From an uncultured Bacilli bacterium (GTDB taxonomy: Bacteria > Bacillota_I > Bacilli_A > RF39 > UBA660): a stretch of DNA of 64,000 bases. The stretch covers positions 1,050-65,049 of the forward strand of contig CANRGA010000003.1 of NCBI GenBank assembly GCA_947630055.1, read 5' to 3'. Below, piece by piece: positions 1-64,000 of this stretch. The notes beneath the pieces are model-generated. The model worked only from the letters and a program-made list of their open reading frames with translations, had not been told where the DNA came from and did not search any database. The translations under genes and the position numbers were made by a program. How positions within the stretch are numbered: position 1 is the first letter of the stretch; the number at the start of each line of letters is the position of its first letter.

Positions 1-450
1 TATAAAGTTAAGATAGAAGTACCTTTTAGAGAAACTATAACTAAATATACAGGAAAAAATAGATATAATTTAAATATTAAAATAGATGATGATAAATATA
101 CTATTTTAAAAAGTAGGTTAAAACAAAAAAAGAAAGAAGAGATTAATTTATATAAATTAAATGATTTTGAAATTAACTTAGTTAGAGAAAAAGAATATGT
201 GAAAGAGACTAATATTTTATCGAAAGATGAAGCCTATAATAAGGCGATAAAATTAGCTACAGATAAGATAAATTTAAAATTAAGGGAAAATGAGAAGATT
301 TTAGTTAAAAAAGTTTTGAAAAAAGAGCTAAATGATAGTACAATATACTTAGAAGTATTTATAGTAACCAAAGAAAATATTGGTATAAGACAAGTAGTAA
401 AGGAGGAAGCCCTTAATGATAACAAGTATATTTCAAAAGGTAATGAATAA
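1..450 (+). CDS. C-terminal part of a YqfD-like sporulation protein (5' end outside window)
   Basis: Frame 1 is open from base 1 to the stop at 448-450. Its position upstream of ybeY-dgkA-era-recO mirrors the Bacillus yqfD neighbourhood. The call rests on synteny only. Confidence 0.35.
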   Translation, partial: YKVKIEVPFRETITKYTGKNRYNLNIKIDDDKYTILKSRLKQKKKEEINLYKLNDFEINLVREKEYVKETNILSKDEAYNKAIKLATDKINLKLRENEKILVKKVLKKELNDSTIYLEVFIVTKENIGIRQVVKEEALNDNKYISKGNE

Positions 451-1033
451 TATATGGCCAATGTTAGTAGTATTTATTGTTGCTATTGCGTTAATTAGAT
501 TTTTCTATTTACAAACTCATCGAGAAAAATTTTGCTTACATAAAGAACTTTCTTATTTATTTGCCATTATTTATATTTGGTTATTATTTGAAATACTTAC
601 TATGACAGAACTTAATAGTACTAGTGGAATGAATTTAGTTCCTTTCTCGGAAATATTTAGATATGAATTTGGGACCAAAATGTTTAATTATAATGTATTA
701 GGTAATATTATAATTTTCTTACCTTTTGGATATTTAGTAGGAGAATATGTTAATCCCAAAAAGATATGGCCAATTTTAATAACTACTTTAGTAACTAGTT
801 TGGCAATAGAGTTTGTTCAACTGCAAATAGGAAGATCTTTTGATATTGATGATATTATATTAAATGTTGCTGGAGGCTTACTCGGTTATTTACTATATAT
901 AGGTTTAAGTGCGATAAGTAGACATTTACCTGATTTCTTTAAAAGTGATTTATTTTATAATGTTTTATGGATTTTAGTAATAGTATTATTTGGTATTTAT
1001 ATTTTTGGTTATTGGGGAGTTATATTTAAATGA
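416..1033 (+). CDS. VanZ-family membrane protein
   Basis: Multi-TM protein with VanZ-like motifs (PFGYL..., SLAIEFVQLQIGRSFDIDDIILNVAGGLLGY). Confidence 0.7.
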   Translation: MITSIFQKVMNNIWPMLVVFIVAIALIRFFYLQTHREKFCLHKELSYLFAIIYIWLLFEILTMTELNSTSGMNLVPFSEIFRYEFGTKMFNYNVLGNIIIFLPFGYLVGEYVNPKKIWPILITTLVTSLAIEFVQLQIGRSFDIDDIILNVAGGLLGYLLYIGLSAISRHLPDFFKSDLFYNVLWILVIVLFGIYIFGYWGVIFK

Positions 1034-1485
1034 TAGATTATAGTATTACAAATGAATATGGTTATGATAAAGATTATAGTTATTTAGATAGTTTAATTAA
1101 AAGGACATTAAAACATGAGCATGTTAAAAATGCGACTTTTAGTATTGTTTTTGTTAATGAAGCAAAAATCCAAGATTTAAATAAAAATTATCGTGGTATT
1201 GATAAAATTACGGATGTTATATCATTTGCATTTGAAGATAATGCTGATATAGTGTATAATAATATGCGATTTTTAGGTGAAATATATATATGTATTCCAA
1301 GGATGATAGAACAAGCCAAAGACTATGGGCATAGTGAAATAAGAGAACTTGCTTTTTTAACTTGCCATGGCTTATTACATCTACTTGGATATGATCATCA
1401 AACTAAAGATGAAGAAGAGATTATGTTTTCGTTGCAGGAGGAGTTGTTAGAAAAAGATGAAAGAACCAAAAAAGAAAGAAGTTAG
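1030..1485 (+). CDS. ybeY: rRNA maturation endoribonuclease YbeY
   Basis: Zinc motif HGLLHLLGYDH. Size and position before dgkA-era fit. Confidence 0.9.
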   Translation: MIDYSITNEYGYDKDYSYLDSLIKRTLKHEHVKNATFSIVFVNEAKIQDLNKNYRGIDKITDVISFAFEDNADIVYNNMRFLGEIYICIPRMIEQAKDYGHSEIRELAFLTCHGLLHLLGYDHQTKDEEEIMFSLQEELLEKDERTKKERS

Positions 1486-1858
1486 TTTAGTAAGAAATAT
1501 TTTAAATAAATGTAAGTATTCTTATCAAGGACTATCATATTGTTTTCAAAATGAATCATCATTTTTAATCGAAGCAATAAGCGCATGTCTTATTATTATC
1601 ATGGGAATTGTTTTTGATATTACCTTTTTAGAATGGGTTATTTCTTTTGGTAGTTTATGTTTAATAACGATTATTGAACTACTTAATACAGCGATTGAAG
1701 CTACTGTTGATATGGTTACCCAAGAATATAATGAATATGCTAAAATTGCGAAAGACTGTGGCTCTGCTGCAACTGGAATCATGACTCTTTTAGCTATGCT
1801 TGTTAATTTAATAATTTTTGTGCCGTATTTTATCAAGTTGTTTGTTGATTTGTTTTAG
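1457..1858 (+). CDS. dgkA: Diacylglycerol/undecaprenol kinase DgkA family
   Basis: Small 3-TM protein with the ELLNTAIEATVD motif. Lies between ybeY and era. Confidence 0.8.
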   Translation: MKEPKKKEVSLVRNILNKCKYSYQGLSYCFQNESSFLIEAISACLIIIMGIVFDITFLEWVISFGSLCLITIIELLNTAIEATVDMVTQEYNEYAKIAKDCGSAATGIMTLLAMLVNLIIFVPYFIKLFVDLF

Positions 1859-1865
1859 GTGAATT

Positions 1866-2747
1866 ATGAAGAGTGGATTTGTAAGTATAGTCGGAAGACC
1901 TAATGTTGGCAAAAGCACTTTATTAAATAGTATCCTAGAGCGTAAAATAGCAATTACTTCTAATGTATCTGGAACAACAAGAAATATTATTGAAGGCATT
2001 TATCATGATCAAGATACCCAAATAATTTTTGTGGATACTCCAGGAATTGCTAAGCCTTTAGATAGACTTGGAAAAGTACTTAATAAACAAGCTTATTCTT
2101 TAACTAAAGATGTTGATTTAATTTTACTTGTAGTAGACATTGGATCAGGTATTGGTAAAGGTGATAAATTTTTAATGGATTCTTTGCTTAATAATAAAGT
2201 ACCTGTTATTTTAGTAATTAATAAAATAGATAAAGTTTCAAACGAAACTTTAATTATGGCTATTAATGAATATAAAGATTATTCTTTTGCTGAAATTGTG
2301 CCGGTATCGGCTAAGGTTAATGATAATATTGATCATTTAATCGAAGTTATAAAAAAATATTTAAAAGATAATGTTAAGTATTATGATGATGATATTGTTA
2401 CAAGTAGTTCATTAACCTTTATGGCAGGAGAGTTGGTAAGAGAGAAGTTACTCCAAAATACGAAAGAAGAAATACCACATTCTATTACATGTCATTGCAC
2501 TAAAATAGAAGAGAAAAAAGGGATAATGCATGTAAGTGTTGATATTATCGTAGATAAACCAAATATTAAAAAAATAATTATTGGTGCTGGTGGCGAAATG
2601 CTTAAAAAAGTTGGTATTGCTGCCCGTGCTGACTTAGAAGAATTAATGCAAAAAAAAGTTTATTTAGATTTATATGTTAAAGTTTTAGAAAACTGGAAAG
2701 ATAAAGAAAAATATTTAAAAGAATTAGGTTTCTTTGATTATGAATAA
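1866..2747 (+). CDS. era: GTPase Era
   Basis: G1 GRPNVGKST, G3 DTPG, G4 NKID, and a C-terminal KH-like region. Confidence 0.95.
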   Translation: MKSGFVSIVGRPNVGKSTLLNSILERKIAITSNVSGTTRNIIEGIYHDQDTQIIFVDTPGIAKPLDRLGKVLNKQAYSLTKDVDLILLVVDIGSGIGKGDKFLMDSLLNNKVPVILVINKIDKVSNETLIMAINEYKDYSFAEIVPVSAKVNDNIDHLIEVIKKYLKDNVKYYDDDIVTSSSLTFMAGELVREKLLQNTKEEIPHSITCHCTKIEEKKGIMHVSVDIIVDKPNIKKIIIGAGGEMLKKVGIAARADLEELMQKKVYLDLYVKVLENWKDKEKYLKELGFFDYE

Positions 2748-2791
2748 AAAAATTAACACTTTCCCATTATAGTAATAGGAAGGTGATAAAA

Positions 2792-2872
2792 ATGACTAAA
2801 AAAGAAGCTTGGGAAAAATTTAAAAATAGTGGTAAGATTGAAGATTATTTAAATTATAAAAAAATAAAATAG
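2792..2872 (+). CDS. YqzL-like small protein (26 aa, not in the ORF track)
   Basis: ATG preceded by aaggtga. Peptide MTKKEAWEKFKNSGKIEDYLNYKKIK resembles the YqzL family. It sits between era and recO, as in Bacillus. Confidence 0.5.
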   Translation: MTKKEAWEKFKNSGKIEDYLNYKKIK

Positions 2873-2888
2873 AAGAGAAGTTGATTTC

Positions 2889-3632
2889 ATGGCAAGTAAT
2901 ATTCTAAAAGTAAATGGTTTTATTTTAGCAGAAACTCCTTATGGGGATACTTCTAAAATAATTAAAGTATTTACTAAAGAATATGGCCTTATTAGTATGA
3001 TGGCTAAAGGTGCTATGAATGTTAAAAGTAAACTAAGAAGTTCTACTTTAAAATTTACTTACGGTGTATTTAATATTTATTATAAAGAAGATAAATTATC
3101 TACCTTAGTAAGTGTTGATATTATTAATTCTTTAAAAAAAATAAAAAGTGATATTTTACTGATTAGTTATTTATCTTATTTATCTGAATTAATTAATCAA
3201 GTTTTAAAACAAACGAAAGAATATTCTCAAATATATGAAGATTTTATTAATACTGTTTTAAAATTAGAAGAAGGATTAAATCCTGTAGTTATAACTAATA
3301 TATTGGAAGTTAAATTACTGGACTATTTAGGTGTAGGTCTTAACCTTACTAGTTGTATCATGTGTGGTAGTAAAAAAGATATTGTTACATTGTCAAGTGA
3401 AAAAGGGGGACTTATTTGTAAGAATTGTTATACTGATGAAAAAATACTTCCTTTAAGTATTGTTAGAACTATTAATATGTATTATTTAGTTGATATCAAA
3501 AGTATTGATAAAATAGCGATACCTAATAATATTATTAATGATATTAATAGATTTTTAACTAGTTATTATGATGATTATACAGGTCTTTATTTAAAGAGTA
3601 AAGATTTCTTAAAGACAATTGCTAAATTATAA
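2889..3632 (+). CDS. recO: DNA repair protein RecO
   Basis: N-terminal OB-fold-like region, CxxC...CxxC zinc cluster (CIMCG...CKNC), position after era. Confidence 0.85.
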   Translation: MASNILKVNGFILAETPYGDTSKIIKVFTKEYGLISMMAKGAMNVKSKLRSSTLKFTYGVFNIYYKEDKLSTLVSVDIINSLKKIKSDILLISYLSYLSELINQVLKQTKEYSQIYEDFINTVLKLEEGLNPVVITNILEVKLLDYLGVGLNLTSCIMCGSKKDIVTLSSEKGGLICKNCYTDEKILPLSIVRTINMYYLVDIKSIDKIAIPNNIINDINRFLTSYYDDYTGLYLKSKDFLKTIAKL

Positions 3633-3702
3633 ATGGTAATTGTTTTTTTATTGAGAAATTACTAAAAATGCTATATACTATAAATAAAGATAAGGTGATA
3701 AT

Positions 3703-4365
3703 ATGAAAAAAATTATTAATTATATTTTAGTTAGTTTAGTCTTACTTTTAAATGTTTCTTTTGTTAAAGCTGAAATAATTGATGATTTAGTTAGTAAATT
3801 ACCAGCTGAATTAAATAATTGTTATGGCAAAATATATAATAAAGATGCAGCCTCTGAAAAAATAGATTATAAAGTAAATTTAGATGATGATATGCTATAT
3901 ATAACCCAAGAAAAAGATGGTAAGACTGTGTTTGTTGAAGGTTTTACTTTTGCTGATAATATTATTAGTTATGAAGAAATTTATAATAAAGATACAAATT
4001 ATCAAGAATTAGAGCAAAGAAATGAAGTTAACTATTTAGCAATTTTTAATGTAGTAGCTGTATTATCTGATTATACCGAAAATTATAATAATCAAATTAT
4101 AGATATTTTAACAGCAGGAGATTTAGATAATAATGGTTATAATTTAACTAGAGAGACAACTGATACAAGTATTATAGAAGATTTTAAAATCAATATTAAA
4201 AGATTTACTATGCAAGAAGAGTTAGAACAAGAAAATAATAAGGAAAGTAATAGTGGCAGAAGAACAACAGGTTATGTTATTGCAACGATCATTGTTATTA
4301 TTGGTTTAATGTTATTAGTATTTTTTAATCGCGATTTTATTTTCGGCGGAAAATTTTTTAAATAA
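3703..4365 (+). CDS. Hypothetical secreted protein with C-terminal TM anchor
   Basis: N-terminal signal peptide (…NVSFVKA/E) and a C-terminal hydrophobic helix. No recognisable family. Confidence 0.5.
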   Translation: MKKIINYILVSLVLLLNVSFVKAEIIDDLVSKLPAELNNCYGKIYNKDAASEKIDYKVNLDDDMLYITQEKDGKTVFVEGFTFADNIISYEEIYNKDTNYQELEQRNEVNYLAIFNVVAVLSDYTENYNNQIIDILTAGDLDNNGYNLTRETTDTSIIEDFKINIKRFTMQEELEQENNKESNSGRRTTGYVIATIIVIIGLMLLVFFNRDFIFGGKFFK

Positions 4366-4386
4366 TAGTTAGGTTAGGGTGGTTTA

Positions 4387-5028
4387 ATGGCAAATTTAAT
4401 TTTTAAGTATAGCGCTATGAATGGTGGTAAAACAATTAATATATTACAAACAGCATATAGTTATGAAGATAAAGGCTTTAAAATAGTTATTATTAAATCT
4501 AAAAAAGATACTAAAGGTAAAGATAATATAGTAGCGCGTAATGGTATGATGCGAAAAGTAGATATTTTACTGAAAGAAAATGAATCATTACTTACAGAAA
4601 AAAATTATAAACTATATTATACTGCTAAAGTAATATTAGTAGATGAAGTAGAATTATTAAGTGAAAAGCAAATAAAAGAATTATGGTATATTGCTCATTT
4701 AATTAATATTCCTGTTTTATGTTATGGTTTAAAAAGCAATTTTAAAGGTGAAATATTTGGCGAAGGAGTATCTAAAATTTTTGCCATTGCTGATATTGTT
4801 GAAGAAATAGGTAGTAGTTCATTTTGCATATGTGGTCAAAAAGCCATCTTTAATGCTCGTAAAGTAAATGATAAATTTACTGATACTGGTCCAACTATTG
4901 TTATTGAAGATGGTACTAAGGAAAATGTAGAATATGTTCCTCTTTGTTCTGACTGCTATTTAAAATATGTTAAGATTCATAGTAATGAAGCTAAAACTTT
5001 AGCTAAATTAGTTGATAAAGTAAGATAA
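4387..5028 (+). CDS. tdk: Thymidine kinase
   Basis: P-loop-like SAMNGGKT, VDEVELL (Walker B-like), C-terminal Cys pairs (CICG, CSDC) typical of type II TK. Confidence 0.85.
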   Translation: MANLIFKYSAMNGGKTINILQTAYSYEDKGFKIVIIKSKKDTKGKDNIVARNGMMRKVDILLKENESLLTEKNYKLYYTAKVILVDEVELLSEKQIKELWYIAHLINIPVLCYGLKSNFKGEIFGEGVSKIFAIADIVEEIGSSSFCICGQKAIFNARKVNDKFTDTGPTIVIEDGTKENVEYVPLCSDCYLKYVKIHSNEAKTLAKLVDKVR

Positions 5029-5089
5029 AAAAATAAAGAAATAATTTCTTTATTTTTTTATCTTATAGGAAAGTTCATATTATCCAGAA

Positions 5090-5275
5090 GGTTATGGTTT
5101 ATGTTAGTTGATCATGCATACAAATTTAGAATGTATCCAAGTGTAAAACAAGAAGAATTAATAAATAAATAATAAATCAATAAATAAGTACGGCAGCGAC
5201 TGTCGGAAATATGGTCTGTGGAGGAGTAAAATCCTAAGAAGCAGAAAAGATAAGCCGTGAGGCTTATCAAAGCAA
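5090..5275 (+). mobile_element. Internally deleted IS200/IS605-family (IS1341/TnpB-type) element remnant
   Basis: A 23-codon ORF (5101-5172, MLVDHAYKFRMYPSVKQEELINK) matches the conserved TnpB N-terminus. Another frame at 5187-5237 reads STAATVGNMVCGGVKS*, like a TnpB C-terminus. A subterminal hairpin gataagcc-gtga-ggcttatc follows at 5249-5268. Confidence 0.55.
5101..5237 (+). pseudogene. tnpB: tnpB pseudogene: N-terminal 23 codons plus C-terminal ~16 codons, middle deleted
   Basis: See the element above. A full TnpB is about 350-450 aa; here only the two ends remain, in different frames. Confidence 0.5.
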
Positions 5276-5364
5276 ATGAAAATAAATGTTAGTTTATTGA
5301 ATTTGCTTTTGTTCTTGACAAATGTTATATGGTGTTATATGCTGTTATATATAAAGGAGTAATA

Positions 5365-5745
5365 ATGAAGTTAATAATAAGTAATAGTAGTCCCATACCC
5401 ATATATGAACAAATAAAAACTAGTATTATTGAACAGATTAATAATAATGAACTGGAAGAAAATGAAATATTACCTTCTATTCGTAATTTAGCTCAAGATA
5501 TCAAAATAAGTGTAATGACAATAAAGAAAGCTTATGATGAATTAGAAAAAGAAGGATATATTAAAAGTATTCAAGGTAAAGGTACTTTTGTTTCTCCAAA
5601 GAGTGATAATTTAATCAGAGAAAATGCCCAAAAAGAAATTGAAAAACATATTGAAAGTGCAGTTAATATTGCAAGTATGTATGGTATAAGTAAGAATACA
5701 ATTAAAGAATTAGTTGATATATTTTATGAAAGTGGTGGAAAATGA
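5365..5745 (+). CDS. GntR-family transcriptional regulator (YtrA-like, short)
   Basis: Winged-helix motif PIYEQIK...LPSIRNLAQDIKISVMTIKKAYDELEKEGYI. ATG 5365 follows aaggag; the track ORF start at 5329 lacks an RBS. Confidence 0.8.
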   Translation: MKLIISNSSPIPIYEQIKTSIIEQINNNELEENEILPSIRNLAQDIKISVMTIKKAYDELEKEGYIKSIQGKGTFVSPKSDNLIRENAQKEIEKHIESAVNIASMYGISKNTIKELVDIFYESGGK

Positions 5746-6584
5746 AAAATATAATTGAAATTAAAAATTTAGTTAAAAAATATGATAACTTTACTCTAGG
5801 AGAATTATCATTAGATATTCCTAGTGGTTGTATTATTGGTTTAATTGGCGAAAATGGGGCTGGTAAAACAACTTTAATAAAGTGTTTACTTAATATTATA
5901 AAAAAAGATCAAGGTGAAATTAAAATATTTGGTGAGTCTAATTATTTAAATGATGATATTGGGGTAGTATTAGATAATATGTTTTTCTCGGAAATATTAA
6001 AGCCTCAAGAAATAGGAAAAATAATGCAAGGTATTTATCAAAATTGGGATACTGATTTATTTAATAATTATTTAAAAGAGTTTGAACTACCTAGTAATAA
6101 ACCAATTAAAGAATTATCTAAAGGGATGCGTAAAAAATTAGAAATAGCAACGGCCTTATCACATCATCCTAAACTTTTAATTTTAGATGAGCCAACTAGT
6201 GGTTTAGATCCCGTAGTTAGAAGTGAAGTATTAGATTTATTTTTAGAATTTATTCAAGATGAAGATAAAAGTATTATTTTATCAACGCATATTACAAGCG
6301 ATTTAGAACACATTGCGGATAAAATAATATTTATAGATGAAGGTAAGATAGTTTTAAATGAAATGCGTGATGATATAATAGATGATTATGGTATCTTAAA
6401 ATGTCCTAAAGAAGAATTTAAAAATATTAAAAAAGAAGATATAGTTCGTTATAAACAAAATAAATATAATTATGAAGTACTTGTTAAAAATAAAAAAGAA
6501 ATAAAGAAAAAATATAAAAAGATGGTAATTGATAATATTACTTTAGAAGAATTAATGGTACTGATGATAAAAGGAGAAGCATAA
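5742..6584 (+). CDS. ABC transporter ATP-binding protein
   Basis: Walker A GENGAGKTT, signature LSKGMRKK, Walker B LLILDEPTSGLD. Overlaps the GntR stop. Confidence 0.9.
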   Translation: MKNIIEIKNLVKKYDNFTLGELSLDIPSGCIIGLIGENGAGKTTLIKCLLNIIKKDQGEIKIFGESNYLNDDIGVVLDNMFFSEILKPQEIGKIMQGIYQNWDTDLFNNYLKEFELPSNKPIKELSKGMRKKLEIATALSHHPKLLILDEPTSGLDPVVRSEVLDLFLEFIQDEDKSIILSTHITSDLEHIADKIIFIDEGKIVLNEMRDDIIDDYGILKCPKEEFKNIKKEDIVRYKQNKYNYEVLVKNKKEIKKKYKKMVIDNITLEELMVLMIKGEA

Positions 6585-7207
6585 TGTTAGGATTTATTAA
6601 AAAAGATTTATTTATAATTAAAAATAATTTAAAATTTATAGGACTTATATTTATAGTTTATTTACTAATGGCTTTTACTAATAAAATGGATGTTACTTTT
6701 TTATTACCATTCTTAAGTGTTGTGTTAATGATTTCGACATTTAGTTATGATGATTTTAATAATTGGAATGCTTATGCTGTAACTCTACCTAAGGGAAGAG
6801 CCAATATTGTTAGAGCAAAATATTTATCTACTTTAATATTATTAGTTATTTCGACAATTATCGTAACTATTATATCTATCTTAGTAAGTTTGGTAAATAA
6901 AATGCCAATTAATTATAGTGAACTACTACTTATGATGTCTGTAACTATGTATACTACGGCTTTAGTATTAGTTATTATGTATCCAATTATTTTTAAATTC
7001 GGCGTTGAAAAGGGAAGAATTGCGATATTTATATTAATTTTTGGTATAGCTATATTAGGAGGATTATTTATAGATTATATTAATTTATCTAGTGTTGTTA
7101 AATTATTAGATAAGTACTGGCAAATAATTATTCCTGTAACGGGAATAGGCTTAATTTATATATCTTATATTATTTCTAAAAGAATTGTTATGAAAAAGGA
7201 ATATTAA
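6584..7207 (+). CDS. ABC-2-type permease
   Basis: Six hydrophobic segments; translationally coupled to the ATPase (ATGA-type overlap). Confidence 0.6.
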   Translation: MLGFIKKDLFIIKNNLKFIGLIFIVYLLMAFTNKMDVTFLLPFLSVVLMISTFSYDDFNNWNAYAVTLPKGRANIVRAKYLSTLILLVISTIIVTIISILVSLVNKMPINYSELLLMMSVTMYTTALVLVIMYPIIFKFGVEKGRIAIFILIFGIAILGGLFIDYINLSSVVKLLDKYWQIIIPVTGIGLIYISYIISKRIVMKKEY

Positions 7208-7291
7208 CTTTTAATTATCAATTTATTGTAAAATTAAGCCACTAGCAACTAAATTTTTTCCTATTTGTGATATGATTATAGAGTGGTGAAT

Positions 7292-8254
7292 ATGAAAAGA
7301 AGAAAAAAGAAAAATTTATATAAAATTTTAATTATTTTAGTAATATTTATAGTAGTTATTGGTTTAATATTTTTAGGTATAGATAAAATATTTAAAAAAG
7401 ATGATATTAAAGATAATAATTCAAGTAATGAAATAAATGATAATATTGATGATAATGAAGAAGAAATAATATTTAATGATTATGATGTTACTAATAAAAC
7501 TTACGATGATGTCTCTGTACTTAAATATTATGATGAAGAGGCATTTAATAAAGATGATAAAGATAAAGACATAAAGCCTTTTATTTTAAAAAGATTAAAT
7601 GAATTTAGTAAATTAGATACAAGAATCAAAAAAATAATTAACAATTATGATGATTATCCTGAAAAATTATTAGCGTCTCTATCTATGAATATTGAACTTA
7701 CATCTTTTGTTATTAATTATCCAAGTAAAAAAGGTAAAGTATATAGTGAAGATATTGGTGAGTTTGAAGGTGATATTCCTAGATTATTTCAATGGGATGA
7801 AAGATGGGGCTATGGTAATTATGGCACAAGTAATATTGCCATAAGTGGTTGTGGTCCAACTTCATTAGCCATGGTAGTAGCGGCTTTAAAAAAAGATAAT
7901 TCTGTTACGCCATATGAAATTGCCAAGCTTGCAGAAGAAAAAGGTTATTATGTTGAAAATTCTGGTACTACTTGGGATTTAATTAGAGAAGGTGCTAAAG
8001 ATTATGGACTTAAAGTAAATGAACTTCCTCTATCAGAAAGTAGTATGAAAAATGCTTTAAATAATGGTCACTATATTATTTTAAATTTAAGAAAAGGTGA
8101 CTTTACCATTAATGGTCATTATATTGTTGTTACTGGAGTAGAAAATGGTAAATTTAAAGTGAATGATCCAAATAGTTTACTTCGTAGTAATATGTTATGG
8201 GAATTTAATCGAATTAAAGATCAAATTAAAAATTTATGGGAACTTTATATATAA
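7292..8254 (+). CDS. Membrane-anchored peptidase C39-like domain protein
   Basis: N-terminal TM, acidic linker, C-terminal C39-like domain with the catalytic-Cys context ISGCGPTSLAMV. The start (ATG 7292 vs GTG 7283) is uncertain. Confidence 0.6.
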   Translation: MKRRKKKNLYKILIILVIFIVVIGLIFLGIDKIFKKDDIKDNNSSNEINDNIDDNEEEIIFNDYDVTNKTYDDVSVLKYYDEEAFNKDDKDKDIKPFILKRLNEFSKLDTRIKKIINNYDDYPEKLLASLSMNIELTSFVINYPSKKGKVYSEDIGEFEGDIPRLFQWDERWGYGNYGTSNIAISGCGPTSLAMVVAALKKDNSVTPYEIAKLAEEKGYYVENSGTTWDLIREGAKDYGLKVNELPLSESSMKNALNNGHYIILNLRKGDFTINGHYIVVTGVENGKFKVNDPNSLLRSNMLWEFNRIKDQIKNLWELYI

Positions 8255-8353
8255 AATATACTTTTAGATAATTTTAAACATATTTTGACATCTTTTGTCG
8301 AAGTTGTTTAAAATTATCTTTTTTTGTTCTATATTATAATAGCAGGTGAATGT

Positions 8354-8668
8354 ATGTTAAAAATGGATTTGGAGTATAAGCAAAATATACTTTTTATACG
8401 CTTAGATGGTGAATTAAAAAGGAAGTCTTGTTATAAACTTAATAACTATTTAAATCCTGTACTTGCTAAACATAAAATAAAAAAAGCAATTATTAATTTA
8501 GCTAATTTAAAAAGTATTGATCAACAAGGACTTGATGCCATTTTAAGATTAAAATGTACTATGCGCAAAAATCACGGAATTATACTTATATGCCATTTAC
8601 CTCAAAATTTAAGTAAAGCTTTAAAATCTTTAAAATTAAAAGTAGTGCCAAAAGAAATTCTGCCTTAA
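8354..8668 (+). CDS. spoIIAA: STAS-domain anti-sigma-factor antagonist (SpoIIAA-like)
   Basis: STAS fold pattern (LFIRLDGEL...LANLKSIDQQGLDAIL). Lies directly upstream of a SigF-like sigma gene and the spoVA genes. Confidence 0.7.
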   Translation: MLKMDLEYKQNILFIRLDGELKRKSCYKLNNYLNPVLAKHKIKKAIINLANLKSIDQQGLDAILRLKCTMRKNHGIILICHLPQNLSKALKSLKLKVVPKEILP

Positions 8669-8675
8669 ATTTGAT

Positions 8676-9332
8676 TTGAGGTGTGAAAGGGTGAACTATG
8701 AAGAAAAAATAATAAAAGATAATGAAAAACTAATATGGAAGTTAGCTAGTCATTTCTATGGCGTTGATAAAAATGATTTATATCAAGCTGGTGTAGTTGG
8801 TCTTCTTAAAGCCTTAAAGAAATGGAATAGAGATGAAAATACCAAATTTTCTACTTATGCCTATGATTATATTTTTGGTGAAATGTATCTTTTAGCTAGT
8901 AATAAAAATATCAAAATTAGTAAAGATATTTTAAAACTTTATAAAAGTATTGAACATGCTAGATATATTTATGCTCAAAAACTTGGTAAAGTACCAAATA
9001 ATTTAGAAATAGCCGAACTTTTAGGTTTAAGTTTAGAGAGTGTTGAAATGGCGATGAGTAGTGCTAATAGTATTTTATCTTTGGATAATAATACAGATGA
9101 AGTTCGAAGTTATTATGAAACTGTTGGTAAAGAAACAGATTATGATACTAAAATTTTAATTGATGATAGTTTTACAGTTTTATCAGAGGCAGAAAAAGAT
9201 ATTATTAAATCAAGATATTTTGAAGATTTAACGCAAAGTGAAGTAGCAAAAAAACTTAATATGACACAGGTAATGGTTTCAAGATATGAAAAGAAAAGTA
9301 TTAATAAAATGCGCGATTATTTACAAATATAA
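8676..9332 (+). CDS. sigF: Sporulation-type sigma-70 family factor (SigF-like)
   Basis: Region 2 (FSTYAYDYIFGEM) and region 4 (LTQSEVAKKLNMTQVMVSRYEKK). Synteny with the spoVA operon. The true start may be GTG 8691. Confidence 0.75.
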   Translation: MRCERVNYEEKIIKDNEKLIWKLASHFYGVDKNDLYQAGVVGLLKALKKWNRDENTKFSTYAYDYIFGEMYLLASNKNIKISKDILKLYKSIEHARYIYAQKLGKVPNNLEIAELLGLSLESVEMAMSSANSILSLDNNTDEVRSYYETVGKETDYDTKILIDDSFTVLSEAEKDIIKSRYFEDLTQSEVAKKLNMTQVMVSRYEKKSINKMRDYLQI

Positions 9333-9379
9333 GTATAAATAAAAATATTTTTTATCATAATAAGAATGGTGAAAAATAA

Positions 9380-9817
9380 ATGAATAAAGATGAATATCAA
9401 AAGTTAGTAAAATCACTTTCACCTAAAGAACCAAAATTAAGAAATGCCGGTATTGCTTTTTTAGTCGGTGGTAGTGTTGGTTTTATTGGGGAAGTGATTG
9501 TTAATATTTTAATGGAGTCTTTTGGTTTATCCCGAGTTGATTCTTGTGCGTGGCTAGCATTTTTACTAATCCTTTTTGCAACATTTATGACTGCAATTGG
9601 TAAATTTGACAATTGGGTAGCTAAATGTAAATGTGGCCTAATTATTCCGACAACTGGATTTGCCCATAGTGTTCAAAGTGCAGCACTTGATTATAAGAAA
9701 GATGGCCTAATAACTGGTATAGGTGCTAATATTTTTAAATTAGCTGGTTCAGTTATTCTTTATGGAATTGTTAGTGCTTTCTTTTTAATATTGATAAAGG
9801 TGGCGCTTTATGGCTAG
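9380..9817 (+). CDS. spoVAC: Stage V sporulation protein AC
   Basis: Typical SpoVAC sequence (…LRNAGIAFLVGGSVGFIGE…TTGFAHS…) and gene order spoVAC-AD-AE. Confidence 0.85.
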   Translation: MNKDEYQKLVKSLSPKEPKLRNAGIAFLVGGSVGFIGEVIVNILMESFGLSRVDSCAWLAFLLILFATFMTAIGKFDNWVAKCKCGLIIPTTGFAHSVQSAALDYKKDGLITGIGANIFKLAGSVILYGIVSAFFLILIKVALYG

Positions 9818-10784
9818 TTTGAAATTTAATAATATTTATTTAAATGACTGGTTTACATTAACTGGGCCGATGGAAAGTAATAGTAGACTTAAAAAGTTAG
9901 ATTTAACTATGGAAGATTATTATTATGGGGAGAAAACTTTTGAAAAAGCTGAAGCTAAAATGCAAAGCGTAGTTATGCAAAGACTTTTAGAAAGAAATAA
10001 ATTAAAGTATGAAAATGTTGATATTATTGTTGGTGGTGATTTACTTGATCAGATAACTGCTACAAATTATGCTTGTATAAATATGCCGATCTCTCTTTTA
10101 GGTGTATATAGTGCTTGTGCTACTTTTCCCGAATCCTTAATAGTTTCAAGCATGTTTATTGAAAATAAAGATATTAAAAGAGCATTAAGTATTACTAGTA
10201 GTCATAATTTAACGGCGGAAAGACAATTTCGTTATCCAATTGAGTATGGCTCTCCTAAACCACACACTGCAACATTTACGGGAACTGCTTCAATTAGTAC
10301 ACTCTTATCCAAAGATATAGGTAAGATAAAAGTTGAATCTGCTACTATTGGTAAAGTTACTGAAATGGGAATAACTGATGCCAATAATTTAGGAGCAGTA
10401 ATGGCTCCAGCAGCAGCTCGTACTTTATATGAACATTTAACAGATTTAAAAAGAGATATTAATTATTATGATTTAATATTAACTGGTGATTTAGGTTGTA
10501 TCGGTAGTAATATTTTTAAAGAATATATGCAAAAAAAATACAATTTAAAAATCAAAAAATATCTCGATGCTGGTTGTGAATTATATGTAAAAAGTGAAGA
10601 AGTGTATTCTGGTGGTTCTGGCCCTGTTTGTCTTCCTTTAGTCTTATTTAATAAAATACTTCCTTTAGGTAAATATAAAAAGATTTTAATTATTGGTACA
10701 GGTGCTCTACATAGTAAAACATTTGTTAATCAAAAAAATCCTATTCCAGCTATTGCTCATGCTGTTAGTTTGGAGGTAATGTAA
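9810..10784 (+). CDS. spoVAD: Stage V sporulation protein AD (thiolase-like)
   Basis: Length of about 324 aa, thiolase-like fold motifs, position between spoVAC and spoVAE. Confidence 0.85.
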   Translation: MASLKFNNIYLNDWFTLTGPMESNSRLKKLDLTMEDYYYGEKTFEKAEAKMQSVVMQRLLERNKLKYENVDIIVGGDLLDQITATNYACINMPISLLGVYSACATFPESLIVSSMFIENKDIKRALSITSSHNLTAERQFRYPIEYGSPKPHTATFTGTASISTLLSKDIGKIKVESATIGKVTEMGITDANNLGAVMAPAAARTLYEHLTDLKRDINYYDLILTGDLGCIGSNIFKEYMQKKYNLKIKKYLDAGCELYVKSEEVYSGGSGPVCLPLVLFNKILPLGKYKKILIIGTGALHSKTFVNQKNPIPAIAHAVSLEVM

Positions 10785-10785
10785 A

Positions 10786-11133
10786 ATGTATATAAAGGCC
10801 TTTATATTTGCCGGAATTGTTTGTCTAATTTGCCAAGTAGTACTTGATAATACTAAACTTACTCCAGGACATATTACTAGTAGTGTTACAGTAATTGGAG
10901 CATTATTATCTTTTTTAGGAATATACGATAAGATAATTGCTTGGGCTGGAGCCGGAGCAACAGTTTTAATTGCCAATTTTGGTCATATGCTTTATTCAGC
11001 CGGTTTAGCGGGATATGAAGAAGCCGGAGTCCTTGGCCTTTTTTCTCAACTATTATGTTCTTCAGGTATAGCTATTGTCAGTGTAGTAGTTTTTTCCTTT
11101 ATCTTTACGCTTATATTTAAAGCAAAAGATTAA
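10786..11133 (+). CDS. spoVAE: Stage V sporulation protein AE (AEB)
   Basis: 115-aa polytopic membrane protein following spoVAD. A terminator hairpin gaagcaatga...tcattgcttc plus T-run follows. Confidence 0.8.
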   Translation: MYIKAFIFAGIVCLICQVVLDNTKLTPGHITSSVTVIGALLSFLGIYDKIIAWAGAGATVLIANFGHMLYSAGLAGYEEAGVLGLFSQLLCSSGIAIVSVVVFSFIFTLIFKAKD

Positions 11134-11238
11134 ATGAGAAGCAATGATTTAATCAAAAATTCATTGCTTCTTTTTTTATGCAAAAATGCCATGTACACAC
11201 ATAAGACAGGAAGTAAGCGTAAAACTTTAGCACATGCG

Positions 11239-11268
11239 TTGACTCATTTTAAATTGCTAATATATAAT
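11239..11268 (+). promoter_or_regulatory. Putative sigma-A-type promoter of the DGR target operon
   Basis: TTGACT (11239-11244), 18-nt spacer, TATAAT (11263-11268). Confidence 0.5.
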
Positions 11269-11306
11269 TAATTTGTATGATAGAAAAGGAATAGTTGATG
11301 TGAAAA

Positions 11307-11798
11307 ATGAATAAAATAATGGAAAAAATAAAAAGCTTAGATAAGAAAGAAGTCATAGCTATAATTGGTATTTTGTTAATAATGATGGCGCTATTTATGC
11401 TTCCTCGGTTTATTTTAGGCAAAGATAATACTTTACCAGAAGTTAAGTTAAGAGAACTGCGTAATAATGGAATGTTTGCGTTAATGATACCTGATGATAA
11501 TCATGAAGGACAATATAAAGAATATACTGGAAACGATTTATTTCCTAAAGGTTATTTACTAAATATTGATAAAAGTTATTGTTTAGATAATGCAGGACAG
11601 GAGGTAAAAGGCGTATTAAGTAGAGTAAAAGGTAGTAACAGTGTTACATTAAAAAGTAATCAAACAGTCTATTGTACATTGTACTTTGAACATTCAGCAG
11701 CAGTTGTATTAATTTATAATAATACAATAAAACAAAAAACAGGTTGTACAAATGTCCAATGTGCTTTAGATGAATTATACACAGTAAGTTATTATTAG
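11307..11798 (+). CDS. TM-anchored small surface protein, stand-alone copy of the N-terminal module of the 36185/48384 paralogs
   Basis: N-terminal TM. LPEVKLRELRNN...TVYCTLYFE aligns with LPEVKLKEIVNKNK...TVYCTVYFD of the paralogs. The C-terminus has TNVQCALDELY, like the target protein N-terminus. Confidence 0.7.
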   Translation: MNKIMEKIKSLDKKEVIAIIGILLIMMALFMLPRFILGKDNTLPEVKLRELRNNGMFALMIPDDNHEGQYKEYTGNDLFPKGYLLNIDKSYCLDNAGQEVKGVLSRVKGSNSVTLKSNQTVYCTLYFEHSAAVVLIYNNTIKQKTGCTNVQCALDELYTVSYY

Positions 11799-11813
11799 AA
11801 AGAGGTATAGATA

Positions 11814-13274
11814 ATGAAGAAAGTAATAAAAAATAATTATAAATTAATAATAGGTATAATCATAGGACTTGTAATATCAGTAAGTGGTGTATATGCTGCT
11901 ACTGCAATAATTCAAAGTAAAGAAGTTAACTATGATAATTCATCAAGTCATGGTTCATATACTAATGTTCAAGATTCAATAGATGAACTATACGAAAGAA
12001 GTGGCTTGACAAAATCAAAATGGGTAGATTCAACATTAAATGGTAATGATCCAGTATTAGGAGAAGGAATGATACCAGTCACTATAGATGGTAATGGTAA
12101 AGTTTACTATGCTAGTGAATATACAGAATGGTATAACTATAGTGAAAAGAGATGGGCTAATGCAGTTATATTGACAAGTTCAGCTAGTAAATATTCTGCT
12201 GGTCAAGAAATACCAGATAAAGATATTAAAGGATACTTTGTATGGATACCAAGATATAGTTATAAAATTTGGAATGATGGTAACTATACTAAAACAATGA
12301 CTTTAACAGATTTAAAGAATACAAAAGAAACAGCTACGGATGAAGGAGCATTATGGAAAATAACTGGAAATAATACTAGAATAATAGATATTAAATTTGT
12401 TGGAAAAGATACAACTGATACTGGTGATAGTGTAGGACAATATTTAACTCATCCAGCATTTAAACTAGGAAGTAAAGTATTAACTGGTATATGGGTAGGA
12501 AAATTTGAAACTGGTGGATCTAGTACAGATACAATGGTGGTAAAGCCTGGTGTTGTATCATGGAGAAATAAAACGGTAAAAGAATTTTTTGATGCTGGCA
12601 AAAGTTTTGCTCAAAAACTAGATAGCCATATGATGAAAAATACAGAATGGGGAGCTGCTGCATACTTATCTCATTCACAATATGGTATAGGAAATGAAGT
12701 AAATATCAATAATGCAAGTGATTATTATACAGGTTATAGTGCAGCTCCTGGAACTAATCAAAGTACAATACCAGCAGAATCAGCAGCACATACTGAGGGA
12801 ACAAAAACTCAACCATGGAATACTCCAGTTGGATATCTTGCAAGTACAACCGGAAATATAAGTGGTATCTATGATATGTCAGGCGGTGCTTGGGAATATA
12901 TGGCAGCATGTGTAGAAGGTAAGCCTGGTTCTAGTGGCTTTGAAGAAGGTGCATTATCTACTGAAATGACTAGTGGATATATTGATAAATATCCATCAGA
13001 TAGTGGAATAACAACATATAATAAAAGAATCTTAGGCGATGCCACGGGAGAGATGGGTCCTTTCTATAGTTATTTTGAAGGAAATGGAACATCTTATAAT
13101 CATTCTAGTTGGTATGGCGACTACGCTTATTTCGTTGGGTCGGCGTGGCCTTGGTTCAGTCGTGGTGGCGGTTTCAGCGACGGCGTTATCGCTGGTCAGT
13201 TCTACTTCAATAGGTACACTGGTGAGGCCGTTGGCGGCTATGGTTTCCGGGTTGTTCTTGCTCCAACCAAATAA
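11814..13274 (+). CDS. DGR target (variable) protein: signal-anchored, FGE-sulfatase/C-type-lectin-like C-terminal domain carrying the VR
   Basis: Motifs THPAF..GIWVGKFE, NISGIYDMSGGAWEY (GxYDMSGNxWEW-type) and a terminal ...GFRVVL. The last ~150 nt are repeated four times downstream with adenine-centred differences. Confidence 0.9.
   Translation: MKKVIKNNYKLIIGIIIGLVISVSGVYAATAIIQSKEVNYDNSSSHGSYTNVQDSIDELYERSGLTKSKWVDSTLNGNDPVLGEGMIPVTIDGNGKVYYASEYTEWYNYSEKRWANAVILTSSASKYSAGQEIPDKDIKGYFVWIPRYSYKIWNDGNYTKTMTLTDLKNTKETATDEGALWKITGNNTRIIDIKFVGKDTTDTGDSVGQYLTHPAFKLGSKVLTGIWVGKFETGGSSTDTMVVKPGVVSWRNKTVKEFFDAGKSFAQKLDSHMMKNTEWGAAAYLSHSQYGIGNEVNINNASDYYTGYSAAPGTNQSTIPAESAAHTEGTKTQPWNTPVGYLASTTGNISGIYDMSGGAWEYMAACVEGKPGSSGFEEGALSTEMTSGYIDKYPSDSGITTYNKRILGDATGEMGPFYSYFEGNGTSYNHSSWYGDYAYFVGSAWPWFSRGGGFSDGVIAGQFYFNRYTGEAVGGYGFRVVLAPTK
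13113..13261 (+). repeat. DGR variable repeat (VR), 149 nt
   Basis: Ungapped alignment to the four downstream 149-nt copies. It is strongly GC-rich and A-poor relative to the rest of the gene. AAY codons of the copies appear here as TAC/TAT/AGT/GGT/GTT. Confidence 0.9.
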
Positions 13275-13320
13275 TTTGTGAACGAAGTGAGCAAATTATT
13301 AACTTTGTTGCTTTTAAATA

Positions 13321-13358
13321 GTCACCCCGCTCTTCTTTTTAAGCGGGGTGACTAATTT
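13321..13358 (+). terminator. GC-rich hairpin/terminator after the target gene (possibly also a DGR target-recognition hairpin)
   Basis: gtcaccccgc (13321-13330) pairs with gcggggtgac (13343-13352), with a 12-nt loop followed by a T-rich run. Confidence 0.7.
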
Positions 13359-13368
13359 TTGTTTATAG

Positions 13369-13827
13369 TTGATAAAAAATTTAATATAACATAAAATGAT
13401 ATTGTAGGTCATAGGTTGTAAAAATTTGCTTTTTTACTTTTTAATTGCTTGATTTATGGCGACAACGCTAATTTCGTTGAGGCGGCATGGCCTTGGTTCA
13501 ATCGTGGTAGCAATTGGAACAATGGCGTACTTGCAGGTCAGTTCAACTTCAATAGGAACACTGGTGAGGCCAATGGCGGCAATGGTTTCCGGGTTGTTCT
13601 TGCAGACTAAAATATAAAAGTTTATTTAAACTTCATCATAATATTATTAATTATAAAGATATTATATCGAAATTAATGTGTTTAAGGACATTATTATGAT
13701 GCTTAATTTAGAAATTTATGACCTTTCTATTTTTAAAATAGGAAAATATTTAACAAAGTATTGTGGTTAGTAGTAAAATGACGAAAATCATAATATGATA
13801 GTAGTGCTAAAAATGGCACTACTTTTA
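13369..13827 (+). ncRNA. DGR template-repeat RNA cassette 1 (TR1 = 13455-13603)
   Basis: Promoter TTGATA 13369-13374, 17-nt spacer, TAAAAT 13392-13397. TR is rich in AAY codons (aac/aat at the positions where the VR varies). 3' flank has a stem 13634-13643/13692-13701. Leader 13406-13417 pairs with 13713-13724. Terminator stem 13800-13807/13816-13823 plus T-run. Confidence 0.7.
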
Positions 13828-13830
13828 TTA

Positions 13831-14296
13831 TTGATAAAAATTTTAATATAACATAAAATATTATTATAGGTCATAGGTTGTAAAAATTCTCTTTTTTTAC
13901 TTTTTAATAACTTGACTTATGGCGACATCGCTAATTTCGTTGAGTCAACGAATCCTTGGTTCAATCGTGGTAGCAATTGGAACGACGGCGTGCTTGCAGG
14001 TCAGTTCAACTTCAATAGGAACACTGGTGCGGCCAATGGCAACAATGGTTTCCGGGTTGTTCTTGCTAGACTAAATTATAAAAGTTTATAAAACTTCATC
14101 ATAATATTATTAATTATAAAAGATATTTTTATCGAAGTTAATGTGTTTACGGACATTATTATGATGCTTAATTTAGAAATTTATGACCTTTCTATTTTTA
14201 AAATAGGAGAAAAATTTAACAAAGTATTATGGTTAGTAGTAAAATGGCGAAAGTCATAATATGACAAGTAGTGCTTAAACAGCACTGCTTTTTTTG
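13831..14296 (+). ncRNA. DGR template-repeat RNA cassette 2 (TR2 = 13918-14066)
   Basis: Promoter TTGATA 13831-13836, 17-nt spacer, TAAAAT 13854-13859. Same leader (aggtcata 13868-13875) and 3' partner (tatgacct 14182-14189). Terminator stem 14267-14275/14281-14289 plus T6. Confidence 0.7.
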
Positions 14297-14388
14297 TGCG
14301 GAAAAATTTTTGAATAGTTTGGCAATTTGGTAGAATTTATGATAAATCAAAAATTGAAAATTTAATAATAGGTTGATATTTATTATAG

Positions 14389-14849
14389 TTGATAAAACTT
14401 TTAATTTAAAATAAAATAATATTGTAGGTCATAGGTTGTAAAAATTTGCTTTTTTGACTTTTTAATAACTTGACTTATGGCGACAACGCTAATTTCGTTG
14501 ACTCAACGAACCCTTGGTTCAATCGTGGTGGCAATTGGAACGACGGCGTACTTGCAGGCCAGTTCTACTTCAATAGGAACACTGGTGAGGCCAATGTCAA
14601 CAGAGGTTTCCGGGTTGTTCTTGCAGACTAAATTATAAAAGTTTATTAAAACTTCGTCATAATATTATTAATAATAAAGATATTTTTTATCGAAATTAAT
14701 TTGTCTACGGACCTTATTATGATGTTTAATTTAGAAATTTATGACCTTTCTATTTTAATAGGAGAAAAATTTAACAAAGTATTATGGTTAGTAGTAAAAT
14801 GGCGAAAGTCATAATATGACAAGTGGTGCTTAAATGGCACTGCTTTTTA
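14389..14849 (+). ncRNA. DGR template-repeat RNA cassette 3 (TR3 = 14476-14624)
   Basis: Promoter TTGATA 14389-14394, 17-nt spacer, TAAAAT 14412-14417. Leader aggtcata 14426-14433 and partner tatgacct 14740-14747. Terminator 14822-14829/14837-14844 plus T-run. Confidence 0.7.
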
Positions 14850-14852
14850 TTG

Positions 14853-15315
14853 TTGAATTAATTTTTAATATAACATAAAATGATAATGTAGGTCATAGGT
14901 TGTAAAAATTCTCTTTTTTAACTTTTTAATAACTTAACTTATGGCGACAACGCTAATTTCGTTGAGTCGGCGTGGCCTTGGTTCAATCGTGGTGGCGGTT
15001 TCAGCGACGGCGTTATCGCTGGTCAGTTCTACTTCAATAGGAATGCTGGTGAGGCCAATGGCAATCGTGGTTTCCGGGTTGTTCTTGCTAGACTAAATTA
15101 TAAAAGTTTATTAAAGCTTCGTCATAATATTATTAATAAAAAAAAGATATTATATCGAAATTAATTTGTTTACGGACATTATTGTGATGCTTAATTTAGA
15201 AATTTATGACCTTTCTATTTTAAAATAGGAGAAAAATTTAACAAAGTATTATGGTTAGTAGTAAAATGACGAAAATCATAATATGACAAGTAGTGCTTAA
15301 ATAGCACTGCTTTTA
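14853..15315 (+). ncRNA. DGR template-repeat RNA cassette 4 (TR4 = 14940-15088)
   Basis: Promoter TTGAAT 14853-14858, 17-nt spacer, TAAAAT 14876-14881. Leader aggtcata 14890-14897 and partner tatgacct 15205-15212. Terminator 15289-15297/15303-15311 plus T-run. The central part of TR4 is identical to the current VR. Confidence 0.7.
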
Positions 15316-15350
15316 AATTTTATAAAAATGTCAAAAATTGTCAAAAATGC

Positions 15351-15380
15351 TTGTCAATATTTTTGGTTGCTTGATATAAT
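15351..15380 (+). promoter_or_regulatory. Putative promoter of the MSL-avd-RT operon
   Basis: TTGTCA (15351-15356), 18-nt spacer, TATAAT (15375-15380). Confidence 0.45.
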
Positions 15381-15432
15381 TGAATTGTCTAGAGGGTAGA
15401 GGTTGTATGTTCTTATTTCTGGAGGTATACAC

Positions 15433-15825
15433 ATGAGTAAGATATATAACGAATATTTAAGATTAAAAGCAAAAGATCCTAATAAATTGTATTTATTTAA
15501 GTCGGGTAAATTTTATATATTTGTTGGTGATGATGTTGATACTATAAATAATTATGTTGTTTTAAAGAGAACAAATTTTTCTAATGAATCTCAAAAATGT
15601 GGTTTTCCAGAAAGCGTTTTAGATGATTATTTAAGAGTGTTTAAAAATCATCATTTAGATATTGAAGTAATAACAGAAATAATACCTATTAATGATGATG
15701 ATAGTAAATTAGAAAAGATTACTAATTATTTAAAAAGAATTAAAATTGATAAGATTACGCCTTTAGAGGCTTTTAAACATTTAGTAAGAATAAAGGAAAT
15801 AGTAGATGATGAAGAAAGGAGTTGA
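15433..15825 (+). CDS. MutS-domain-I-like small protein (DGR accessory, MSL-type)
   Basis: ATG 15433 follows ggagg (15421-15425). NEYLRLKAKDPNKLYLFKSGKFYIFVGDDV...CGFPESVLDDYLRVF aligns with MutS N-terminal [30 protein letters not shown]...AGIPYHAVENYLAKL. Confidence 0.7.
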   Translation: MSKIYNEYLRLKAKDPNKLYLFKSGKFYIFVGDDVDTINNYVVLKRTNFSNESQKCGFPESVLDDYLRVFKNHHLDIEVITEIIPINDDDSKLEKITNYLKRIKIDKITPLEAFKHLVRIKEIVDDEERS

Positions 15826-16168
15826 AGATGTCAAAATATATCGTAATTATTTTGACTTTATTTGTTATATAGAAATGATTACGGAAAAATTTCCTAAATA
15901 TACTAAATTTGGTTTTGTTAATATTATTAAGAAAACTTTATATAAAGGAATGGAAGATATATTATATGCTTATAAGTCATTTGAAAAGAGTGATAAGCTT
16001 TCCTATTTAAATGATTTAGATGTTACTTTAAAAATGTTAAAGTTATATGCAAGAGTATCTTATAAGAAAAAATATATTAATGTTAAAAATTATGAGGCAT
16101 GGAGTAGAAAAATAAATAGTGTTTGTACTTCTTTAGGAGCTTGGATTAATGTATGCCTAAAACGATAA
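15806..16168 (+). CDS. avd: Avd-like accessory variability determinant (four-helix-bundle protein)
   Basis: About 120 aa, helical, with a pattern like four-helix-bundle/23S-IVS proteins. Lies immediately upstream of and overlapping the RT, as in canonical DGRs. Confidence 0.75.
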   Translation: MMKKGVEDVKIYRNYFDFICYIEMITEKFPKYTKFGFVNIIKKTLYKGMEDILYAYKSFEKSDKLSYLNDLDVTLKMLKLYARVSYKKKYINVKNYEAWSRKINSVCTSLGAWINVCLKR

Positions 16169-17190
16169 AAAATAGTTTTGATGAAAAATTAACTTTTCAA
16201 AAGTTAATAGAAGCTCATCAAAGAGCTTCAATAGGAAAGCAAAATAAAAAAGAAGTTATTTTATTTGGAGTTGATTTAGAAACTAATATTATTAGAATTC
16301 TCAATGAAATTCAAAGAGGTATATATCGATTTGGAGAATATCGGGAATTTGTTGTTTATGAACCTAAAGAAAGAATAATTAAATCACTACCATATCGTGA
16401 TCGGGTAGTACATCAATGGTATGTAGAAGAATTTATTAAACCTTATTTTTGTAAACGATTTATAAGTGATACATATGCTTGTCTAGATGATAAAGGAACT
16501 CATAAAGCAGTTTTTAATACGCAAAAGAAAATGCGCTATATGAAAAGAAAATACGGCCATTATTATGTTTTAAAGTGTGATATTAAAAAATATTTTTATA
16601 GTATTGATAAGAAAATACTAATGGATATTTTAAGTAAAAGAATGAAAGATAAAAAATTAATAGAGTTTACAAGAACTATTTTAGATGATGGACAAGAAAA
16701 GGGTATTCCAATTGGTAATTTTACTAGTCAATATTTTGCTAATATTTATTTAAATGAATTAGATCATTATGTAAAAGAACAATTACAAATTAAATGTTAT
16801 ATTAGATATATGGATGATTTTATATTTATGTTACCTACAAAAGAAGAAGCTAAAAAAGTTCAAGCAGAAATAACTAGTTTTTTAGCTGATCATTTAAATT
16901 TAACTTTGAATACTAAAAGTAGATATTTTTCTCATAAATTTGGAATAGATTTTTGTGGCTTTCGAATTTATGAAACACATATATTACTTCGTAAAAGGTT
17001 TAAAAGAAAATTAAATAAAAGTATTAAATTGTGGCATATGTTAAAAAAGAAAAATAGATTTTATGATAAGAAGTTTTTATTAAGTTTAAACTCTTATCGT
17101 GGTCACGCTATTCATTGTAATTCTTATCATTTTATGCAAAAAGTAGATGAGAAAATAAAAGATTTATATCCAACAGAAAATAATAAATAA
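16153..17190 (+). CDS. DGR-type reverse transcriptase
   Basis: RT motifs: YRDRVVHQ, KCDIKKYFYSID, PIGNFTSQYFANIYL (the DGR-diagnostic [ILV]GxxxSQ), and YMDDF catalytic box. Confidence 0.92.
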   Translation: MPKTIKNSFDEKLTFQKLIEAHQRASIGKQNKKEVILFGVDLETNIIRILNEIQRGIYRFGEYREFVVYEPKERIIKSLPYRDRVVHQWYVEEFIKPYFCKRFISDTYACLDDKGTHKAVFNTQKKMRYMKRKYGHYYVLKCDIKKYFYSIDKKILMDILSKRMKDKKLIEFTRTILDDGQEKGIPIGNFTSQYFANIYLNELDHYVKEQLQIKCYIRYMDDFIFMLPTKEEAKKVQAEITSFLADHLNLTLNTKSRYFSHKFGIDFCGFRIYETHILLRKRFKRKLNKSIKLWHMLKKKNRFYDKKFLLSLNSYRGHAIHCNSYHFMQKVDEKIKDLYPTENNK

Positions 17191-17210
17191 TGTAAAAAAG
17201 TGTTAAAAAT

Positions 17211-17236
17211 TCTCTAAAAAATAGAGATTTTTTTAA
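17211..17236 (+). terminator. Putative terminator after the RT gene
   Basis: tctcta (17211-17216) pairs with tagaga (17222-17227), followed by a T7 run. Confidence 0.5.
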
Positions 17237-17315
17237 TTTTTAAAGAAATTTTTTCTGAAAAAAAAGGAAATAGAAGGAAAAAAACTAATAATATAAGTGA
17301 AGGGAGGAAAAAACG

Positions 17316-18062
17316 TTGGTACCTATTTTAAAAATTGATCGTAATTTTAAAGCGGTAGTAGCAGATCCGAATGATACTAAATTACTAGAATGTATTTTAA
17401 CAGATATTTTAGATGAAGAAGTACATATAGTAAAATTTATTTCTAATGAATTAAAAATAACAGATTTAATAGTTGAAACAAATAATGGAGAATGTCTACT
17501 TATTGAATTAAATAGTAATTATGATAATTCATTAAAATTAAGAAATTTATCATATTTTACTTCATATTATTCGCAAATAGTTGTAATAAATTTAAATTAT
17601 GGTATGAGTGAAAAAGAACCATTTAAAGAAATATATTATTTAAGAGGAAATATAACAGGAAGAATATATACGGATACTTTTAAAATAATCGATGTAAATC
17701 TTGATAAGTATAAAGAGAAATGGTACGATAAATGTATAGAAGGCGACAAAAAACATATATATCTAGTAATGTTAAATGCTAATTCAAAAGAAATAAAAAA
17801 ATTAAGTAAAAGAGATAAAATAATAAGGGAGTATGAGAAAAAGATGTTAACTTTAACAAAAGAAGGTGTAGTAATAAATCATTTGACACCAAAAGAGGAA
17901 GAAGAAAAATTAATGCGTTCAAGAATACATATGGCAGAAATAGAAGGAATTAATAAAGTTGCAATTAATCTTTTAAAAACAAATATGTCTATAGAATATA
18001 TTGAAAAAGTAACGGGACTTACGAAAAGAGAAATTAAAATATTAAAGGAAAAAATAAAATAA
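17316..18062 (+). CDS. Rpn/YhgA-like PD-(D/E)XK recombination-promoting nuclease/putative transposase
   Basis: TTG start after gggagg. N-terminal pattern ...FKAVVADPNDTKLLECILTDIL...DLIVETNNGECLLIELN... and a C-terminal HTH-like tail (SIEYIEKVTGLTKREIKIL) typical of the family. Confidence 0.6.
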   Translation: MVPILKIDRNFKAVVADPNDTKLLECILTDILDEEVHIVKFISNELKITDLIVETNNGECLLIELNSNYDNSLKLRNLSYFTSYYSQIVVINLNYGMSEKEPFKEIYYLRGNITGRIYTDTFKIIDVNLDKYKEKWYDKCIEGDKKHIYLVMLNANSKEIKKLSKRDKIIREYEKKMLTLTKEGVVINHLTPKEEEEKLMRSRIHMAEIEGINKVAINLLKTNMSIEYIEKVTGLTKREIKILKEKIK

Positions 18063-18120
18063 TTGATAATTAAATAGGCAAGAAAGATAAATTTGTAATA
18101 TAATTTAAGTAGGTGATTTT

Positions 18121-19452
18121 ATGTTAGAAAACAAAAAAATATTAATATTAGGATTAGCTAGAAGTGGTTATCATGTAGCTAGGTTATTAACTGCTAATAA
18201 TAATAGCAATGAAATAATTGTTACAGATAAAAATTTACCAGCTTTTAGTATATTAGATGAATTAAAAGAATTAGGAATTAAATTTGTTCAAAGTGATACA
18301 GCTGAAGAATTATTAGATGATACTTTTGATGTAATGATTAAAAATCCTGGAATTGAACCAACTCATCCTTGTGTAGTAAAAGCCACTAAATTAAATATTT
18401 CTATTGTTAATGAAATGGAGGTAGCTTATCATTATTTACCCAAAGATGTTAAAATTATTGGGATAACTGGTTCTAATGGTAAAACAACTACTACAACAAT
18501 GATATATGACTTAATGAAATTACATCATTTACCAGTAATACTTGGAGGTAATATTGGTTATCCTTTATCTGAAATAGTACCAATGGTAAGAGAAGGTGAT
18601 ATTTTAGTTTTAGAAATATCCGATCATCAATTATATAATTTAAAAGATTTTAAAACTGATATAAGTGTTCTTACTAATTTATGTCCAACTCATCTAGATT
18701 TTCATGGTAATTATGAAAATTATTTAAATATAAAGAAAAAAATATTTAATCACCATACTAATAATGATATAGCTATTATTAATAACCAAAATGAAGATAG
18801 TTTAAAAATAACTAAAGATATTCCATCACAAAAAATATATTTTAATAATGAAGAAAATTATTATAATGATGAAGGTATATATATAGATAAAGAATTAATA
18901 ATAAATTTAACTGATATTAAAATTAAAGGAACTCATAATTATGAAAATATTTTAGCCTCACTTTTAGTATTAAAAGAATTTGGTTTTGATAAAAAAATAA
19001 TTAAAGATTACTTAAATTCTTTTAATGGCGTAGAACATCGTTTAGAAGTTGTCGATAGTAACTCTGATGTTAAATTTTATAATGATTCAAAAGCTACTAA
19101 TCCAACTTCAACTTTGATTGCTTTAAAAACAATGCAAATGCCAACGCACTTAATTTTAGGTGGTAAAGAGCGAAGTCAAGACTTTAATGAATTAAATGAT
19201 AATATTAAAATAGTAAAAAAAATATATGCTATTGGCGAAGTAACAGATAGAGTATATGATTATGCAATGAGTTTAAATATACCATGTGTAAAGTGTTATA
19301 CTTTAGATAGAGCTATGTTAGAAATTAAAAATAATGTTCAAAATAGCGAAATAGTCTTATTATCACCAGCAAGTGCATCATGGGATCAATATGACAAATT
19401 TGAAACAAGGGGCGAAGAATTTAAAAAATTAGTTGAAAAATATTTCAATTAA
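18121..19452 (+). CDS. murD: UDP-N-acetylmuramoylalanine--D-glutamate ligase
   Basis: GLARSG Rossmann start, GITGSNGKTTT P-loop, Mur ligase C-terminal motifs (NDSKATN). Confidence 0.9.
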   Translation: MLENKKILILGLARSGYHVARLLTANNNSNEIIVTDKNLPAFSILDELKELGIKFVQSDTAEELLDDTFDVMIKNPGIEPTHPCVVKATKLNISIVNEMEVAYHYLPKDVKIIGITGSNGKTTTTTMIYDLMKLHHLPVILGGNIGYPLSEIVPMVREGDILVLEISDHQLYNLKDFKTDISVLTNLCPTHLDFHGNYENYLNIKKKIFNHHTNNDIAIINNQNEDSLKITKDIPSQKIYFNNEENYYNDEGIYIDKELIINLTDIKIKGTHNYENILASLLVLKEFGFDKKIIKDYLNSFNGVEHRLEVVDSNSDVKFYNDSKATNPTSTLIALKTMQMPTHLILGGKERSQDFNELNDNIKIVKKIYAIGEVTDRVYDYAMSLNIPCVKCYTLDRAMLEIKNNVQNSEIVLLSPASASWDQYDKFETRGEEFKKLVEKYFN

Positions 19453-19490
19453 AGTTATAATGGTAATAGTAGCAAAAGGGGCTGTAGATT

Positions 19491-20951
19491 ATGAATAATG
19501 AAAATAATAATAACGGAACAGTATTGGGTGGTGTAAATCCGAATCCAGTACCAACAAATGGCGTAGATAGTTTAGGAACTCCAACACCGGTTGGACCAGT
19601 AAATAGTGAAGGTGTAGTTAATCCGATACCTAATCCGGAACCAATAAATCCTACACCAACACCAGTAGAACCAACAATGCCATCGCCTACAGTACCTCCT
19701 GTAGCACCAGAGCCAGTAAATCCAATACCAGCTCCTAGTGTTAATTTAGAGGGACCTAGTCAACCAATGCCACAAACTCCGGTACAAGAACCAACACCGG
19801 TTCCTCCGGTAAATCCAACAGAAGTTCCACCAGTTGGTCAACCACTAGATGGTGCAGTTGGAGGACCTGTTCCACTTCAACCAAATGTTGAACCGACGCC
19901 AGCATATACAAATCCGCAAGCAGTAAATCCTACGCCAGGATTTGAAAGTTCAAATGTTATTGGTTCTAATCCACCAATGTCATTTGAGCCAGAAAAAGCT
20001 CCAAAAAAGAAATCTAATAATAAAAAAGTTTTTATAATTATAGTACTTTTAGTTTTAGCAGGTGTTGGCTTTGGAACATATTATGTATTAAATTATACTA
20101 ACATTTTAACGAAAAATTCTTCTAGTGTTAACATAAAAACAAATGATTTAGAAATAAATTTAGGTAGTGAATTATCTACTAATATTGCTGATTATGCTAC
20201 AATTACTGGTACAGATGCTAAAAATTGTAGTTTAAGTACAATAAATGTTAATGCTAATGAAGCAGGTGTATATGAATATACAGTTACTTGTGGTGAAATG
20301 CATAAGAATGGTAAAGTAACTGTTGTTGATAATACTGAATTAAAAGTAGCACTTAATACAGTTTATAAATCTAAGGGTGCTAATTTAGAAGCATCTGAAT
20401 TTGCTAAAACTGGTAGTAGTGTTAAATTAGAATTTGTTGATAGTAGTGAAGTAGAAAAATATTTATCAGGTAATGCTGGTACTTATACAGTAAAATTAAA
20501 AGCAACTGAAGATAGTAAAACTAGTGAAGTTGAAGGAAAATTAGTTGTATTAGATCATGAATTAAAAGGATTCTTAATTTGTACTTCAAAAGAACAAAAT
20601 GTTGAGAACTCTAATGCTAAAATGACAGTTGGTGAAAGTTTTGTAATTGTTGCTGATGGTACTAATAATATTTTTGGTAATATTGCCCAAGAGATTCATA
20701 CATTTACATTTAGTGATGTAACAGAATATGATGCTTTATTAGAAAAATATAATAAAGGTGAAGAAATTAGTATTAATAATATAACTGGTGAAGTAAGCTT
20801 TAATGATGAAGAAAAGAGTGTAACTATTGCTAATGATAAAAGTGTTAGTGAGTTAACAACTGAATATGGCGCTGAAACATTAAAAACTTATAGTTCTATT
20901 AGAACACATTTTACAACAAATTTAGGTTATACTTGTAAATTTTCTAAATAA
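19491..20951 (+). CDS. Membrane protein with Pro-rich low-complexity N-terminus, single TM and extracellular C-terminal domain
   Basis: About 170 aa of P/N/V/T-rich repeats, a KKKSNNKK stop-transfer, TM FIIIVLLVLAGVGFGTYYVL, then a globular region. No family recognised. Confidence 0.6.
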   Translation: MNNENNNNGTVLGGVNPNPVPTNGVDSLGTPTPVGPVNSEGVVNPIPNPEPINPTPTPVEPTMPSPTVPPVAPEPVNPIPAPSVNLEGPSQPMPQTPVQEPTPVPPVNPTEVPPVGQPLDGAVGGPVPLQPNVEPTPAYTNPQAVNPTPGFESSNVIGSNPPMSFEPEKAPKKKSNNKKVFIIIVLLVLAGVGFGTYYVLNYTNILTKNSSSVNIKTNDLEINLGSELSTNIADYATITGTDAKNCSLSTINVNANEAGVYEYTVTCGEMHKNGKVTVVDNTELKVALNTVYKSKGANLEASEFAKTGSSVKLEFVDSSEVEKYLSGNAGTYTVKLKATEDSKTSEVEGKLVVLDHELKGFLICTSKEQNVENSNAKMTVGESFVIVADGTNNIFGNIAQEIHTFTFSDVTEYDALLEKYNKGEEISINNITGEVSFNDEEKSVTIANDKSVSELTTEYGAETLKTYSSIRTHFTTNLGYTCKFSK

Positions 20952-21037
20952 TTAAAAGGGTTTAACCCTTTTTTTATTTTTCTTCTTTTTAATACTAATA
21001 ATATATGTTATAATTTGTTAGCAAAGAAGTGATTAAA

Positions 21038-22159
21038 ATGGTTTATTTAGATTATAGTGCTACTACACCAGTAAATAGTGAAGTTTTAAGTACCTATAAT
21101 GAAGTAACTAATAAATTTATTGGCAATGCTAATTCTTTACATAAATTAGGAATAAATGCTAATAAATTAATTGCAAGTGCTACTGAACAAATAAAAGAAC
21201 TTTTACATATTGAAAATAAAGAAATAATTTATACTAGTTCTTCTAGTGAAGCAATTAATTTAGCTATTAAAGGTATTGCTTCTAAATATCAAAATAGAGG
21301 TAAACATATTATTACTACTCACTTTGAACATTCATCAGTTTATGGCGCACTTAATTATTTACAAACTTTAGGTTATGAAATATCTTATGTTCAAAGCGAT
21401 CAAAATGGTTTAATAGATTTAAATAATTTAAAAGAAATAATAAGAGAAGATACTATTTTAGTTGTTGTTAATGCTATCAATAGTGAAATAGGTATAAAAC
21501 AACCAGTAGAAGAAATAGGTAATATATTAAAAGATAATAAAGCATTTTATATGGTTGATTTAACTCAAAGTATAGGTAAAGTTAATATTAATTTAGATAA
21601 AATAGATTTAGGAGTTTTTTCTGCTCATAAAATATATGGTTTAAAAGGAATAGCATGTTTATTTAAAAATAAAAATATCTTATTAGAGCCATTGATTCAT
21701 GGTGGTAAATCAACCACAATTTATCGAAGTGGTACTCCTAATCATCCTTTAATCGCAGCATTTGCAAAATCTTTACGTTTAGCTTTAACTGATTTAGATT
21801 ATAAATATACTTATGTTAAAAAATTAAATGATTATATCAAAGAAAATTTGCAACAATTTGTTGATGTTTATATAAATAGTAATGATTATTGTATTCCGCA
21901 TATTTTAAATATAAGTGTAGTGGGCATAAAAGCTGAGACTATGATGCATGCTTTAGAGGAAGAAGATATTTATGTTTCTACTAAGTCAGCTTGTAGTGAT
22001 AATGAATCAAAAAGTGAAAGTGTTTATTGTTTGACAAATGATGAAAATAGAGCTAAATCAAGTATTAGAATTAGTTTATCATCATTAACTACTAAAGAAG
22101 AAATAGATAAATTTTTAGAAGTATTTGCAGAAAAATATCATAAATTAAAGATGGATTAA
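21038..22159 (+). CDS. Cysteine desulfurase (class V aminotransferase, NifS/IscS-like)
   Basis: YLDYSATTP start, the SAHKIYG PLP-lysine motif, and a C-terminal SACS-type active-site Cys region (STKSACS). Confidence 0.85.
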   Translation: MVYLDYSATTPVNSEVLSTYNEVTNKFIGNANSLHKLGINANKLIASATEQIKELLHIENKEIIYTSSSSEAINLAIKGIASKYQNRGKHIITTHFEHSSVYGALNYLQTLGYEISYVQSDQNGLIDLNNLKEIIREDTILVVVNAINSEIGIKQPVEEIGNILKDNKAFYMVDLTQSIGKVNINLDKIDLGVFSAHKIYGLKGIACLFKNKNILLEPLIHGGKSTTIYRSGTPNHPLIAAFAKSLRLALTDLDYKYTYVKKLNDYIKENLQQFVDVYINSNDYCIPHILNISVVGIKAETMMHALEEEDIYVSTKSACSDNESKSESVYCLTNDENRAKSSIRISLSSLTTKEEIDKFLEVFAEKYHKLKMD

Positions 22160-22223
22160 CATCTTTTTTTCTTTTTCTAGTTATTTTAACTTGGCATAAT
22201 ATTATATGCAACATATTTTATAA

Positions 22224-22745
<522 letters not shown>

Positions 22746-22844
22746 AATAAAAGGCTTAAAGCCTTTTTTAATTTTTAATAAAATTTTTTTAGTTGACAAA
22801 TTTTTTTAATAATTTATAATAATTAACCACAAAGGGATGATTAT

Positions 22845-23516
22845 ATGCCTAATAAAAGTTTTTTAATTGGTGAAGTTATAAGTAATTTATATCGTTATGG
22901 TTCATCTTCTTTACAAATAGTTAATGATGATATTACTGATAAAGACTGGTTAATTCATTTTAATGTTAATAAAAATGGTGATATAGATATTTATAGAGAA
23001 AGTATTATTTATACGGATGATAGTAAAGAAGAAATAGAAGATAAATATTTTTGGAATGTTGATTCTTCTGAAATAGATTATTATATATCTTATCTTCTTA
23101 GTGCATCTTTAACTGGTGGTTTAAAAGAAATATCTGATCATTCTTTAGATCAAAGTAAAGAGTTAAATAGTGTAGTTGAAAAAATGTATACTTTAGCAAG
23201 ACCAAAATTAAATATTAGCAATAAAGAAATTACAGAAACATTTACTGATAATGATTTAATTATGTTAGATATATTTAATAAAAAAGATAGTGGTAATGTT
23301 ACTATTCCAGAATATGATTTTCCAGAAGATTTAATAAATGAATTAAATATGTTATTAGAAGATTTAGAAAATAGAATAGATAATATTAGAGAATTATATG
23401 CTAAACTTGTAAGTGGTAATTTAGGACAACTTAATATTAATATTGAAAATTGGTTAAATTTAAGATGTGATGAAAGTATACCAGAAGTTCCTAGTATAAA
23501 TAGTTTAAAAAGATAG
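22845..23516 (+). CDS. Hypothetical protein
   Basis: Long ORF with an RBS-like agggatga. Acidic protein; no family recognised. Confidence 0.5.
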   Translation: MPNKSFLIGEVISNLYRYGSSSLQIVNDDITDKDWLIHFNVNKNGDIDIYRESIIYTDDSKEEIEDKYFWNVDSSEIDYYISYLLSASLTGGLKEISDHSLDQSKELNSVVEKMYTLARPKLNISNKEITETFTDNDLIMLDIFNKKDSGNVTIPEYDFPEDLINELNMLLEDLENRIDNIRELYAKLVSGNLGQLNINIENWLNLRCDESIPEVPSINSLKR

Positions 23517-23609
23517 TTAAAAAAGCGTAAATCATTTAGGCTTTTTTTCTTGTCAGTATTATTTAAATATGGTATACTCATTTATATTGAAAGAAACGGG
23601 GATAAATAT

Positions 23610-24200
23610 TTGGAACATTATTTTACTAATAATGAAAATTTAAAAAGTAATTTACATGACATAAAATTTTCTTTTGCTGCATATAATTTTACGTTTAAGA
23701 GTGATAATGGTGTATTTTCGAAAAATAAAGTTGATTATGCTTCTTTGTTTTTAGTAAATACTTTTTTAAAAATAAATAAAAGAGAAGTTAATAGTATTTT
23801 AGATATTGGTTGTGGTTATGGTTTTATTGGGATAACTTTAAGTAAAGTGTTAGATAAGCATGTTGATATGTTTGATATAAATAAAAGAGCAGTGCATCTG
23901 TGTGAGATGAATATTAAAGAAAATGAGGTAGATGCTACTGCTCTAGTAAGTAACATATATGAAAGTGTTACTAATAAATATGATTTAATTATTACTAATC
24001 CGCCAATTAGAGCAGGAAAAGATGTATTAAGAGAATTTTTAAAAGGTGGCTTAGCAAAATTAAATAAAGATGGCGAATTATGGTTTGTCATATCCAAGGA
24101 TAAGGGTGCTAAAAGCATAAAAGAAGAACTGGATAATGTATGTACAACCAATATAATAGCAAAAAGTAAAGGATTTTGGGTAATTTCTTTAAAAAATTAG
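23610..24200 (+). CDS. Class I SAM-dependent methyltransferase (RsmC/RsmD-like small-domain MTase)
   Basis: Likely TTG start giving (M)EHYFTNN.... SAM motif I ILDIGCGYGFIG and motif IV IITNPPIRAG. Confidence 0.75.
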   Translation: MEHYFTNNENLKSNLHDIKFSFAAYNFTFKSDNGVFSKNKVDYASLFLVNTFLKINKREVNSILDIGCGYGFIGITLSKVLDKHVDMFDINKRAVHLCEMNIKENEVDATALVSNIYESVTNKYDLIITNPPIRAGKDVLREFLKGGLAKLNKDGELWFVISKDKGAKSIKEELDNVCTTNIIAKSKGFWVISLKN

Positions 24201-24289
24201 TTGACTTCCCTTTATTTTATTGTTAAAATTATAAATTGGTGACGTATTTATATTTTCCAAATTAAAAATACTTGTATAGGGGTGATATC

Positions 24290-27200
24290 GTGGCTTATAA
24301 GACCTTAAAATTTGGTGATTATCGTGAAAGAAGAAGCTTTTCAAAATCAAAAAATACGCTAGAACTTGCTGATTTACTAGAAATTCAAAAGAAAAGTTAT
24401 CAAGACTTCTTAGAAAAAGGAATTAGAGAAGTTTTTGATGATTTATTTCCTGTGGAATCATTTACTGGTAACATTTCTTTGGAATTTGGTGATTATTCTT
24501 TTGAAGAACCAAGATATTCTATTAAAGAAGCAAAAGAAAGAATGGTAAACTATGCAACTCCACTAAAAGTGCAAGCAAGAGTTTTCATTCATGAAACAGG
24601 AGAAGTAAAAGAACAAGAAATATTCTTGGGTGACATGCCTTTAATGACTGAGGCCGGAACATTTATTATTAATGGTGCCGAAAGAGTTATTGTATCTCAA
24701 CTTGTAAGAAGTCCATCTATTTATTTCAAAAGAGAAATAGATAAGAATGGTCGTCGTATTATTTCTGGTGAAGTTATACCTAATAAAGGTACTTGGCTAG
24801 AATTTGAAACTGATGCGAAGAATATTGTTTATGTTAGAATTGACAGAACAAGAAAAGTACCAGTTACAACATTCTTAAGAGCAATAGGTTTATCTAGTGA
24901 TGAAGATATTACTAGTGTTTTTGGTGAGAATGAATATTTAAAGAATACTATTGCAAAAGATAGTACGAAAAATACTGACGAAGCACTTATTGAAATTTAT
25001 GAAAAATTAAGACCTGGTGAACCAGCTACTTTAGATAGTGCTAAGAACCAATTAATAACTAGATTCTTTGATAGATTCCGTTATGATTTAGCTAAAGTTG
25101 GTCGTTATAAATTTAATAAGAAATTAAATGTTACTGAGAGATTACTTGGTTGTACTTTAGCAGAAGATATTAAAGATGGTAAAAAAGTAGTAGCAGCTAA
25201 AGGAACATTAATTGATAAAAAAGTTCTTGCTGATTTAAAAGAAGTATTTGCTAAAGATTATAATTTACAAGAAACTATTACTAATATGGAACTTGATGAT
25301 TATAATAAGATTCAAACAGTACTTGTATATGATAAAATTGATAATAAGAGAGTAGTAAAAGTTATTGGTATTGATACAACTGTTGATGAAAAGAGACTTA
25401 CCATACCTGATATTTATGCTGCTGTATCATATTATTTAAATTTACATGATAATATTGGTAATACTGATGAAATAGATAATTTAGGTAACAGAAGAGTAAG
25501 ACAAGTTGGTGAACTTATTCAAAACCAATTTAGAACTGGTGTTGCGAGAATGGAGAGAGTTATTCGTGAAAGAATGACTACGCAAGAAGTTGAAAATATT
25601 ACACCAAAGACTTTAATTAACATTCGTCCAGTTACGGCTGCTTTAAAAGAATTCTTTGGTTCATCTCAATTATCAAAATTCATGGATCAAATTAATCCAA
25701 TTGCCGAACTTACTGATAAAAGACGTTTATCAAGTTTAGGGCCTGGTGGACTTTCTCGTGAACGTGCTGGTATGGAAGTACGTGATGTTAACTCATCTCA
25801 CTATGGTAGAATTTGTCCGATAGAGTCTCCAGAAGGTCAAAATATCGGTTTAATTACTTCTTTAGCAGGATATGCAAAAATTAACGAATATGGTTTCATA
25901 ATGACTCCTTATCGTAAAGTAGAAAATGCTAAAGTATTAGATGAAATAGTTTATATGACTGCTGATGAAGAACAAGATTTATATATCAGCCAAGCAACAG
26001 TTAATCTAGATAAAGATAATAAAATAGTAGAAGATGAAATCCTAGTTCGTCATAATGGCGATAACGTTATGGTAAAAAAAGAACTAGTTGATTATGTCGA
26101 TGTTGCACCAAGTCAAGTTGTATCTATTACAACAAGTTGTATTCCATTCTTGGAATTCGATGATGCGAACCGTACCTTAATGGGTTCAAACATGCAACGT
26201 CAAGCAGTACCACTTTTAACTAGTGAAGCACCAATTGTTGGTACAGGTGTAGAGTGGATTGCGGCTCGTGATTCTGGTTCAACTATCGTATGTAAAGCCG
26301 ATGGTGTTGTTGAATATGCTGATGCTCTAAAAATTGTTGTTAAAGTAAAACAAGGTGAAGATACTTATCATCTAGCTAACTTTGAACGTAGTAATGCATC
26401 TAGTGCGATTAATCATCATCCACTTGTTAAAAAAGGTGATAAAGTTCATAAAGGTCAAGTTATTGCTGATGGTCCTTCAACTGAAGGCGGTGAACTTGCT
26501 TTAGGTAAAAATATGACTGTAGCTTTCATGACTTATAATGGTTATAACTATGAAGATGCCGTTATCTTAAATGAAAGATTAGTAAAAGATGATGTTTATA
26601 CATCTCTACATATCGATCACTATGATATTGAATGCCGTGATACTAAATTAGGTCCAGAAGAAATTACGAGAGATATTCCAAATGTTGGGGAAGATGCTCG
26701 TAAGAATCTAGATGCTGATGGTATTATTAGAATAGGTACTGAGGTAAAAGAAGGCGATATTCTAGTTGGTAAAGTTACACCAAAAGGTGTTCAAGAATTA
26801 ACTAGTGAAGAAAAATTATTACATGCTATATTTGGTGAAAAAACACGTGAAGTAAGAGATACATCACTACGTGTTGAACATGGTGCTGGTGGAGTTGTTC
26901 ACGATGTTAAAGTTTATACCAAAGAAAATAGTGATGAACTACAACCAGGAGTATCAAAAGTAATTCGTGTATATATTATTCAAAAGAGAAAAATCCAAAT
27001 CGGTGATAAAATGTCAGGTCGTCATGGTAACAAAGGTGTTATCTCTCTAGTATTACCAGAAGAAGATATGCCATATTTACCAGATGGTCGTCCAGTAGAT
27101 ATTATGCTTAATCCATTAGGTGTTCCATCTCGTATGAATATCGGTCAAATCCTAGAATTACACTTAGGTATGGCTGGTAAAAAATTAGGTGTTCATTATG

Positions 27201-27895
27201 CAACTCCAGTATTTGATTCAGCATCTTGGGAAGATATCCAAGAAGAAATGAAAGAAGCCGGAATGGATCCAGATGGAAAAACTGTTCTATACAATGGTCG
27301 TACTGGTGAGCCATTTGATCAAAGAATATCTGTTGGTGTAATGTACATGGTTAAATTACATCACATGGTTGATGATAAATTACATGCTCGTGCAACGGGA
27401 CCTTATTCATTAGTTACCCAACAACCACTTGGTGGTAAAGCCCAATTCGGTGGTCAAAGATTTGGTGAAATGGAAGTTTGGGCTCTATATGCTTATGGTG
27501 CTGCTCATGTACTTCAAGAAATTTTAACAGTTAAAGCCGATGATATCGTAGGTCGTGTTAAAGTTTATGAAGCCTTAGTTAAAGGTAAACTTGTAAATCA
27601 AGCTGGTGTACCAGAATCATTTAGAGTATTAGTTAAAGAATTCCAAGCTTTAGGTTTAGATGTTCAAGTAATTGACAATGATGATAATGTTCTAGAATTT
27701 AAAGATATTGAAGAGGAAGAAGATGGCGATGAACCATTCAGAATCGAAGAAATAGAACTTCCAAACAATGAAGATAGTGAAGAACATGAAGAACCATTTA
27801 CAGAAACAGAAGAATCTGAAGAAGATGAAGAAGAAACATCACTTGATGATTTAGAATTTCCAGAAGACTTAGAAGAAGATATCGAGGTGGAATAA
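24290..27895 (+). CDS. rpoB: DNA-directed RNA polymerase subunit beta
   Basis: Unmistakable RpoB sequence throughout. GTG 24290 gives an N-terminus matching (M)[16 protein letters not shown]. It has an unusually long acidic C-terminal tail. Confidence 0.97.
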
Positions 27896-30800
27896 TGATA
27901 GATGTAAGTAAATTTAAAGGTATTAAAATAAGCATTGCTTCTCCAGAAAAGATTCGTAGTTGGTCTTATGGTGAAGTAAAAAAACCAGAAACTATCAATT
28001 ATCGTACATTAAAACCTGAAAGAGATGGACTATTCTGTGAAAAGATATTTGGTCCAACTAAAGATTTTGAATGTTCATGTGGAAAATATAAAAGACTAAG
28101 ATATAAAAATGTTGTTTGTGATCGTTGTGGGGTTGAGGTTACAAGAAGTAAAGTAAGACGTGAGAGAATGGGGCATATTGAACTTGCTGCCCCTTGCTCA
28201 CACATTTGGTTCTTTAAAGGTGTTCCATCTAAGATGGGCTTAGTTCTTGATATGAGTCCAAGAGATCTAGAAGAAGTACTATACTTTGTTAGTTATGTTG
28301 TAATTGACCCAGGTAATGTACCTCTAGAAGAAAAACAAACTTTATCAGATAAAGAATATCGTGCTTATTATGAAAAATATGGTAATAGTTTCAAAGTAGG
28401 TATGGGTGCAGAGGCAATTCAAGAACTTCTAAAAAGAGTAGATATTGATAAAGAAGTAGAAAATGTTCGTAAAGAATTAGAAAACGCTACTAGTCAAAAA
28501 AGAATTCGTCTAGTTAAAAGATTAGATGCTCTAGTATCATTCCAAGAATCAGGCAATAAACCAGAATGGATGGTACTTACTGTACTTCCTGTTATTCCAC
28601 CAGAGCTAAGACCAATGATTCAACTAGATGGTGGTAGATTTGCAACATCAGACTTAAATGATTTATATAGAAGAATTATTAATCGTAATAATCGTTTAAA
28701 GAAATTACTAGAACTTGGAGCTCCAACAATTATTGTTCAAAATGAAAAACGTATGCTTCAAGAAGCTGTTGACTCTTTATTTGATAATGGTCGAAGAGGT
28801 AGAAGTATCACGGCTGCATCTAACAGACCTTTAAAGAGTTTATCTAGTATGTTAAAAGGTAAACAAGGACGTTTCCGTCAAAACTTACTAGGAAAACGTG
28901 TTGATTATTCTGGTCGTTCAGTTATTGTTGTTGGACCAAATTTAAAAATGTATCAATGTGGCCTTCCGAAAGAAATGGCTATTGAACTATTTAAACCTCA
29001 TGTTATTCATGGTTTAGTCGAAAGAGGCCTTGCTCATAATATTAAGGGCGCTAAAAAGTTAATTGAAGCTCGTGATGAGAGTGTTTGGGATATTGTTGAA
29101 GATGTTATTACGGAATATCCAGTAATGTTAAATAGAGCCCCAACACTACATAGACTTGGTATTCAAGCATTCGAACCAAAATTAGTTGGTGGTAAAGCGA
29201 TTCGTTTACACCCATTAGTTTGTACTGCATTTAACGCTGACTTCGATGGTGACCAAATGGCTGTCCATGTACCACTTTCCGAAGAAGCAAAAGCAGAAGC
29301 ACGTATTTTAATGCTTGGTGCTAACAACATCTTAAATCCAAAAGATGGAAAACCAATTGTTACACCTTCTCAAGATATGGTTTTAGGTAATTGTTACCTT
29401 ACTATGGAAGAGACTGGTGGTAACAATGAAGGTAAAGCATATAAGAATTGTAATGAAGCTCTAATGGCTTATGAAAGAAGAGATATTGATCTTCATACAA
29501 GAATTGCTATTCCAGTTAAATCATTTAAACATAAATTATTTACAGAAGAACAACAAGATAAATATTTAGTAACAACTGTAGGTAAAATTAAATTTAATGA
29601 AATTCTTCCAGATACATTCCCATATTTAAACGAAGGTACTAAAGAAAATATTGAAGGTATTACACCAAGTAAATATTTCTTACCAATGGGAACTAACTTA
29701 GAAGAAGAAATTAAAAAAATGCCTTTAGTTGGTCCATTTGTTCAAAAGACTTTAGGTCAAATAATTGCGCAAGTATTTAAAAGATATAAAACTACTGAAA
29801 CATCAGTAATGCTTGATAAATTAAAAGACCAAGGATTTAAATATTCAACTGTTGCTGGTATTACTGTTTCTGCTGCTGATGTAGTAAGAAGTGATGCCAA
29901 AGAAGCAATTATTGAAGAAGCTAAAAAGAGAGTAGATAAAATTAATAAACAATATCAAAAAGGTTTAATTACTGAATCTGAAAGATATAATGGTGTTATT
30001 CAAATCTGGAGTGAAGCTACTGATCAAGTTAAAGATGCTCTAGCTGAAATTGCTAAAGATAACTTTACTAACCCAATATTCATGATGATGAATAGTGGTG
30101 CTCGTGGTAAGATTTCTAACTTTACTCAACTTGCTGGTATGCGGGGCTTAATGGCTAAACCAGATGGTACAACCGTTGAAATTCCAATTACATCATGCTT
30201 TATGGAAGGCTTATCAGTATCAGAATTCTTCTTATCAACACATGGTTCAAGAAAAGGTTCAGCAGATACTGCCCTTCGTACTGCCGATTCAGGATACTTA
30301 ACAAGAAGACTTGTTGATGTTGCGCAAGATATAATCGTTAAAGAACATGACTGTGGTTCAATGCAAGGTGTTGTTGTTTACGATTTAATTAATGATAAAG
30401 ATGGTTCAGTTATTGAATCACTTGAAGAGAGAATTTTAGGAAGATTTGCTTCTAAGAAAATTGTTGATCCAGAAACTAAGAAAACAATTGTTGAAGCAGG
30501 CGAAATGATAAATGAAAATGCTGTTGCTAAAATATTAAAAGCAGGCATTAAAAAGGTTGAAATTAGAAGTGTTCTTACTTGTAAAACAGTTGGTGGCGTT
30601 TGTCAAAAATGTTATGGCCGTAACCTTGCTACTGGTAACTTAGTTGAAACTGGTGAAGCTGTTGGTATTATGGCTGCTCAATCTATTGGTGAACCAGGTA
30701 CTCAACTTACCATGCGTACATTCCATACTGGTGGTGTTGCTGGTGGAGACGATATTACCCAAGGTCTACCAAGAGTTGAAGAATTATTTGAAGCTCGTAC

Positions 30801-31554
30801 ACCTAAGTTTAAAGCAACAATTGCGGAAATTACTGGTAAAGTAATTAGTACTGAAGAACAAAATGGTAAATATTCTATCGTTATTGAAAATGCTTCTGGT
30901 GTTAAAGAACATATTACTAATTACAATATGAAATTACGTGTCGAAGTAGGAGATGAAGTACAAGCTGGTGATAAACTTACGGAAGGTGTTATTGCTCCGA
31001 AAGAGTTACTAGCAGTTACTGACCCACTTACAGCACAAGAATATATCTTAAAAGAAATTCAAAATGTTTATAAATTACAAGGTGTTGATATTAACGATAA
31101 ACACATTGAACTAATCGTTAAGAGAATGATTAATAAGGTAAGAATTATCGATGCTGGTGATACTGACTTTGTTGAAGGCTTAACTGTTTCTCTAAGAGAT
31201 TTTGCAGAAGGCAATAAACCAGTTATCCTAAATGGTGGAGTACCTGCTAAAGGTAACCCAATTATGCTTGGTATTACTAAATCATCTCTTGAAACAGATT
31301 CATTCTTATCTGCTGCTTCATTCCAAGAAACTACCAGAGTTTTAACTGATGCTGCTATGCGTGGTAAAGTTGATAACTTAGTTGGTTTAAAAGAAAATGT
31401 TATTATAGGTAAATTAATTCCAGCAGGTACTGGAGCTAGACAATATAGTGACATCGAACTTGAACTAGAAAAAGAGTTATTAGATGATGATGCTAGTGAA
31501 GTATTAGAAGAAAAATTCTTAGCAAATGGTGATGAAGAAGAAGCTACGGCTTAA
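27895..31554 (+). CDS. rpoC: DNA-directed RNA polymerase subunit beta'
   Basis: Zn-finger CSCGKYK...CDRCGVEV and the [12 protein letters not shown] catalytic loop. Confidence 0.97.
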
Positions 31555-31667
31555 AGATTATTAAAGACTTAAAAGAAATTTTAGGTCTTTTTTCAAAATA
31601 TTACTGACAAATGTATGTTCGCGGTAGTATAGTTAATTTACAATTAAACTAGATAGGGGGAATTGGT

Positions 31668-32549
31668 ATGAATAGTTTAACTGTAAATAACAAAAATATA
31701 ACCAATATGATTTATGAAATCAGAGGTAAACAAGTAATGTTGGATAGTGATTTAGCTATACTTTATGAATGCAAAAATGGTACTAAATCTATTAATTTGG
31801 CCGTAAAAAGAAATATTGATAAGTTTCCAGATAGGTATTATTTTCAATTAAATGAAGATGAATTGAGAATTCTAAGGTTTCAAAATGAAACCTTAGAATT
31901 AAAGCAGGGGCAATATTCTAAATATTTACCATATGCATTTACTGAACAAGGTGTGGCAATGTTGGCTACTGTATTAAGAACTAAAGTAGCATCTAAAGTA
32001 AGTTTAGCAATAATGGATGCATTTGTTATTATGCATAAATATATTTCTAATGAATTAATTGAGCAAAAATATATTAACAATTTAGTAATTAAACATGATG
32101 AAGATATCAAATTATTACAAGAATCATTTAATAAATTTGAAGAGAAAAGAAAAAGTAATGAAATATATTTTAATGGGCAGATATACGATGCATACTCTAA
32201 GATATTAGATATAATAAAAGAAGCAAAAAAAGAATTAATAATAGTAGATAATTATGCAGATAAAAGTATGTTAGATATGATAAGAAATGTTAATGTGAAT
32301 ACAACCATAATATGTAAAGAGAATTGTTTATTAAAAGAAATGGATATCGAGAAATATAACAAGCAATATAATAATTTAAAAGTAATATATAATAATACAT
32401 TTCATGATAGATATATTATAATAGATAACAAAGTAATATACCATTGTGGTACATCACTAAATCATATAGGTAGTAAAACATTTTCTATTAACAAATTGGA
32501 AGATAAAGAAGTAATAGAGGCTTTACTTAATAAAATAGAAGATATATAA
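31668..32549 (+). CDS. ORF6N (KilA-N-related) DNA-binding domain protein with C-terminal FHDRYIIID-type domain
   Basis: N-terminus IRGKQVMLDSDLAILYE...RYYFQLNEDE...LPYAFTEQGVAMLATVL is typical of the ORF6N domain. Confidence 0.65.
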   Translation: MNSLTVNNKNITNMIYEIRGKQVMLDSDLAILYECKNGTKSINLAVKRNIDKFPDRYYFQLNEDELRILRFQNETLELKQGQYSKYLPYAFTEQGVAMLATVLRTKVASKVSLAIMDAFVIMHKYISNELIEQKYINNLVIKHDEDIKLLQESFNKFEEKRKSNEIYFNGQIYDAYSKILDIIKEAKKELIIVDNYADKSMLDMIRNVNVNTTIICKENCLLKEMDIEKYNKQYNNLKVIYNNTFHDRYIIIDNKVIYHCGTSLNHIGSKTFSINKLEDKEVIEALLNKIEDI

Positions 32550-32698
32550 GATTATTAAGTTTATTCTTTAAATTATCAAAAGAAAAAAACTAAAGGACTT
32601 GAAGTTTGAGTAATTATGGTAGAATAAAAAATTACCACATTGTTTTATAGAAGAAGGACCATAATTATAATTTAGCATAAAATACTTTAGGTGATATT

Positions 32699-33775
32699 TT
32701 GAAAAATTATAAAGTGTGTGTTTATGCTATAGCTAGAAATGAAGAGAAATTTGTAAATCGATGGGTAGATTCTATTCTTGATGCAGATAAAATAATTGTA
32801 CTTGATACAGGTTCTACTGATAATACTGTAAATATTCTTAAAGAAAGAGGAGTAGAAGTTCATCAAAAAACCTTTAAGCCTTGGCGTTTTGATGTTGCTC
32901 GTAATGAATCATTAAAATTAATTCCTGACGATTATGATATTTGTATATGTTTAGATTTAGATGAGGTAATGGCTGATGGTTGGAAGAATATATTACTTTC
33001 TTCTTGGGATGAAGATACAACAAGAATAAAATACACATATAATTGGTCATTTGATGAATATGGGAATCCTGCTACTACATTTTTAGCCAATAAAATTCAT
33101 AGTAGGCATAATTATATTTGGACTCATCCAGTTCATGAAGTATTAACACCATTAGATTATGAAAAAGAAAAAATAGTTCCCGAAATAATTATTAATCATT
33201 ATCCTGATAAAACAAAGTCAAGAGCTAGTTATTTACCTCTTTTAGAATTAAGTGTAAAAGAAGATCCGGAAGATGATCGTAATATGCATTATTTAGGAAG
33301 AGAGTATATGTATTATAAAAAATGGGATGATGCTATTAGTACTTTAAAAAAACATTTAAAAATGAAAAATGCAACATGGCGTGATGAAAGAGCATCTTCA
33401 ATGCGTTTTATAGGAAGATGTTATAAAGCTAAAGGAGATATAGATAGTGCTGTTAAATGGTATTTGGATGCTATAAATGAAGCACCATATTTAAGAGAAG
33501 CATATGTAGAACTTGCATATATCTATTATGAATATGGTGACTATCCAACTAGTTATCATTATTTAAAGAAAGCATTAGATATAGAAAATAAAAGTAAAAC
33601 ATATATTAATGAAGAATTTGCCTGGAATGGGTTTATTTATGATTTATTTAGTATTTGTGCTTTTAATTTAGGTTATTATCATGAAGCTGTCGATAATGTT
33701 AAAAAAGCTTTAATGTTAGATAAAAATAATTTAAGATTACAAATGAATTTAGAAGAAATGGAAAAATACATTTAA
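32699..33775 (+). CDS. Glycosyltransferase family 2 domain fused to TPR repeats
   Basis: N-terminus VCVYAIARNEEKFV...LDTGSTDNT...DLDE (DxD-like). The C-terminal half has TPR-like repeats. TTG start after aggtga. Confidence 0.7.
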   Translation: MKNYKVCVYAIARNEEKFVNRWVDSILDADKIIVLDTGSTDNTVNILKERGVEVHQKTFKPWRFDVARNESLKLIPDDYDICICLDLDEVMADGWKNILLSSWDEDTTRIKYTYNWSFDEYGNPATTFLANKIHSRHNYIWTHPVHEVLTPLDYEKEKIVPEIIINHYPDKTKSRASYLPLLELSVKEDPEDDRNMHYLGREYMYYKKWDDAISTLKKHLKMKNATWRDERASSMRFIGRCYKAKGDIDSAVKWYLDAINEAPYLREAYVELAYIYYEYGDYPTSYHYLKKALDIENKSKTYINEEFAWNGFIYDLFSICAFNLGYYHEAVDNVKKALMLDKNNLRLQMNLEEMEKYI

Positions 33776-33786
33776 AAAAGTGATGA

Positions 33787-35367
33787 TTACTCATCACTTA
33801 ATAAAACAGCATGAATAACAAGTCTATTATGACCATTATTGGCACAAGTAGATAATGTTAATATTTTATCACTAGTAGATACTGGTGTATCAAAAGTATA
33901 AATACTACGATCAGTAATTAAATTTAAAAATTCTTGGAATTTTTTGTTATTACTAAAATCTGCTATTAAATAATCATTAGTATTAGGAATTACATAAATG
34001 GAAAATATTTTCCATTTTAATTTTTGATATAAAGTATCAAATTCGATAATTTGATTTTCAGGATCTTTATACCAATTAGCGCGTTTTGCTTTATATAAAG
34101 TACCAAACATAACACCACTATAATACATATTATGACCAAATATAATGGTATTTTGACTTAAATTTTTAGCATCAGCTCGATAATCCATAAATATCCAGCC
34201 ACTACTATCATTTTTTTTCTTAAAGTTTTTCTTTAAATAATAATCATTATCTTGCGCTTGAACTACAGGATAATCTACTTGCGTATTATTTACTTTTAAC
34301 CATCCAACAGTATCTTCATTTAATTGTAATAAGCCTTGCATATCATCAGTAATTACTAATTCTTCTTTTGGCATTTCTGGTATTGTTTCTTCTTCCTTTT
34401 GCTCTTCTTGCTTTTCCATAGAATTAGCCATTATTTTATTAATATCTTTTTTAATGTCATCTACTTTTTGCATAGAATTATAATTAGAATAGAAAACATA
34501 GAATACTAAAGAACTAATTAAAAATAAAGAAATAAATATACATAATTTAATAGTATTTAAATGAATTTGATTCATTAAATTATCTTGTAAATAATCTTTG
34601 CTATAATCTATAGCGAATTTTATATTATTACGACTATATTTTTTATTTGTCTTTTTTAAATATTCAATTAATTCTATATCATTAATATTTTCTTTTATAT
34701 ATATTTTAATATTTTTTAATTGATTATTATTAATTACTTCTAGTAAATTTTCTAAATCATTTTTATTTAATTTATTGACATATATGGTTTTTAAATATTT
34801 ATTAATACCTATAAATGAAAGAAAATCTTCTTCATCTTCTTTTGATAAAGGAAAATTTAAATATATAGTTGTTTTATAATATAGAGAAGAGAATTGTTGT
34901 AAATTATTTTCTTTCATGAAATTACTTAAGAAAAGAATTTCATTACGTGAGTCTATTTTTATTTTAGCTTTATCAAACATTTCTAAAAGAAAAGTAGGTA
35001 AATTATATAAAGATACATATTTAATATTATTACTTTTAATAATACTATTACAAATTTTATAAGTAAGAATAGATTCTTCTAATAAATGTAAATTAGTAAG
35101 TTTATCTATATCTTTTGTTATTTCTAATACTAAAGGTGCTATTTCTGATTCTTTAATTACTAAAGTATTAATATTATATGTATTTATTAATTCTTGAATA
35201 AAACTATGGAGTAGTTTAGTATTTTGAGCAATATATTCATCACTAAATAAAAGTTCATTTTGACTAATTACATTAGTGTTGATTAAAGCTTTTTGTTCAT
35301 TTTTTAATCTTTTTTTCTCTTGAACAAAGAGCATATTATCTTTAATTTGAAACAATATCTTTATCAT
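33787..35367 (-). CDS. srtB: Class B sortase with about 330-aa N-terminal extension
   Basis: C-terminal sortase domain (…QVDYPVVQAQDNDYYL…IIFGHNM…LTLSTC…RLVIHA). ATG at 35367 follows aggagtag. The longer track ORF would overlap the divergent gene. Confidence 0.75.
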   Translation of the reverse strand: MIKILFQIKDNMLFVQEKKRLKNEQKALINTNVISQNELLFSDEYIAQNTKLLHSFIQELINTYNINTLVIKESEIAPLVLEITKDIDKLTNLHLLEESILTYKICNSIIKSNNIKYVSLYNLPTFLLEMFDKAKIKIDSRNEILFLSNFMKENNLQQFSSLYYKTTIYLNFPLSKEDEEDFLSFIGINKYLKTIYVNKLNKNDLENLLEVINNNQLKNIKIYIKENINDIELIEYLKKTNKKYSRNNIKFAIDYSKDYLQDNLMNQIHLNTIKLCIFISLFLISSLVFYVFYSNYNSMQKVDDIKKDINKIMANSMEKQEEQKEEETIPEMPKEELVITDDMQGLLQLNEDTVGWLKVNNTQVDYPVVQAQDNDYYLKKNFKKKNDSSGWIFMDYRADAKNLSQNTIIFGHNMYYSGVMFGTLYKAKRANWYKDPENQIIEFDTLYQKLKWKIFSIYVIPNTNDYLIADFSNNKKFQEFLNLITDRSIYTFDTPVSTSDKILTLSTCANNGHNRLVIHAVLLSDE

Positions 35368-35494
35368 AACTTCTACTCCTATTATATATAATAACACAAT
35401 TTGACACATTTTAATAAAAAAATTGCAAAAAAATGTTGATTTTCGTATTTTTATGATATAATGAAGACATAATAGGAATAGGAGAGGATAGAAT

Positions 35495-36052
35495 ATGAAA
35501 AAAATATTTGGTTTAATGATGTTGTCATTAGTAGCATTACTACCATTAAGCACAAGAGCAGCAGTTAAAATTACCCCTAATTGTGGACAAGCTGATGCAA
35601 GCGGAGTTATTACTTGTACAGTAGCGTACAATATAACTGATGAGGAAGGAGTAGAAAGTATATCTTTAACTTTAACCGAAAAAGGTGGAGCTGAAGTTGT
35701 AGACGTTGTTGATGCAACTGGATCTGAATGGTCTGTTAGTTCAAAAAATGAAGATAATAATGTTTGGACTGTTATTTTAGCATCAATTGGTGTTACAGGT
35801 GAAGGTAATTTATTTACATTCTCTTATAGACCATCTGGAACTGAAGACTGTGAAGTAGCTATTACTTTAGATGGCCAACAAGTACCAGTTACTCCACCAA
35901 CAACACCAGAAACTCCAAGTGATCCAGATACACCAACTGATAATAAACAAACTGGGGCAACATTACCATATATTGCTTTAGGAGCTATTGCTGTTATTGC
36001 TACAGGTGCATATTTAGCTACAAGAAATAAAGCAAAAATGTATAAAATATAA
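35495..36052 (+). CDS. Cell-wall-anchored surface protein, putative sortase B substrate (NKQTG sorting signal)
   Basis: Signal peptide, Pro/Thr-rich stalk, then DNKQTG plus hydrophobic helix plus RNKAK tail. Divergently adjacent to srtB. Confidence 0.65.
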   Translation: MKKIFGLMMLSLVALLPLSTRAAVKITPNCGQADASGVITCTVAYNITDEEGVESISLTLTEKGGAEVVDVVDATGSEWSVSSKNEDNNVWTVILASIGVTGEGNLFTFSYRPSGTEDCEVAITLDGQQVPVTPPTTPETPSDPDTPTDNKQTGATLPYIALGAIAVIATGAYLATRNKAKMYKI

Positions 36053-36104
36053 TAAGTATTTAAATGCAGTCTTTAAAAAGGCTGTTTTTTTTATGCAAAA
36101 AATC

Positions 36105-36132
36105 TTGACTCTCGGGGGGGGTATTATATAAT
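36105..36132 (+). promoter_or_regulatory. Promoter with G8 homopolymer in the spacer (candidate phase-variable)
   Basis: TTGACT 36105-36110, 16-nt spacer containing G8 (36114-36121), TATAAT 36127-36132. Confidence 0.6.
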
Positions 36133-36184
36133 AATCTTATAAAATAAAGTGCAATGATACGACACATAAAGAGAGGATAAGATT

Positions 36185-37546
36185 ATGAAAAGAAAATATT
36201 TAAAAGGTTTAATAGTAATTGTAGGAATAATTATTGGAGGATTATTCATATATCAAGATATAAATAAAGAAAATAAACCATTACCAGAAGTAAAGTTAAA
36301 AGAAATTGTAAATAAAAATAAATCATTTGCTATAATGATTCAAGAGAATAGTGAAACTGATAAATATCAAGAATATAGTAGTAATACATGGCCTGGAGAT
36401 GATTATGTATTTAAAGAAGCTAAATGTATAGATAATAATGGTAATGAAATAAAAGAAGCAGTAACATATGAAAATGATAAAATAACCTTAACTACAAATA
36501 AGACAGTATATTGTACAGTATATTTTGACAAATCAATAATAGGAAAGTTAAGAGAAAATGAAGAATTGGCCAATAAAGATAATTTAAGTAAAGATTTACA
36601 AGGCGGAATGTATAGATATCAAGGAACAGATGATGTTCATAATTGGATATGCTTTGGAACAGAAGAAAATTGTGGAACAAATGATGATAATATAGATAAA
36701 TATATGTATAGAATAATAGGAATAACAAAAGAAGGGCAATTATATTTATTAAAAGAAACATTTTTAAAAGAAGGAAATATAAATAATTTTGCTTGGAATT
36801 CAAAACATACATTGCCAGACTGTCTAGGAGAAGCTTGTGAATGGCCAAATGTGAATTTATATAAGAGAATAAATGGAAAAAGTAATGGAGAAACACCAGG
36901 AAATAATAGTTATCCTGATTATAAAGGCGATACAAATGTCTTTTTAGGTACAAGTGAACATACAAGTCCGTATGAATACTTAACTGAAGGGAACGAATGG
37001 TTCAATTTAATAATATATCATGACTGGATGTATGGTGATACAAATATAAGTTCTTGGAGTAATTCAAATGCATATAATGGAGATTATATGTATGCTATAG
37101 AAACTGGAAATACATCAACAAAAAGAACTTGGCCATATGAAGATATTCAAACAACATGTAGTGATGATGGTCCATGTACAGAAAAAGATTATACATGGAG
37201 TAAAAGTGTACCAGCAAAAATAGGATTAATGTATATGCATGATGTAGATTATGCATATAAAGATGGAAACCCAAGAAATTATGCAAATGTGGCAAATAGT
37301 TGGATACATTTTCAAAAAGATGGATATAATTTATCTCCATCTTATGAGTGGTTAATCAGTCGTTTTGGCGTAGTTGATTCGAGTAGTACTTCTGTAAAAG
37401 TAATGGATGTTGGTTATAATGGTGCATTAACTACTGGAACTTTGAGTGGCTCAGCTGGTAGTCGTCCAACTTTTTATCTAACACCTAGTATAACTTTAAC
37501 TGGTGCTGGTACAAAAGAAAATCCATATATAATTCATTCTATATGA
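36185..37546 (+). CDS. Surface-protein paralog A (TM anchor, conserved N-module, variable C-terminal module ending ...RPTFYL...GTKENPYII)
   Basis: Paralogous to 40873 and 48384 over MYRYQGTD..NWICFGT...IDKYMYRIIG..KETFLKE...MY.HD..YAY.DG...EWL.SR.G...RP.FYL...GTKENP. Confidence 0.8.
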   Translation: MKRKYLKGLIVIVGIIIGGLFIYQDINKENKPLPEVKLKEIVNKNKSFAIMIQENSETDKYQEYSSNTWPGDDYVFKEAKCIDNNGNEIKEAVTYENDKITLTTNKTVYCTVYFDKSIIGKLRENEELANKDNLSKDLQGGMYRYQGTDDVHNWICFGTEENCGTNDDNIDKYMYRIIGITKEGQLYLLKETFLKEGNINNFAWNSKHTLPDCLGEACEWPNVNLYKRINGKSNGETPGNNSYPDYKGDTNVFLGTSEHTSPYEYLTEGNEWFNLIIYHDWMYGDTNISSWSNSNAYNGDYMYAIETGNTSTKRTWPYEDIQTTCSDDGPCTEKDYTWSKSVPAKIGLMYMHDVDYAYKDGNPRNYANVANSWIHFQKDGYNLSPSYEWLISRFGVVDSSSTSVKVMDVGYNGALTTGTLSGSAGSRPTFYLTPSITLTGAGTKENPYIIHSI

Positions 37547-37654
37547 AATAAAAAGTAAAAAACAGTAAAAAACTACGACTTTAGGTCAATGATTTTACTG
37601 TTTTTTACTTTACTATGGCTTTTTTTATGGTATAATTTTGGCTAGGTGGTAATT

Positions 37655-39139
37655 ATGCGTGAATTTACAGAACAAGAATTAGTAAGAAGAGAAAAGTGTG
37701 AAAATTTAAGAAATCTTGGAATGGATCCTTTTGGTCATAGTATTAATTTAACAAGTAATTCAAAAGAAATAAAAGATAAATATGAAAGCTTTACTAAAGA
37801 AGAACTAGAGAGTAGTAAAAACGAAGTTACTATTGCTGGTCGTATTATGAATAAAAGAAGAAGTGGTAAAGCTGGATTTATGGATATTCAAGATAAATTT
37901 GGTAATATTCAAATATATATCAGTATTAGTGATGTTGGGGAAGCTGAATATGAACTTTATAAGAATTGTGATTTAGGTGATATAATTGCTATTACTGGTT
38001 GGGTTTGTAAAACTAATACTGGTGCTTTAACAGTTCATGCAACTAAATACATTCATTTAGTAAAAGCTCTAAAACCACTTCCTGAAAAATTCCATGGCTT
38101 AACTGATATTGAAGAGAGATATAGAAGACGTTATGTTGATTTAATTATGAATGATAAAGCCAAAGAAATAGCTTTCATTCGTCCAAAAATAATTAGATGT
38201 ATTCAAAATTTTATGGATAATCGTGGTTTTGTGGAAGTAGAAACTCCTATTTTAACAACTCTTTTAACGGGAGCAGCAGCTCGTCCTTTTGCTACTCATC
38301 ACAATACTTTAGATTTAGATATGTATTTAAGAATAGCTCTAGAACTTCCTTTAAAAAGATTATTAGTAGGAGGTATGGAAGCTGTTTATGAAATAGGAAG
38401 AACTTTTAGAAATGAAGGAATGGACCCTAAACATAATCCAGAATTTACAATGATGGAAGCGTATCTTGCTTATTCTGATTTAGAAGATATGATGGATTTA
38501 ACTGAAGATATGTATCAAACTATTGCTAGAGATGTATTTGGTAAAATGACTTACAATTGGTGTGGTAATGAAATTCATTTAGATGGTAAATGGAAAAGAA
38601 TTAGTATGACTGATGCCATAAAAGAGAAAACTGGTATTGATTTTAAAAAAGAAATGAGTGTAGAAGAGGCATTAGATTTAGCTAAAGAGCACAATATACC
38701 TGTAGAAGAACATCAAAAATCAGTAGGACATATTATTAATTTATTCTTTGAAAAATATGTTGAAGAAACATTAATTGAACCAACATTTTTATATGGTCAT
38801 CCAATTGAGATTAGTCCATTAACTAAAAAAGATCCAGAGGATCCTCGATTTACGCAAAGATTTGAATTATTTATTGGTGGTAAAGAATTTGCCAATGCTT
38901 ATACAGAATTAAATGATCCAATTGATCAATTAGAAAGATTTGAAAGTCAACTTAAAGAAAGAGATTTAGGTAATGATGAGGCTAATGATATTGATATGGA
39001 CTTTATCGAAGCCTTAGAATATGGTATGCCTCCAGCTGGTGGTATAGGTTATGGTATAGATCGACTTGTAATGTTATTTACGGAAAGTGAATCTATTCGT
39101 GATGTTATATTATTCCCAACAATGAAGCCGAAAGATTAA
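37655..39139 (+). CDS. lysS: Lysine--tRNA ligase (class II)
   Basis: Class II motifs (…FRNEG…, …[12 protein letters not shown]…). ATG 37655 preferred over GTG 37646. Confidence 0.95.
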
Positions 39140-39208
39140 GAAAAAAAGCGAAAATGCTTTTTTTTTATTTTTTATAGTGATATAATTTTTTATAGGAGGA
39201 GGATAAAA

Positions 39209-40711
39209 ATGACAATAACACAAATTATTGGTCTAATAGTTGTATTGGGTTTAGCAATTTTCTGCGGATTTTTAATTGTTAAAAATAGCAAGAAAAATGA
39301 CTTAGTAAAATGGCTATTATTATTTATATTTGTAGCAATTGCCTTTACTTGGATTTTTGAATGTGGAACATATCAAAATACAGAATATTATAGTATAGGT
39401 ATGAACCAATTAGGTCTTACTAATATACCATATTTATTCTATAATGCTATTCAATTTACTACTGATAAGATTTGTTTCTTATTAGCTTTAGGAGCATTTT
39501 ATGGTGTATTAAGTAAATGCGAAAGTTATAAAAAATTAGTAAGTAATTTAGCTAGTAAATTAAAAGGAAAGGAAATAATTACTGTATTAGTAACTTCATT
39601 ATTATTTACAGTACTTGCCAGCATCTTAAATCAAACTTTCATTGCTTTAACTTTTGTACCATTTGTAATTTCAGTACTACTTGCAATGAAGTTAGATAAA
39701 ATAACAGCATTTAGTGCTACATTTGGTTCTATATTGCTTGGTTTAATTGGTGCAACTTATGGTGGTGAATCAGTATTATTCTTTAATCAATTTTTAGGAA
39801 CTGCTGTTACAACTGCGATATTATATCGTTTAATTGTTTTAGTAGTTGGCTTTATTCTTTATAACTTCTTTACCATTTTACATGTTAAAAAAGTTATTAA
39901 AGATAAGAAAGTTAATGATTTAGAAGATGATCCATTTAAAGTTGAAAAGGTTGATAAAAAAGTTAAAGCATGGCCTGTTGTAGTAATGTTAGTTATCTTA
40001 TTTGTCTTCTTAACATTAAGTTACATATCTTGGGAAGATAACTTTGGTATTACAATATTTAATAGTTTCCATACTTGGCTTACTGAATTACACATTGGAG
40101 ATGTTTATCCATTCCAATTAATTTTAGGTTCATTTGCTGGGGCTTTTGGAACATATACTGATTTAGTATTAAATTCAACTGGTTTATTTAATGCCGTTGC
40201 CGTAATTTTAATTATCACAATATTAATTAGTTTAATATCTCGTGTTAAATTTAATGATTTTATTACTGGTGTTGGCGAAGGTTGTAAAAAAATGATTTTA
40301 CCAGTTGCGTTATTTGTTGGATCATATTTCTTAATGTCTATTACTTATAGTAATCCATATGTTCCAGCTATTAACAATATGATGTTTAAAAACATTACAA
40401 CATTTAACCCATTCTTAACATCACTTTCAGCTATTATTTCCAATGTATTTAGTCAATATTTTGCCTTAGTAGCAATTACTGTTGGTCAATTCTTTGTTGG
40501 TACTTATGCTAGTAGTGTTAATATTATTCATACAATATTTACTACTATGTATGGTTTTACAACAATGGTACTTCCAACTAGTGGATTACTTCTAATTGGT
40601 TTATCTTATTTAAATATTGAATATAAATCATGGGTTAAATATATTTGGATATTTGCTGTAGCAATGTTAGTTATCTTACTAGTGTTATTTACAGTAATGA
40701 CTTATATTTAA
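39209..40711 (+). CDS. Polytopic membrane transporter, YfcC/DcuC-superfamily-like (tentative)
   Basis: About 12 hydrophobic segments. The N-terminal pattern resembles YfcC-type carriers; the family call is weak. Confidence 0.45.
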   Translation: MTITQIIGLIVVLGLAIFCGFLIVKNSKKNDLVKWLLLFIFVAIAFTWIFECGTYQNTEYYSIGMNQLGLTNIPYLFYNAIQFTTDKICFLLALGAFYGVLSKCESYKKLVSNLASKLKGKEIITVLVTSLLFTVLASILNQTFIALTFVPFVISVLLAMKLDKITAFSATFGSILLGLIGATYGGESVLFFNQFLGTAVTTAILYRLIVLVVGFILYNFFTILHVKKVIKDKKVNDLEDDPFKVEKVDKKVKAWPVVVMLVILFVFLTLSYISWEDNFGITIFNSFHTWLTELHIGDVYPFQLILGSFAGAFGTYTDLVLNSTGLFNAVAVILIITILISLISRVKFNDFITGVGEGCKKMILPVALFVGSYFLMSITYSNPYVPAINNMMFKNITTFNPFLTSLSAIISNVFSQYFALVAITVGQFFVGTYASSVNIIHTIFTTMYGFTTMVLPTSGLLLIGLSYLNIEYKSWVKYIWIFAVAMLVILLVLFTVMTYI

Positions 40712-40872
40712 TAAATAATTAATAATTTAATAAGAAGTTGCTAAAACAGCAACTTCTTTTTCTATGTAAACTTTACAACATATCTATTGAACTGATGAAC
40801 ATAAGTGTTGTATAATAAATATATACATAAATACGATATCATTAGGGAAATATAATAAAAGGAGAAGTTTAT

Positions 40873-42555
40873 ATGGAAGAAGAAAATAAGAGTGAAAAAA
40901 ATAAAAGAAGAATAGTATTGTTATTTGGTATAGTAGCAATATTAGTAGCCTTATCTGGAGCAACATTTGCATATTTTCAAATAACTACTGAGACAAGTAA
41001 TAGTAAAGCTACTATAACAGGAAGTACACCAGCAAGTGGTTTAGTAACTTTAAATCAAGGAGTAGATAATTTACACTTAAATATAAGTGCTAGTGATATG
41101 TCACTTAATAATAAGGGAAAAGAATATTATGGTACAGATGATGATCAAAATTATGTTGATACAGAAGTATTAGGTACCAAAACAATAGCAGATGTTACAT
41201 TATCTGGTGGCGAAGAAACAACCAAATATAGTTGTACTGCTAAATTAACTGTGTCAAAGGATGAAACAGACACCATGATAGAAGTATTACAACCAGGAGA
41301 TATGATATTACAATTTAAGGGTAATATCATAAGTGAAAAATTAGATTTAAGTGACTTAAAAGATAATAATCCAAAGGAATATAATTTAAGTTTTAAAATA
41401 ACTGGTAATAATAAAGAAGAAATACAAGCATATATTAAATTATTAAACAAAGAAGAACAACAAAATTATTTAGCAGGTCGTAAATTAAATATCGATATTA
41501 CTACATCAGAATTAAAATGTGAAGTTGCATTACCAGATCCAAAGATAGCACAGTTAAGAGAAAAAGATCCAAGTAATACGTTAAGTGAAGATTTACAAGG
41601 AGGAATGTATAGATACCAAGGAACAGATAATGTACCAAATTGGATATGCTTTGGAACAAGAAATGCAGATGAATGTAAAAGTGATCCAGATGGAATAGAT
41701 AAATATATGTATAGAATAATCGGAATAACAGAAGAAGGACAAATGTATTTAATAAAAGAAACTTTCTTGAAAGAAGGAAGTGGAACAACATTTACATGGA
41801 ATGACAAATATTCTGTTGATAGTTCAAGTTCATATTATTGTGATAATGGATTATGCCCAGAATGGAATACAAGTCTGTTGTTTAAAAGAATAAATGGAAC
41901 AAGTAATGGAACAACCCAAGGAACAACAAGTAATAAAGCTGATACCGATATCTTTGTAGATAGTGCCCAATATGATTATTTAAAGTCAGGAGATAGTAAT
42001 AGTGGTGGTAGTGCAAGTGAGTGGTATAATTTAATTGCAAACCATGAATGGTTATATGGAGATACAAATGAAAGTTCAGCAGCAAATAAATATAATGGAG
42101 ATGCAATGTATGCTATCGAAAATGGAGATAAAGAAACAACTCATTATGTAGGAACAAAAGATAATATAACACAAGAACCATACACATGGAGTCAAAAAGT
42201 AACAGCTAAAATAAGTTTAATGTATTTACATGATTATTATTATGGATATTATGATGGTTCTTCAGAAGAAAGTAGAGGAAATGCAGGAAGTTATAGTAAA
42301 TTGGCAAGTAGTTGGTTATTTTTTAAAAAAGATGGATATAATTCATCTCAATCTTCTGAATGGTTGAGCACTCGCTGGGGTGTCTATAGTACGAGTCTCG
42401 CGAATGTCTACGCGTGGTTTGTGAATAATAACGGCGACTGGGGCTACGACGACTTGAGCCTTGCGTACGGCGTGCGGCCTGTCTTCTATCTTGAGTCAAG
42501 TGCAAAAATATCAAGTGGAGACGGAACAAAGGAAAATCCATTTATATTAGCTTAG
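40873..42555 (+). CDS. Surface-protein paralog B with SipW/TasA-type signal peptide and GC-rich VR-like 3' patch
   Basis: The N-terminus ...LSGATFAYFQ resembles SipW-dependent signal peptides. The C-terminal module is homologous to paralogs A and C and ends ...YGVRPVFYLES...GTKENPFILA. Confidence 0.8.
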   Translation: MEEENKSEKNKRRIVLLFGIVAILVALSGATFAYFQITTETSNSKATITGSTPASGLVTLNQGVDNLHLNISASDMSLNNKGKEYYGTDDDQNYVDTEVLGTKTIADVTLSGGEETTKYSCTAKLTVSKDETDTMIEVLQPGDMILQFKGNIISEKLDLSDLKDNNPKEYNLSFKITGNNKEEIQAYIKLLNKEEQQNYLAGRKLNIDITTSELKCEVALPDPKIAQLREKDPSNTLSEDLQGGMYRYQGTDNVPNWICFGTRNADECKSDPDGIDKYMYRIIGITEEGQMYLIKETFLKEGSGTTFTWNDKYSVDSSSSYYCDNGLCPEWNTSLLFKRINGTSNGTTQGTTSNKADTDIFVDSAQYDYLKSGDSNSGGSASEWYNLIANHEWLYGDTNESSAANKYNGDAMYAIENGDKETTHYVGTKDNITQEPYTWSQKVTAKISLMYLHDYYYGYYDGSSEESRGNAGSYSKLASSWLFFKKDGYNSSQSSEWLSTRWGVYSTSLANVYAWFVNNNGDWGYDDLSLAYGVRPVFYLESSAKISSGDGTKENPFILA

Positions 42556-42659
42556 CTGAGGACAGTTTTTAAAAAAGCCAGAAAATAAAAGAAAAAAGCA
42601 GTAAAAAAGTGCGACCAATGGTCAACGATTTTACTGTTTTTTAAGTTAAATAGTTAAAA

Positions 42660-44040
42660 TAAGACATAATTATAAAATTAATTCAATAAAAATTGAATGA
42701 AATAGAAAGATAAGTTGTGTAAAAGTTAAGAATCATATAAAATAAAAGAATAAGGAATACGAATATATTTAAGAGAATTAAAAGCAAGTTTGATTAAAGT
42801 TAAACCGGTATTAAATAAAGACATAACTCTAACTTTAACACCATTACGAATTTGATGAGTTCTAATTTTAATATTTTTATAACATTTAGTATTTTTAGCA
42901 AAATCACAACCAATAATAGTTAAGAAAAGAGTAGCAAAACAAACTAAAGAATACATATTAGTAAAAGCAGTTAAAGAAGCATTGTTAATAGATTCAATAT
43001 AAAAGCCATTAGATTTTTGATTTTTAAATAAAGATTCAATACCACCAAAGCGATAGCCATAATCTTTAATGGCGCGAGTAACATCACCATTAGTAATAAT
43101 AATCCAAGGTTCACTATAACCATGTCTTTGAGAGATAACAATATTAGAAAGTAAACGAGATTCTTCAGTATAAAAGATATTATTATAATAAGCAGGATGA
43201 AATTCATAAGAAGAAAGATCAGAAATCCATTTTAAAATATAATGATTTTCCTTTTTATCAAAAATAGAGATTTTAATATTTTTCTTTAAGCGAAAACAAT
43301 AAGTATGTCCTAAAGAATCAATGTGATACATAAGTTTAGAAGAATTAAAGAAACGGTCAGCAAGGAAAATTAAATCAAAAGAATCATCAAATAAATCAGA
43401 AATAAAATTAATACCTTGAATAAATAAATCATCTTGGAAAGCCTTGGAATCATCTTTACCTTTAAAGCAGCGAAACCATAAAGGGATACCTTGTTTACCA
43501 ATTCGCATAGACATCATTAAGACAGTATAATTATCATGAGAGAACATATGGTCAATAATAATATGAATTCTTTTATCAGGATGTTTCTTTTTATAAGAAG
43601 AAATAACATGTTTAATAATAGAATCATAGAAAAGATAAGGATTAAAATGAGAATTATTAAAGAATCTTCTAATACGACGAGATACAGAATCAGGTTGAAT
43701 TAAAGAGAAATCTTCTTTAAGATGTTTAGCAATATCTAAAGTAACAGAAGATTCAGAATTAATCATACCATAAATAATATGGGGAATAATTTTAAGAAGA
43801 GGTTTGTGTAAAAAAGGACAAGAAATATGTAAAAAGTTAGATAAACTACTTGCAAAATTATTTTGGGTATTATATATTAGACTCATAAACAACCACCTTT
43901 AGCTTTTCTAAAATAATTATAACAAAGATGGTTGTTTATAAAAAGAGTATAAAAAAGGTGCTAAAGAAGAGTGATATAAGCACCTTTTTAAGTTTCATAA
44001 TAAAATGTTCGGGAAGTTCTTTATTTAAAAACTGTCCGAA
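42660..44040 (-). mobile_element. Insertion sequence (ends not resolved)
   Basis: A single transposase ORF wedged between the terminator of paralog B and the terminator of the ftsW/rodA gene. Terminal inverted repeats could not be assigned with confidence. Confidence 0.5.
42726..43892 (-). CDS. IS4/IS701-superfamily DDE transposase
   Basis: DDE-type spacing: ...IIIDHMF..., ...FLADRFF..., ...GGIESLFKNQKSNGF. 388 aa. Confidence 0.7.
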   Translation of the reverse strand: MFMSLIYNTQNNFASSLSNFLHISCPFLHKPLLKIIPHIIYGMINSESSVTLDIAKHLKEDFSLIQPDSVSRRIRRFFNNSHFNPYLFYDSIIKHVISSYKKKHPDKRIHIIIDHMFSHDNYTVLMMSMRIGKQGIPLWFRCFKGKDDSKAFQDDLFIQGINFISDLFDDSFDLIFLADRFFNSSKLMYHIDSLGHTYCFRLKKNIKISIFDKKENHYILKWISDLSSYEFHPAYYNNIFYTEESRLLSNIVISQRHGYSEPWIIITNGDVTRAIKDYGYRFGGIESLFKNQKSNGFYIESINNASLTAFTNMYSLVCFATLFLTIIGCDFAKNTKCYKNIKIRTHQIRNGVKVRVMSLFNTGLTLIKLAFNSLKYIRIPYSFILYDS

Positions 44041-44131
44041 GGTAAGTCATCTTGGCATAAAAACGATTAATAACCGCCTTGGGTGGCGAAGTGATAAAAC
44101 CCCCGTTTCTTGGATAAGAGAAACGAGGTTT

Positions 44132-45253
44132 TTAAATGCATAAATTTAATATAATACCTAAAAATAAGAAGTTAATTAAAGTATTTGTTCCTCCATAAGA
44201 AAGAAAAGGAAGAGGTATACCCATAATAGGAAGTAATCCTAAATTCATACTAATATTATATATTTGATGAAAGATAAATATGGCAATATAAGTATAAGCA
44301 AATGTTTTAATAGATTTAGATTTATTTTTATTTGTTTTGTAAATTAAAAATAAATCTATAATAATAAAAGATAAGCAAATAATAATGGCAGAAAATGTAC
44401 CATAATTACCAATAGAGAAGGCAAAGAAGAAATCTGTTGGAGCTTCCGGTATATATAAAAGAATTTTATTTAAACCTATGCCAAAGAAAGAAGAGGCTCC
44501 AATAGTAATTAAAGCATTTTCTAGTTGATAAGAATTACCTTGAGCAAAATTAATTAAACGATCCATTCTGTAAAAGAAAGATGTACCAATTAACTTTATT
44601 AAAGTATCTTGGAAGAAGAAATATAAAACAAAGAAAGAAGATAAGCCTAAAATTAATAAACCAAAACCAATTATATACCACCATTTATTTAATTTTAAAG
44701 ATAGAATAACTACTAAAAGAATAATTAGAAAATTAATAATAGCACCAGTATCAGGTTCTAAGAAGACTAAAATAGAGGGGATTAGAGTTAAAAATAATAA
44801 TTTTAATATTATTTTTAACTCATCTTTAAATGTTTTTAATTTAGTATTTGTAGCAATATTAACTAAATACAAAGATAAAGATAATTTAGCTAGTTCTGAT
44901 GGTTGAAAAGAAAATCCTAAGATATTTAACCAACATTTAGCCCCATTTACATCATTACCTAAAAATAATACTAAGATAAGTAAAATAATAGTAAATAGAT
45001 AAAAATAAAGGCTATATTTAAATAATTTTTTAAACTTTAATTTTTGACATAATAAAAGAATAATAAAACCAATAATAAACCATATTAATTGTTTTATAAA
45101 TGCATTATTATAAGTTGGACTAATAAGTTTAGCATTAAACATATTAAGAAGACTTATTATACTTAAAATAAGTAGAAATATTATTAATAATATATTATTT
45201 TTAAAAAACTTTTTCATATATTTATTATGGTCCAAATAATAGGTTTTTATCAT
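44132..45253 (-). CDS. FtsW/RodA/SpoVE-family peptidoglycan glycosyltransferase
   Basis: About 10 TM segments, motifs ...QPSELAK... and C-terminal ...GIPLPFLSYGG(T/S). Terminator on the minus strand at about 44085-44125. Confidence 0.85.
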   Translation of the reverse strand: MIKTYYLDHNKYMKKFFKNNILLIIFLLILSIISLLNMFNAKLISPTYNNAFIKQLIWFIIGFIILLLCQKLKFKKLFKYSLYFYLFTIILLILVLFLGNDVNGAKCWLNILGFSFQPSELAKLSLSLYLVNIATNTKLKTFKDELKIILKLLFLTLIPSILVFLEPDTGAIINFLIILLVVILSLKLNKWWYIIGFGLLILGLSSFFVLYFFFQDTLIKLIGTSFFYRMDRLINFAQGNSYQLENALITIGASSFFGIGLNKILLYIPEAPTDFFFAFSIGNYGTFSAIIICLSFIIIDLFLIYKTNKNKSKSIKTFAYTYIAIFIFHQIYNISMNLGLLPIMGIPLPFLSYGGTNTLINFLFLGIILNLCI

Positions 45254-45275
45254 AAAATATAGTGGAGGTATATAT

Positions 45276-45569
45276 ATGAAAGATTTACCAAGAGTATTTG
45301 CGAATAAAATTGATGAAAGTATTAATAATGATCAAGAATTATTTTATGGTAGTGTAAGAGGAGAAGATGCTAAAGATGATATAAGTGTTGTTAAAAAGAT
45401 AAATAATATTTTTGCATCTTCTCATCATGTGTATAAAAGTAGAGTTAGAATCACTTTAAAAAATGGCATAGTAGAAAAAGTAATAGTGGGTAAAACTAGT
45501 TCAGAATTAATTACTATAGAGGGAGAATTAATTAAAATAATAGATATAGTAGATATTGTTAAATTATAA
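45276..45569 (+). CDS. Hypothetical small protein
   Basis: ORF with ggaggt RBS. No family recognised. Confidence 0.4.
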   Translation: MKDLPRVFANKIDESINNDQELFYGSVRGEDAKDDISVVKKINNIFASSHHVYKSRVRITLKNGIVEKVIVGKTSSELITIEGELIKIIDIVDIVKL

Positions 45570-45590
45570 TTTTTTTGTTATCATTTAAGT

Positions 45591-46217
45591 ATGAAAAGAA
45601 ATGATATTAAATATGTAGTTATTTTTATTTTATTAATTATATTAATAGTAAGTACTATTATATTTTCATACTATAAAAATAAACCTCTTAATAATGTAGA
45701 TAGAAAAGTAGAATATATATTTAATAATATAACTTATGATGATGCCTTAAATATGAGTAAAGAGGTTTTTAATAATGCTTTAAAATTAATTAAAAATGAT
45801 TATGAATATGAAGAGAATAATAATGAAATAGTATTATATAGTATAAATAATTATAATGAATATAGAAAAATATTAAATTATTCTTTAATAAGTAATACTT
45901 TAAAAAATAATATAATTAATAATTTTTTTATAAACAAAAAAATTATTAATTATAGAAATGAATATTATATAGAATCATATGAAAATAATTATAATAAAGA
46001 TTATGTAGGAAGTATATTAAATATAAATAATTATGGTGATAAATTTGTAACTATTAAAAGTATTAATTATTATTGTGAAGATAGTAATTTTATTGGGGTG
46101 TTAAATGTAGAACCAGAATGTAAATATACTAAAAAAGAAAGTAAATTTACTTTATCTTTAGAAAATAGTTTATTAAAAGTAAATAATTTAGAAGAAATAG
46201 AAAAAATATTAAAATAA
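45591..46217 (+). CDS. Hypothetical membrane-anchored, Asn/Tyr-rich protein
   Basis: N-terminal TM and low-complexity N/Y/I-rich sequence. Confidence 0.4.
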   Translation: MKRNDIKYVVIFILLIILIVSTIIFSYYKNKPLNNVDRKVEYIFNNITYDDALNMSKEVFNNALKLIKNDYEYEENNNEIVLYSINNYNEYRKILNYSLISNTLKNNIINNFFINKKIINYRNEYYIESYENNYNKDYVGSILNINNYGDKFVTIKSINYYCEDSNFIGVLNVEPECKYTKKESKFTLSLENSLLKVNNLEEIEKILK

Positions 46218-46226
46218 AAAAATATA

Positions 46227-46544
46227 TTAAACGATTTCGTCAATATATTTTTTTAATTGTTTAGAATTATTATCAAATATTATTTTTAATTGATTATCAA
46301 TTTCGACAATACCTTTAGCTCCTAGTTTTTGAATAGCTTCTTTATCAACAACTGATACATCATGTAAGATAACTTTAAATCTGCTCATATTACATTCAGC
46401 GTTGATAATGTTATCTTTGCCACCTAGAAAACCGATTAATTTATTTTCTTTAATAGCAAAGTCTTTTGTTGATAATTTAATAGCTACTGCTAGTATAATA
46501 AGTATAATAATACCTATAACAATATATTGAAGTGCTGTATGCAA
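46227..46544 (-). CDS. Membrane-anchored PTS EIIB-like domain protein
   Basis: FLGGKDNIINAECNMSRFKVILHD...VDKEAIQKLGAKGIV resembles the glucose-family EIIB (GG..NI...C.TRLR) with a degenerate active-site context. Confidence 0.55.
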   Translation of the reverse strand: MHTALQYIVIGIIILIILAVAIKLSTKDFAIKENKLIGFLGGKDNIINAECNMSRFKVILHDVSVVDKEAIQKLGAKGIVEIDNQLKIIFDNNSKQLKKYIDEIV

Positions 46545-46656
46545 ATTTCTTCACCCATAATAATTATACTATAAAAAATAGATATTTAAAAGTGGTACTC
46601 ACTATTTTAAAAAATAATCATAAATTAATAATGAGAATACATGAAAGGGTGAAATA

Positions 46657-47103
46657 ATGAATAATTCAAATAATGCAAATACTGGCAATTGTATTAATGA
46701 AATATTAAGTATAATTTTAGTATTGCAAGAAAATGCTTGTCCAGATAATTGCCTAGACACATGTGATAGACCAATGCTTGGTGGTGGCAGTAATTGTTTA
46801 GTTTGTAACACAAGACCGGTAATGCTTTATACTTGTGGTGGTAATGGTGTTCCTTGGAGTATGCCAATTACTAAAGATGTAACAACTAATTGTGATGGTG
46901 AAGCTATAGGTACTACTTGTTCAACAGTATTTAGAGTAGAAAAAATAGAAGGCAATTGCTGTACTTTTAGAGTTCTTGCTGAAAATACTGATGCAACTTC
47001 TCTATATCCATATGTAACAACTAACTCATTCTTTACAATGGACTGTAGTTGTTTATGCGCCATAAGATGTTTATCAGATACATATGTTGATTGTGTTTGT
47101 TAA
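46657..47103 (+). CDS. Spore coat/exosporium protein CotY/CotZ/ExsY family
   Basis: Cys-rich. NCINEILSIILVLQENAC...C..C...NTRPVMLY...VFRVEKIEGNCCTFRVL parallels CotZ/ExsY (C.C..V..I...Q...C...FRVE.....CC). Confidence 0.6.
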   Translation: MNNSNNANTGNCINEILSIILVLQENACPDNCLDTCDRPMLGGGSNCLVCNTRPVMLYTCGGNGVPWSMPITKDVTTNCDGEAIGTTCSTVFRVEKIEGNCCTFRVLAENTDATSLYPYVTTNSFFTMDCSCLCAIRCLSDTYVDCVC

Positions 47104-47195
47104 ATTGTAAGCAAAGTGTAGATGGAAACCATACTTTAGTTATGGTTTTTTATTTTAAAAATGTATGTTATAATGGTCATATAAGAGGTGAAGAT

Positions 47196-47468
47196 ATGCA
47201 AAATAAAAAAAGTTATATTGAAAGTGAAAAAGATAAAAAATATTTTGTGAGAAGACTAAATATCATTGGTGGCCAAATAAAAGGAGTTACTAAAATGATA
47301 GAAGAAGAAAGAAGTTATGAAGAAGTTTTGATTCAACTTGCTGCTTTAACAACTTCTCTAAAAACTACAGGTAGAAATATTTTAGAAAATTATATGACTA
47401 ATAATATTAAGTCTGCTAATAAAAAAGAAATAGAGGAAGCTATTAATTTATTTAATAAATTAGTTTAG
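47196..47468 (+). CDS. CsoR/RcnR/FrmR-family (DUF156) transcriptional repressor-like protein
   Basis: RRLNIIGGQIKGVTKMIEEERSYEEVLIQLAAL matches the RL.RI.GQ..G...M.....C..VL.Q..A. pattern, but the sensing Cys is replaced by Tyr. ATG 47196 follows agaggtga. Confidence 0.6.
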   Translation: MQNKKSYIESEKDKKYFVRRLNIIGGQIKGVTKMIEEERSYEEVLIQLAALTTSLKTTGRNILENYMTNNIKSANKKEIEEAINLFNKLV

Positions 47469-47475
47469 TGAATAT

Positions 47476-48276
47476 ATGAAGTTAAAGAAAAAAATTAAAA
47501 AAAGTTATGAAGGGGCTTCTAAATTTACTGTTGCAGTTTATTTAGTTTTAAGAACATTAGTATTTTTAGCATTTATTAGAGAATTCTTTTTAAAAGAATA
47601 TGGTAACGCTATATTATGTCTAATTACTTTAGTTCTATTTATAATTCCCTTCTTTATTGAAAAAAAGTATAAAATTAAATTGCCTAGTTTACTTGAAGTA
47701 ATTATTTTATTATTTATTTTTTCGGGAGTAATTCTAGGTGAGATACATAATATGTATGTTAGAGTAGATAACATTGATACAATTATGCATACTTTAAATG
47801 GCTTTTTGTGTGCAGCGATAGGTTTTTCTTTAGTAGATTTATTAAATGAAAATGTTAAAAGAATTAACTTATCACCATTCTTTGTTACTATTGTAGCTTT
47901 TTGCTTTTCGATGACTATTGGGGTTATTTGGGAATTCTATGAATTTGGTTGTGATAGAATATTTAAAACCGATATGCAGAAAGATACTTTCTTAAAGAAT
48001 ATTGCTACAGTAGAATTAGATGAACAAAAAATAAATAAATCAATTGTTATTAAAGATATAGATAAAGTAATATTATATGATAAAGAAAATAGAGAACTTG
48101 CTACATTTGATGGCTATTTAGATATTGGTATTATTGATACAATGAAAGATTTATTAGTTAATTTTGTAGGATCAATAGTATTTAGTATCTTTGGTTATTT
48201 ATATATAAGAAATAGAGATAAATATAAATTTGTTGATAACTTCATTGTTACAAAAGAAATACCTAAAGAAAATTAA
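47476..48276 (+). CDS. Polytopic membrane protein of unknown function
   Basis: Six or more hydrophobic segments. No confident family. Confidence 0.5.
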   Translation: MKLKKKIKKSYEGASKFTVAVYLVLRTLVFLAFIREFFLKEYGNAILCLITLVLFIIPFFIEKKYKIKLPSLLEVIILLFIFSGVILGEIHNMYVRVDNIDTIMHTLNGFLCAAIGFSLVDLLNENVKRINLSPFFVTIVAFCFSMTIGVIWEFYEFGCDRIFKTDMQKDTFLKNIATVELDEQKINKSIVIKDIDKVILYDKENRELATFDGYLDIGIIDTMKDLLVNFVGSIVFSIFGYLYIRNRDKYKFVDNFIVTKEIPKEN

Positions 48277-48303
48277 TTAGGTATTTTTTTTACACAAAAA
48301 TTC

Positions 48304-48331
48304 TTGACTCTCGGGGGGGGTATTATATAAT
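48304..48331 (+). promoter_or_regulatory. Promoter with G8 homopolymer in the spacer (second copy)
   Basis: TTGACT 48304-48309, 16-nt spacer containing G8 (48313-48320), TATAAT 48326-48331. The ~90 nt to the ATG are nearly identical to 36093-36184. Confidence 0.6.
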
Positions 48332-48383
48332 AATCTTATAAAATAAAGTGCAGTGATACGACATATAAAGAGAGGATAGGATT

Positions 48384-49841
48384 ATGAAAGAAAAATATTT
48401 AAAAAGTTTAATAGTAATTGTAGTAGTAAGTTTAATGGGAATATTTATATATCAAAATATAAATAAAGAAAATAAACCATTACCAGAAGTAAAGTTAAAA
48501 AAAATTGTAAATAAAAATAAATCTTTTGCCATAATGATCCAAGAAAAAAGTGAAACTGATAAATATCAAGAATATGATAGTAATACATGGCCAGGAGATG
48601 ATTATAAATTCAAAGAAGCTAAATGTATAGATAATAATGGTAATGAAATAAAAGAAGCAGTAACATATGAAGAAAGTAAAATAACATTAACTACAAATAA
48701 GACAGTATATTGTACAGTATACTTTGATAAATCACTAATAGGTAAATTAAGAGAAGCAGATACAAACAAAAATTTAAGTACAGATATACAAGGAGATATG
48801 TATAGATATCAAGGAACAGATGATGTTCATAATTGGATATGTTTTGGAACGACAAATAATTGTGGAACAAATGAAACAGATAATGATGGGGATAGTATAC
48901 CAGATGGAATAGATAAATATATGTACAGGATAATAGGAGTAACAAAAGAGGGACAATTAAAATTAATAAAAGAAACATTTTTAAAAGAAGATAATAAAAT
49001 TATACCGCTTCAATGGAATAATGTTGCAAAGATAAGTCAGCCTTATACAGGAGTAGATAATGATAAATGTGATGGAACAAATTGTGATTGGCCTAATTCA
49101 ATGTTATTTAAAAGATTAAATGGTTTAAATAATGATGAAACTACAAAGGGAAATAAGGGTAATTCAGAAATATTTATTGATAGTGAATATTATAATTATT
49201 TAAAATCAGGTGATGGAAGTGGATTAGACAATACGACACCAAGTACATGGTATAATATAATAGAAAATCATAATTGGAAATATGGAGATATTTTTGATAG
49301 CGTTTGGGATGCAATACCTCATAATGCAGCTTCTTATGATGGTGATGCTGCATATGCGATTGAAAGTGGCGAATCTAATACTCAAAGAGTGTGGCCAAAA
49401 ATTGGCCAATCATGTAATAATGAAACACCTTGTGAATTAGAAGATTACACTTGGAAAAATAATAATGTAGAAGCAAAAATTGGCCTTATGTATTTGCATG
49501 ATTATTATTATGCGTATTATGATGGTAAGACTGAAAGTACTCGAGGTAAGCCTGGTAATTCTGGTGTATTAAATAATTGTTGGATAACATATTATAAAGA
49601 TGGATTTATTAAACAAAATAATGGAGATTCTGAATTTTTAATAACTCGTCGAGGAATAACTAAAAATAATCCAAATATTGGTTCCTTTTTAATTAGTACT
49701 TGGGCATATGTCACAACAGACAGTATATATATTGAAATAGGGACATCTATATATTCACGACCAGTTTTCTATTTAACAAATACTATTGATTTGTCTGGTA
49801 ATGGTACTAAAGAAAATCCATTTATTATAGATATTGAATAA
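48384..49841 (+). CDS. Surface-protein paralog C
   Basis: The first ~125 aa are nearly identical to paralog A. The C-terminal module is homologous but diverged (…EFLITRRG…YSRPVFYLTN…GTKENPFII). Confidence 0.8.
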   Translation: MKEKYLKSLIVIVVVSLMGIFIYQNINKENKPLPEVKLKKIVNKNKSFAIMIQEKSETDKYQEYDSNTWPGDDYKFKEAKCIDNNGNEIKEAVTYEESKITLTTNKTVYCTVYFDKSLIGKLREADTNKNLSTDIQGDMYRYQGTDDVHNWICFGTTNNCGTNETDNDGDSIPDGIDKYMYRIIGVTKEGQLKLIKETFLKEDNKIIPLQWNNVAKISQPYTGVDNDKCDGTNCDWPNSMLFKRLNGLNNDETTKGNKGNSEIFIDSEYYNYLKSGDGSGLDNTTPSTWYNIIENHNWKYGDIFDSVWDAIPHNAASYDGDAAYAIESGESNTQRVWPKIGQSCNNETPCELEDYTWKNNNVEAKIGLMYLHDYYYAYYDGKTESTRGKPGNSGVLNNCWITYYKDGFIKQNNGDSEFLITRRGITKNNPNIGSFLISTWAYVTTDSIYIEIGTSIYSRPVFYLTNTIDLSGNGTKENPFIIDIE

Positions 49842-49893
49842 GTAGTTAACTACTTATTTTTTTGTCTAATTTTAAGAAGTTTTGTCGAAAGTG

Positions 49894-49921
49894 TTGCAAA
49901 TGAAAAAATACTATTTATAAT
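49894..49921 (+). promoter_or_regulatory. Putative promoter of the small-ORF transcript
   Basis: TTGCAA 49894-49899, 16-nt spacer, TATAAT 49916-49921. Confidence 0.45.
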
Positions 49922-50017
49922 AGAAAAATTGTTACCGGTTAGTGGCGCCGCTTTTACGCATCTTTAGTAACTTACAACTTGTTGATTCAGGGGGGTGTGA
50001 AAAGGAGTGTGAGAGTT

Positions 50018-50086
50018 ATGAGAAAAGACGATGGTCTTATTATTGTAATAATTATACTAGCTTTAATTGTATTAAAGTTAATATAA
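50018..50086 (+). CDS. 22-aa hydrophobic peptide, type-I-toxin-like (not in the ORF track)
   Basis: aaaggag at 50001-50007, then ATG 50018. Peptide MRKDDGLIIVIIILALIVLKLI. The transcript 5' end (49931-49949) can pair with 50129-50148. Confidence 0.3.
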   Translation: MRKDDGLIIVIIILALIVLKLI

Positions 50087-50235
50087 AAAATAAAACGCTA
50101 GCCTTTACGGTGTAGCGTCTGAATTCCAGGTGCTACCTAATCGGTAACACTTTCATTTATATTATAATCATATTTTTAAAATTATACAATACAAAAAGCT
50201 AACAAATAATAATTGTTAGCTTTTTGTCATATAAA

Positions 50236-50442
50236 TTACTCTTCAGTGTCAATGGTAATCCATTCAGTTGTGCCACATTCAGTGCATATTTGTGGTACTA
50301 AAACTTTTTTACCTTTAGGTAAATCAATTTTTTTCTCTAGAGTAACACAAAGCATTCCTGATTCTTGATCAATGTAGCATCTTCCTTGCTTTTGAGCTTC
50401 TTGACACTTACTACAACCTGGTTTTTTCATTTTCTTCACCAA
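50236..50442 (-). CDS. Small zinc-ribbon-like protein
   Basis: 68 aa with CSKC...CTEC pairs. The hairpin at about 50195-50228 serves as its terminator. Confidence 0.4.
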   Translation of the reverse strand: MVKKMKKPGCSKCQEAQKQGRCYIDQESGMLCVTLEKKIDLPKGKKVLVPQICTECGTTEWITIDTEE

Positions 50443-50496
50443 TATTATTATGAATAAAATAACTATAAATATTCAAATAAATAAGGTATAATTAAA

Positions 50497-51072
50497 ATGG
50501 ATGTGATAATAATGGAAAAAATTATAAATGCAAGAATTAGTAATAGACATGTTCATTTAACAAAAGAAGTTTATGATAGGCTATTTGATGATGAATTAAC
50601 TATTAAAACTAAATTAAATCAAGTAGGAGAATTTGCTTCAAATAAAACTTTAACTATTAGAGTTGGTGATAAAAAAATTGAAAATGTAAGAGTGGTTGGT
50701 CCACTTCGCAAGTATTCGCAAGTTGAAATATCTAAAAGAGATGCAAGGTTTTTAGGCGTAAATCCCCCAGTGAGAAGAAGTGGTAATTTAGAAGGTACTC
50801 CGAAAATAATTTTAGAAACTTTAAAAGGTAGTGTGGAAACAGATGGTTTGATAATAGCTAATCGTCATGTTCATATGACTCCGAGTGAAGCTAAAGATTT
50901 AGGATTAGTAGACAAGCAAATAGTAAAGATAAAAGTAAATGGAGATAAAAGTGGTGAGATGGATGCTGAAGTCAAAATAAGTGATAATGGTTATTTTGAA
51001 TTACACATTGATACTGATGATGCTAATGCTTTTTTACTTGAAGATAATGATAAGGTAACAATGATAATATGA
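50497..51072 (+). CDS. pduL: Phosphate propanoyltransferase PduL-like
   Basis: Duplicated SNRHVHL / ANRHVHM motifs and GP.R...QVE.S..DA..LG, characteristic of PduL. The start (50497 vs 50512) is uncertain. Confidence 0.8.
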   Translation: MDVIIMEKIINARISNRHVHLTKEVYDRLFDDELTIKTKLNQVGEFASNKTLTIRVGDKKIENVRVVGPLRKYSQVEISKRDARFLGVNPPVRRSGNLEGTPKIILETLKGSVETDGLIIANRHVHMTPSEAKDLGLVDKQIVKIKVNGDKSGEMDAEVKISDNGYFELHIDTDDANAFLLEDNDKVTMII

Positions 51073-52049
51073 GTTTTTTTATTGGTAATGTTGAAATTAA
51101 AAATCCTTTTATTTTAGCGCCGATGGCTGGTATTACAAGTACATCTTTTAGAAGTATATGTAAAGATATGGGTGCATCTTTAGTCGTGGGAGAAATGGTT
51201 TCTGATAAAGCATTATGTTATGATTCTAAAAAAACATATGATTTACTTAAAATGCAAGAAACAGAAAGACCTATTTCCCAGCAGATTTTTGGTAGTGATC
51301 CAGAAACAATGGCTAAAGCTGCTAAAATTGTCGAAGATTATATGCATCCAGATATAATCGATATTAATATGGGCTGTCCTGTTCCGAAAGTAGCAATTAG
51401 AAGTAAAGCTGGCAGTTCTTTATTAAAAGATCCTGCATTAGTTAGAAAAATAGTAGCTGCAGTTGTTAATGCTGTATCCATTCCCGTTACAGTTAAGATT
51501 AGAATTGGGTGGGATGAATCTAGTATAAATGCCGTCGAAATTGCTAAAATTTGTGAAGGAGCTGGTGCTAGTGCTATTTTTGTGCATGGTAGAACTCGTA
51601 AACAAGGATATACTGGTAAGGCTAATTGGCAAATTATTAAGGAAGTAGTTGATGCTGTATCTATTCCTGTTATTGGTAATGGTGATGTTAAAAGTTGTTT
51701 TGATGCTAAAAAAATGTTAGATGAATGTGGTTGTGCTGGTGTTATGATTGGCCGTGGTGCTTTAGGTAATCCATGGATTTTTAAAGAATGTGTAGAATAT
51801 TTTGAAAATGGTACTTTGCCTAAAGAGGTAACATTACTTGATAAACTTGCTATGATGAAGAGATTAACTTTAGATTTAGTTAGAGAAAAAGGAGAACATA
51901 TTGCGGTTTTAGAACTAAGAACTATGCTTATGTATTTTTTAAAAGGACTTCCAAATACTAAAGATTTAAAATTAAAATTATGTAAAGCTAATACTAAAGA
52001 GGAAATTCTAAATATTATAGATGAATATCAAAATAATATAATGGAGTAG
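51069..52049 (+). CDS. dusB: tRNA-dihydrouridine synthase (DusB-like)
   Basis: LAPMAGIT..., DINMGCP, and VHGRTR motifs. Confidence 0.9.
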   Translation: MSFFIGNVEIKNPFILAPMAGITSTSFRSICKDMGASLVVGEMVSDKALCYDSKKTYDLLKMQETERPISQQIFGSDPETMAKAAKIVEDYMHPDIIDINMGCPVPKVAIRSKAGSSLLKDPALVRKIVAAVVNAVSIPVTVKIRIGWDESSINAVEIAKICEGAGASAIFVHGRTRKQGYTGKANWQIIKEVVDAVSIPVIGNGDVKSCFDAKKMLDECGCAGVMIGRGALGNPWIFKECVEYFENGTLPKEVTLLDKLAMMKRLTLDLVREKGEHIAVLELRTMLMYFLKGLPNTKDLKLKLCKANTKEEILNIIDEYQNNIME

Positions 52050-52051
52050 TT

Positions 52052-54439
52052 ATGAAATTAGAAGAAATAACAGAAAATACTATAATTATTTGTGAAAATA
52101 GTTATAAAAAAGCTATTTTAAATTATATTGCTAGTAAAAATGTTTTTTGTCATGTTAAATTTTTTACGAAAAAAGAATTTTGGCAAGAATATTTATTTAA
52201 ATTTGATGAGAAAGCATTATATTATTTAGTTTCTAAATATAATTTAAAAATATCTATAGCTAAAATGTATTTAAACAATTTATATTATCTTCCTACTAGT
52301 AATAATGAAAATCCTAAATTAAACTTTTTAAGTAAAATAAAAAATGAATTAGCAGAACAAAAACTTTTAATTTATAATCCTTTATTTAAAAATTATATTC
52401 AAAATTATCAAATAATTGTAATGGGTTATTCATTTTTAGAAAAATGGGAAGAAGAAAAATTTAAATCTTTGAATGTAAAGATAATAAAAAAAGAAACAAC
52501 TAATAAGAAATTTATTATTAGGGAAGCAGCAAGTATTGAAGAAGAAGTAAGTTATGTGGCTCAAAGTATTGCTAAACTTTTAGATGATGGTATAAGTATT
52601 AATAATATTAAATTAATGAATGTTAATGATAGTTATTATAATATTATTAAAAGAATATTTAATTTTTATCATATACCTATTAAAATACCTAGTCAAAATA
52701 CTTTATATAATAATGTTATTGGGCAAAAATTTTTAAATAATTTAACTAGTGATTTAAATGAAACTTTACAAATTATTAAGGAAGATAATGAAGATATCTA
52801 TAATAAGATAATTAATATATGTAATAAATATGTTTTTATTACTGATTTAAAATGTTTAAAAAAATTCTTAACTTATGAATTTAAAAATACTATTATTACA
52901 GATTTTAATTTAAATAATTATGTTGATATTTTAAATATAGAAGATTATATAAGTGATGATGATTTTATTTTCTTAATGAGTTTTAATTCTGATAGTATAC
53001 CAAAATATTATCGAGATGAAGATTATTTAACTGATAATATTAAAGATATTCCTAAATATGATACGATTACTAAAAATAAAATTATTAAAGAAAATATTTT
53101 AAAAATATTAGCAAATATTAATAATTTAGTTATTACTTATAAAAAGAGTGATGGTCATAAAGAATGTTATATATCATCACTTAATAATGAACTTGATAGT
53201 GTTATAGAAAAAATTGATATTAAACTAGATAAAAGTTATGCGAAAATTTTAAGTAAATTAGAATATGCTAAATGCTTATATAATTATTATACTTATGGAG
53301 TAGTTAGTGAGGATTTGTTAATTTATCAAAATAGTATTTCTGATTTGGAGGAAAATTATAATACTTTTGATAATACTTTTAAAGGAATTGATAACAATAA
53401 TTTATTAAAATATTTAAATAATAGACTAACTTTATCTTATAGTGCTTTAAATAATTATAATAGATGTGCTTTTCGTTATTATTTAGAGAATATTTTACAA
53501 ATAGATCCTTTTGTCGAAAGTTTTGATACTTTTATAGGTTCTTTATTTCATGATGTTTTAGAGAAATGTTTAAATAATAATTTAGATATAGATATAGAAA
53601 TTAAAAATTATTTACAAAAGTATAATAAAGAATTTACTTTTAAAGAAAGATTTTATTTAAATAAAATAATTGCGGAGATTAAATTTGCTTTTAATGTTAT
53701 TAGAAGTCAAAATGCATATATTGGTCTTGATAAACATTTATATGAAAAGAAAATAATTATTGATAAAAGTAGAGAAATTAATATTTATTTTAAAGGTATA
53801 ATTGATAAAATTTTATATAAAGAAGAAGATGGTAAAACTTATATAGCTATTATTGATTATAAATCAGGTTCAATTAATACCGAACTTAAATATCTACCAT
53901 ACGGTTTAAGTTTACAATTACCAATATATTTATATTTAGTAAAGAAATCTGAATTATTTAAAAATCCTTATTTTGCTGGATTTTATTTACAACATGTTTT
54001 AAATAATACCTCTATTGTTAAGAATAATAGTAATACTTATTTAGAACAAAAAGAAGCATCTTTAAAATTAGAAGGTTATTCTAATAGTAATATAAATACT
54101 TTAGCTAAATTTGATAATAGTTTTGCATCTAGTAAATTAATTAGAGGGATGAAATTAAAAAATGATGGTAATTTTTATACTAATGCGAAAATTTTAAGTG
54201 ATGCTGCCATTAATAAAGTAATAGAGTTAACAGAAAAAAATATTGATGACGCGATAAACAATATTATAAAAGGTGATTTTCCAATTAATCCGAAAAAGAT
54301 TGGCGTAGACAAATATATTGGTTGTGAATATTGTAAATTTAAAGATATTTGTTTTAGAAGAGAAAATAATTATGTTAAATTACCAGAAATAGCTAATTTA
54401 GATTTTTTAGGAGGTGATAGTAATGCCGAAATGGACTAA
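52052..54439 (+). CDS. addB: Helicase-exonuclease AddAB subunit AddB/RexB
   Basis: Upstream of and overlapping addA. C-terminal PD-(D/E)XK nuclease with an Fe-S cysteine pattern (…RCAFRYY… and …GCEYCKFKDICF). Confidence 0.8.
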   Translation: MKLEEITENTIIICENSYKKAILNYIASKNVFCHVKFFTKKEFWQEYLFKFDEKALYYLVSKYNLKISIAKMYLNNLYYLPTSNNENPKLNFLSKIKNELAEQKLLIYNPLFKNYIQNYQIIVMGYSFLEKWEEEKFKSLNVKIIKKETTNKKFIIREAASIEEEVSYVAQSIAKLLDDGISINNIKLMNVNDSYYNIIKRIFNFYHIPIKIPSQNTLYNNVIGQKFLNNLTSDLNETLQIIKEDNEDIYNKIINICNKYVFITDLKCLKKFLTYEFKNTIITDFNLNNYVDILNIEDYISDDDFIFLMSFNSDSIPKYYRDEDYLTDNIKDIPKYDTITKNKIIKENILKILANINNLVITYKKSDGHKECYISSLNNELDSVIEKIDIKLDKSYAKILSKLEYAKCLYNYYTYGVVSEDLLIYQNSISDLEENYNTFDNTFKGIDNNNLLKYLNNRLTLSYSALNNYNRCAFRYYLENILQIDPFVESFDTFIGSLFHDVLEKCLNNNLDIDIEIKNYLQKYNKEFTFKERFYLNKIIAEIKFAFNVIRSQNAYIGLDKHLYEKKIIIDKSREINIYFKGIIDKILYKEEDGKTYIAIIDYKSGSINTELKYLPYGLSLQLPIYLYLVKKSELFKNPYFAGFYLQHVLNNTSIVKNNSNTYLEQKEASLKLEGYSNSNINTLAKFDNSFASSKLIRGMKLKNDGNFYTNAKILSDAAINKVIELTEKNIDDAINNIIKGDFPINPKKIGVDKYIGCEYCKFKDICFRRENNYVKLPEIANLDFLGGDSNAEMD

Positions 54440-57400
54440 AGAACAAAGAGAAGCCATTGAAAAAGATGGTACTAATATAATTGTTTCAGCTGGTGCCGGT
54501 TCTGGTAAAACAGCAGTTTTAACAGAAAGAGTAATTTATAAATTACAAAAAGGAATAAAAATAAATGAACTTCTTATTTTAACATTTACTAATGCTGCAG
54601 CTAGCGAAATGAAAGATCGTATTAGAAAAAATATTGTAAAACATCCAGAATTACAAGATAATTTAGATTATTTAGAAAGTGCTTATATAACTACTTTTGA
54701 TTCTTATACGCTATCTTTAGTTAAGAAATATAGTTATCTTTTAAATATTAGTAATGACTTAAAAATAGTCGATTCAGGTATTATTTCGCTTTTAAAAAGT
54801 GATATTCTAGATGAAATATTTGAAGAATATTATAAAAGTAATAATGAATATTTTCAAAAAATGATTAATGATTTAACTATTAAAAATGATACTAATTTAA
54901 AAAAAGAATTACTTAAAATAATTGATAAAATAACTTTAAAAAGTAATCCTTTAGAATACTTAGATAATTATCTTAATGAATTTTTAAGTGATGCTGCTAT
55001 TAATAAATATCTCCAAGAATATGAAGAATATTTACATACTAAAATTAATAATATTGAAAATTTAATTATGCAAATAGATACTAGTATTTATCCTGATTAT
55101 GCCTCTAAAATGAGTGATGCTTTTGCGCCATTAATTGCCTCATCTTCTTATGATGATATAGTGAGAAATATTCCTACTAGATTACCTAGTAAACCTAAAA
55201 ATAGTGAAGACTTAGAAGATTTTAAAAATGAATTTAATACAGAATATAAAGATTTTAAAGAATCAATTAGATTTTTAAATAGTAATGAAATAAAAAATTC
55301 TTTTAATATTTTAAAAGAGTATTTCGAAGTATTAATACCGATATTTAAAGAATTTTTTAAGAGACTTAATAATTATAAATTTAAAAATGATGTTTATGAA
55401 TTTAGCGATATTTCTTCTTTAGCTATTAAATTATTAAAAGAAAATGATTATATAAAAGAAGAGTTAAAAAATAGTTTTAAAGAAATATTAGTAGATGAAT
55501 ATCAAGATACTAATGATATACAAGAAGAATTTATTAATTTGATTCAAAATAATAATGTTTATATGGTTGGTGATATTAAACAATCTGTTTATGGTTTTCG
55601 TAATGCTAATCCAAGTATCTTTAAAAATAAATATGATAGATATAGTAAACTATCTGGTGGTATTAAAATTGATTTACTAGCTAATTTTCGATCAAGATGT
55701 GAAGTAATAAATAATATTAATGAGATATTTTCATCCTTAATGACTGATGATTTAGGGGGTGCCAATTATAAAATAGATCATCAAATGAATTTTGGTAATC
55801 TTACTTATGAAGAAAATAAAACAAATGATAATTATAATTTAGAAATATTAAATTATAATGTTATTGATAATTTTACAAAAGAAGAAATAGAATACTTTAT
55901 TATAGCGAAAGATATTTTAAAAAAGATTAAAAATAATTATCAAGTATTAGATAAAGATAGTCAAAAATTAAGATGTGCTACTTATAAAGATTTTTGTATA
56001 ATTTTAGATCGAGGTAAAACTTTTCCAATAGCCAAAAAAATCTTTGAATATTTAGGTATTCCTTTAACTATTTATGAAGATAAAGATTTAACTAATGAAA
56101 TTGATGCAATACTTATAAATAATTTATTAGGATTTATTTTAAAGATAAAAGATAATATTATAGATACTGAATTTAAATATTATTTTATGAGTATTGCTAG
56201 ATCTTTTATCTTTGCATATAATGATAATACTATTTTTAATATTATTGCTAATAATTCTTATGTAGATACCGATATTTATAAAATAGCGAAAGAATTAGCT
56301 AATAATTTAGATAGTTTAAGTAATTATGATTTAATAAATAAAATTATCAATGATTTTAATATTTATGAGGCAATTATTAAAATAGGTAATGTTGAAGATA
56401 TTATTATTAGATTAGATAATTTACTTGATATAGCTAAAAATTTAGATATGATGGGTTATACTTATCAAGACTTTAAAGAATATTTAAATAGAATCATAAC
56501 AGATGATAATAATAAAATTAAATATGTTAATGTAATGAGTAATCAAGACAGTGTTAAAATAATGAATATTCATAAATCAAAAGGGTTAGAATTTCCAATT
56601 TGTTACTTTTGTGGTTATCATAAAGAATTTAATAGAGAAGATGTTAAGAAAAAATATGTTTATGATAATAAATATGGAATTATTTTACCATATTTTGATG
56701 AAGGAATTACTAATAGTATTTTAAAAGATTTATTTAAAAATAAACATTTAAATAATGATATATCAGAAAAAATTAGATTATTTTATGTTGCTCTTACTAG
56801 AGCAAGAGAAAAGATAATTATTGTAACTAGTTTAGAAGAAAATGAGAAATATATAGGAAGTTATAAATCATTTTTAGATTTTTTAATAAGTATTAAAAAA
56901 CATTTAAATAAATACATTACCAATGTTAATTTAGATACTCTTGGTTTAACTCAAGATTATTTATATGGTAGTGCTAATAATAGTATAGAACAACATCTTA
57001 AAGAAAATAAAATTGTTTTTGCTAATTTAAATATAGCTAATAGAGAAATAACTAATAAAAAAGCTTCTAAAGAAGTTAATAAATTACTTACTACAGATGA
57101 ACTTAATACTTTAGAATATGGTACATATATACATAAATATATGGAACAAACAGATTTTTTTAAAGTTGAAAATGATAATCCATGTAAAGATGCTATCGAA
57201 TATTTAGTTAATAAATTAAATATTACTAAAGAGACTAAAATATATAAAGAACATGAATTTATAAGTAAAAAAGATGATATTGAATATAATGGCATTATTG
57301 ATTTAGTATTAGAAAATAATAATAATGTTATAGTAGTAGATTATAAATTAAAAAATATAGATGATGAAAAATATTTAGAACAATTAAAAATATATTATGA

Positions 57401-57485
57401 TTATTTAAAAACTATATTTGATAAAGAAATAAAAGTATATTTATTTAGTATTTTGAATAAAGAATTAAGAGAAATTACTATTTAA
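54423..57485 (+). CDS. addA: Helicase-exonuclease AddAB subunit AddA (UvrD-like helicase plus nuclease)
   Basis: WTKEQREAI, Walker A SAGAGSGKT, LVDEYQDTN, GDIKQSVYGFR, C-terminal nuclease GIIDLV...DYK. ATG 54423 follows ggagg. Confidence 0.9.
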   Translation: MPKWTKEQREAIEKDGTNIIVSAGAGSGKTAVLTERVIYKLQKGIKINELLILTFTNAAASEMKDRIRKNIVKHPELQDNLDYLESAYITTFDSYTLSLVKKYSYLLNISNDLKIVDSGIISLLKSDILDEIFEEYYKSNNEYFQKMINDLTIKNDTNLKKELLKIIDKITLKSNPLEYLDNYLNEFLSDAAINKYLQEYEEYLHTKINNIENLIMQIDTSIYPDYASKMSDAFAPLIASSSYDDIVRNIPTRLPSKPKNSEDLEDFKNEFNTEYKDFKESIRFLNSNEIKNSFNILKEYFEVLIPIFKEFFKRLNNYKFKNDVYEFSDISSLAIKLLKENDYIKEELKNSFKEILVDEYQDTNDIQEEFINLIQNNNVYMVGDIKQSVYGFRNANPSIFKNKYDRYSKLSGGIKIDLLANFRSRCEVINNINEIFSSLMTDDLGGANYKIDHQMNFGNLTYEENKTNDNYNLEILNYNVIDNFTKEEIEYFIIAKDILKKIKNNYQVLDKDSQKLRCATYKDFCIILDRGKTFPIAKKIFEYLGIPLTIYEDKDLTNEIDAILINNLLGFILKIKDNIIDTEFKYYFMSIARSFIFAYNDNTIFNIIANNSYVDTDIYKIAKELANNLDSLSNYDLINKIINDFNIYEAIIKIGNVEDIIIRLDNLLDIAKNLDMMGYTYQDFKEYLNRIITDDNNKIKYVNVMSNQDSVKIMNIHKSKGLEFPICYFCGYHKEFNREDVKKKYVYDNKYGIILPYFDEGITNSILKDLFKNKHLNNDISEKIRLFYVALTRAREKIIIVTSLEENEKYIGSYKSFLDFLISIKKHLNKYITNVNLDTLGLTQDYLYGSANNSIEQHLKENKIVFANLNIANREITNKKASKEVNKLLTTDELNTLEYGTYIHKYMEQTDFFKVENDNPCKDAIEYLVNKLNITKETKIYKEHEFISKKDDIEYNGIIDLVLENNNNVIVVDYKLKNIDDEKYLEQLKIYYDYLKTIFDKEIKVYLFSILNKELREITI

Positions 57486-57536
57486 TTTATTATATACAAA
57501 TTATAAAAAAATGTTATAATTAGATAGAGTGATAGT

Positions 57537-59480
57537 ATGAAGAAGTTAAATTTATTTTTTACATTTTTTATTAGTTTTATTTATATGGAACTAGTATATA
57601 AAATATTTATATATCATAGTATATTTAGATTATCTATAATAAATATGGTATTATTTTTGATACCTTTTAGTTTACTATTAAGTGTATTATGTAATGCTTT
57701 TAAAAATGAGAAAGTTAATAAAGCAATTTATATCGTTTTATTTAGTTTAATTGCTATTTGGTTTAGCGCCCAATATGTGGTAAAATCTTATTTTGATTTT
57801 TATATATCTTTATCGACATTTCAAGTAGCAGATCAAGTAACTGATTTTATGGGTAAAGCTGTTTTAGAAACTTTAAGAAGAATACCAGTATTAATATTAT
57901 TCTTTGTTCCACTTATATTAAGTATAATATTTAGAAAACATCTTCATTTTAGACAAAATAGTTTAAAGAAAAATTTAGTATTATTGTGTATGACATTAGG
58001 TTTTTATGGCGTATATTTAGTAGGACTTAATATAGGTAAAAAAGAAACTTATTCCGCTTATAATCTATATTATAAAGTAAATGATATATCTTTAAGTGTG
58101 GAAAATTTTGGTGTCTTAAATACTTTCTGTATAGATACTAAAAGAGCCATATTTGGTTTTGATGCGAAAATAGTAAATGTTGATAATCCATTATCTAAGG
58201 GAAAAGATAAAGATACACCAAAAGTGTATGAATATAATAATTTAGATATTGATTTTGATAGTTTAATTGAAAGTGAAAGTAATAGTACAATTAAAAGTAT
58301 GCATGAATATTTTAAAAGTGATCCAGGTACTTTACAAAATGAATATACAGGATTTTTTAAAGATAAAAATTTAATATTATTTATGGCAGAATCATTTAAT
58401 GAAGTAGCGGTTAAAAAAGAAATAACTCCAACTTTATATAAACTTGTTAATAGTGGTTTTGTTTTTGAAGATTTTTATACGCCAACTATCTTTAGTACAA
58501 TTGGCGGAGAATTCCAAGAGTTAACTGGTCTATATGCATCTGGTACAGATATATTAGGTAAGTTTAGAAGTGGTAAAGTGTCTTTCCCTCAAGGAGTAGC
58601 GACTAAATTTAAAGAAGCTGGTTATAAAACTTATGCTTATCATAATAATTTTGCTTCATTTCAAGATCGTAATAAATATTTACCAAGTTTAGGCTTTGAT
58701 TATTTTAAAGCATGTGGCACTGGTATTGAAAAGATAATGAGTTGTAGTCCATGGCCTAGAAGTGATTTAGAAATGGTTGATGCTACTATTAATGAATATG
58801 TTAATGATGATAAATTTATGGTATTCTATGCTTCTAATTCAGGGCATTCTGGTTATGATGGTTTTAATGCTAATCATATGGCTAAGAAAAATAAAGATGA
58901 ATATCTTGCAAGTGGCTTAAATTATTCTACTAGAGCCGCAACTTACTTAGCAGCTAATATGGAACTTGATAAAGCCTTAGAATCATTAATTAATAAACTA
59001 GAAGAAGCAGGTAAGTTAGATGATACAGTTATTGCTTTAGTCGGGGATCATTATCCATATGAACTAAATATGAGTGAAATGAATGAAATGGCTGATTATG
59101 AAAAAGATTCAGTTGTTGAAGTAAATCATAGTAATTTCATTTTTTGGAATAATAAAATGGATACAGTTAAAGTATCTAAAGTAGGTAGTCAAATAGATGT
59201 TATTCCAACAATATATAATGCTTTTGGCATAAAATATGATTCAAGATTATTTATTGGTAAAGATATATTAAGTACTGAAGGTGGACTAGCCATGTTTGGT
59301 AATAAGTCTTGGGTATCAGACAAAGGAACATACTTCTCATCTAGTGGTAAATTTGTTCCTAAAGATGGTGAGACTGTAGATGATGAATATGTTAAATCAA
59401 TGAATCAAATAGTACTTAATAAAATAAATATGAGTCATAATATCATAACTAATAATTATTATAGTAAAGTATTAAATTAA
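57537..59480 (+). CDS. LTA synthase-family sulfatase-domain membrane protein (LtaS-like)
   Basis: Five N-terminal TM segments plus an extracellular alkaline-phosphatase-superfamily domain (…LILFMAESF…, …GDHYPY…). Confidence 0.75.
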   Translation: MKKLNLFFTFFISFIYMELVYKIFIYHSIFRLSIINMVLFLIPFSLLLSVLCNAFKNEKVNKAIYIVLFSLIAIWFSAQYVVKSYFDFYISLSTFQVADQVTDFMGKAVLETLRRIPVLILFFVPLILSIIFRKHLHFRQNSLKKNLVLLCMTLGFYGVYLVGLNIGKKETYSAYNLYYKVNDISLSVENFGVLNTFCIDTKRAIFGFDAKIVNVDNPLSKGKDKDTPKVYEYNNLDIDFDSLIESESNSTIKSMHEYFKSDPGTLQNEYTGFFKDKNLILFMAESFNEVAVKKEITPTLYKLVNSGFVFEDFYTPTIFSTIGGEFQELTGLYASGTDILGKFRSGKVSFPQGVATKFKEAGYKTYAYHNNFASFQDRNKYLPSLGFDYFKACGTGIEKIMSCSPWPRSDLEMVDATINEYVNDDKFMVFYASNSGHSGYDGFNANHMAKKNKDEYLASGLNYSTRAATYLAANMELDKALESLINKLEEAGKLDDTVIALVGDHYPYELNMSEMNEMADYEKDSVVEVNHSNFIFWNNKMDTVKVSKVGSQIDVIPTIYNAFGIKYDSRLFIGKDILSTEGGLAMFGNKSWVSDKGTYFSSSGKFVPKDGETVDDEYVKSMNQIVLNKINMSHNIITNNYYSKVLN

Positions 59481-59584
59481 AAAATATATTAAATAATCTA
59501 CATAAAATAAAATATGTAGATTTTTTATATACTATTTTGTTTGATTTGTGCTATAATTTTTTAGGAAAATAGGAGTGATGAAAA

Positions 59585-60103
59585 ATGGAAAAAAGAAAAA
59601 AAGAAATTGTAAAAATGTTACTAAATCAAAATTTAGATGCTAAAAGTGAAGAAGAAATTATTGATCTTTTAGTTGATAATCCAATATCTATTGATGTTGA
59701 TAAGGAAAATGATGCCAAAATGACTTTTGGTGATAGAGTGGCAGACAAGTTATCGGCCGTTGCTGGTAGTTGGACTTTTATTATTTGTTTCTGTTTATTT
59801 TTATTATTTTGGATTATTTTAAATGGTGTATTAATGGCAAGTAACGCCCTAGATCCATATCCATTTATTTTGCTTAATTTACTTTTGTCTTGTTTAGCAG
59901 CGCTTCAAGCTCCTGTAATTATGATGAGTCAAAATAGAGAAGCAAAAAAAGATTCAATTAGAAATAAAAATGATTATCATACTGATTTAAAAAGTGAACT
60001 TATTTTAGAAGATTTATATGATCAATTAGATGAATTACAAGAAAATCAAAGAAAAATGATAGAATATTTAGAAAATCTTAATAAGAAGAATAAAAGTAAG
60101 TAA
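59585..60103 (+). CDS. DUF1003-family membrane protein
   Basis: FGDRVADKLSAVAGSWTFI...DPYPFILLNLLLSCLAALQAPVIMMSQNR is the characteristic DUF1003 core. Confidence 0.65.
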   Translation: MEKRKKEIVKMLLNQNLDAKSEEEIIDLLVDNPISIDVDKENDAKMTFGDRVADKLSAVAGSWTFIICFCLFLLFWIILNGVLMASNALDPYPFILLNLLLSCLAALQAPVIMMSQNREAKKDSIRNKNDYHTDLKSELILEDLYDQLDELQENQRKMIEYLENLNKKNKSK

Positions 60104-60176
60104 ATCCTAATGATTTGCTTTTTATTTTGTAACAAAATTAATTTTTTTTAGTATATATAATGAACGGAGATTAAAT

Positions 60177-60665
60177 ATGGAAAATGAATTTACAGAAATT
60201 TATGCCAAATATTATCAGAGTATTTACTGTTATCTTTTAACACTTAGTAAAAATAGTGCTATAGCGGAAGAAATAACACAAGAAACTTTTTATAAAGCTT
60301 TAAAAAATATAAAAAGATATAATCCAAAATACAAAATGCTTACTTGGCTTTGTAATATTGCTAAAAATACTTATTATACAAATTATCAAAAAAATAAAAG
60401 ATATACAGAGCTTCCTGATAATTTAGAAGAAAATGAAAAATCTATTATTGATAAGATAATAGATAATGAAACGAATGAAAAACTTTTAAAAATAATACAT
60501 AAGTTAGATGAGCCATATAAAGAAGTATTTACATTAAGAGTATATGGTGAAGTATCATTTAAACAAATTGGTGACATATTTAATAAAACAGAAAGTTGGG
60601 CTAGAGTAACTTTCTATCGTTCAAAAATAAAAATAAAGGAGAAATTAGATGAAAAAGAAATGTAA
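60177..60665 (+). CDS. ECF-type RNA polymerase sigma factor
   Basis: Region 2 (ITQETFYKALKNI) and region 4 (FKQIGDIFNKTESWARVTFYRSK). Overlaps the downstream anti-sigma gene. Confidence 0.85.
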   Translation: MENEFTEIYAKYYQSIYCYLLTLSKNSAIAEEITQETFYKALKNIKRYNPKYKMLTWLCNIAKNTYYTNYQKNKRYTELPDNLEENEKSIIDKIIDNETNEKLLKIIHKLDEPYKEVFTLRVYGEVSFKQIGDIFNKTESWARVTFYRSKIKIKEKLDEKEM

Positions 60666-61575
60666 TATTGTTAAAGATTTATTACCTCTGTATTTAGATA
60701 ATGTTTGTTCCAAAGAAACTGAAGAATTTGTTAAAGAGCATTTAAAAGAATGTAATGCTTGTCAAAAGTATTTAGAAGAATTAAAATTTAATGTAAAAAG
60801 CGCTAAAACTAAAGATGTTAAATCATTTAAAAAAATTATTAAAAAGATTAATTTTAAAATAATAAGGAATACAATTATAATAATTTGTTTATTATTTGCC
60901 ATTTATATACCTGTTAAATATTTTTGTGCTAATTATAAGTTTCCTTTGGAATATAATAAAGATGTGCTAATACTTCTTCATAAAGATCTCTATAATGAAA
61001 AAACTAAAAGGTGGAATTTTCAATTTCATATGCCGAAGATGGCTAATGCTTATGGTATTTCTAAAGAAATATATGAAAATGGCGAAAAAGTTAATGTAAT
61101 TTTCTTAACTGCTATGTCAACTCCAACTGATTATTTACATAATGTTGGTGGAGGTACTGCTCCAGATATGGATTATGAAAATATTAATCCGAATGAAAAA
61201 ATGAAAGTTTACTATACAACTGAAGAATTAGAGGAAATAAAAAATGCTAGTAATAATGAGTTAGAACATTATCTAAAAAATGCTACATTGATATTTAGTA
61301 ATGATGAAAAGAAGTCAGAAATTAGTTGTAATCTAAATAATAAAGAATATAAATTTAATTTAACTTATTATAATGAAAATGGTCAAATTACTAATATAGA
61401 AAATGATGATACTTTACCACAAGATTTACTATGTAATTCAGCATCAATTTATAAAGGTGATTATAAGACAATTATTTGTGGTATATATCCTCTTAAAGAA
61501 GATGTTTTTGAAAAAGTAAATAATTATATGACATCTCTTGGTGGTAGTTGTACAGAAAAAGTAATAAATAATTAA
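60649..61575 (+). CDS. Anti-sigma factor, zf-HC2 type, single TM
   Basis: N-terminal C..V..LL..YLD...S.E....V..HL..C..C motif (CNIVKDLLPLYLDNVCSKETEEFVKEHLKECNAC), followed by a TM segment. Confidence 0.7.
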   Translation: MKKKCNIVKDLLPLYLDNVCSKETEEFVKEHLKECNACQKYLEELKFNVKSAKTKDVKSFKKIIKKINFKIIRNTIIIICLLFAIYIPVKYFCANYKFPLEYNKDVLILLHKDLYNEKTKRWNFQFHMPKMANAYGISKEIYENGEKVNVIFLTAMSTPTDYLHNVGGGTAPDMDYENINPNEKMKVYYTTEELEEIKNASNNELEHYLKNATLIFSNDEKKSEISCNLNNKEYKFNLTYYNENGQITNIENDDTLPQDLLCNSASIYKGDYKTIICGIYPLKEDVFEKVNNYMTSLGGSCTEKVINN

Positions 61576-61593
61576 AGTGCTTTTTAAAATGTG

Positions 61594-61790
61594 TTGACTT
61601 ATTAATACAAAATGTGTTATATTTTTATCGACAGGTAATGCTGCTGCTATTAGCGTGTCCGATAGTAATCTATGCTGGTAGACAATAATATCCAGTAACG
61701 CGACACAGGCTGTTGTCAGACTACAGTCCAGGACCGAATGTTGTATATTTGGAAGTATTTAAAATAATACTTCCTTTTTTATTTTTAGGG
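61594..61790 (+). ncRNA. Promoter- and terminator-bounded structured leader/sRNA candidate (class unknown)
   Basis: TTGACT 61594-61599 plus TGT-TATATT (61615-61623). A relatively GC-rich ~130-nt segment in an AT-rich context. Hairpin ggaagtatttaaaataatacttcc plus T6 lies at about 61751-61780, just before the RBS of the next ORF. Confidence 0.35.
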
Positions 61791-61796
61791 GGAAAT

Positions 61797-62426
61797 ATGA
61801 AAATTGAATTAAATAAAGTTACTAAAAGAATTAATATTTTAGATTATTCTTTACAAGAATTAGCAATTTTTTATGAACAATTTGATAATTGTATTGTAAT
61901 TATAAAAACTTCTAAACGAGATGTGACTTTTAAATTTAGAAATAGTTTTTTTCCACATATAATTGGTATGCAATATGCTTTTAATAGTAAAAATAAAGTT
62001 AAATATAAAGGACTAAATGGTTTTGAGAAAATAAAAAAAGGAGATATTACTTGGAATAATTTAAGAAAATTAATAAATAAAAATCATAATATTAATGTTA
62101 ATAATATAAAAAATAGAATCGAATATTTGCCAATGTTTATAAATACAATTACCAAAAAAATTGATTTAAAAATTATTAATAAAAATAATCTTATAAGAAA
62201 AAGTAACTTAAAGGGAAATATAGGTCTAGTTAAAAAAAATATTTGGCAAAATCATTTAATATATCTTTTTCTATCGTTAAAAGAAATCAACAAAAATCAT
62301 TTTATTATAGAAACTTTTATTGTTGAAAATGATATCACTTTAATCGGACTTTTGGAAAGTGAAAAGATTTTAAATATATATATGTATAGACCAAGTTCAA
62401 ATAAAGAATTACAAAAAATTAATTAA
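61797..62426 (+). CDS. Hypothetical protein
   Basis: ATG 61797 follows aggggga. The track ORF start at 61713 would run through the leader and terminator. No family recognised. Confidence 0.5.
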   Translation: MKIELNKVTKRINILDYSLQELAIFYEQFDNCIVIIKTSKRDVTFKFRNSFFPHIIGMQYAFNSKNKVKYKGLNGFEKIKKGDITWNNLRKLINKNHNINVNNIKNRIEYLPMFINTITKKIDLKIINKNNLIRKSNLKGNIGLVKKNIWQNHLIYLFLSLKEINKNHFIIETFIVENDITLIGLLESEKILNIYMYRPSSNKELQKIN

Positions 62427-62582
62427 ATAATTACTAATTTTTAGTGCTTTTTCTTTTGTAGTATTTAGTTTATACTATAGGAGTGCAAAGAATATTTGCT
62501 AAAAATTAAGTAAATGTCAAGATAATTTGCTAGATTAAACAAAACTTTAATAATACAATGTATGCCTGAAAGGAGGATACTT

Positions 62583-63263
62583 ATGAGTCTGGGTAAACAA
62601 ATTTTAAAATTAAGAAAGGAAAATAAAATGTCACAAGAAGACTTTTCAGAATTTTGTAATGTAACTAGACAAACAATATCTAGTTGGGAAAATGAGAAAA
62701 GTTACCCAGATATTGAGATGCTTGTCAAAATAAGTGATAAGTTTAATATTTCTTTAGACATTTTAATTAAAGGTGATAATAAAATGATTCAAGATGTAAC
62801 TAAAAAAATGAAAAATCATAAATTATTTAAAATAATCATCTTTGCTTTAATAATAATACTTTTAAGTAGTGGTTTAATATTCTATTTTGTTAATGCTAAA
62901 AATAGAGAAGAAATAGCAAGATTAAATGAAATTCAAAAAAACATGACTCTTACTACTATAAAAAAAGATGATTTAGTAGAAGATATATTTATTAATCAAG
63001 ATAAGATAAAATATATAGATATTTTAGTTGATAATGAATTACTTATAAGTCATGTTAGAGTAATGCAAACTAGAGATAATGATGGTAATATAGTTAAAGA
63101 AGATGATAAAGTTTCGTATATTATGCTAGAAATACCAGAAGATTTTAGTTATAAATGGGATGCAATTAAAAATTCTGATATAAAATTTACTTTAGTTAAA
63201 AGTACAAATGATAAACAAATAATAAATAAAGATTTATTAGATAAACTAATTAATTCAAAATAA
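62583..63263 (+). CDS. XRE-family HTH protein with TM segment and extracytoplasmic domain
   Basis: LGKQILKLRKENKMSQEDFSEFCNVTRQTISSWENEKSYPDIEMLVKISDKFNISLDILI is a classic HTH_3, followed by a TM helix. ATG 62583 follows aggagga. Confidence 0.75.
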   Translation: MSLGKQILKLRKENKMSQEDFSEFCNVTRQTISSWENEKSYPDIEMLVKISDKFNISLDILIKGDNKMIQDVTKKMKNHKLFKIIIFALIIILLSSGLIFYFVNAKNREEIARLNEIQKNMTLTTIKKDDLVEDIFINQDKIKYIDILVDNELLISHVRVMQTRDNDGNIVKEDDKVSYIMLEIPEDFSYKWDAIKNSDIKFTLVKSTNDKQIINKDLLDKLINSK

Positions 63264-63290
63264 AAATATCGCTTTAAGCGGTATTTTTTG

Positions 63291-63944
63291 TTAATCTTCT
63301 AAAAGTTTATGTATTTCTTCTTCTTTAGTATCTATTATTACTTCTTCAATTCTATCAACGCGACATTTTTCAGCTTTTATAATAGCTTCTACTTTACTTA
63401 CTGCATCATCTAAATTATCATTTACTACTACATAATTATATTTTGTAACTTCATTTATTTCTTGATAGGCCTTTTTAAATCTTTCCTTTATCTTTTCATC
63501 AGAATCAGTACCTCTTTTTTTAAGTCTTTTAACTAGTTCTTTTAAAGAAGGTGGCATAATGAATATACAAATGGCATCAGGAAATATTTTTTTAACATTA
63601 CTAGCGCCTTCAATTTCGATTTCTAAAATAACATCAATACCTTTATTTAATTTTTCATTAATATATTCTTTCGGTGTACCATAATAATTACCAGAATAAT
63701 TGGTATATTCTAAAAAATAGTCTTCTGCAATTTTTTCTTTAAATTCTTCTTCTGTAACAAAATTATAAGTAACACCTGGTATATCATTAGTTCTTATACT
63801 TCTTGATGTTGTAGATACTGATAACCATCTTCCTTTATTATCACGTTTTAGTAATTCACTAATTATCGTACCTTTCCCAGCCCCACTTGGAGCAGAGATA
63901 ACAATTAAAGATCCTTTTTCTTTTAGTTTAATCATATTATTCAC
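63291..63944 (-). CDS. gmk: Guanylate kinase
   Basis: P-loop SAPSGAGKGT, (T)TSR, and YYGT motifs. Confidence 0.9.
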   Translation of the reverse strand: MNNMIKLKEKGSLIVISAPSGAGKGTIISELLKRDNKGRWLSVSTTSRSIRTNDIPGVTYNFVTEEEFKEKIAEDYFLEYTNYSGNYYGTPKEYINEKLNKGIDVILEIEIEGASNVKKIFPDAICIFIMPPSLKELVKRLKKRGTDSDEKIKERFKKAYQEINEVTKYNYVVVNDNLDDAVSKVEAIIKAEKCRVDRIEEVIIDTKEEEIHKLLED

Positions 63945-64000
63945 GTATAATCAATCTTATAGAAATATTAATTAATTTCTTATTGATTGATCCCTTTCTA

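Follow-up and report, generated by a model that had tools for sequence, protein, structure and literature searches.

Within the window, i.e., the whole 64,000-nt stretch of DNA from an uncultured Bacilli bacterium that we analysed, a chromosomal locus carries a gene for a variable target protein, four repeated template cassettes, and genes for a MutS-domain-I-like protein (MSL), an accessory protein (Avd) and a reverse transcriptase (RT) (Table 1). This is a complete diversity-generating retroelement (DGR), which confirms the preliminary description: the target, the template repeats (TRs), the MutS-I-like gene, Avd and RT that it named were all found in the sequence.

Table 1. Features of the DGR locus, given as positions in the window.
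Feature	Position	Strand	Remarks
Small membrane-anchored ORF	11307–11798	+	163 aa; directly upstream of target
Target (variable protein) gene	11814–13274	+	486 aa; ends ...GFRVVLAPTK
Variable repeat (VR)	13113–13261	+	Target residues 434–483
Adenine-free G+C-rich 3' block, IMH-like	13242–13261	+	20-mer GGTTTCCGGGTTGTTCTTGC; identical in VR and all four TRs
Inverted repeat	13270–13300	+	AATAATTTG / CAAATTATT; just 3' of VR; candidate target-site hairpin or cruciform
Terminator-like hairpin of target gene	13320–13353	+	AGTCACCCCGCT...AGCGGGGTGACT, then T run; read from sequence
Cassette 1	13369–13823	+	Promoter-like 13369–13397; TR1 13455–13603; spacer RNA 13604–13796; terminator 13800–13823
Cassette 1 helix arms (predicted)	13406–13417; 13713–13724	+	Leader; spacer
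Cassette 2	13831–14290	+	Promoter-like 13831–13859; TR2 13918–14066; spacer RNA 14068–14262; terminator 14266–14290
Cassette 3	14389–14845	+	Promoter-like 14389–14417; TR3 14476–14624; spacer RNA 14625–14817; terminator 14821–14845
Cassette 4	14853–15312	+	Promoter-like 14853–14881; TR4 14940–15088; spacer RNA 15090–15284; terminator 15288–15312
Promoter-like site	15351–15380	+	TTGTCA-18-TATAAT with extended TG; 11/12 matches; ahead of MSL-Avd-RT
MSL, stand-alone MutS-domain-I-like accessory protein	15433–15825	+	130 aa from ATG
Avd accessory protein	15806–16168	+	120 aa; Pfam bAvd 60.9 bits (cut-off 40)
DGR reverse transcriptase	16153–17190	+	345 aa; IGNFTSQ and YMDD motifs
Rpn/PD-(D/E)XK nuclease-like gene	17316–18062	+	Adjoins DGR; link to DGR only putative

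The RT carries both the GIPIGNFTSQ and the YMDD motif. Its best solved relative was PDB 8ub7_A, a 328-aa RT chain (164 bits, 7.5e-47, residues 3–329, full length) from what we take to be a bRT-Avd-RNA complex, while the solved group II and retron RTs gave 57 bits or less, in agreement with the proposed place of this RT in the DGR clade. The Avd ORF overlaps the RT start, as had been described; beyond its bAvd match, it scored 75.9 bits with the NCBIfam DivGenRetAVD model, whose cut-off is 80. MSL matched Pfam MutS_I (1.7e-8) and, in NCBIfam, only the N-terminus of MutS. The ORF list places its start at TTG 15403, and the annotation of an independent assembly (L081) gives 130 aa. In most of 80 relatives, MSL is kept next to Avd-RT. 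Host MutS was found to lower retrohoming 5–10-fold in Bacteroides (preprint 10.1101/2024.11.15.621889), and MSL probably keeps host MutS off the mismatch-rich cDNA/VR heteroduplex.

In the target protein, a predicted membrane helix at the N-terminus precedes a C-type-lectin/FGE-like fold, in line with the earlier assignment. The protein scored 28 bits with Pfam FGE-sulfatase (cut-off 23.3), and its AlphaFold2 model (pLDDT 72.7, pTM 0.78, helix at residues 9–23) was closest in Foldseek to TaqVP (5vf4, 1.3e-8) and Mtd (PDB codes beginning 1yu), with FGE after them. The ORF upstream of the target had no match in Pfam or NCBIfam; a homologue occupies the same place in L002 and L005, and paralogues of the module form the N-terminal parts of two other ORFs (36185–37546 and 48384–49841). 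This ORF may be associated with the DGR. The nuclease-like gene on the other side stayed below the cut-offs of both Pfam PDDEXK_2 (23.1 bits, cut-off 27.4) and NCBIfam Rpn (29.7 bits, cut-off 52.1), and among the relatives a homologue follows the RT in L003 only.

The VR recurs four times downstream as a stretch of 149–150 nt (13113–13261/2 in the gene) with 80–91% identity. The preliminary description took it for the last 149 nt of the gene: the repeat is real, but another 13 nt, the stop codon included, follow it in the gene, so that it is not literally the gene's last 149 nt. The reported replacement of template AAY codons is evident, since TR1–TR4 contain 11, 11, 10 and 7 of them and the gene copy contains one. 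Each TR lies in a cassette of the same plan, in which a promoter-like site (TTGATA-17-TAAAAT in cassettes 1–3, TTGAAT-17-TAAAAT in cassette 4) and a leader precede the AAY-rich TR, and a structured spacer of ~190 nt and a terminator-like hairpin follow it. Ten terminator-like sites were found against 0.9 expected, four of them being the cassette hairpins, and each cassette is presumably transcribed separately. The 20-mer at the 3' end of the repeat is present in exactly five copies in the window and in none of 100 shuffles.

In RNAalifold folding of 20 cassettes, each TR is enclosed by a long-range leader–spacer helix together with a second one that begins immediately behind the TR. Over these cassettes, the 44 pairs of the structure are 95.5% paired, and 25 of them show compensatory change, compared with 12.4 ± 2.0 in shuffles (0/500 reach the observed count) and 11 at most when slid. 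Such covariation supports a TR-enclosing long-range helix. The helices are retained in all four cassettes of the window (174/176 base pairs kept), where variable columns make up 7/88 of the paired and 36/169 of the unpaired ones (p = 0.008); the cassettes of L037 also retain the enclosing helix, cassette 4 with a compensatory change. With its 3' half, each spacer can be aligned to the Rfam RT-14 RNA (RF02921), a reverse-transcriptase-associated motif; both have the same pair of hairpins, and the UUUAGAAAUUUAU, UAGUAG and GCGAA stretches are conserved between them. At 27.8 bits, below the gathering score of 48.1, the spacer does not belong to this family and is related to it distantly at best. 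A further structure adjoins the VR: DNA folds of the window and 17 relatives placed a stem-loop at the 3' VR flank in most of them, with a near-perfect 8–14-bp stem whose sequence is unrelated among relatives, while it was short or unclear in L001, L026 and L052. The TR cassettes lack a counterpart of this hairpin.

Fitted to a single template, the window VR leaves 6, 8, 9 and 5 non-A mismatches for TR1–TR4 (t1–t4), respectively. Composed of t4 (positions 1–91) and t1 (positions 92–149), it shows eight adenine-site changes and no non-A mismatch. Judging from these fits, only a two-template mosaic explains the window VR by adenine-only changes. The preliminary description was right about the plural TRs and the loss of AAY codons, but it missed that no single downstream copy accounts for the VR in this way and that two TRs are needed. 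Controls in which C, G or T changes were permitted, or in which a TR served as pseudo-VR, took 3–7 switches in 18 of 19 window tests; over three loci (window, L037 and L027), they took 1–16 switches, nearly all still with mismatches. Most relatives have one cassette and a few have 2–8, and the VRs of multi-cassette relatives are likewise two-template mosaics: t2 and t3 in L037 (six cassettes), t1 and t4 in L027, and a t1 VR carrying a t2 patch in L061.

In four other rabbit-gut assemblies, contigs of the same strain (L087–L090) have near-identical flanks, with 0–1 differences in 1113 nt upstream and none in 305–839 nt downstream, and 1–29 differences inside the VR. As these alleles are known from assembled contigs, each represents the consensus of one sample; a single study supplied three of the samples. 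Among the five alleles, the window included, only the VR differs; all of its 34 variable positions fall on a template adenine or an inter-template difference, 28 of them on template adenines (hypergeometric p = 8e-15). This is the adenine-templated polymorphism that the preliminary description had proposed to look for. Allele L087 derives from t2 (18 A changes, 1 non-A), L088 from t1 (5 A, 0 non-A, with a template change as early as position 28) and L089 from t4 (5 A, 0 non-A), and L090 is composed of t4/t1/t4 (8 A, 0 non-A); no allele templated by TR3 was found among the five. All five carry identical old adenine changes at positions 10 and 16 of the VR. Read at the sequence level, the natural gene copies show that at least three of the four templates are used and mixed. 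Overall, the earlier DGR interpretation is supported, every defining feature accessible to sequence analysis having been found.

The locus is, in our view, likely to be an active DGR, chromosomal and of the MSL-Avd-RT type, in which four tandem cassettes serve as a template library. The RT-Avd complex would accept any one of their RNAs and prime in the spacer; it would copy the TR starting at the 3' end, misincorporating where the template has adenine; and the cDNA would replace the VR from the common adenine-free 3' block, beside the VR-only hairpin, to a variable 5' end. After successive 3'-anchored events from different cassettes, the 3' side would carry the newest template and the 5' side would keep older sequence. 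Such partial replacements would explain the two- and three-segment mosaics and, as the 5' side stays old, the changes at positions 10 and 16 in all five alleles.

The mosaics might instead arise within one cDNA, with several cassettes in use and the RT switching between homologous TR RNAs. Four co-oriented, highly similar template RNAs would co-occur, the switch zones (VR positions 79–105 in the window, 78–95 in L037 and 23–37 in L027) fall where both templates are identical, and related RTs are known to switch templates (bioRxiv 10.1101/2021.05.13.443781). We nevertheless regard this as unlikely, since the five alleles have positions 10 and 16 in common while their 3' parts differ, with the change in L088 at position 28; such nesting is expected of successive partial replacements anchored at the 3' end, with no need for switching. 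In the structure model, moreover, each TR is held within its own leader/spacer helix.

A sister strain (L082), whose MSL and Avd are 100% and RT 99.6% identical to those of the window, has an array of different number and content: at least five cassettes, with spacers 92–96% identical to the window's and recombinant TRs, one of which (TR c) is t4-like in the middle and t1-like in its 3' part. Cassettes therefore recombine as DNA, too, and the source of a mosaic VR could in principle be a hybrid TR that no longer exists. It is tempting to suppose that the mosaics go back to DNA-level exchange, in which homologous recombination or gene conversion joined cassettes with one another or with the VR, as in silent-cassette antigenic variation, and that the RT copied the hybrid; the different cassette joints in Logan contigs of other samples and the PD-(D/E)XK Rpn-like gene next to the RT would agree with this. 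However, over the 839 and 305 nt covered by their contigs, respectively, the arrays of L090 and L087 show 0 differences from the window's, and yet their VRs differ from it; thus, the VR changed without a change in the nearby cassettes. The segments also show only adenine-specific changes relative to an existing cassette, and simple gene conversion from a TR would leave adenines unchanged, which makes this origin quite improbable. That a single cassette functions, the others being decaying tandem duplicates or strain variants stacked by the assembly, seems very improbable. Close relatives do have a single cassette (the spacer HMM found one copy in each and four in the window), and short-read metagenome assemblies often mishandle repeats. 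Yet, the alleles trace to three different cassettes, and promoter, terminator and base pairs are kept in all four, with substitutions avoiding paired columns. The cassettes differ among themselves by 8–15% and have unique junctions, including ~93 extra nt (14291–14388) ahead of cassette 3; every junction is covered by zero-difference contigs from the source-sample runs, and L081 is 100% identical over 13545–18200.

The DGR of Bordetella phage BPP-1 (mtd VR, avd, one TR, spacer RNA and brt) has an RT of the same clade. Both systems have Avd and a VR at the C-terminus of a C-type-lectin-fold protein. In both, the TR is AAY-rich and the changes are adenine-specific, a structured spacer lies 3' of the TR and pairs with sequence on the 5' side of it, and a hairpin lies just 3' of the VR. 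Replacement in BPP-1 is reportedly 3'-anchored with a variable 5' end (Guo et al. 2008, 2011), and the same would hold for the window. Unlike BPP-1, with its one TR between avd and brt, the window has four TR–spacer cassettes with predicted independent transcription, and one VR is fed by at least three of them, with mosaics. Since the G+C-rich 3' block is the same over its full length in VR and TRs, no IMH/IMH* difference is seen, and the downstream hairpin is the only visible VR/TR discriminator. The element also has the extra MSL gene and is chromosomal rather than phage-borne.

In silent-cassette antigenic variation (Neisseria pilE/pilS, Borrelia vlsE) and in chicken immunoglobulin gene conversion with hypermutation, an expressed site is rewritten segment-wise from an unexpressed bank. 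The window resembles these systems in its mosaics from non-identical unexpressed cassettes with point mutation on top; unlike them, the adenine-specific reverse-transcription signature points to transfer via RNA and cDNA and not by DNA recombination alone.

As in the window, 'Architecture D' DGRs (Wu et al. 2018, PMC5758913; Bacteroides Msl, 10.1101/2024.11.15.621889) combine a small MutS-domain-I-like protein with Avd and RT and lack an HRDC gene; one TR is described for them, against four here, and the searched texts on such DGRs make no mention of a tandem TR array or mosaic VRs. DGRs that have at least two TRs are listed in surveys (PMC11661182, 53 DGRs; PMC6642488; Zeta crAss-like phages, PMC12386605), where they were tallied or removed as overlaps; no complete-transcription-unit cassettes, per-cassette RNA structure, or alternative or mixed template alleles are described there. 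Multi-template use was, likewise, not found described in the literature searched on DGR surveys, architecture D and Msl DGRs.

Overall, in this rabbit-gut bacterium, the tip of one surface protein is probably rewritten by a DGR with four templates and not the usual one. Successive replacement from different templates would create diversity in three layers, namely template choice, template mixing and adenine mutagenesis. In the first of these layers, each template fixes different residues and exposes its own set of AAY codons.

The preliminary description had read this locus as a complete diversity-generating retroelement (DGR), with a target gene, template repeats (TRs), a MutS-domain-I-like protein (MSL), Avd and a reverse transcriptase (RT), and the HMM searches it had proposed matched bAvd, FGE-sulfatase and RVT_1 in Pfam (see the table of features). 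With the NCBIfam model DivGenRetAVD, Avd reached 75.9 bits, slightly below the cut-off of 80. The IGNFTSQ motif of the RT agrees with the (I/V/L)GxxxSQ pattern of the DGR clade, and YMDD is found in the same ORF. The closest solved structure to this RT was 8ub7_A, a 328-aa RT that we take to be the Bordetella phage bRT (163.6 bits, 7.5e-47, aligned end to end), whereas retron and group II intron RT structures scored at most 57 bits and the NCBIfam group II, retron and Drt models all remained far under their cut-offs; the placement of the RT among DGR enzymes, not group II introns or retrons, therefore stands. An AlphaFold2 model of the target, built from 20 homologues of related loci (pLDDT 72.7, pTM 0.78), was compared with solved structures in Foldseek: the DGR variable proteins TaqVP and Mtd came out on top, followed by formylglycine-generating enzymes. 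The variable repeat (VR) lies at the C-terminus of the target, in a predicted C-type lectin/FGE-like ligand-binding fold. Since the Pfam and NCBIfam families, the RT motifs together with the 8ub7 match, and the target fold all agree, the earlier list of parts is correct.

Features of the DGR locus, in window coordinates
Feature	Coordinates	Strand	Basis and remarks
Small membrane-anchored ORF	11307-11798	+	ORF list
Target, 486 aa	11814-13274	+	Pfam FGE-sulfatase, 28 bits (cut-off 23.3)
Tandem repeat array, 4 units of ~465 nt	13360-15320	+	
MSL	15403/15433-15825	+	Pfam MutS domain I, 1.7e-8; 130-140 aa ORF adjoining Avd
Avd	15806-16168	+	Pfam bAvd, 60.9 bits (cut-off 40); overlaps neighbouring ORFs
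RT	16153-17190	+	Pfam RVT_1; IGNFTSQ and YMDD

A small MutS-like gene accompanies avd and there is no HRDC gene, as in the MSL-type DGRs defined as 'Architecture D' (Wu et al. 2018, PMC5758913); a search of solved structures with the MSL sequence gave no match. The locus departs from a single-template DGR with one TR per RT in having four full cassettes, at least three of which appear to be used as templates. As to the surroundings, a PD-(D/E)XK/Rpn-like gene with scores under the curated cut-offs lies 3' of the RT (17316-18062); in the strains of L082, L084 and L085 it is shorter (201 aa), lacking ~110 nt (window 17914-18022). The N-terminal module of ORFs 36185-37546 and 48384-49841 shares 35-40% identity with the small ORF that precedes the target; we rejected these ORFs as further DGR targets, as they have only this module in common and no variable C-terminal domain. 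Finally, at 8354-9332 (L087:2048-3026 in another assembly of the same strain) a STAS-domain gene and, 22 nt beyond it, a sigma-70-family gene precede spoVAC-spoVAD-spoVAE; no anti-sigma kinase gene is called between the STAS and sigma-70 genes.

The VR (13113-13261, target residues 434-483) has further copies at 13455, 13918, 14476 and 14940; the window contains neither a further VR/TR copy nor a second target C-terminal domain. All five copies finish in one adenine-free 20-mer that is found nowhere else in the window. The TRs of cassettes 1-4 (t1-t4) contain 11, 11, 10 and 7 AAY codons versus 1 in the gene copy, which identifies the downstream copies as templates and the gene copy as the VR, and bears out the 149-nt repeat with AAY template codons noticed earlier. 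A single-template origin of the window VR was rejected, each of t1-t4 leaving 5-9 mismatches outside template adenines (non-A). The cheapest mosaic found by dynamic programming, t4[1-91] + t1[92-149], leaves 8 differences, all at template adenines, with the switch point anywhere within positions 79-105. As controls, C, G or T was permitted instead of A, or each TR was explained from the remaining sequences. These failed: all window tests except one required 3-7 switches with mismatches still left, and with C, G or T as the permitted base 4-16 mismatches persisted.

Natural alleles were then taken from assembled contigs of four other rabbit-gut assemblies in which the small upstream ORF is encoded unchanged (see the table of alleles).

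VR alleles of the same strain in other assemblies, compared with the window
Allele	VR differences	Flank differences	Template reading
L087	29, within 13138-13240	1 in 1113 nt upstream, 0 in 305 nt downstream	t2: 18 A, 1 non-A; or t1[1-27] + t2[28-149]: 0 non-A
L088 (contig ends within VR)	5	0 in 1113 nt upstream	t1: 5 A, 0 non-A (59 nt)
L089 (contig ends within VR)	1	0 in 1113 nt upstream	t4: 5 A, 0 non-A (81 nt)
L090	8, at 13188-13240	0 in 1113 nt upstream, 0 in 839 nt downstream (cassette 1 and TR2 included)	t4[1-81] + t1[82-125] + t4[126-149]: 8 A, 0 non-A

Hypervariation is restricted to the VR, with 1-29 differences inside it; the flanks show 0-1 over the 1113 nt upstream and none over the 305-839 nt downstream. 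All 34 variable positions among the five alleles are accounted for, 28 falling at an adenine of some template and six at differences between templates (hypergeometric p = 8e-15 for variable positions against template adenines). The adenine-templated polymorphism that the preliminary description had proposed to look for is thus present in same-locus contigs from four other assemblies, and the adenine bias between TR and VR holds once the right template or templates are chosen, with 5-18 A changes and no non-A mismatch in the five natural alleles. The alleles cannot be misassembled TRs, because each departs from all TRs at many adenine sites. Contig breaks inside the VR, seen in Logan contigs of ~5x depth, were discarded as a sign of heterogeneity, as VR and t4 share an identical stretch of 55 nt and such breaks prove nothing. 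Judged from these allele sequences, the DGR operates in natural populations and draws on at least three of its four templates; a t3-templated allele was not found among the five.

Positions 10 and 16 of the VR carry identical changes in all five alleles, while the 3' parts are unlike. Such a pattern is expected if cDNA is anchored at the 3' end and its 5' junction varies, and marker-transfer experiments with the Bordetella element reportedly gave a gradient of this kind. We propose that alternative template RNAs feed successive rounds of partial, 3'-anchored mutagenic retrohoming: cDNA would be anchored at the shared 3' block and joined at variable places on its 5' side, so that later events would overwrite the 3' side of the VR only. 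Taken as a whole, this scenario seems to us probable, while the use of several templates, as such, is very likely. The MSL, a mismatch-binding domain without the remainder of MutS, could shield the heteroduplex; in Bacteroides, host MutS cuts retrohoming 5-10 fold (preprint 10.1101/2024.11.15.621889).

Mosaic VRs might also arise by template switching within a single cDNA, which we regard as improbable beside the common 5' changes and unlike 3' parts of the alleles. Somewhat less probable still is recombination at the DNA level, where a mosaic VR would copy a hybrid TR that was lost afterwards. This reading is kept alive by one hybrid TR, made of t3-, t4- and t1-like parts, in the sister strain L082 and by the different cassette joints on contigs from other samples; these do indicate that cassettes recombine as DNA. 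Against it, the VRs of L090 and L087 differ although their arrays match that of the window as far as the contigs reach. That only one cassette is functional, or that the array is an assembly artefact, is hardly credible: contigs of the source sample (four runs) have zero differences from the window over all cassette junctions, the independently assembled contig L081 is identical to window 13545-18200, and conservation of the predicted RNA structure argues that all four cassettes are maintained. Among the four, substitutions affect 7 of 88 paired columns versus 36 of 169 others (p = 0.008), and 174 of 176 pairs are retained.

Each cassette resembles a transcription unit. A promoter-like site lies upstream of every TR (TTGATA-17-TAAAAT in cassettes 1-3, TTGAAT-17-TAAAAT in cassette 4), and ~200 nt 3' of the TR come a G+C-rich hairpin and a T run; the region has 10 terminator-like sites versus 0.9 expected. 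Predicted starts near 13400, 13862, 14420 and 14884 would give transcripts of ~400 nt. When the four window cassettes were aligned with those of 16 related loci that have one cassette apiece, RNAalifold predicted that leader AGGTCATAGGTT (13406-13417) and spacer AATTTATGACCT (13713-13724, both in cassette 1) form a 12-bp helix, that a further 8-bp helix begins directly 3' of the TR, and that four hairpins form locally. Paired cells amount to 95.5%, and 25 of 44 pairs are changed on both sides, versus 12.4 +/- 2.0 in shuffled alignments (0/500) and at most 11 with partners slid. The TR is thereby predicted to be looped out between two long-range helices, as has also been described for the Bordetella DGR RNA. 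The 3' half of the spacer is similar to the Rfam RT-14 RNA (RF02921), yet its scores of 27.8 and 26.4 bits lie below the gathering threshold of 48.1. Cassettes 2 and 3 are separated by ~93 extra nt (14291-14388); a copy of the array ends was rejected as its source, identity to the VR-to-cassette-1 and post-cassette-4 segments being 33-40%. In contig X7 from another sample, 93 letters without a match likewise occur, though at another of the cassette joints.

VR and TRs are the same through the 3' G+C-rich block and diverge immediately beyond. A remote VR of this DGR would be expected to end in GGTTTCCGGGTTGTTCTTGC, with a hairpin beyond. Stem-loops 5-15 nt 3' of the VR, usually with a near-perfect stem of 8-14 bp, occur in the window and most of 17 relatives, being short or unclear in L001, L026 and L052; their sequences are unrelated, a TAAC motif often lies beyond, and the cassettes have no such element. 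A hairpin or cruciform 3' of the VR has been described as needed in DGR target recognition and homing, and by analogy the VR-only hairpin may be this recognition element.

An RT-profile scan with one genome per species returned 80 related loci, nearly all from gut MAGs of 'Bacilli'. Where all parts are present, the usual order is target, TR, MSL, Avd and RT, while the flanking chromosomal genes vary. Many relatives' targets have a type IV pilin-like N-terminus, GFTLIELLAVIVIL (L020, L022, L042, L044, L049, L052, L059 and L069), and these sequences suggest pilin-like proteins with a diversified tip; the window target, unlike them, starts with a plain membrane helix. The closest relatives have a single cassette each, and arrays are confined to scattered lineages: six cassettes with a period of 342 nt in L037 (VR = t2 + t3, 9 A, 0 non-A), two plus two in L027 (VR = t1 + t4, 17 A, 0 non-A), eight in L050, about five in L056 and two in L061 (VR = t1 with a t2 patch). 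In each of these arrays whose contig includes the VR, a clean mosaic is seen once more, and the same controls fail. The L037 cassettes retain the enclosing helix, cassette 4 with a compensatory double change. Tandem Repeats Finder reported no long-period array in L050 and L056, whose cassettes were detected by BLAST and are too diverged for that program. The second two-cassette array of L027 (11297-12012) lies ~8 kb 3' of the RT, and most of the VR comes from one of its TRs, t4; proximity to the RT is therefore not required of a template. Short-read assemblies break at such DGR loci, and many relatives' contigs begin within the VR or TR, so arrays are probably undercounted. In L002 (7458-9232), the target 3' end continues directly into spacer RNA without a separate TR or a VR/TR pair, because VR and TR were deleted (leaving a dead or fused element) or because the assembly collapsed over the repeat. 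In L077 (1670-9249), a 3.8-kb segment comprising target, VR, TR and spacer occurs twice in tandem at 100% identity before MSL-Avd-RT, either because it was duplicated very recently or through an assembly artefact.

The sister strain L082 is identical to the window in MSL and Avd DNA and 99.6% identical in RT, while it has at least five cassettes, with TRs differing by 4-10% from those of the window and spacers just 92-96% identical. Together with the differing cassette joints, this indicates that the array turns over much faster than the adjoining genes. Faster evolution of the TRs than of their flanks was not supported, the spacers of the two strains having diverged equally. It is tempting to suppose that the array is a library both written and read, into which mutagenised cDNA or a diversified VR is occasionally copied back, although we consider this unlikely. 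Hints in its favour are that t4, with 24 adenines versus 34-36 in t1-t3 (and 7 AAY codons versus 10-11), differs from them mostly at AAY codons, and that 22 of the 33 columns variable among the four TRs involve adenine. A third hint is that, in L082, TR b (709-857) shows A-to-N changes against t3 at 10, 16 and 26, sites also altered in VR alleles, as if it were itself partly rewritten. However, L082 spacers and leaders are as diverged as the TRs, so ordinary recombination or whole-cassette exchange may explain all three. If write-back were true, useful binding-site variants would be kept as heritable templates (a 'memory'), the array would be self-renewing, and separate promoters would let template choice be regulated.

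In the current view of DGRs, a single invariant template rewrites one or several variable regions, and diversity is then confined to the adenine positions of that template. Cassette-based antigenic variation and immunoglobulin gene conversion with hypermutation follow a parallel scheme, which here would proceed via RNA and reverse transcription. MSL-type DGRs are already known (PMC5758913), and tandem cassettes with mixed template use would be the new aspect. In the literature, we found multi-TR DGRs only as counts, and no account of template transcription units arranged in tandem, of an RNA structure conserved among them, or of natural alleles that draw on alternative and mixed templates; multiple TRs have been treated as overlaps for removal (PMC11661182, PMC6642488). 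DGR finders usually require one TR and adenine-only mismatches, so that multi-template VRs would be scored as having non-A errors or the extra TRs would be discarded. Same-strain alleles with identical flanks offer a natural system for studying what determines the 5' end of cDNA integration, and the multi-template layout could be copied in engineered DGR mutagenesis. As the natural alleles of this one gene show, alternative templates fix different residues, expose different codon sets and are mixed within one VR, making non-adenine positions changeable as well and raising the reachable sequence space well above that of adenine mutagenesis.

Follow-up and report, generated by a model that had tools for sequence, protein, structure and literature searches.

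Background

In the usual view of diversity-generating retroelements (DGRs), which are bacterial hypermutation systems, one TR writes one or more VRs and diversity arises from adenine mutagenesis alone. The closest described systems are the MSL-containing DGRs (architecture D, Wu et al. 2018, PMC5758913; Legionella, Bacteroides, PMC11601372), which share with the locus presented here the gene set of target with VR, TR, MSL, Avd and RT, the adenine-specific TR-to-VR changes, an AAY-rich TR and a C-terminal position of the VR in a CLec/FGE-sulfatase-type protein. The homing process has been studied in Bordetella phage BPP-1: 3' cDNA integration has its fixed place in an element at the VR 3' end, termed IMH for initiation of mutagenic homing, 5' integration needs only at least 8 bp of homology, and internal cryptic sites are usable (PMC3240598). 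For the DGR of Stenotrophomonas sp. SKA14, two TRs and six VRs have been reported (PMC6642488), a locus for which Wu et al. warn of assembly problems (PMC5758913). The literature searched gave no account of tandem multi-TR arrays or of mosaic VRs, the nearest being one locus with 'two TRs' and TR variants between Treponema strains.

The locus lies in a 64-kb stretch of DNA that was analysed as a whole, hereafter the window. Unlike canonical MSL DGRs, it has four tandem TR cassettes, each flanked by a predicted promoter and terminator, and one VR; non-A sites vary among the cassettes, which hold 24 to 36 A each, and the VR is a mosaic of two of them.

Organisation of the locus

The locus is a complete DGR with a C-type-lectin (CLec)-type target gene, four TR cassettes, MSL, Avd and RT:

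11814..13274, + strand: DGR target gene, 486 aa (ORF; Pfam PF03781 match, E = 2e-6)
13113..13261, + strand: VR (repeat search and alignment to the TRs)
13319..13354, + strand: GC-rich strong hairpin, 57 nt 3' of the VR (DNA fold, z = -5.2)
13369..13823, + strand: cassette 1, with promoter-like TTGATA-17-TAAAAT (13369-13397), TR1 (13455-13604), spacer and terminator hairpin (13800-13823)
13831..14290, + strand: cassette 2, with promoter-like site (13831-13859), TR2 (13918-14067), spacer and terminator (14266-14290)
14389..14845, + strand: cassette 3, with promoter-like site (14389-14417), TR3 (14476-14625), spacer and terminator (14821-14845)
14853..15312, + strand: cassette 4, with promoter-like TTGAAT-17-TAAAAT (14853-14881), TR4 (14940-15089), spacer and terminator (15288-15312)
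15433..15825, + strand: MutS-like (MSL) accessory gene, 130 aa counted from ATG (Pfam MutS_I, E = 1.7e-8; gene calls in the related contigs L001-L005)
15806..16168, + strand: Avd accessory gene, 120 aa (Pfam bAvd, E = 1.9e-16)
16153..17190, + strand: DGR reverse transcriptase, 345 aa (Pfam RVT_1, E = 3.8e-16; motifs in translation)

The target protein has a hydrophobic segment at its N-terminus, KLIIGIIIGLVISVSG, and a C-terminal FGE-sulfatase/CLec-type domain (Pfam PF03781) that contains the VR, codons 434-483 of 486 and thus the 3' end of the gene. The GC content of the VR is 55 %, compared with 26 % in the window. Identity between VR and TRs stops abruptly at 13261/2, just after an A-free 20-mer common to all copies. 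Judged from the folding of the DNA, the GC-rich hairpin is probably the terminator of the target gene; a weak AT hairpin was found at ~13270-13300, 8 nt 3' of the VR, and either of the two may be the DGR target hairpin/cruciform. The MSL gene belongs to a class of DGR accessory genes described before (PMC5758913); its mechanical ORF begins earlier, at TTG 15403. Both the IGNFTSQ (IGxxxSQ type) and the YMDD motif are present in the RT translation, which identify the enzyme as DGR-type, and the Pfam match assigns the target to a variation-tolerant fold; Avd and MSL complete the set. Neighbours of the DGR are SpoVA and MurD genes. A scan of viral contigs with the RT yielded no relatives, by which the element counts as chromosomal. 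Paralogous genes at 36-50 kb were rejected as additional targets for lack of similarity to the target gene, and no Rfam family was matched in a scan of the whole window.

The promoter-like sites and terminators suggest a separate transcription of each cassette. The spacer of ~210 nt is conserved across the cassettes, and a consensus fold of the spacer RNA from eight cassettes was likewise conserved, but with zero compensatory changes, so that a structure is unsupported. The cassettes differ also in which codons hold adenines: TR4 has 24 A versus 34-36 in TR1-3, and fixes GGFSDGVIA where TR1-3 have variable Asn codons. A fifth TR-like copy, the alternative source of the VR named in the original prediction, is absent from the 64-kb window, in which the shared 20-mer was found five times even when up to 3 mismatches were allowed.

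Template composition of the VR

The VR (13113-13261/2) was aligned gap-free to the four TRs (starts 13455, 13918, 14476, 14940). Compared with TR1 it has six non-A differences (13140, 13174, 13175, 13181, 13188, 13190) besides 18 A-site differences when 150 nt are compared and 17 when 149 nt are; compared with TR4, nine A-site and five non-A differences (13217, 13218, 13238, 13239, 13240). TR2 (20 A-site, 8 non-A) and TR3 (21 A-site, 9 non-A) are more distant. The hand counts of the original prediction, about 18 plus 6 against TR1 and about 9 plus 5 against TR4, were thereby reproduced. It had further claimed that reading codons 1-34 against TR4 and codons 35-50 against TR1 leaves eight differences, all at adenines, with a crossover between 13191 and 13216. 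In a test of all 12 ordered two-template pairs at every breakpoint, TR4(5')→TR1(3') alone had zero non-A mismatches, as claimed. The same eight changes remained (13122, 13128, 13138, 13159, 13215, 13230, 13231, 13239), all at template adenines in the same seven codons (4, 6, 9, 16, 35, 40, 43), and the first TR1-derived base may be any position from 13191 to 13217. Under the mosaic, 8 of 25 template A are changed and 0 of 124 non-A positions (Fisher p = 2e-7). TR1 and TR4 differ at 22 sites; the VR agrees with TR4 at 15/15 of these up to 13203, and with TR1, or an A-site change of TR1, at 7/7 from 13217 on. The VR is divided accordingly:

13113..13190, + strand: VR segment that is obligatorily TR4-derived, 13190 being the last site that excludes TR1; A-site changes 13122 T, 13128 T, 13138 G, 13159 G
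13191..13216, + strand: crossover zone in which either template fits (mosaic enumeration)
13217..13261, + strand: VR segment incompatible with TR4 that fits TR1 by A-only changes (13230 G, 13231 T, 13239 T)

The crossover zone contains two runs in which TR1 and TR4 are identical, 13194-13202 (9 nt) and 13204-13214 (11 nt). Thus, the VR is a TR4/TR1 mosaic with an A-only pattern, and differences restricted to template adenines are observed in it under the two-template model only. The strictly discriminating sites number 11 and are grouped in just 4+2 clusters. The preference for TR1 over TR2 as 3' donor derives from a single non-A site (13225) and two fewer A changes (13236-37). Codon 35 is TAC in all VRs, so selection can imitate identity by descent at single sites.

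VR variants in near-clonal contigs

Contigs from other samples were 99.9-100 % identical to the window outside the VR (0-2 mismatches per 4-7 kb) and had the same TR array; background SNPs occurred at ~1 per 3-7 kb. Contig L001 matches the window with 1 mismatch along 9646 nt that begin in mid-TR1 (13545) and run through TR4. Inside the VR, mismatches to the window numbered 6 in L007 (in the first 59 nt only), 29 in L008, 1 in L009 and 8 in L010, with 0-2 outside of it in each. A VR that differs at up to 29 positions in a clonal background with identical TRs indicates an active DGR and ongoing VR diversification. The VR of L007 is of the TR1 type, with 0 non-A mismatches over the first 59 nt, which is all that the contig holds. 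That of L008 is of the TR2 type with 18 A changes and one non-A difference, a non-TR2 base at 13123, which points to a 5' relic, an end that was not rewritten. In the population TR1, TR2 and TR4, hence at least three cassettes, are all used, independent corroboration of the claim that at least two had served as templates.

L009 and L010 are identical to the window at 13113-13187 (75 nt), including all four A-site outcomes, and deviate from it downstream of 13187 only. This shared segment is therefore inherited rather than newly made; 3' parts of the VR turn over and 5' parts persist. L001 and L010 have an identical array although their VRs were rewritten, thus it changes far more slowly than the VR. 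The VR of L010 is a TR4|TR1|TR4 sandwich; TR3 and TR4 of this strain were not recovered.

Further searches brought no additional same-strain VRs. The scan of genome contigs with the shared 20-mer gave two unrelated MAG contigs only, and a protein search in which the last 186 aa of the target were the query retrieved no more same-strain VR variants and only homologues of at most 68 % identity. Some of these homologues are named 'Bacilli/Firmicutes bacterium'. The contigs of two of them (P0006, P0007) had no adjacent DGR. L017 (P0003), a diverged strain with other TRs, was unusable for template assignment. L036 was rejected as an independent mosaic, its VR having 17-26 non-A mismatches to its own two cassettes; the array in this contig is probably collapsed or variable.

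Origin of the mosaic

On balance, we regard the VR as a genuine mosaic written by an active four-cassette DGR, in which a partial, 3'-anchored TR1 tract overwrote the product of an older TR4 homing. The older, TR4-templated and adenine-mutagenised event would have made the 5' part (13113 to at least 13190). A later TR1-templated, likewise mutagenised cDNA would have integrated at the fixed VR 3' end, overwritten the 3' part (up to 13261, from a start no later than 13217) and resolved at the short internal homology 13191-13216 instead of the VR 5' end. Such a partial tract is expected from the homing mechanics of BPP-1, with fixed 3' integration and 5' resolution at short homology (PMC3240598); the 9-nt and 11-nt runs of the crossover zone offer such homology, and the proposed fit to the known DGR mechanism holds in this respect. 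The TR1-type sequence of the window VR does extend to the VR end, with TR4-type sequence upstream. The order of the two events and the 3' anchoring are suggested by the variants: partial homing with a 3' anchor would leave a common older 5' segment joined to divergent 3' segments, as observed. A later partial homing from TR1 had been claimed in the original prediction; the distribution of common and divergent segments fits it, but the L010 sandwich exceeds the simple model, since strict 3' anchoring would need three to four successive events. Copy-choice or patchy repair may thus operate as well, and the simple model is not the whole story.

With copy-choice by the RT, a single homing event would suffice: cDNA begun on TR1 RNA would jump to the ~85 % identical TR4 RNA within 13191-13216, and the one chimeric cDNA would replace the VR. 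We consider this rather unlikely for the window VR. It would account for the L010 sandwich by one event with two switches, more economically than by successive homings, and the four very similar TR RNAs with their conserved spacers are probably co-expressed. For the 5' step of DGR homing, a template switch has indeed been proposed (PMC3240598). However, no switch is required for the window VR, whose first 75 nt are common to L009 and L010 together with the A-site outcomes, and no experiment known to us has shown a DGR RT to switch between templates.

An artefact of assembly or consensus, by which co-existing TR4-type and TR1-type VRs were fused into a chimera, appears improbable. VRs are heterogeneous in the population, the ENA contigs have just 3-5x coverage, assemblies break at the repeat array, and the exact VR of the window was found in one assembly only and in no other contig. 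Against this, the parents share at most 26 nt at the junction (13191-13216), which is too short for graph chimeras at usual final k-mer sizes, and mosaics are present also in the independent assemblies L008 and L010. Both cassettes would have been used even if the window VR were a chimera.

Equally doubtful is an exchange at the DNA level, either homologous recombination between differently templated VR alleles, e.g., following uptake of DNA, or mismatch repair that acts in patches on a heteroduplex of cDNA and VR. DNA-level exchange among the repeats does occur, as the TR cassettes of the diverged strain L002 are shuffled mosaics; the locus includes a MutS-like accessory gene, and the L010 sandwich is compatible with patchy repair. 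The A-site changes within the 3' segment itself, however, show that an RT product took part, and no trace of imported DNA is visible in the clonal background with its 0-2 SNPs per 4-7 kb.

Very improbable is a single template, TR4-type in its 5' and TR1-type in its 3' part, that wrote the whole VR and is now lost, altered or located elsewhere in the genome. Arrays vary between strains, one L002 cassette has a TR4-type centre followed by AACACT, and the search covered 64 kb of the genome only. But cassette c of L002 misfits the VR with many non-A differences in its 5' part, a fifth copy is absent from the window, and the slow change of the array relative to the VR argues against a recent loss. 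That TR4 was freshly copied from the window VR, or mutated after templating, was likewise rejected: TR4 is identical in L001, whose VR is given as TR2-type, and L002 cassettes, too, contain the 3' and central blocks specific to TR4. TR4 alone, although the closest single template with 14 differences, is effectively refuted as the source, because its five non-A differences, taken as RT errors or point mutations at a background of ~1 SNP per 3-7 kb, fall 5/5 on sites that differ between TR1 and TR4, four with the TR1 base and the fifth at a TR1 adenine.

Significance

In this DGR, as the VR shows, templates are not only mutated but also mixed. One VR that is fed by an array of alternative templates and built as a mosaic gains a second, combinatorial layer of diversity, as the cassettes differ in the residues that they fix and in the codons that they open to mutagenesis. 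Non-A differences that occur naturally among the cassettes are built-in markers of tract length and direction, by which ordinary metagenome reads or amplicons of this organism could be used to measure in vivo the points at which the integration of DGR cDNA begins and resolves. To our knowledge, these points have so far been addressed only by engineered markers in phage BPP-1. This also matters for annotation: each single TR gives 5-9 non-A mismatches, so that pipelines that demand A-only mismatches to one TR would reject the VR of the window.

Comparison with known systems

The mechanism proposed here resembles that of BPP-1 (Guo et al. 2008/2011; PMC3240598) in the fixed 3' start and the 5' resolution by homology, there at internal sites of at least 8 bp. 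In BPP-1, which has a single TR, partial tracts came to light by means of engineered markers or deletions (PMC3240598), whereas natural non-A polymorphisms are the markers here. The SKA14 DGR likewise has more than one TR per locus, but many VRs in several genes, without evidence of alternative TRs feeding the same VR and with no mosaic reported (PMC6642488). A related metagenomic DGR, L028 (ODUU01000980.1), has an RT with 54 % identity and seven TR cassettes, which come after the VR and lie upstream of Avd and RT. Its VR matches the non-adjacent fifth cassette with 11 A-only changes and 0 non-A; in contrast to the window, the cassettes are much more diverged among themselves and the VR is single-template, not mosaic.

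Tentatively, the window locus may represent a combinatorial donor-cassette DGR, a type with arrays of four to seven cassettes in at least two lineages of the RT clade. Independently transcribed TR RNAs would compete for one VR, and on top of adenine mutagenesis the templated framework differences would be shuffled by segmental retrohoming, through partial tracts and perhaps copy-choice of the RT. The cassettes themselves would be reshaped by exchange among each other and perhaps by back-flow from VR or cDNA, as suggested by VR-like A→N states inside one TR of strain L002.

An array of unexpressed donors beside one expression site is known from silent-cassette gene conversion, as in Neisseria pilE/pilS, Borrelia vlsE/vls and the chicken Ig V pseudogenes. 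There, too, segmental transfer makes mosaics, and the donors stay constant while the expressed copy varies. These systems operate by RecA- or AID-driven DNA conversion, whereas transfer at the window locus would run through RNA and an RT that is error-prone and adds adenine mutagenesis; its VR segments show changes specific to adenine, and it includes an RT/Avd operon, unlike the RT-free DNA-to-DNA conversion of the pilS/vls type. The likeness is therefore best taken as a functional analogy only, not as homology.

The DGR locus and its cassette array

The locus is a complete diversity-generating retroelement (DGR): RT motifs (IGNFTSQ and YMDD), adenine-only changes, a C-terminal variable repeat (VR) in a CLec-type target, Avd and MSL accessory proteins and ongoing diversification were all found. 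The target protein has a hydrophobic segment at its N-terminus and matched the Pfam family FGE-sulfatase (CLec-type). The genes 3' of the template (TR) array encode a small protein with MutS domain I, assigned to the MSL accessory class described by Wu et al. (PMC5758913), a protein of the bAvd family and a reverse transcriptase (RT) matching RVT_1. The flanking genes SpoVA and MurD place the locus on the chromosome of a spore-forming Firmicute; searching the RT against viral contigs revealed no viral relatives. The repeat of ~150 nt is present in five copies in the window, all aligned without gaps.

Copies of the repeat and differences of the VR from each template (A-site, at a template adenine; non-A, at another template base)
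VR: 13113-13261/2, 3' end of the 486-aa ORF
TR1: starts 13455, intergenic stretch after the 486-aa ORF; 18 A-site (17 within 149 nt), 6 non-A (13140, 13174, 13175, 13181, 13188, 13190)
TR2: starts 13918, same intergenic stretch; 20 A-site, 8 non-A
TR3: starts 14476, same intergenic stretch; 21 A-site, 9 non-A
TR4: starts 14940, same intergenic stretch; 9 A-site, 5 non-A (13217, 13218, 13238, 13239, 13240)

The four cassettes have a period of 463/558/464 nt, each with a promoter-like TTGATA-17-TAAAAT, a leader of ~60 nt, the TR, a conserved spacer of ~210 nt and a terminator-like hairpin. The spacers are near-invariant across these four cassettes and four from another strain, and no compensatory changes occurred among the eight. 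VR and TRs (13113-15089) have a GC content of 55 % versus 26 % for the window. Adenine-bearing codons vary among the TRs: TR4 contains 24 adenines, TR1-3 contain 34-36, and TR4 encodes GGFSDGVIA at positions where TR1-3 encode variable Asn-rich codons. Two unrelated MAG contigs, of an Alphaproteobacterium and of Aquisalimonas, contain the A-free 20-mer GGTTTCCGGGTTGTTCTTGC of the VR/TR 3' end without mismatch (L015:1044-1063 and L016:4129-4148).

The ORF directly after the RT (17316-18062; weak PD-(D/E)XK match) encodes 248 aa in the window and in contigs L001 and L003 with the same locus, and 201 aa in L002, L004 and L005; the alignments break at 17913-18023. A small ORF carries a 27-nt tandem repeat with at least 10 copies (22388-22765); its product is 169 aa long in L001, 181 aa in L002 and 151 aa in L003, thus the repeat number varies. 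The sole mismatch between L001 and the window (22256) lies in this ORF, upstream of the repeat. Three paralogous genes with common repeat families (36185-37546, 40873-42555, 48384-49841) have 5' parts resembling the 163-aa ORF (11307-11798) that precedes the DGR target, and have no similarity to the target itself.

Template assignment of the VR

All ordered template pairs were tried at every breakpoint, and TR4(5')+TR1(3') was the only pair with zero non-A mismatches. The eight remaining changes (13122, 13128, 13138, 13159, 13215, 13230, 13231, 13239) are all at template adenines, hence 8 of 25 adenines versus 0 of 124 other bases were changed (Fisher p = 2e-7). The original prediction had proposed this mosaic with adenine-only changes from hand alignments; its counts against TR1 and TR4 were reproduced, the mosaic was confirmed, and its crossover interval agrees with the computed range for the first TR1-derived base, 13191 to 13217. 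Runner-up models left one non-A mismatch (TR4+TR2; 13225) or two (TR4+TR3). At the 22 sites differing between TR1 and TR4, the VR equals TR4 at 15 of 15 up to 13203, and TR1 or an A-site change of TR1 at 7 of 7 from 13217 onward. The sites that discriminate strictly are grouped in no more than 4+2 clusters, so that a single breakpoint is by itself not improbable (p = 0.13 when clusters are counted, p = 0.004 when sites are counted). By these alignments, TR4 is strongly determined as the source of the 5' part, because 6-8 non-A sites exclude each other template, and a TR4 origin of the 3' part is strongly contradicted. TR1 is preferred to TR2 as 3' donor on the basis of one non-A site and two fewer A changes.

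VR turnover in near-clonal contigs

Contigs were retrieved from ENA metagenome assemblies by exact-protein look-up with the RT and with the product of the 163-aa gene that precedes the target. Five were essentially of the window's strain.

Near-clonal contigs and mismatches to the window
L001: 9646 nt, mid-TR1 (13545) to 8 kb past TR4; 1 outside the VR; stops short of the VR
L007: VR covered over its first 59 nt only; 2 outside, 6 inside the VR
L008: from L001's sample; 2 outside, 29 inside the VR
L009: 4364 nt; 0 outside, 1 inside the VR
L010: extends over TR1 and TR2, which match the window exactly; 1 outside, 8 inside the VR

Differing VRs in near-identical contigs show that the DGR is active and that, compared with the VR, the array of TRs is stable. 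Templates were assigned by dynamic programming. Within its 59 nt, the L007 VR is TR1-type with no non-A mismatch, versus at least four with every other TR. The L008 VR is TR2-type with 18 A changes and one exception at 13123 (T in TR2, A in the VR); thus the TR2 event left its first 11-26 nt unchanged. L009 and L010 are identical to the window's TR4-type 5' part (13113-13187), including all four A-site outcomes, and all their differences lie 3' of 13187 (13188, 13203, 13218, 13230-31, 13238-40). All three complete VRs are mosaic, and the comparison reveals 5' segments kept and 3' segments replaced over time. The use of at least two cassettes, as predicted, was borne out by TR1-, TR2- and TR4-type sequence; the same VR was written from at least three. 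Codon 35 (13215-13217; template AAC/AAT) is TAC (Tyr) in all VRs seen, in that of the window as well as in those of L010, of L008 and of the diverged strain L017, which suggests selection for Tyr rather than shared descent.

The cassettes of the diverged strain L002 (L002:174-1870; ERZ27249236; same RT protein, flanks 96-98 % identical) are at least four re-assorted versions of TR1-4, among which the blocks 13170-77, 13187-90, 13217-18 and 13238-40 are shuffled. At 13122/13128/13138, where all other TRs have A, cassette b reads T/G/G; these are VR-like A->N states in a TR. The pattern hints at inter-cassette exchange and possibly at a back-flow from VR or cDNA into TRs. Readings in which TR4 was copied from this VR or mutated after templating were rejected: TR4 is unchanged in L001, whose VR is TR2-type, and TR4-specific central and 3' blocks occur in L002 cassettes.

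Origin of the mosaic

In phage BPP-1, information transfer begins at a fixed point in the initiation-of-mutagenic-homing element (IMH) at the VR 3' end; for the 5' junction at least 8 bp of cDNA/VR identity suffice, cryptic internal sites are usable, and template switching is possibly involved (PMC3240598). Within the crossover zone, TR1 and TR4 are identical over 9 nt (13194-13202) and over 11 nt (13204-13214). Given these properties, the simplest history would be an older TR4-templated event, its product still common to the window, L009 and L010, and a later TR1-templated event with a tract reaching 45-71 nt inward from the VR 3' end. We consider this originally predicted history somewhat probable. 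Persisting 5' and changing 3' segments support it; the two-event form is strained by the L010 VR (L010:2623-2772; ERZ27249337), which reads TR4-TR1-TR4 relative to the window's TRs, the contig itself providing TR1 and TR2 only. This VR does not agree with a simple two-event 3'-anchored history. Routes to it are three to four successive 3'-anchored events, a single cDNA that switched template twice during its synthesis, or patchy heteroduplex repair, noting the MutS-like protein encoded in the locus; another cassette of its own strain is a possible source as well.

Copy-choice of the RT between co-expressed TR RNAs is attractive for the L010 VR and unnecessary for that of the window, and we regard it as rather unlikely. 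An assembly or consensus chimera of co-existing VR variants is improbable: the window's VR is without replicate, but the longest shared run at the junction is 26 nt and mosaics occur in independent assemblies too. Recombination between VRs or patchy repair is equally improbable. A single template, lost or remote, is very improbable, since strains whose VRs were rewritten have the same array and no fifth TR-like copy, fitting the whole VR or otherwise, was found in the 64-kb window. TR4 alone with errors has hardly any probability: all five non-A mismatches to TR4 coincide with TR1/TR4 polymorphisms and at four of them the base is that of TR1, so that random error is ruled out.

Comparison with known systems

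This locus differs from described DGRs in that one VR is served by several alternative templates in tandem and, as a result, is a mosaic. A full-text literature search of limited scope, not a proof of absence, found no description of tandem multi-TR arrays or mosaic VRs; TR variants between strains are reported for Treponema (PMC4891356), and one locus was annotated 'two TRs and six VRs' (PMC6642488). Nearly all of 80 related metagenomic RT loci (44-71 % identity) have one VR and one TR, one lineage excepted. In L028 (ODUU01000980.1; L028:58-4900; RT 54 % identical) the VR is followed by seven diverged TR cassettes, and it fits the fifth with 11 A-only and no non-A changes; the other six have 14-30 non-A mismatches. 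L036 has extra cassettes too. Of 52 related loci in which a repeat pair is present, arrays of this kind occur in just two lineages. Since the polymorphisms between cassettes mark homing tracts naturally, the feature is of real interest to DGR biology; it also matters for annotation, because this VR would fail an A-only filter applied with one TR. Functionally, the array resembles silent-cassette gene conversion of the pilS/vls type, here via RNA and an error-prone RT, a likeness to be taken as analogy and not as membership.

Follow-up and report, generated by a model that had tools for sequence, protein, structure and literature searches.

A DGR with four tandem, diverged template modules beside a single VR

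Introduction

The DGR paradigm is built on one invariant template (TR), from which only the adenine-encoded positions are randomized. Since this single template does not vary, the scaffold of the target and its set of variable residues are fixed. In the Bordetella phage BPP-1, the DGR elements are arranged in the order mtd VR–avd–TR–brt. The 3′ boundary of cDNA integration in this system is fixed within the GC-rich IMH element, and 5′ integration, for which template switching has been proposed, is homology-dependent and sometimes cryptic (PMC3240598). The BPP-1 system has also been reconstituted in E. coli (PMC12875486). MSL is a known DGR accessory gene and, in the accessible text of Wu et al. 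2018, belongs to Architecture D (PMC5758913). Loci with additional TRs have also been surveyed, such as that of Stenotrophomonas sp. SKA14, in which two TRs accompany six VRs (PMC6642488).

Here, we describe a DGR with four tandem, diverged template modules, where the typical count is one, in a 64,000-nucleotide stretch of DNA from an uncultured Bacilli bacterium (the whole stretch analyzed, denoted as the window). Approximately 28 related loci each possess one VR and one TR, and a single TR is the norm of the clade. No description of one VR served by tandem or multiple TRs was found in the searchable literature, and text searches of the accessible portions of the Wu 2018 and Roux 2021 surveys and of a Bacteroides preprint retrieved no TR arrays. 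A sequence-only reading of this DNA had called the architecture unusual or undescribed, an assessment that holds as far as it can be checked: the relatives carry single TRs, and the surveys tie extra TRs to their own VRs.

Results

DGR-clade reverse transcriptases (RTs) are distinguished by an [I/V/L]GxxxSQ motif and YxDD. The 345 aa RT encoded at 16153..17190 (this and all features below lie on the + strand) matches Pfam RVT_1 (E=3.8e-16) and contains IGNFTSQ and YMDD in its translation, which places it in the DGR clade; 3,619 homologs were found at E<=1e-20. Upstream of the RT, overlapping ORFs encode the pair of accessory proteins of an MSL-type DGR. The MSL gene (15433..15825, 130 aa) encodes MutS domain I only (Pfam MutS_I, E=1.7e-8), and the avd gene (15806..16168, 120 aa) matches Pfam bAvd (E=1.9e-16). 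A promoter scan detected a promoter-like site (TTGTCA, 18 nt, TG-TATAAT) at 15351-15380, before MSL.

The target gene (ORF at 11814..13274) encodes a 486 aa protein that has a membrane anchor or signal at its N-terminus; its C-terminal FGE-sulfatase/C-type-lectin-like domain (Pfam FGE-sulfatase, E=2.1e-6) ends in the VR, and these features suggest a lectin-type surface protein. Repeat alignment assigns the VR to the final 50 codons (13113-13262), and no second VR-like copy occurs in the 64-kb window. According to the Pfam match and an ORF scan, the VR lies within a protein-coding target and the TRs are non-coding. TR and VR share an invariant 20-nt 3′ end, GGTTTCCGGGTTGTTCTTGC, and their identity stops right after GTTCTTGC(T). 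No partially mismatched IMH/IMH* pair of the BPP-1 kind is visible at the VR/TR ends. Alongside the shared 3′ end, a strong hairpin is located approximately 58 nt beyond the VR. This 12-bp GC-rich hairpin with its T-run (13321..13354), which has similar counterparts 3′ of the VR in relatives, is by its sequence the predicted terminator of the target gene, and it may possibly serve as a target-recognition hairpin in homing. An exact look-up of the target protein returned no record, whereas a cluster-level look-up did match. Querying with the last 137 residues of the target for further VR alleles yielded only homologs of at most 65% identity and no same-species fragments, and a JGI metagenome scan with the 20-mer GGTTTCCGGGTTGTTCTTGC gave seven unrelated matches and no same-species locus.

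The non-coding cassette array occupies positions 13360-15320, between the VR-bearing target gene and the MSL–avd–RT operon, and contains no ORF of at least 60 aa on either strand. The approximately 150-nt repeat is present in five ungapped copies, one VR and four TRs, and the cassettes were delimited by repeat alignment together with promoter and hairpin scans. Each comprises a promoter-like site, a 57-nt leader, a 150-nt TR, a structured RNA of approximately 220 nt, and a terminator-like hairpin, so that every part named in the sequence-only reading was recovered. Cassette 1 (13360..13830) consists of a promoter-like site (13369-13397), the leader (13398-13454), TR1 (13455-13604), the structured 3′ RNA (13605-13799), and a terminator-like hairpin followed by a T-run (13800-13823). 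Cassette 2 (13822..14297) contains the corresponding promoter-like site at 13831-13859, TR2 at 13918-14067, the 3′ RNA at 14068-14265, and the hairpin at 14266-14290. In cassette 3 (14381..14852), these elements are located at 14389-14417, 14476-14625 (TR3), 14626-14820, and 14821-14845, and in cassette 4 (14842..15320), at 14853-14881, 14940-15089 (TR4), 15090-15287, and 15288-15312, respectively. The distances between successive TR starts are 463, 558, and 464 nt. The greater length of cassette 2 is due to approximately 85 additional nt after its terminator; in the alignment of cassettes, this extra spacer (14298-14380) is confined to the cassette 2/3 junction. The array escaped Tandem Repeats Finder, as its period reaches or exceeds the 500-nt limit of that program and its copies have diverged from one another.

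The alignment of the four TRs contains 33–34 variable columns, in agreement with the roughly 33 differences counted by hand in the sequence-only reading, whose examples of non-adenine differences are likewise correct (codon 21, TGG/TTC; codon 26, CTT/ATC; codons 10–12, GCG-GCA-TGG versus TCA-ACG-AAT). An adenine allele is present in 22 of 33 variable columns (null 0.47, p=0.02). TR4 contains 24 adenines and seven AAY codons, compared with 34–36 adenines and 10–11 AAY codons in the other TRs. The TRs are not more diverged between cassettes than their flanks, as every part is approximately 88% identical.

The promoter-like sites are composed of a −35-like hexamer, TTGATA in three cassettes and TTGAAT in one, followed after exactly 17 nt by TAAAAT, and the 57-nt leader extends from this −10 element to the TR. 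Both the hexamers and the 17-nt spacing are retained in the four cassettes of the window as well as in four of another strain, L082. Ten terminator-like hairpins occur in the region, compared with 1.1 expected from shuffled sequence. These conserved consensus motifs suggest that each cassette is a self-contained transcription unit. Across the single-TR relatives, a conserved sigma-70 promoter is not clearly present; the leader motif GTAGGTYATAGGTTG is conserved there, together with a GGCATTTAT motif upstream.

In 16 relatives with a single TR, the 3′ flank is conserved as a structured RNA with 48 predicted pairs, 27 of which show compensatory changes. The leader segment AGGTCATAG pairs with the flank segment TTATGACCT through nine pairs (99.4% paired), and a C-G to U-A change in this helix is found in four sequences. 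An Rfam scan of positions 11000-19000 at E<=1 gave no match within the cassettes, and the leader/3′-flank RNA is a candidate for a DGR RNA family absent from Rfam. Differences among the four cassettes fall on 4 of 80 conserved 3′-RNA columns versus 32 of 138 columns elsewhere (p=2.9e-4), and the avoidance strengthens to p=4e-6 with eight cassettes. Since the differences spare the conserved columns, all four cassettes are maintained and not decaying. The 3′ RNA is thus, by its pattern of sequence conservation, under purifying selection in all four copies, contrary to the inert, decaying duplicates that the sequence-only reading had named as part of one outcome that would undo its proposal.

Near-clonal contigs from other samples diverge from the window almost solely within the VR. 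L087, L103, and L104 differ from the window at 8, 6, and 1 positions, respectively, all inside the VR, and L089 differs at 29 VR positions and only two others in 7.3 kb. L081, from the same sample as L089, carries an array that is 100% identical to that of the window over 1,906 nt. The VR is therefore hypervariable in natural populations, while TR and flanks are constant. The set comprises only six VR alleles, including two partial ones, all from low-coverage (2–5x) metagenome assemblies; assemblies from short reads break at VRs and TRs. The ENA source samples are ERZ27249118, ERZ27249236, ERZ27249337, ERZ27249603, ERZ27249329, and ERZ27249158, the last of which contains the strain with the L088 allele. 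Differences between VR and TR fall almost only on TR adenines, and alleles from genomes that are otherwise nearly identical carry the markers of three templates (TR1, TR2, and TR4). Within the window VR, the 3′ part bears TR1 markers and the 5′ part TR4 markers; TR1 markers also occur in the L103 VR and TR4 markers in the 5′ parts of the L087 and L104 VRs, and TR2 is the source of the L089 VR. Compared with TR4 alone, the window VR shows nine mismatches at adenines and five at non-adenines; compared with a mosaic of TR4 (1–78) and TR1 (79–149), it shows ten and none, respectively (P=3.8e-8 for all mismatches falling on A by chance). At the five non-adenine mismatches to TR4, the VR bases are those of TR1, and the chance that five random non-adenine errors on TR4 would all be TR1-compatible is approximately 2e-5. 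Mutation of TR4 after copying was considered for these five mismatches and rejected; the TR4 bases are common to three other strains (L090b, L091b, and b4), and the mismatches are therefore not recent TR4 mutations.

The L089 VR differs from TR2 at 18 adenines and one non-adenine, compared with 6–19 non-adenine mismatches to the remaining TRs. The partial L103 VR differs from TR1 at five adenines and no other position, compared with four to five non-adenine mismatches to the other TRs, and the partial L104 VR differs from TR4 at five adenines only. In the VRs of the window and L087, the TR4-derived 5′ part is identical, and the differences lie at adenine positions of the TR1-derived 3′ part, a pattern that fits repeated 3′-anchored events. 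The L087 VR requires one non-adenine change or a three-segment history. None of the six alleles is assignable to TR3. The L088 VR has at least 11 non-adenine mismatches to any known cassette or mosaic, so that a further, unseen template or a different process is required. Assigning VR haplotypes by their non-adenine positions, a check suggested in the sequence-only reading, thus identifies TR1, TR2, TR4, or TR4/TR1 mosaics, with mismatches falling almost only on template adenines, L088 apart. Positions 27, 28, 36, 62, 63, 69, 75, 76, 78, 105, 113, 122, and 126 serve to assign a VR to its template. This result supports the multi-template DGR proposed there: at least three cassettes have rewritten one VR, often as mosaics.

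The cassette junctions are reproduced exactly by independent assemblies from at least five samples; the L087 contig spans VR–TR1–TR2, and L090 and L114 have identical TR3 and TR4. Between strains, the cassettes are mosaics of each other, with most variant alleles borrowed from other cassettes, which indicates DNA-level exchange within the array. Among the novel cassette changes between strains, 8 of 17 are A-to-N; in cassette b2, all four are A-to-N, and two equal the VR's own alleles. TR-like arrays also occur in other MSL/Avd/RT DGRs of gut Bacilli, with two units in L027, eight in L050, and at least ten in L038; in the L050 array, no promoter or terminator is evident for each cassette. Instead of a fixed set of templates, the array might tentatively be viewed as a rewritable, heritable library, in which cassettes are shuffled and occasionally take up A-mutagenized sequence, with either the VR as donor or homing into a TR as the route, although we regard this as unlikely on balance. 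Borrowed alleles, A-to-N changes, adenine-rich TR–TR columns, and the arrays of L050 and L038 are hints of such a library. If it exists, successful binding-site variants would be archived as templates and recombined with fresh adenine mutagenesis.

Discussion

The locus is probably an MSL-type DGR in which the single template has been replaced by four complete, diverged tandem modules, all serving one VR. We propose that every module yields its own RNA of approximately 420 nt, transcribed from its promoter-like site, in which the TR is bracketed by the leader/3′-flank helix and followed by the conserved structured domain. This domain may recruit and prime RT–Avd, in a role analogous to that of the spacer RNA in the DGR of Bordetella phage. 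Adenine-mutagenized cDNA of any one module would then replace VR sequence, an RT-mediated transfer from TR to VR that would have the invariant 3′ end GGTTTCCGGGTTGTTCTTGC as its anchor and would resolve upstream at a variable point of homology. Successive events from different modules, each a 3′-anchored partial replacement, would thus produce mosaic VRs. As the modules differ in non-adenine positions and AAY codons, the array would enable the cell to change, on the ligand-binding surface, both the fixed scaffold residues and which positions are randomized; a single TR cannot do so.

A locus with one functional TR, for example TR4 beside the accessory genes, and three inert, decaying duplicates would agree with the single TR usual in related loci and with TR4 being the nearest template for the window, L087, and L104 VRs. 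This possibility is already disfavored and very improbable, since unique non-adenine markers of TR2 (in L089) and TR1 (in L103 and, for the window VR, in its 3′ part) occur in near-clonal genomes, the bases that distinguish TR4 recur in L090b, L091b, and b4, the cassette RNA elements are under purifying selection, and the promoter-like and terminator-like sites are intact in every cassette. Still less probable is an array that arose as an assembly artefact or whose TRs each serve mainly a separate remote VR. Tandem repeats are easily mis-assembled, L083 may be a C2/C4 chimera, and the analysis covers 64 kb of the genome; however, the junctions are exact in independent assemblies, the window contains one VR-like copy, and alleles of this single VR correspond to three of the cassettes.

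The origin of the mosaics admits two further accounts, as they could also result from RT template switching between RNAs or from DNA recombination among cassettes. In a system of silent donors feeding the VR by RecA-type gene conversion, in the style of pilS/pilE and vls, cassette choice would be RT-free, and the RT would mutagenize from one template. The mosaic VRs, the DNA-level exchange evident from inter-strain cassette mosaicism, and the direct repeats adjoining the VR, which invite recombination, would be compatible with it. However, TR1- and TR2-assigned segments differ from those cassettes at adenines only (18 of 19 for TR2), a signature of RT copying that argues against gene conversion, and every cassette contains the conserved leader and 3′ RNA of the relatives' single TR; we consider this account improbable. 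Formation of a mosaic in a single event, by RT switching between co-expressed TR RNAs during cDNA synthesis, deserves more weight but is still rather unlikely. Long identical stretches common to the four RNAs would permit it, and such switching has been proposed for BPP-1 5′ cDNA integration (PMC3240598). In contrast, the window and L087 share the TR4-type 5′ part, including its A substitutions, and differ in the 3′ part, for which successive 3′-anchored events on a common ancestor provide a simpler account.

An array of diverged modules acting on one VR lifts the limit of the single template, in that cassette choice and mosaic formation alter non-adenine positions as well as which codons are randomized, multiplying the accessible sequence space. 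Two strategies formerly seen apart, silent-cassette switching and templated hypermutation, are thereby combined. The locus offers a natural system for the choice of RT–Avd among competing template RNAs, the length of cDNA conversion tracts in vivo, and the evolution of TRs. Several orthogonal TR RNAs per target also represent a design principle relevant to DGR-based directed-evolution tools.

Among the known systems, SKA14-type loci similarly combine one RT with more than one TR, although the extra TRs in the surveyed loci come with corresponding VRs and multiple targets (PMC6642488). In contrast, four diverged TRs here act on a single VR, as complete tandem modules that yield mosaic VRs. MSL-containing DGRs (PMC5758913; Bacteroides Msl, bioRxiv 10.1101/2024.11.15.621889) share the small MutS-domain-I protein, Avd, RT, and FGE/CLec-type target, whereas TR arrays are not described in the accessible parts of those texts. 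Like the present locus, the BPP-1 DGR employs RT and Avd and transfers adenine-specific changes from the TR to the C-terminal VR of a C-type-lectin-fold protein; an invariant GC-rich TR/VR 3′ end, a structured RNA 3′ of the TR, and a hairpin downstream of the VR are also common to both. BPP-1 differs in its single TR between avd and brt, compared with four autonomous-looking modules upstream of MSL–avd–RT, in its 21-bp IMH/IMH* pair, of which no counterpart is recognizable here, and in the distance of the hairpin from the VR (approximately 4 nt versus 58 nt). Neisseria pilS/pilE and Borrelia vls resemble the locus in that an array of diverged, non-expressed copies feeds one expressed locus and generates mosaic alleles. 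Templated mutagenesis plays no part in the recombination of those systems, whose cassettes are not RNA genes. Instead of the faithful donor copying of pilS and vls, the differences between VR alleles and their matching cassettes are adenine-specific here, so that transfer bears the signature of adenine mutagenesis, and each cassette carries the RNA elements of a retroelement.

Anatomy of the template array

The cassette array (13360–15320, forward strand) comprises four tandem non-coding units (C1–C4), with start-to-start distances of 463, 558, and 464 nt. Each unit contains a repeat of about 150 nt (TR1–TR4), a copy of the sequence that also makes up the last 50 codons (13113–13262) of a 486-aa ORF. 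All four share one layout. A promoter-like site (TTGATA or TTGAAT, 17 nt, and TAAAAT) precedes a 57-nt leader and the TR, and behind the TR come a conserved 3' flank of about 220 nt and a 10-bp hairpin with a T-run. The region has ten terminator-like sites, where shuffled sequence would be expected to give 1.1, and the array contains no ORF of 60 aa or more. Every part of the four cassettes described in the sequence-only reading was recovered. Its count of about 33 differences among the TRs and its codon examples were likewise correct, with 33–34 variable columns. The repeat has only one coding copy within the 64-kb window, which therefore holds a single VR. An insert of about 85 extra nt (14298–14380) lies between cassettes 2 and 3; within it is TTTGGCAATTTGG, similar to the GGCATTTAT motif found in single-TR relatives.

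The array is reproduced by independent metagenome assemblies. Locus L081 (sample ERZ27249118) is 100% identical to window 13545–15450, L087 (ERZ27249337) covers the target, VR, TR1, and TR2, and in L090 and L114 both TR3 and TR4 match the window without a difference. The comparison of related strains proposed in the sequence-only reading yielded a different strain, L082 (ERZ27249236), with four full cassettes about 90% identical to those of the window and the tail of a fifth; it likewise has spacers at some cassette junctions. In the MSL-adjacent cassette of L083 (L083:1–300, ERZ27249337), the 3' flank is C2-type over its first ~155 nt and C4-type from there on. This locus is either the product of a C2/C4 unequal crossover that cut the array to two cassettes, in which case copy number varies, or a chimera made in assembly over a ~85-nt identical stretch.

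Neighboring genes and classification

The locus belongs to the MSL-type DGRs ('Architecture D' in Wu et al. 2018, PMC5758913) and shows every testable defining feature of a DGR. No IMH*-type element is evident at the locus. Overlapping ORFs immediately downstream of the array encode a protein consisting of MutS domain I alone (MSL; 15433–15825, forward strand), bAvd, and a reverse transcriptase (RT), in which MSL overlaps avd and avd overlaps RT. The motifs IGNFTSQ and YMDD are read from the RT ORF, whose nearest relatives are 54–73% identical and belong to MAGs of uncultured gut Bacilli, many of rabbit source. All related loci checked, with arrays or not, have MSL, and in the window a strong promoter-like site (15351–15380; extended -10) lies near its gene. 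The locus is flanked by the spoVA operon on one side and murD on the other, in a genome of 26% G+C. The target protein carries a membrane anchor at the N-terminus, and its C-terminus is FGE-sulfatase/C-type-lectin-like. Directly 5' of its gene, a 163-aa ORF (11307–11798) with an N-terminal transmembrane segment and without a Pfam match is kept alongside the target in all same-species contigs, so its product may partner the variable protein. Directly 3' of RT, a PD-(D/E)XK (PDDEXK_2) gene (17316–18062) encodes 248 aa in the window and 201 or 209 aa in other same-species strains.

Template signatures in the VR alleles

Six VR alleles, two of them partial, were found, all from low-coverage assemblies. 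Outside the VR, near-clonal contigs from other samples are essentially the same as the window: L087, L103, and L104 have 8, 6, and 1 VR differences, respectively, and none elsewhere, and L089 has 29 VR differences against 2 elsewhere (in 7.3 kb). Compared with TR4 alone, the window VR has 9 mismatches at template adenines and 5 at non-adenines (sites 105, 106, and 126–128), and all five carry the TR1 bases. When it is treated as a TR4(1–78)/TR1(79–149) mosaic, 10 mismatches remain, every one at a template adenine (P=3.8e-8). Random errors on TR4 would account for five TR1-compatible non-A bases with a chance of about 2e-5. Recent mutation of TR4 itself as the source of its distinguishing bases is ruled out, since the same bases occur in three other strains. 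The L087 VR is also of the TR4/TR1 type (11 A and 1 non-A mismatches); its TR4-type 5' part is identical to that of the window, whereas the TR1-type 3' part differs at adenine positions. The L089 VR corresponds to TR2 with 18 A and 1 non-A mismatches, against 6–19 non-A mismatches to the other TRs. For the L103 VR (59 nt available), the fit is to TR1, with 5 A and no non-A mismatches, against 4–5 non-A to the others; for the L104 VR (81 nt available) it is to TR4, also with 5 A and no non-A mismatches.

Assignment of natural VR haplotypes by their non-A positions, a check put forward in the sequence-only reading, thus identified markers of TR1, TR2, and TR4, so three or more of the four cassettes appear to have templated the single VR. 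The proposed multi-template DGR is borne out to this extent, but no TR3-derived allele occurs among the six. No known cassette or mosaic fits the L088 VR (L088:2163–2312, ERZ27249158): each leaves at least 11 non-A mismatches, among them T-to-C changes at the 3' end, which is otherwise invariant. This implies an unseen template in this strain. The last two cassettes of the same sample (L090) are identical to window TR3 and TR4.

Conservation of the cassettes and flank RNA

Related loci scanned with profiles from cassette parts mostly have one VR, one TR, and one 3' flank. The flank is alignable across 16 single-TR relatives, and its predicted consensus fold contains 48 pairs, 27 with compensatory changes. 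By complementarity, AGGTCATAG of the leader can pair with TTATGACCT of the 3' flank, giving a 9-bp long-range helix around the TR (13421–13429 with 13719–13727, and equivalent positions in cassettes 2–4). This helix is 99.4% paired over 20 sequences, with a compensatory C-G to U-A change in four relatives. The four window cassettes vary at 4 of 80 columns conserved among relatives versus 32 of 138 variable columns (Fisher p=2.9e-4; p=4e-6 with eight cassettes of two strains), which speaks against inert, decaying duplicates, the alternative named beforehand. Promoter hexamers and spacing are retained in all eight cassettes of the two strains. The identity of ~88% between cassettes, alike for leader, TR, and flank, indicates that the duplications are old, yet each module is intact.

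The GGCATTTAT motif, ~20–60 nt upstream of the TR leader, is common to the single-TR loci L001, L005, L009, L012, L015, L016, L018, L022, L026, and L039, in which it precedes the conserved leader (ATAAATGTAGGTYATAGGTTG). In place of GGCATTTAT, the window cassettes have TTTATAGTTGATA, which makes the -35-like hexamer.

Arrays in other loci

Non-coding TR-like arrays occur in three further MSL/Avd/RT loci from gut Bacilli/Tenericutes MAGs: two TRs and a VR in L027 (51–1185), eight units upstream of avd-RT in L050 (633–3465), and at least ten units downstream of RT in L038 (2439–5913), whose contig ends inside the array. The L038 and L050 arrays were examined as DNA without target genes, and L027 with its VR, which has non-A mismatches to both of its own TRs at different places. 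The L050 units have no obvious promoters or terminators of their own. Two non-coding TR-like matches each were seen in L056, L077, and L079 (also L075 and L080); those of L077 score alike and lie 3.8 kb apart, and those of L079 are both on the minus strand, 3' of RT. In related DGRs, the start of a MAG contig often falls within the VR or TR or just ahead of it (L004, L006, L008, L011, L013, L017, L028, L034, L035, L046, and L068), which fits the assembly breaks expected at sites hypervariable at the population level. Therefore, short-read data probably under-report the occurrence and size of arrays.

Proposed mechanism and comparison with known systems

In the Bordetella phage DGR, 3' cDNA integration occurs at a fixed boundary inside a GC-rich element common to TR and VR, and short TR/VR homology suffices for 5' integration, with cryptic internal sites possible (PMC3240598). 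In the mechanism we propose, the cDNA of any module would replace the VR from its invariant 3' end (GGTTTCCGGGTTGTTCTTGC) to a variable crossover, and over a series of events from different modules the signatures of older templates would remain 5'. The window, L087, and L089 alleles are consistent with this pattern. The mosaics could in part reflect switching of the RT between template RNAs, or DNA exchange.

The cassette TRs are themselves mosaics of one another between strains (L082:174–1869 versus window TR1–TR4; L091:11–159). Of 17 novel TR changes between strains, 8 are A-to-N, as are all four in b2, a cassette of another strain, two of which match VR alleles. These comparisons suggest shuffling of the TRs and perhaps, on occasion, their adenine mutagenesis or conversion from the VR. 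In VR-frame translation, the TRs have different fixed residues, such as G-F-S-D-G-V-I in TR4 versus N-W-N-D-G-V-L in TR2 and TR3, and TR4 has 7 AAY codons against 10–11 in the other TRs. Cassette choice therefore changes the scaffold as well as the set of randomised positions.

Surveys mention multi-TR loci with corresponding VRs (PMC6642488), and in a Treponema study 'multiple TRs' refers to a mixture of strains in one person. No array of complete TR modules in tandem that serve one VR and give mosaic products appears in these sources or in the TR-related passages of Wu 2018, Roux 2021, and the Bacteroides preprint, and wider literature searches found no description of one. Within the literature covered, the judgment that the architecture is unusual or undescribed thus stands, with related loci being mostly single-TR. 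The DGR and its MSL type are known; what is new relative to these sources is the convergence of tandem complete TR modules on one VR, by which the locus works like a cross between a silent-cassette system and a DGR.

Follow-up and report, generated by a model that had tools for sequence, protein, structure and literature searches.

Organization of the DGR locus

The window, by which we mean the whole stretch of DNA that was analysed (64,000 nt), contains a complete DGR, comprising a target gene with its VR, four TR cassettes, an ORF resembling MutS domain I, bAvd, and an RT. The features of the locus are as follows.

11814..13274, + strand: DGR target gene (ORF, 486 aa), with an N-terminal membrane anchor and an FGE-sulfatase/C-type-lectin-like C-terminal domain
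13113..13262, + strand: VR, the last 50 codons of the target gene, from repeat comparison
13270..13300, + strand: 10-bp inverted repeat beginning 7 nt past the VR, a candidate target-recognition hairpin or cruciform
13321..13354, + strand: G+C-rich terminator-type hairpin of the target gene, from sequence and fold
13369..13823, + strand: cassette 1, with a TTGATA-17-TAAAAT promoter-like site (13369-13397), leader, TR1 (13455-13604), spacer, and terminator (13800-13823)
13831..14290, + strand: cassette 2, with a promoter-like site (13831-13859), TR2 (13918-14067), and terminator (14266-14290)
14297..14388, + strand: extra spacer of ~90 nt between cassettes 2 and 3, where alignment gives a spacing of 558 nt versus ~464 nt
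14389..14845, + strand: cassette 3, with a promoter-like site (14389-14417), TR3 (14476-14625), and terminator (14821-14845)
14853..15312, + strand: cassette 4, with a TTGAAT-17-TAAAAT promoter-like site (14853-14881), TR4 (14940-15089), and terminator (15288-15312)
15433..15825, + strand: MutS-domain-I-like accessory gene (MSL class), Pfam MutS_I at 35.1 bits (cut-off, 20.6)
15806..16168, + strand: bAvd accessory gene, Pfam bAvd at 60.9 bits (cut-off, 40)
16153..17190, + strand: DGR reverse transcriptase, Pfam RVT_1 at 59.9 bits, with IGNFTSQ and YMDD motifs

The target gene product matches the Pfam FGE-sulfatase family (FGE-sulfatase/CLec) at 28 bits (cut-off, 23.3), and the VR lies at the 3′ end of the gene, in what is predicted from sequence to be a C-type-lectin/FGE-like fold. 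The RT that adjoins the repeats is of the DGR type, as judged from its RVT_1 match together with IGNFTSQ (I/LGxxxSQ) and YMDD, which we take to be DGR-type RT motifs; no NCBIfam RT model scored above its own cut-off for this protein. Against NCBIfam DivGenRetAVD, the bAvd gene product scored 75.9 bits, below the cut-off of 80. An exact-protein look-up returned matches for a 130-aa form of the MSL protein, for Avd, for the RT, and for two upstream proteins, and no identical match for a 140-aa MSL form or for the target. A metagenome scan for relatives found none above 71% RT identity, and members of the protein clusters yielded nothing further. The small ORF encoded by the TR, used as a protein query, returned seven short fragments only.

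Within the window, the repeat is present in five copies only (the VR and TR1 to TR4), and a search there for paralogs of the C-terminal domain of the target found none. Each cassette looks like a self-contained unit made up of a promoter-like site, leader, TR, conserved spacer, and terminator-like hairpin. Leaders and spacers are 7 to 16% diverged, on par with the TRs themselves, and TR4 is adenine poor, with 24 A versus 34 to 36 A in TR1 to TR3. A 93-nt insert between cassettes was also seen in run X7. The locus departs from the single invariant template of a DGR in having four nonidentical TRs, at least three of which serve as donors. Within a strain type, the sequence of a given TR does not vary from sample to sample.

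Origin of the VR and use of donor templates

VR and TR differ at TR adenines, provided that two donors, TR4 and TR1, are allowed for the VR of the window. Compared with TR4 alone, this VR shows nine A-type and five non-A differences, and the latter all fall at columns 105 to 128, where TR1 accounts for them. With columns 1 to ~104 assigned to TR4 and ~92 to 150 to TR1, only adenine changes are needed; the exact crossover points of such mosaic VRs may reflect assembly chimerism, which leaves identification of the donors unaffected. VRs on other contigs were traced to TR1 (L101; five A-type and no non-A differences), to TR2 (L102; 18 A-type and one non-A), to TR4 (L103; five A-type and no non-A), and, for the centre, again to TR4 (L104, with GTTATC changed to GTTGTC). 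In 10 relatives, the TR-to-VR signature amounts to 140 A changes versus 3 non-A changes.

An initial annotation, made from the letters of the window, had noted that the centre of TR4 (codons 19 to 31) equals the VR even at non-A differences, and we find this identity to extend over columns 48 to 102 (55 nt, codons 17 to 34), including TTC, ATC, and GCT, unlike TR1 to TR3. On a contig from run X4, VR-specific bases run on into the TR4-like centre without a single difference as far as position 13180. Nonmutagenic gene conversion was considered as the source of the 55-nt identity, which spans eight As (naive probability of 0.61^8, or ~0.02), and was rejected. The VRs of relatives always retain two of these As (those of CAG and AGG), and since 4 of the 17 As in the TR4-derived VR tract are altered, the lack of changes over 55 nt is not significant. 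The same identity had been offered as a sign of flow from VR to TR, but TR4 is constant in four other samples whose VRs differ. Because TR4 is identical across samples while VRs of the same strain type are not, the VR is the moving partner, and with TR4 as the constant one, the identity in the window represents ordinary TR4-to-VR retrohoming.

Stability of templates within and between strain types

TR1 was recovered in identical form from L104 (full length) and L102 (first 112 nt), TR2 from L082 and L104, TR3 from L082, L084, and L097, and TR4 from L082, L084, L085, and L097. Across same-strain contigs from four to five other samples, TR1 to TR4 are unchanged, whereas VRs differ through four or more rewriting events. 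Over the time span covered by these samples, change is confined to the VR, which takes its new sequence from constant templates, so that information appears to flow in one direction only; the long-term loss of adenines from cassettes would fit with or without rare back-flow.

The picture differs between strains: cassettes are invariant within a strain type and differ between strain types. A second strain type (type 2) carries five different mosaic cassettes built of shared blocks. In Logan contigs from runs X5 to X7, the cassettes stand in other orders and additional TR variants occur. In L085, a gene-conversion tract of ~170 to 230 nt runs from cassette 2 into cassette 3. Gene conversion, one of the origins first proposed, thus does occur between cassettes, but conversion between VR and cassette is not what L085 shows.

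When cassettes of the two strain types were paired and their changes polarised, we counted 18 A-to-N versus 7 N-to-A changes (hand tally; binomial). Several A-only changes are grouped in short tracts that set apart otherwise identical cassettes. TR4 and T2d differ in this way at columns 58 to 65 (GGT TTC AGC versus AAT TAC AAC), a tract followed by 85 identical nucleotides, and T2b and TR3 do so at columns 10 to 26 (TAC, GAT, and GGC against AAC, AAT, and GAC). T2c, with 27 A, is also adenine poor. The TAC/GAT of T2b equals the VR in L193, a match that copying from T2b into the VR explains equally well, and no segment necessarily derived from a VR was found in the cassettes compared.

Three-prime junctions of VR and TRs

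The VR and all TRs end in the same 20 nt, GGTTTCCGGGTTGTTCTTGC, a block free of A and rich in G+C; in TR2 and TR4, as in the VR, a further T follows (GGTTTCCGGGTTGTTCTTGC(T), 21 nt). Past this block, the VR continues into CCAACCAAATAATTTG... and the TRs into (A)GACTAAA.... The TR junctions read ...CTTGC(A)GACTAAA or ...CTTGCTAGACTAAA and the VR junction reads ...CTTGCTCCAACC, a difference that the initial annotation had described correctly. As DNA, the hairpin at 13270..13300 folds at −5.1 kcal/mol (z = −2.7), and a post-VR hairpin of different sequence is found at the same place in all six relatives that were folded (L001, L006, L008, L009, L010, and L014). Folding of the TR flanks gave no hairpin after the TRs, which are followed instead by the family-conserved GACTAAAATATAAAAG. 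The locus thus has the DGR arrangement of an IMH-like 3′ end with a hairpin at the VR and none at the TRs, and we regard these as putative recognition elements. Efficient homing in the BPP-1 prototype depends on such a hairpin (PMC3240598).

Adenine bias among templates

We confirmed the adenine bias among templates, which within the cassettes is limited to the TRs. In the TR1-to-TR4 alignment (150-nt register), 34 of 150 columns are variable, and A is present in 23 of these and absent from 11, in close agreement with the first hand count of about 22 of roughly 33. Given base composition, the probability that A is involved in a variable column is 0.48 to 0.50, and the mutation-spectrum comparison called for by the initial annotation accordingly shows an excess of A (binomial p = 0.019 to 0.031). 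In a control for strand symmetry, A/G columns outnumbered C/T columns by 13 to 5 (p = 0.048), and within the window A-only variable columns outnumbered T-only ones by 16 to 9. The excess also holds against the cassettes' own flanks, that is, their noncoding leader and spacer: A-holding columns are variable in 23 of 42 cases in the TRs versus 39 of 138 in the flanks (p = 0.0027), while C, G, and T columns are equally variable in both. Since A-holding columns are twice as variable in TRs as in flanks, adenine sites may exceed the neutral rate. With 14 single-TR relatives as the reference for polarisation, ancestral A was altered in 13 of 32 columns and non-A in 10 of 85 (p = 0.0012). Contrary to the outcome that was to count against diversified templates, an A excess is therefore present and the cassettes are not invariant among strains.

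Comparison of A-holding TR columns with third codon positions gave 17 of 36 versus 14 of 50 variable (p = 0.07). Third-position A columns are variable in 6 of 6 cases versus 10 of 27 for T, and fourfold-degenerate sites in 3 of 4 cases for A versus 10 of 48 for non-A, in tests that comprise four to eight columns only and in which ascertainment favours rare bases. The same bias was found in three independent arrays of distant relatives, L035, L053, and L037 (p = 8e-5, 4e-4, and 0.03), as would be expected if it follows the placement of AAY codons. In the L035 array, changes at A columns comprise 15 T, 15 G, and 10 C, many of them transversions, and this spectrum resembles that of TR-to-VR changes (64 G, 37 T, and 39 C). 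Templates in arrays hold on average 31.9 adenines versus 36.1 in single templates. At AAY positions, 23 of 75 alternative codons (~31%) end in a purine (NNR: TGG, ATG, GAG, and others), where ~25% would be expected under single-step ordinary mutation and 0% under adenine mutagenesis.

Interpretation

We think it probable that the locus is a canonical one-way DGR with a stable archive of four templates that diverge at the codons the DGR randomises. Each cassette would be transcribed from its own promoter-like site, and, as in the family at large, RT, Avd, and MSL proteins would copy any one cassette with errors at adenines. The cDNA would then replace the VR from the 3′ end inward, with the 20-nt A-free stretch and then the VR-only hairpin as the elements likely to act in this step. 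Since any cassette may be copied into the VR, samples carry VRs from TR1, TR2, or TR4 or patchworks of them, and sample comparison identifies the TR4-like centre of the window VR as the footprint of one such event. The cassettes themselves may be old paralogs. Their adenine positions presumably mark ligand-contact AAY codons at which any residue is tolerated, and loss of an adenine would hard-code a residue in every VR made from that cassette; given such tolerance and hard-coding, ordinary mutation filtered by selection would accumulate at adenine codons. Ordinary mutation could also yield TGG, AGA, and GGA, which lie beyond the reach of adenine mutagenesis, and gene conversion between cassettes, as seen in L085, reshuffles the diverged blocks.

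It is possible, but we doubt, that mutagenised VR sequence is occasionally written back into a cassette by gene conversion over evolutionary time, at a rate far below that of VR turnover. The VR and TRs are direct repeats 0.3 to 1.8 kb apart, and under such write-back adenines would ratchet away while selected VR solutions were stored. Confinement of the adenine excess to the TR part of the cassettes is consistent with this, as are the excess of A-to-N over N-to-A changes, the A-only tracts (TR4 versus T2d and T2b versus TR3), the adenine poverty of TR4 and T2c, the operation of gene conversion in the array, and the high variability of third-position and fourfold-degenerate A sites; the twofold A-column variability, the transversions in L035, and the lower adenine content of arrays fit it also. 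However, shared blocks are counted repeatedly, the third-position tests have few columns and lean toward rare bases, not a single TR change was seen among four to five samples despite four or more rewritings of the VR, and no cassette segment was found that must stem from a VR. The purine-ended alternatives to AAY, which adenine mutagenesis does not reach, speak against pure capture of mutagenised cDNA, as first envisaged, and with 31% NNR codons and 11 of 34 variable columns devoid of A, ordinary mutation is needed even if write-back occurs. That the element itself renews its archive, with VR sequence or cDNA sometimes written back and the one-way rule leaky by design, likewise strikes us as a tentative idea rather than a likely one.

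Leaky retrohoming, in which cassettes are occasional targets of mutagenic cDNA, suggests itself because TR 3′ ends share 20 to 21 nt with the VR (the additional T being that of TR2 and TR4), and the adenine bias would fit here too. We nonetheless consider it very improbable, as the sequence past the shared block differs, the post-VR hairpin of this family, of a kind needed for efficient homing in BPP-1 (PMC3240598), is missing after every TR, where GACTAAAATATAAAAG stands in its place, and the TRs are invariant across samples. A composition effect, or chimeric assembly of a low-coverage metagenome, is barely credible and has been largely refuted. In its favour, the composition test on the window alone reaches only p ~0.02 to 0.03, with A-only and T-only columns at 16 versus 9, coverage of all contigs is 2 to 5x, and in the source sample the VR is covered by fragmentary Logan contigs. 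Against this, independent assemblies reproduce TR1 to TR4 base for base, the run X4 contig ties VR-specific bases to the TR4-like centre, the bias is replicated in three unrelated arrays, and the flanks are without it.

A one-way DGR with several stable templates, as we favour, widens the usual description, according to which a DGR has one invariant template and all diversity comes from its adenine mutagenesis. Here, and in related gut Bacilli with arrays of 6 to 13 cassettes, several templates serve a single target and differ both at randomised codons and at scaffold codons (W/F/Y and L/I). Template choice and template mixing within one VR are thereby added to adenine mutagenesis, along with residues that it does not reach from AAY (Trp, Met, Glu, Lys, Gln, and Arg). 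The question posed for the one-way rule is whether ordinary mutation or the write-back of mutagenised VR copies removed the template adenines; if write-back were true, the array would be a heritable memory of past selections, with binding-site solutions stored as hard-coded templates. A natural multitemplate design, and determinants that may protect the templates (no hairpin after a TR), are of direct use when DGRs are engineered for directed evolution.

Comparison with known systems

The locus resembles the BPP-1 DGR (mtd VR, avd, one TR, and brt) in its RT and Avd, its adenine-only TR/VR differences, a 3′-terminal VR in a target predicted to have a C-type-lectin fold, apparently one-way flow on the observable time scale, and a G+C-rich shared 3′ end with a hairpin after the VR only (PMC3240598). 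It differs from BPP-1 in having four TRs (five in the sister strain type) instead of one, each in its own promoter- and terminator-like cassette upstream of the accessory genes, in the patchwork nature of its VRs, and in templates that differ from one another at 34 of 150 positions. In the combination of a small MutS-like gene with avd, it is like the MSL DGRs, among them that of Legionella, as presented under architecture D in the text searched of one survey; in that same text, unlike here, tandem TR arrays feeding one VR are not described (Wu et al. 2018, PMC5758913). DGRs with several TRs are mentioned elsewhere, with each TR having its own VRs (PMC6642488). In the literature searched, we found no case in which a tandem array of TRs is described as supplying a single VR.

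Silent cassettes serve antigenic variation in Borrelia (vlsE/vls), in Neisseria (pilE/pilS), and, as tprK donors, in Treponema. The present locus shares with these systems an archive of unexpressed segments beside one expression site, mosaic expressed copies, and gene conversion within the archive. A RecA-type silent-cassette system, with promoterless donors, faithful copying, and no RT, was considered for the locus and rejected on account of the promoter-like sites of the cassettes, the adenine-specific changes, and the adjacent RT and Avd. Unlike in vls, pilS, and tprK, transfer here bears an adenine-specific RT signature, which adds point hypermutation, and the cassettes have, besides promoter- and terminator-like sites, a conserved RNA spacer.

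Organization of the DGR locus

The host genome, from a spore-forming member of the Bacillota in a rabbit gut metagenome (26% G+C), carries a complete diversity-generating retroelement (DGR) with several template repeats (TRs) for one variable repeat (VR).

11814-13274: target gene, 486 aa, with an FGE-sulfatase/C-type-lectin-like domain
13113-13262: VR, 150 nt, at the 3' end of the target gene
Four cassettes in tandem, ~460 nt each, with one 150-nt TR apiece: TR1 (13455-13604), TR2 (13918-14067), TR3 (14476-14625), and TR4 (14940-15089)
Accessory and reverse transcriptase (RT) genes: a MutS-domain-I-like gene, bAvd, and RT

Each cassette comprises a promoter-like site (TTGATA/TTGAAT-17-TAAAAT), a leader, the TR, a conserved ~200-nt spacer, and a terminator-like hairpin. 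Directly after RT lies a PD-(D/E)XK transposase-like ORF (17316-18062) of 248 aa in the window and of 201 or 209 aa in contigs L081 and L084-L090; because its length is called differently among samples' contigs, this is a variable spot adjoining the DGR.

Adenine bias among the templates

When TR1 to TR4 are placed in register, 34 columns vary, of which 23 contain an A, bearing out the initial annotation, which had noted that the templates differ mainly at adenine-involving positions. The excess over base composition is modest (expected A share 0.48-0.50, p = 0.02-0.03), and two further controls, the cassettes' own flanks and polarization, make it solid. A-holding columns vary more often in TRs (23/42) than in the leaders and spacers that flank them (39/138, p = 0.0027), although cassette-based counts such as these are not independent, since several cassettes have blocks in common; C, G, and T columns are equally variable in TRs and flanks. 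When polarized against the consensus of 14 single-TR relatives, the ancestral base has changed in the TRs at 13 of 32 A, 5 of 26 C, 2 of 31 G, and 3 of 28 T positions (A versus non-A, p = 0.0012). Variable columns of the A/G kind outnumber those of the C/T kind (13 versus 5, p = 0.048).

Direction of transfer between templates and VR

TR4 and the window VR show no difference over columns 48-102, as had been noticed, and this identity had been read as a sign of VR-to-TR flow or self-homing, retrohoming into cassettes, or gene conversion between VR and cassettes. We compared it with same-species contigs from other samples, found by exact-protein look-up, all of which are metagenome assemblies at 2-5x in which the exact VR crossover points could be chimeric. 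Contig L082, which covers part of TR1 and all of TR2-TR4, is 100% identical to the window over 3,756 nt, and the TRs of L084 and L097 (TR3 and TR4 in each), L104 (TR1 and TR2), and the TR4 of L085 are likewise the same as those of the window. The VRs, meanwhile, differ by donor. TR2 gave rise to the VR of L102, a contig from the L082 sample (18 A-type differences and 1 non-A difference), TR1 to that of L101 (5 A-type, 0 non-A), and TR4 to the centers of those of L103 and L104, with GTTATC changed to GTTGTC, while the window VR is of TR4 origin to about column 104 and of TR1 origin beyond. Because TRs match across samples while VRs differ by donor, the templates stay fixed among these samples and it is the VR that changes, with at least three cassettes active as donors. 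For the same reason, the identity between the TR4 center and the window VR is ordinary TR4-to-VR transfer and does not support the proposed reverse flow. The block GGC GGT TTC AGC ... GTT ATC GCT also recurs in a second strain type, in its cassette T2c, and so is far older than any present VR. Codons 4 and 6 of the VR (13122 and 13128) are TAC and TAT in all five VRs of the window's strain type (window and L101-L104), regardless of the main donor. The first ~20 nt of the VR seem rarely rewritten, which fits cDNA integration that ends downstream of them.

The 3' junctions read as the initial annotation gave them: an adenine-free GGTTTCCGGGTTGTTCTTGC is common to the VR and all TRs, and the sequences part directly after it. 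Seven nucleotides downstream of the VR lies a 10-bp inverted repeat (z = -2.7), and six relatives have a hairpin of unrelated sequence at the same place (z from -1.7 to -5.6). By contrast, TR flanks folded no better than shuffled sequence. In the BPP-1 prototype, efficient retrohoming depends on a hairpin or cruciform located 3' to the VR (PMC3240598). Since the TRs are without that hairpin, the cassettes are predicted to be non-permissive homing targets, a point that the initial annotation had proposed to check at their junctions. The first 16 nt 3' of every TR (e.g., 13605-13620) are instead GACTAAAATATAAAAG, conserved in relatives L001-L014 at an RT identity of only 66-72%, and probably the start of a segment of the spacer RNA used for priming or recognition.

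Cassette change between strains

The suggested comparison across relatives found that cassettes do vary among strains. In L085:1-620 (window 14466-15090), cassette 3 has the markers of cassette 2 between TR column 122 and a point ~140 nt inside the spacer, with cassette-3 sequence on either side, which marks a gene-conversion tract of ~170-230 nt from cassette 2 to cassette 3. The TR of this cassette also has one G-to-A change.

The second strain type (L081/L092, L191, L193, and L189) has five cassettes, T2_1, T2a, T2b, T2c, and T2d. Its MSL (MutS-like accessory gene)/Avd/RT region differs from that of the window at 4 of 1,818 nt, whereas 6-16 nt separate each of its TRs from the closest counterpart in the window, with similar fractions in leaders and spacers. 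The divergent island (window ~12208-15320 against L193, L191, and L081) takes in the C-terminal half of the target and the whole array; mismatches within it reach 46 per 150 nt. Because it starts inside the target gene, ends with the array, and has flanks at most 1% diverged, it represents an old allele of target C-domain and archive, not recent in-place mutation, which suggests that target domain and archive are swapped between alleles as one module. Cassettes of both strain types have common blocks, combined differently. Logan contigs of three sequencing runs from other studies (X5, X6, and X7; 13600-15320) join cassette ends in other orders, in one case a cassette-4-like spacer followed by a cassette-2-like leader and in another such a spacer followed by a 93-nt insert and a cassette-4-like leader, and include TR variants with 21-33 differences; populations thus differ in cassette number and order.

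Two second-type VRs were assembled with deletions. In L191:6170-6290 an in-frame deletion of ~63 nt has 3-4 nt of microhomology at its junction (target 466 aa), and in L193:3295-3450 the loss of 23 nt causes a frameshift and a shortened target of 459 aa. Truncated cDNA integration or low-coverage assembly variation could account for them.

Origin of the adenine bias

The restriction of the adenine excess to the TR part of the cassettes speaks for a footprint of the DGR on its own templates, or for rare write-back, and so do paired cassettes of the two strain types, where A-to-N changes exceed N-to-A changes (tally of 18 versus 7, p = 0.02). Adenine-only tracts separate TR4 from T2d (four changes in columns 58-65, then 85 identical nt) and T2b from TR3 (TAC, GAT, and GGC versus AAC, AAT, and GAC). 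Templates hold fewer adenines in arrays (31.9) than as single templates (36.1), and third-position A columns are all variable, though the third-position and fourfold-site tests cover very few columns. However, the TRs are unchanged across samples whose VRs differ, the target hairpin is absent behind them, and A is absent from 11 of the 34 variable columns. At mostly-AAY codons in four arrays, 23 of 75 alternatives end in a purine (TGG, ATG, GAG, GAA, AAA, CAA, AGA, GGA, and others); such codons are out of reach of adenine mutagenesis of AAY, whereas single-step ordinary mutation predicts ~25%. TR divergence is also matched by that of leaders and spacers, so there was time enough for ordinary mutation, and the adenine positions are tolerant ligand-contact codons, where divergence is expected to gather.

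Ordinary divergence under selection, together with inter-cassette exchange, suffices to explain the adenine bias; rare write-back is not needed for it but may still occur. Cassettes would diverge by ordinary mutation under selection, mostly at the ligand-contact codons, and exchange between cassettes would reassort the diverged blocks.

Relatives and larger arrays

The nearest RT relatives (L001-L014, L024, and L055; 66-73% identity) have a single TR ~330-400 nt after the VR and a clean TR-to-VR adenine signature of 140 A versus 3 non-A changes (64 to G, 39 to C, 37 to T). Larger tandem arrays occur with RTs at 55-59% identity, and about 10 of ~160 related loci have at least three repeat units, VR included.

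L035, 140-4530: VR and 11 cassettes, period ~370 nt
L053, 2909-6528 and 8185: 13 cassettes, period ~315 nt
L037, 2797-5150: 6 cassettes, period ~340 nt

A-majority columns are the most variable in these arrays (variable A versus T columns: L035, 24/35 versus 10/44; L053, 35/38 versus 27/47; L037, 16/32 versus 10/41). In L035 and L037 the VR is a patchwork, drawn from three and two cassettes, respectively, with adenine-only differences. In the literature searched, we found no description of tandem TR arrays of this kind. The DGR of the window is itself of the MSL type, which corresponds to architecture D of PMC5758913.
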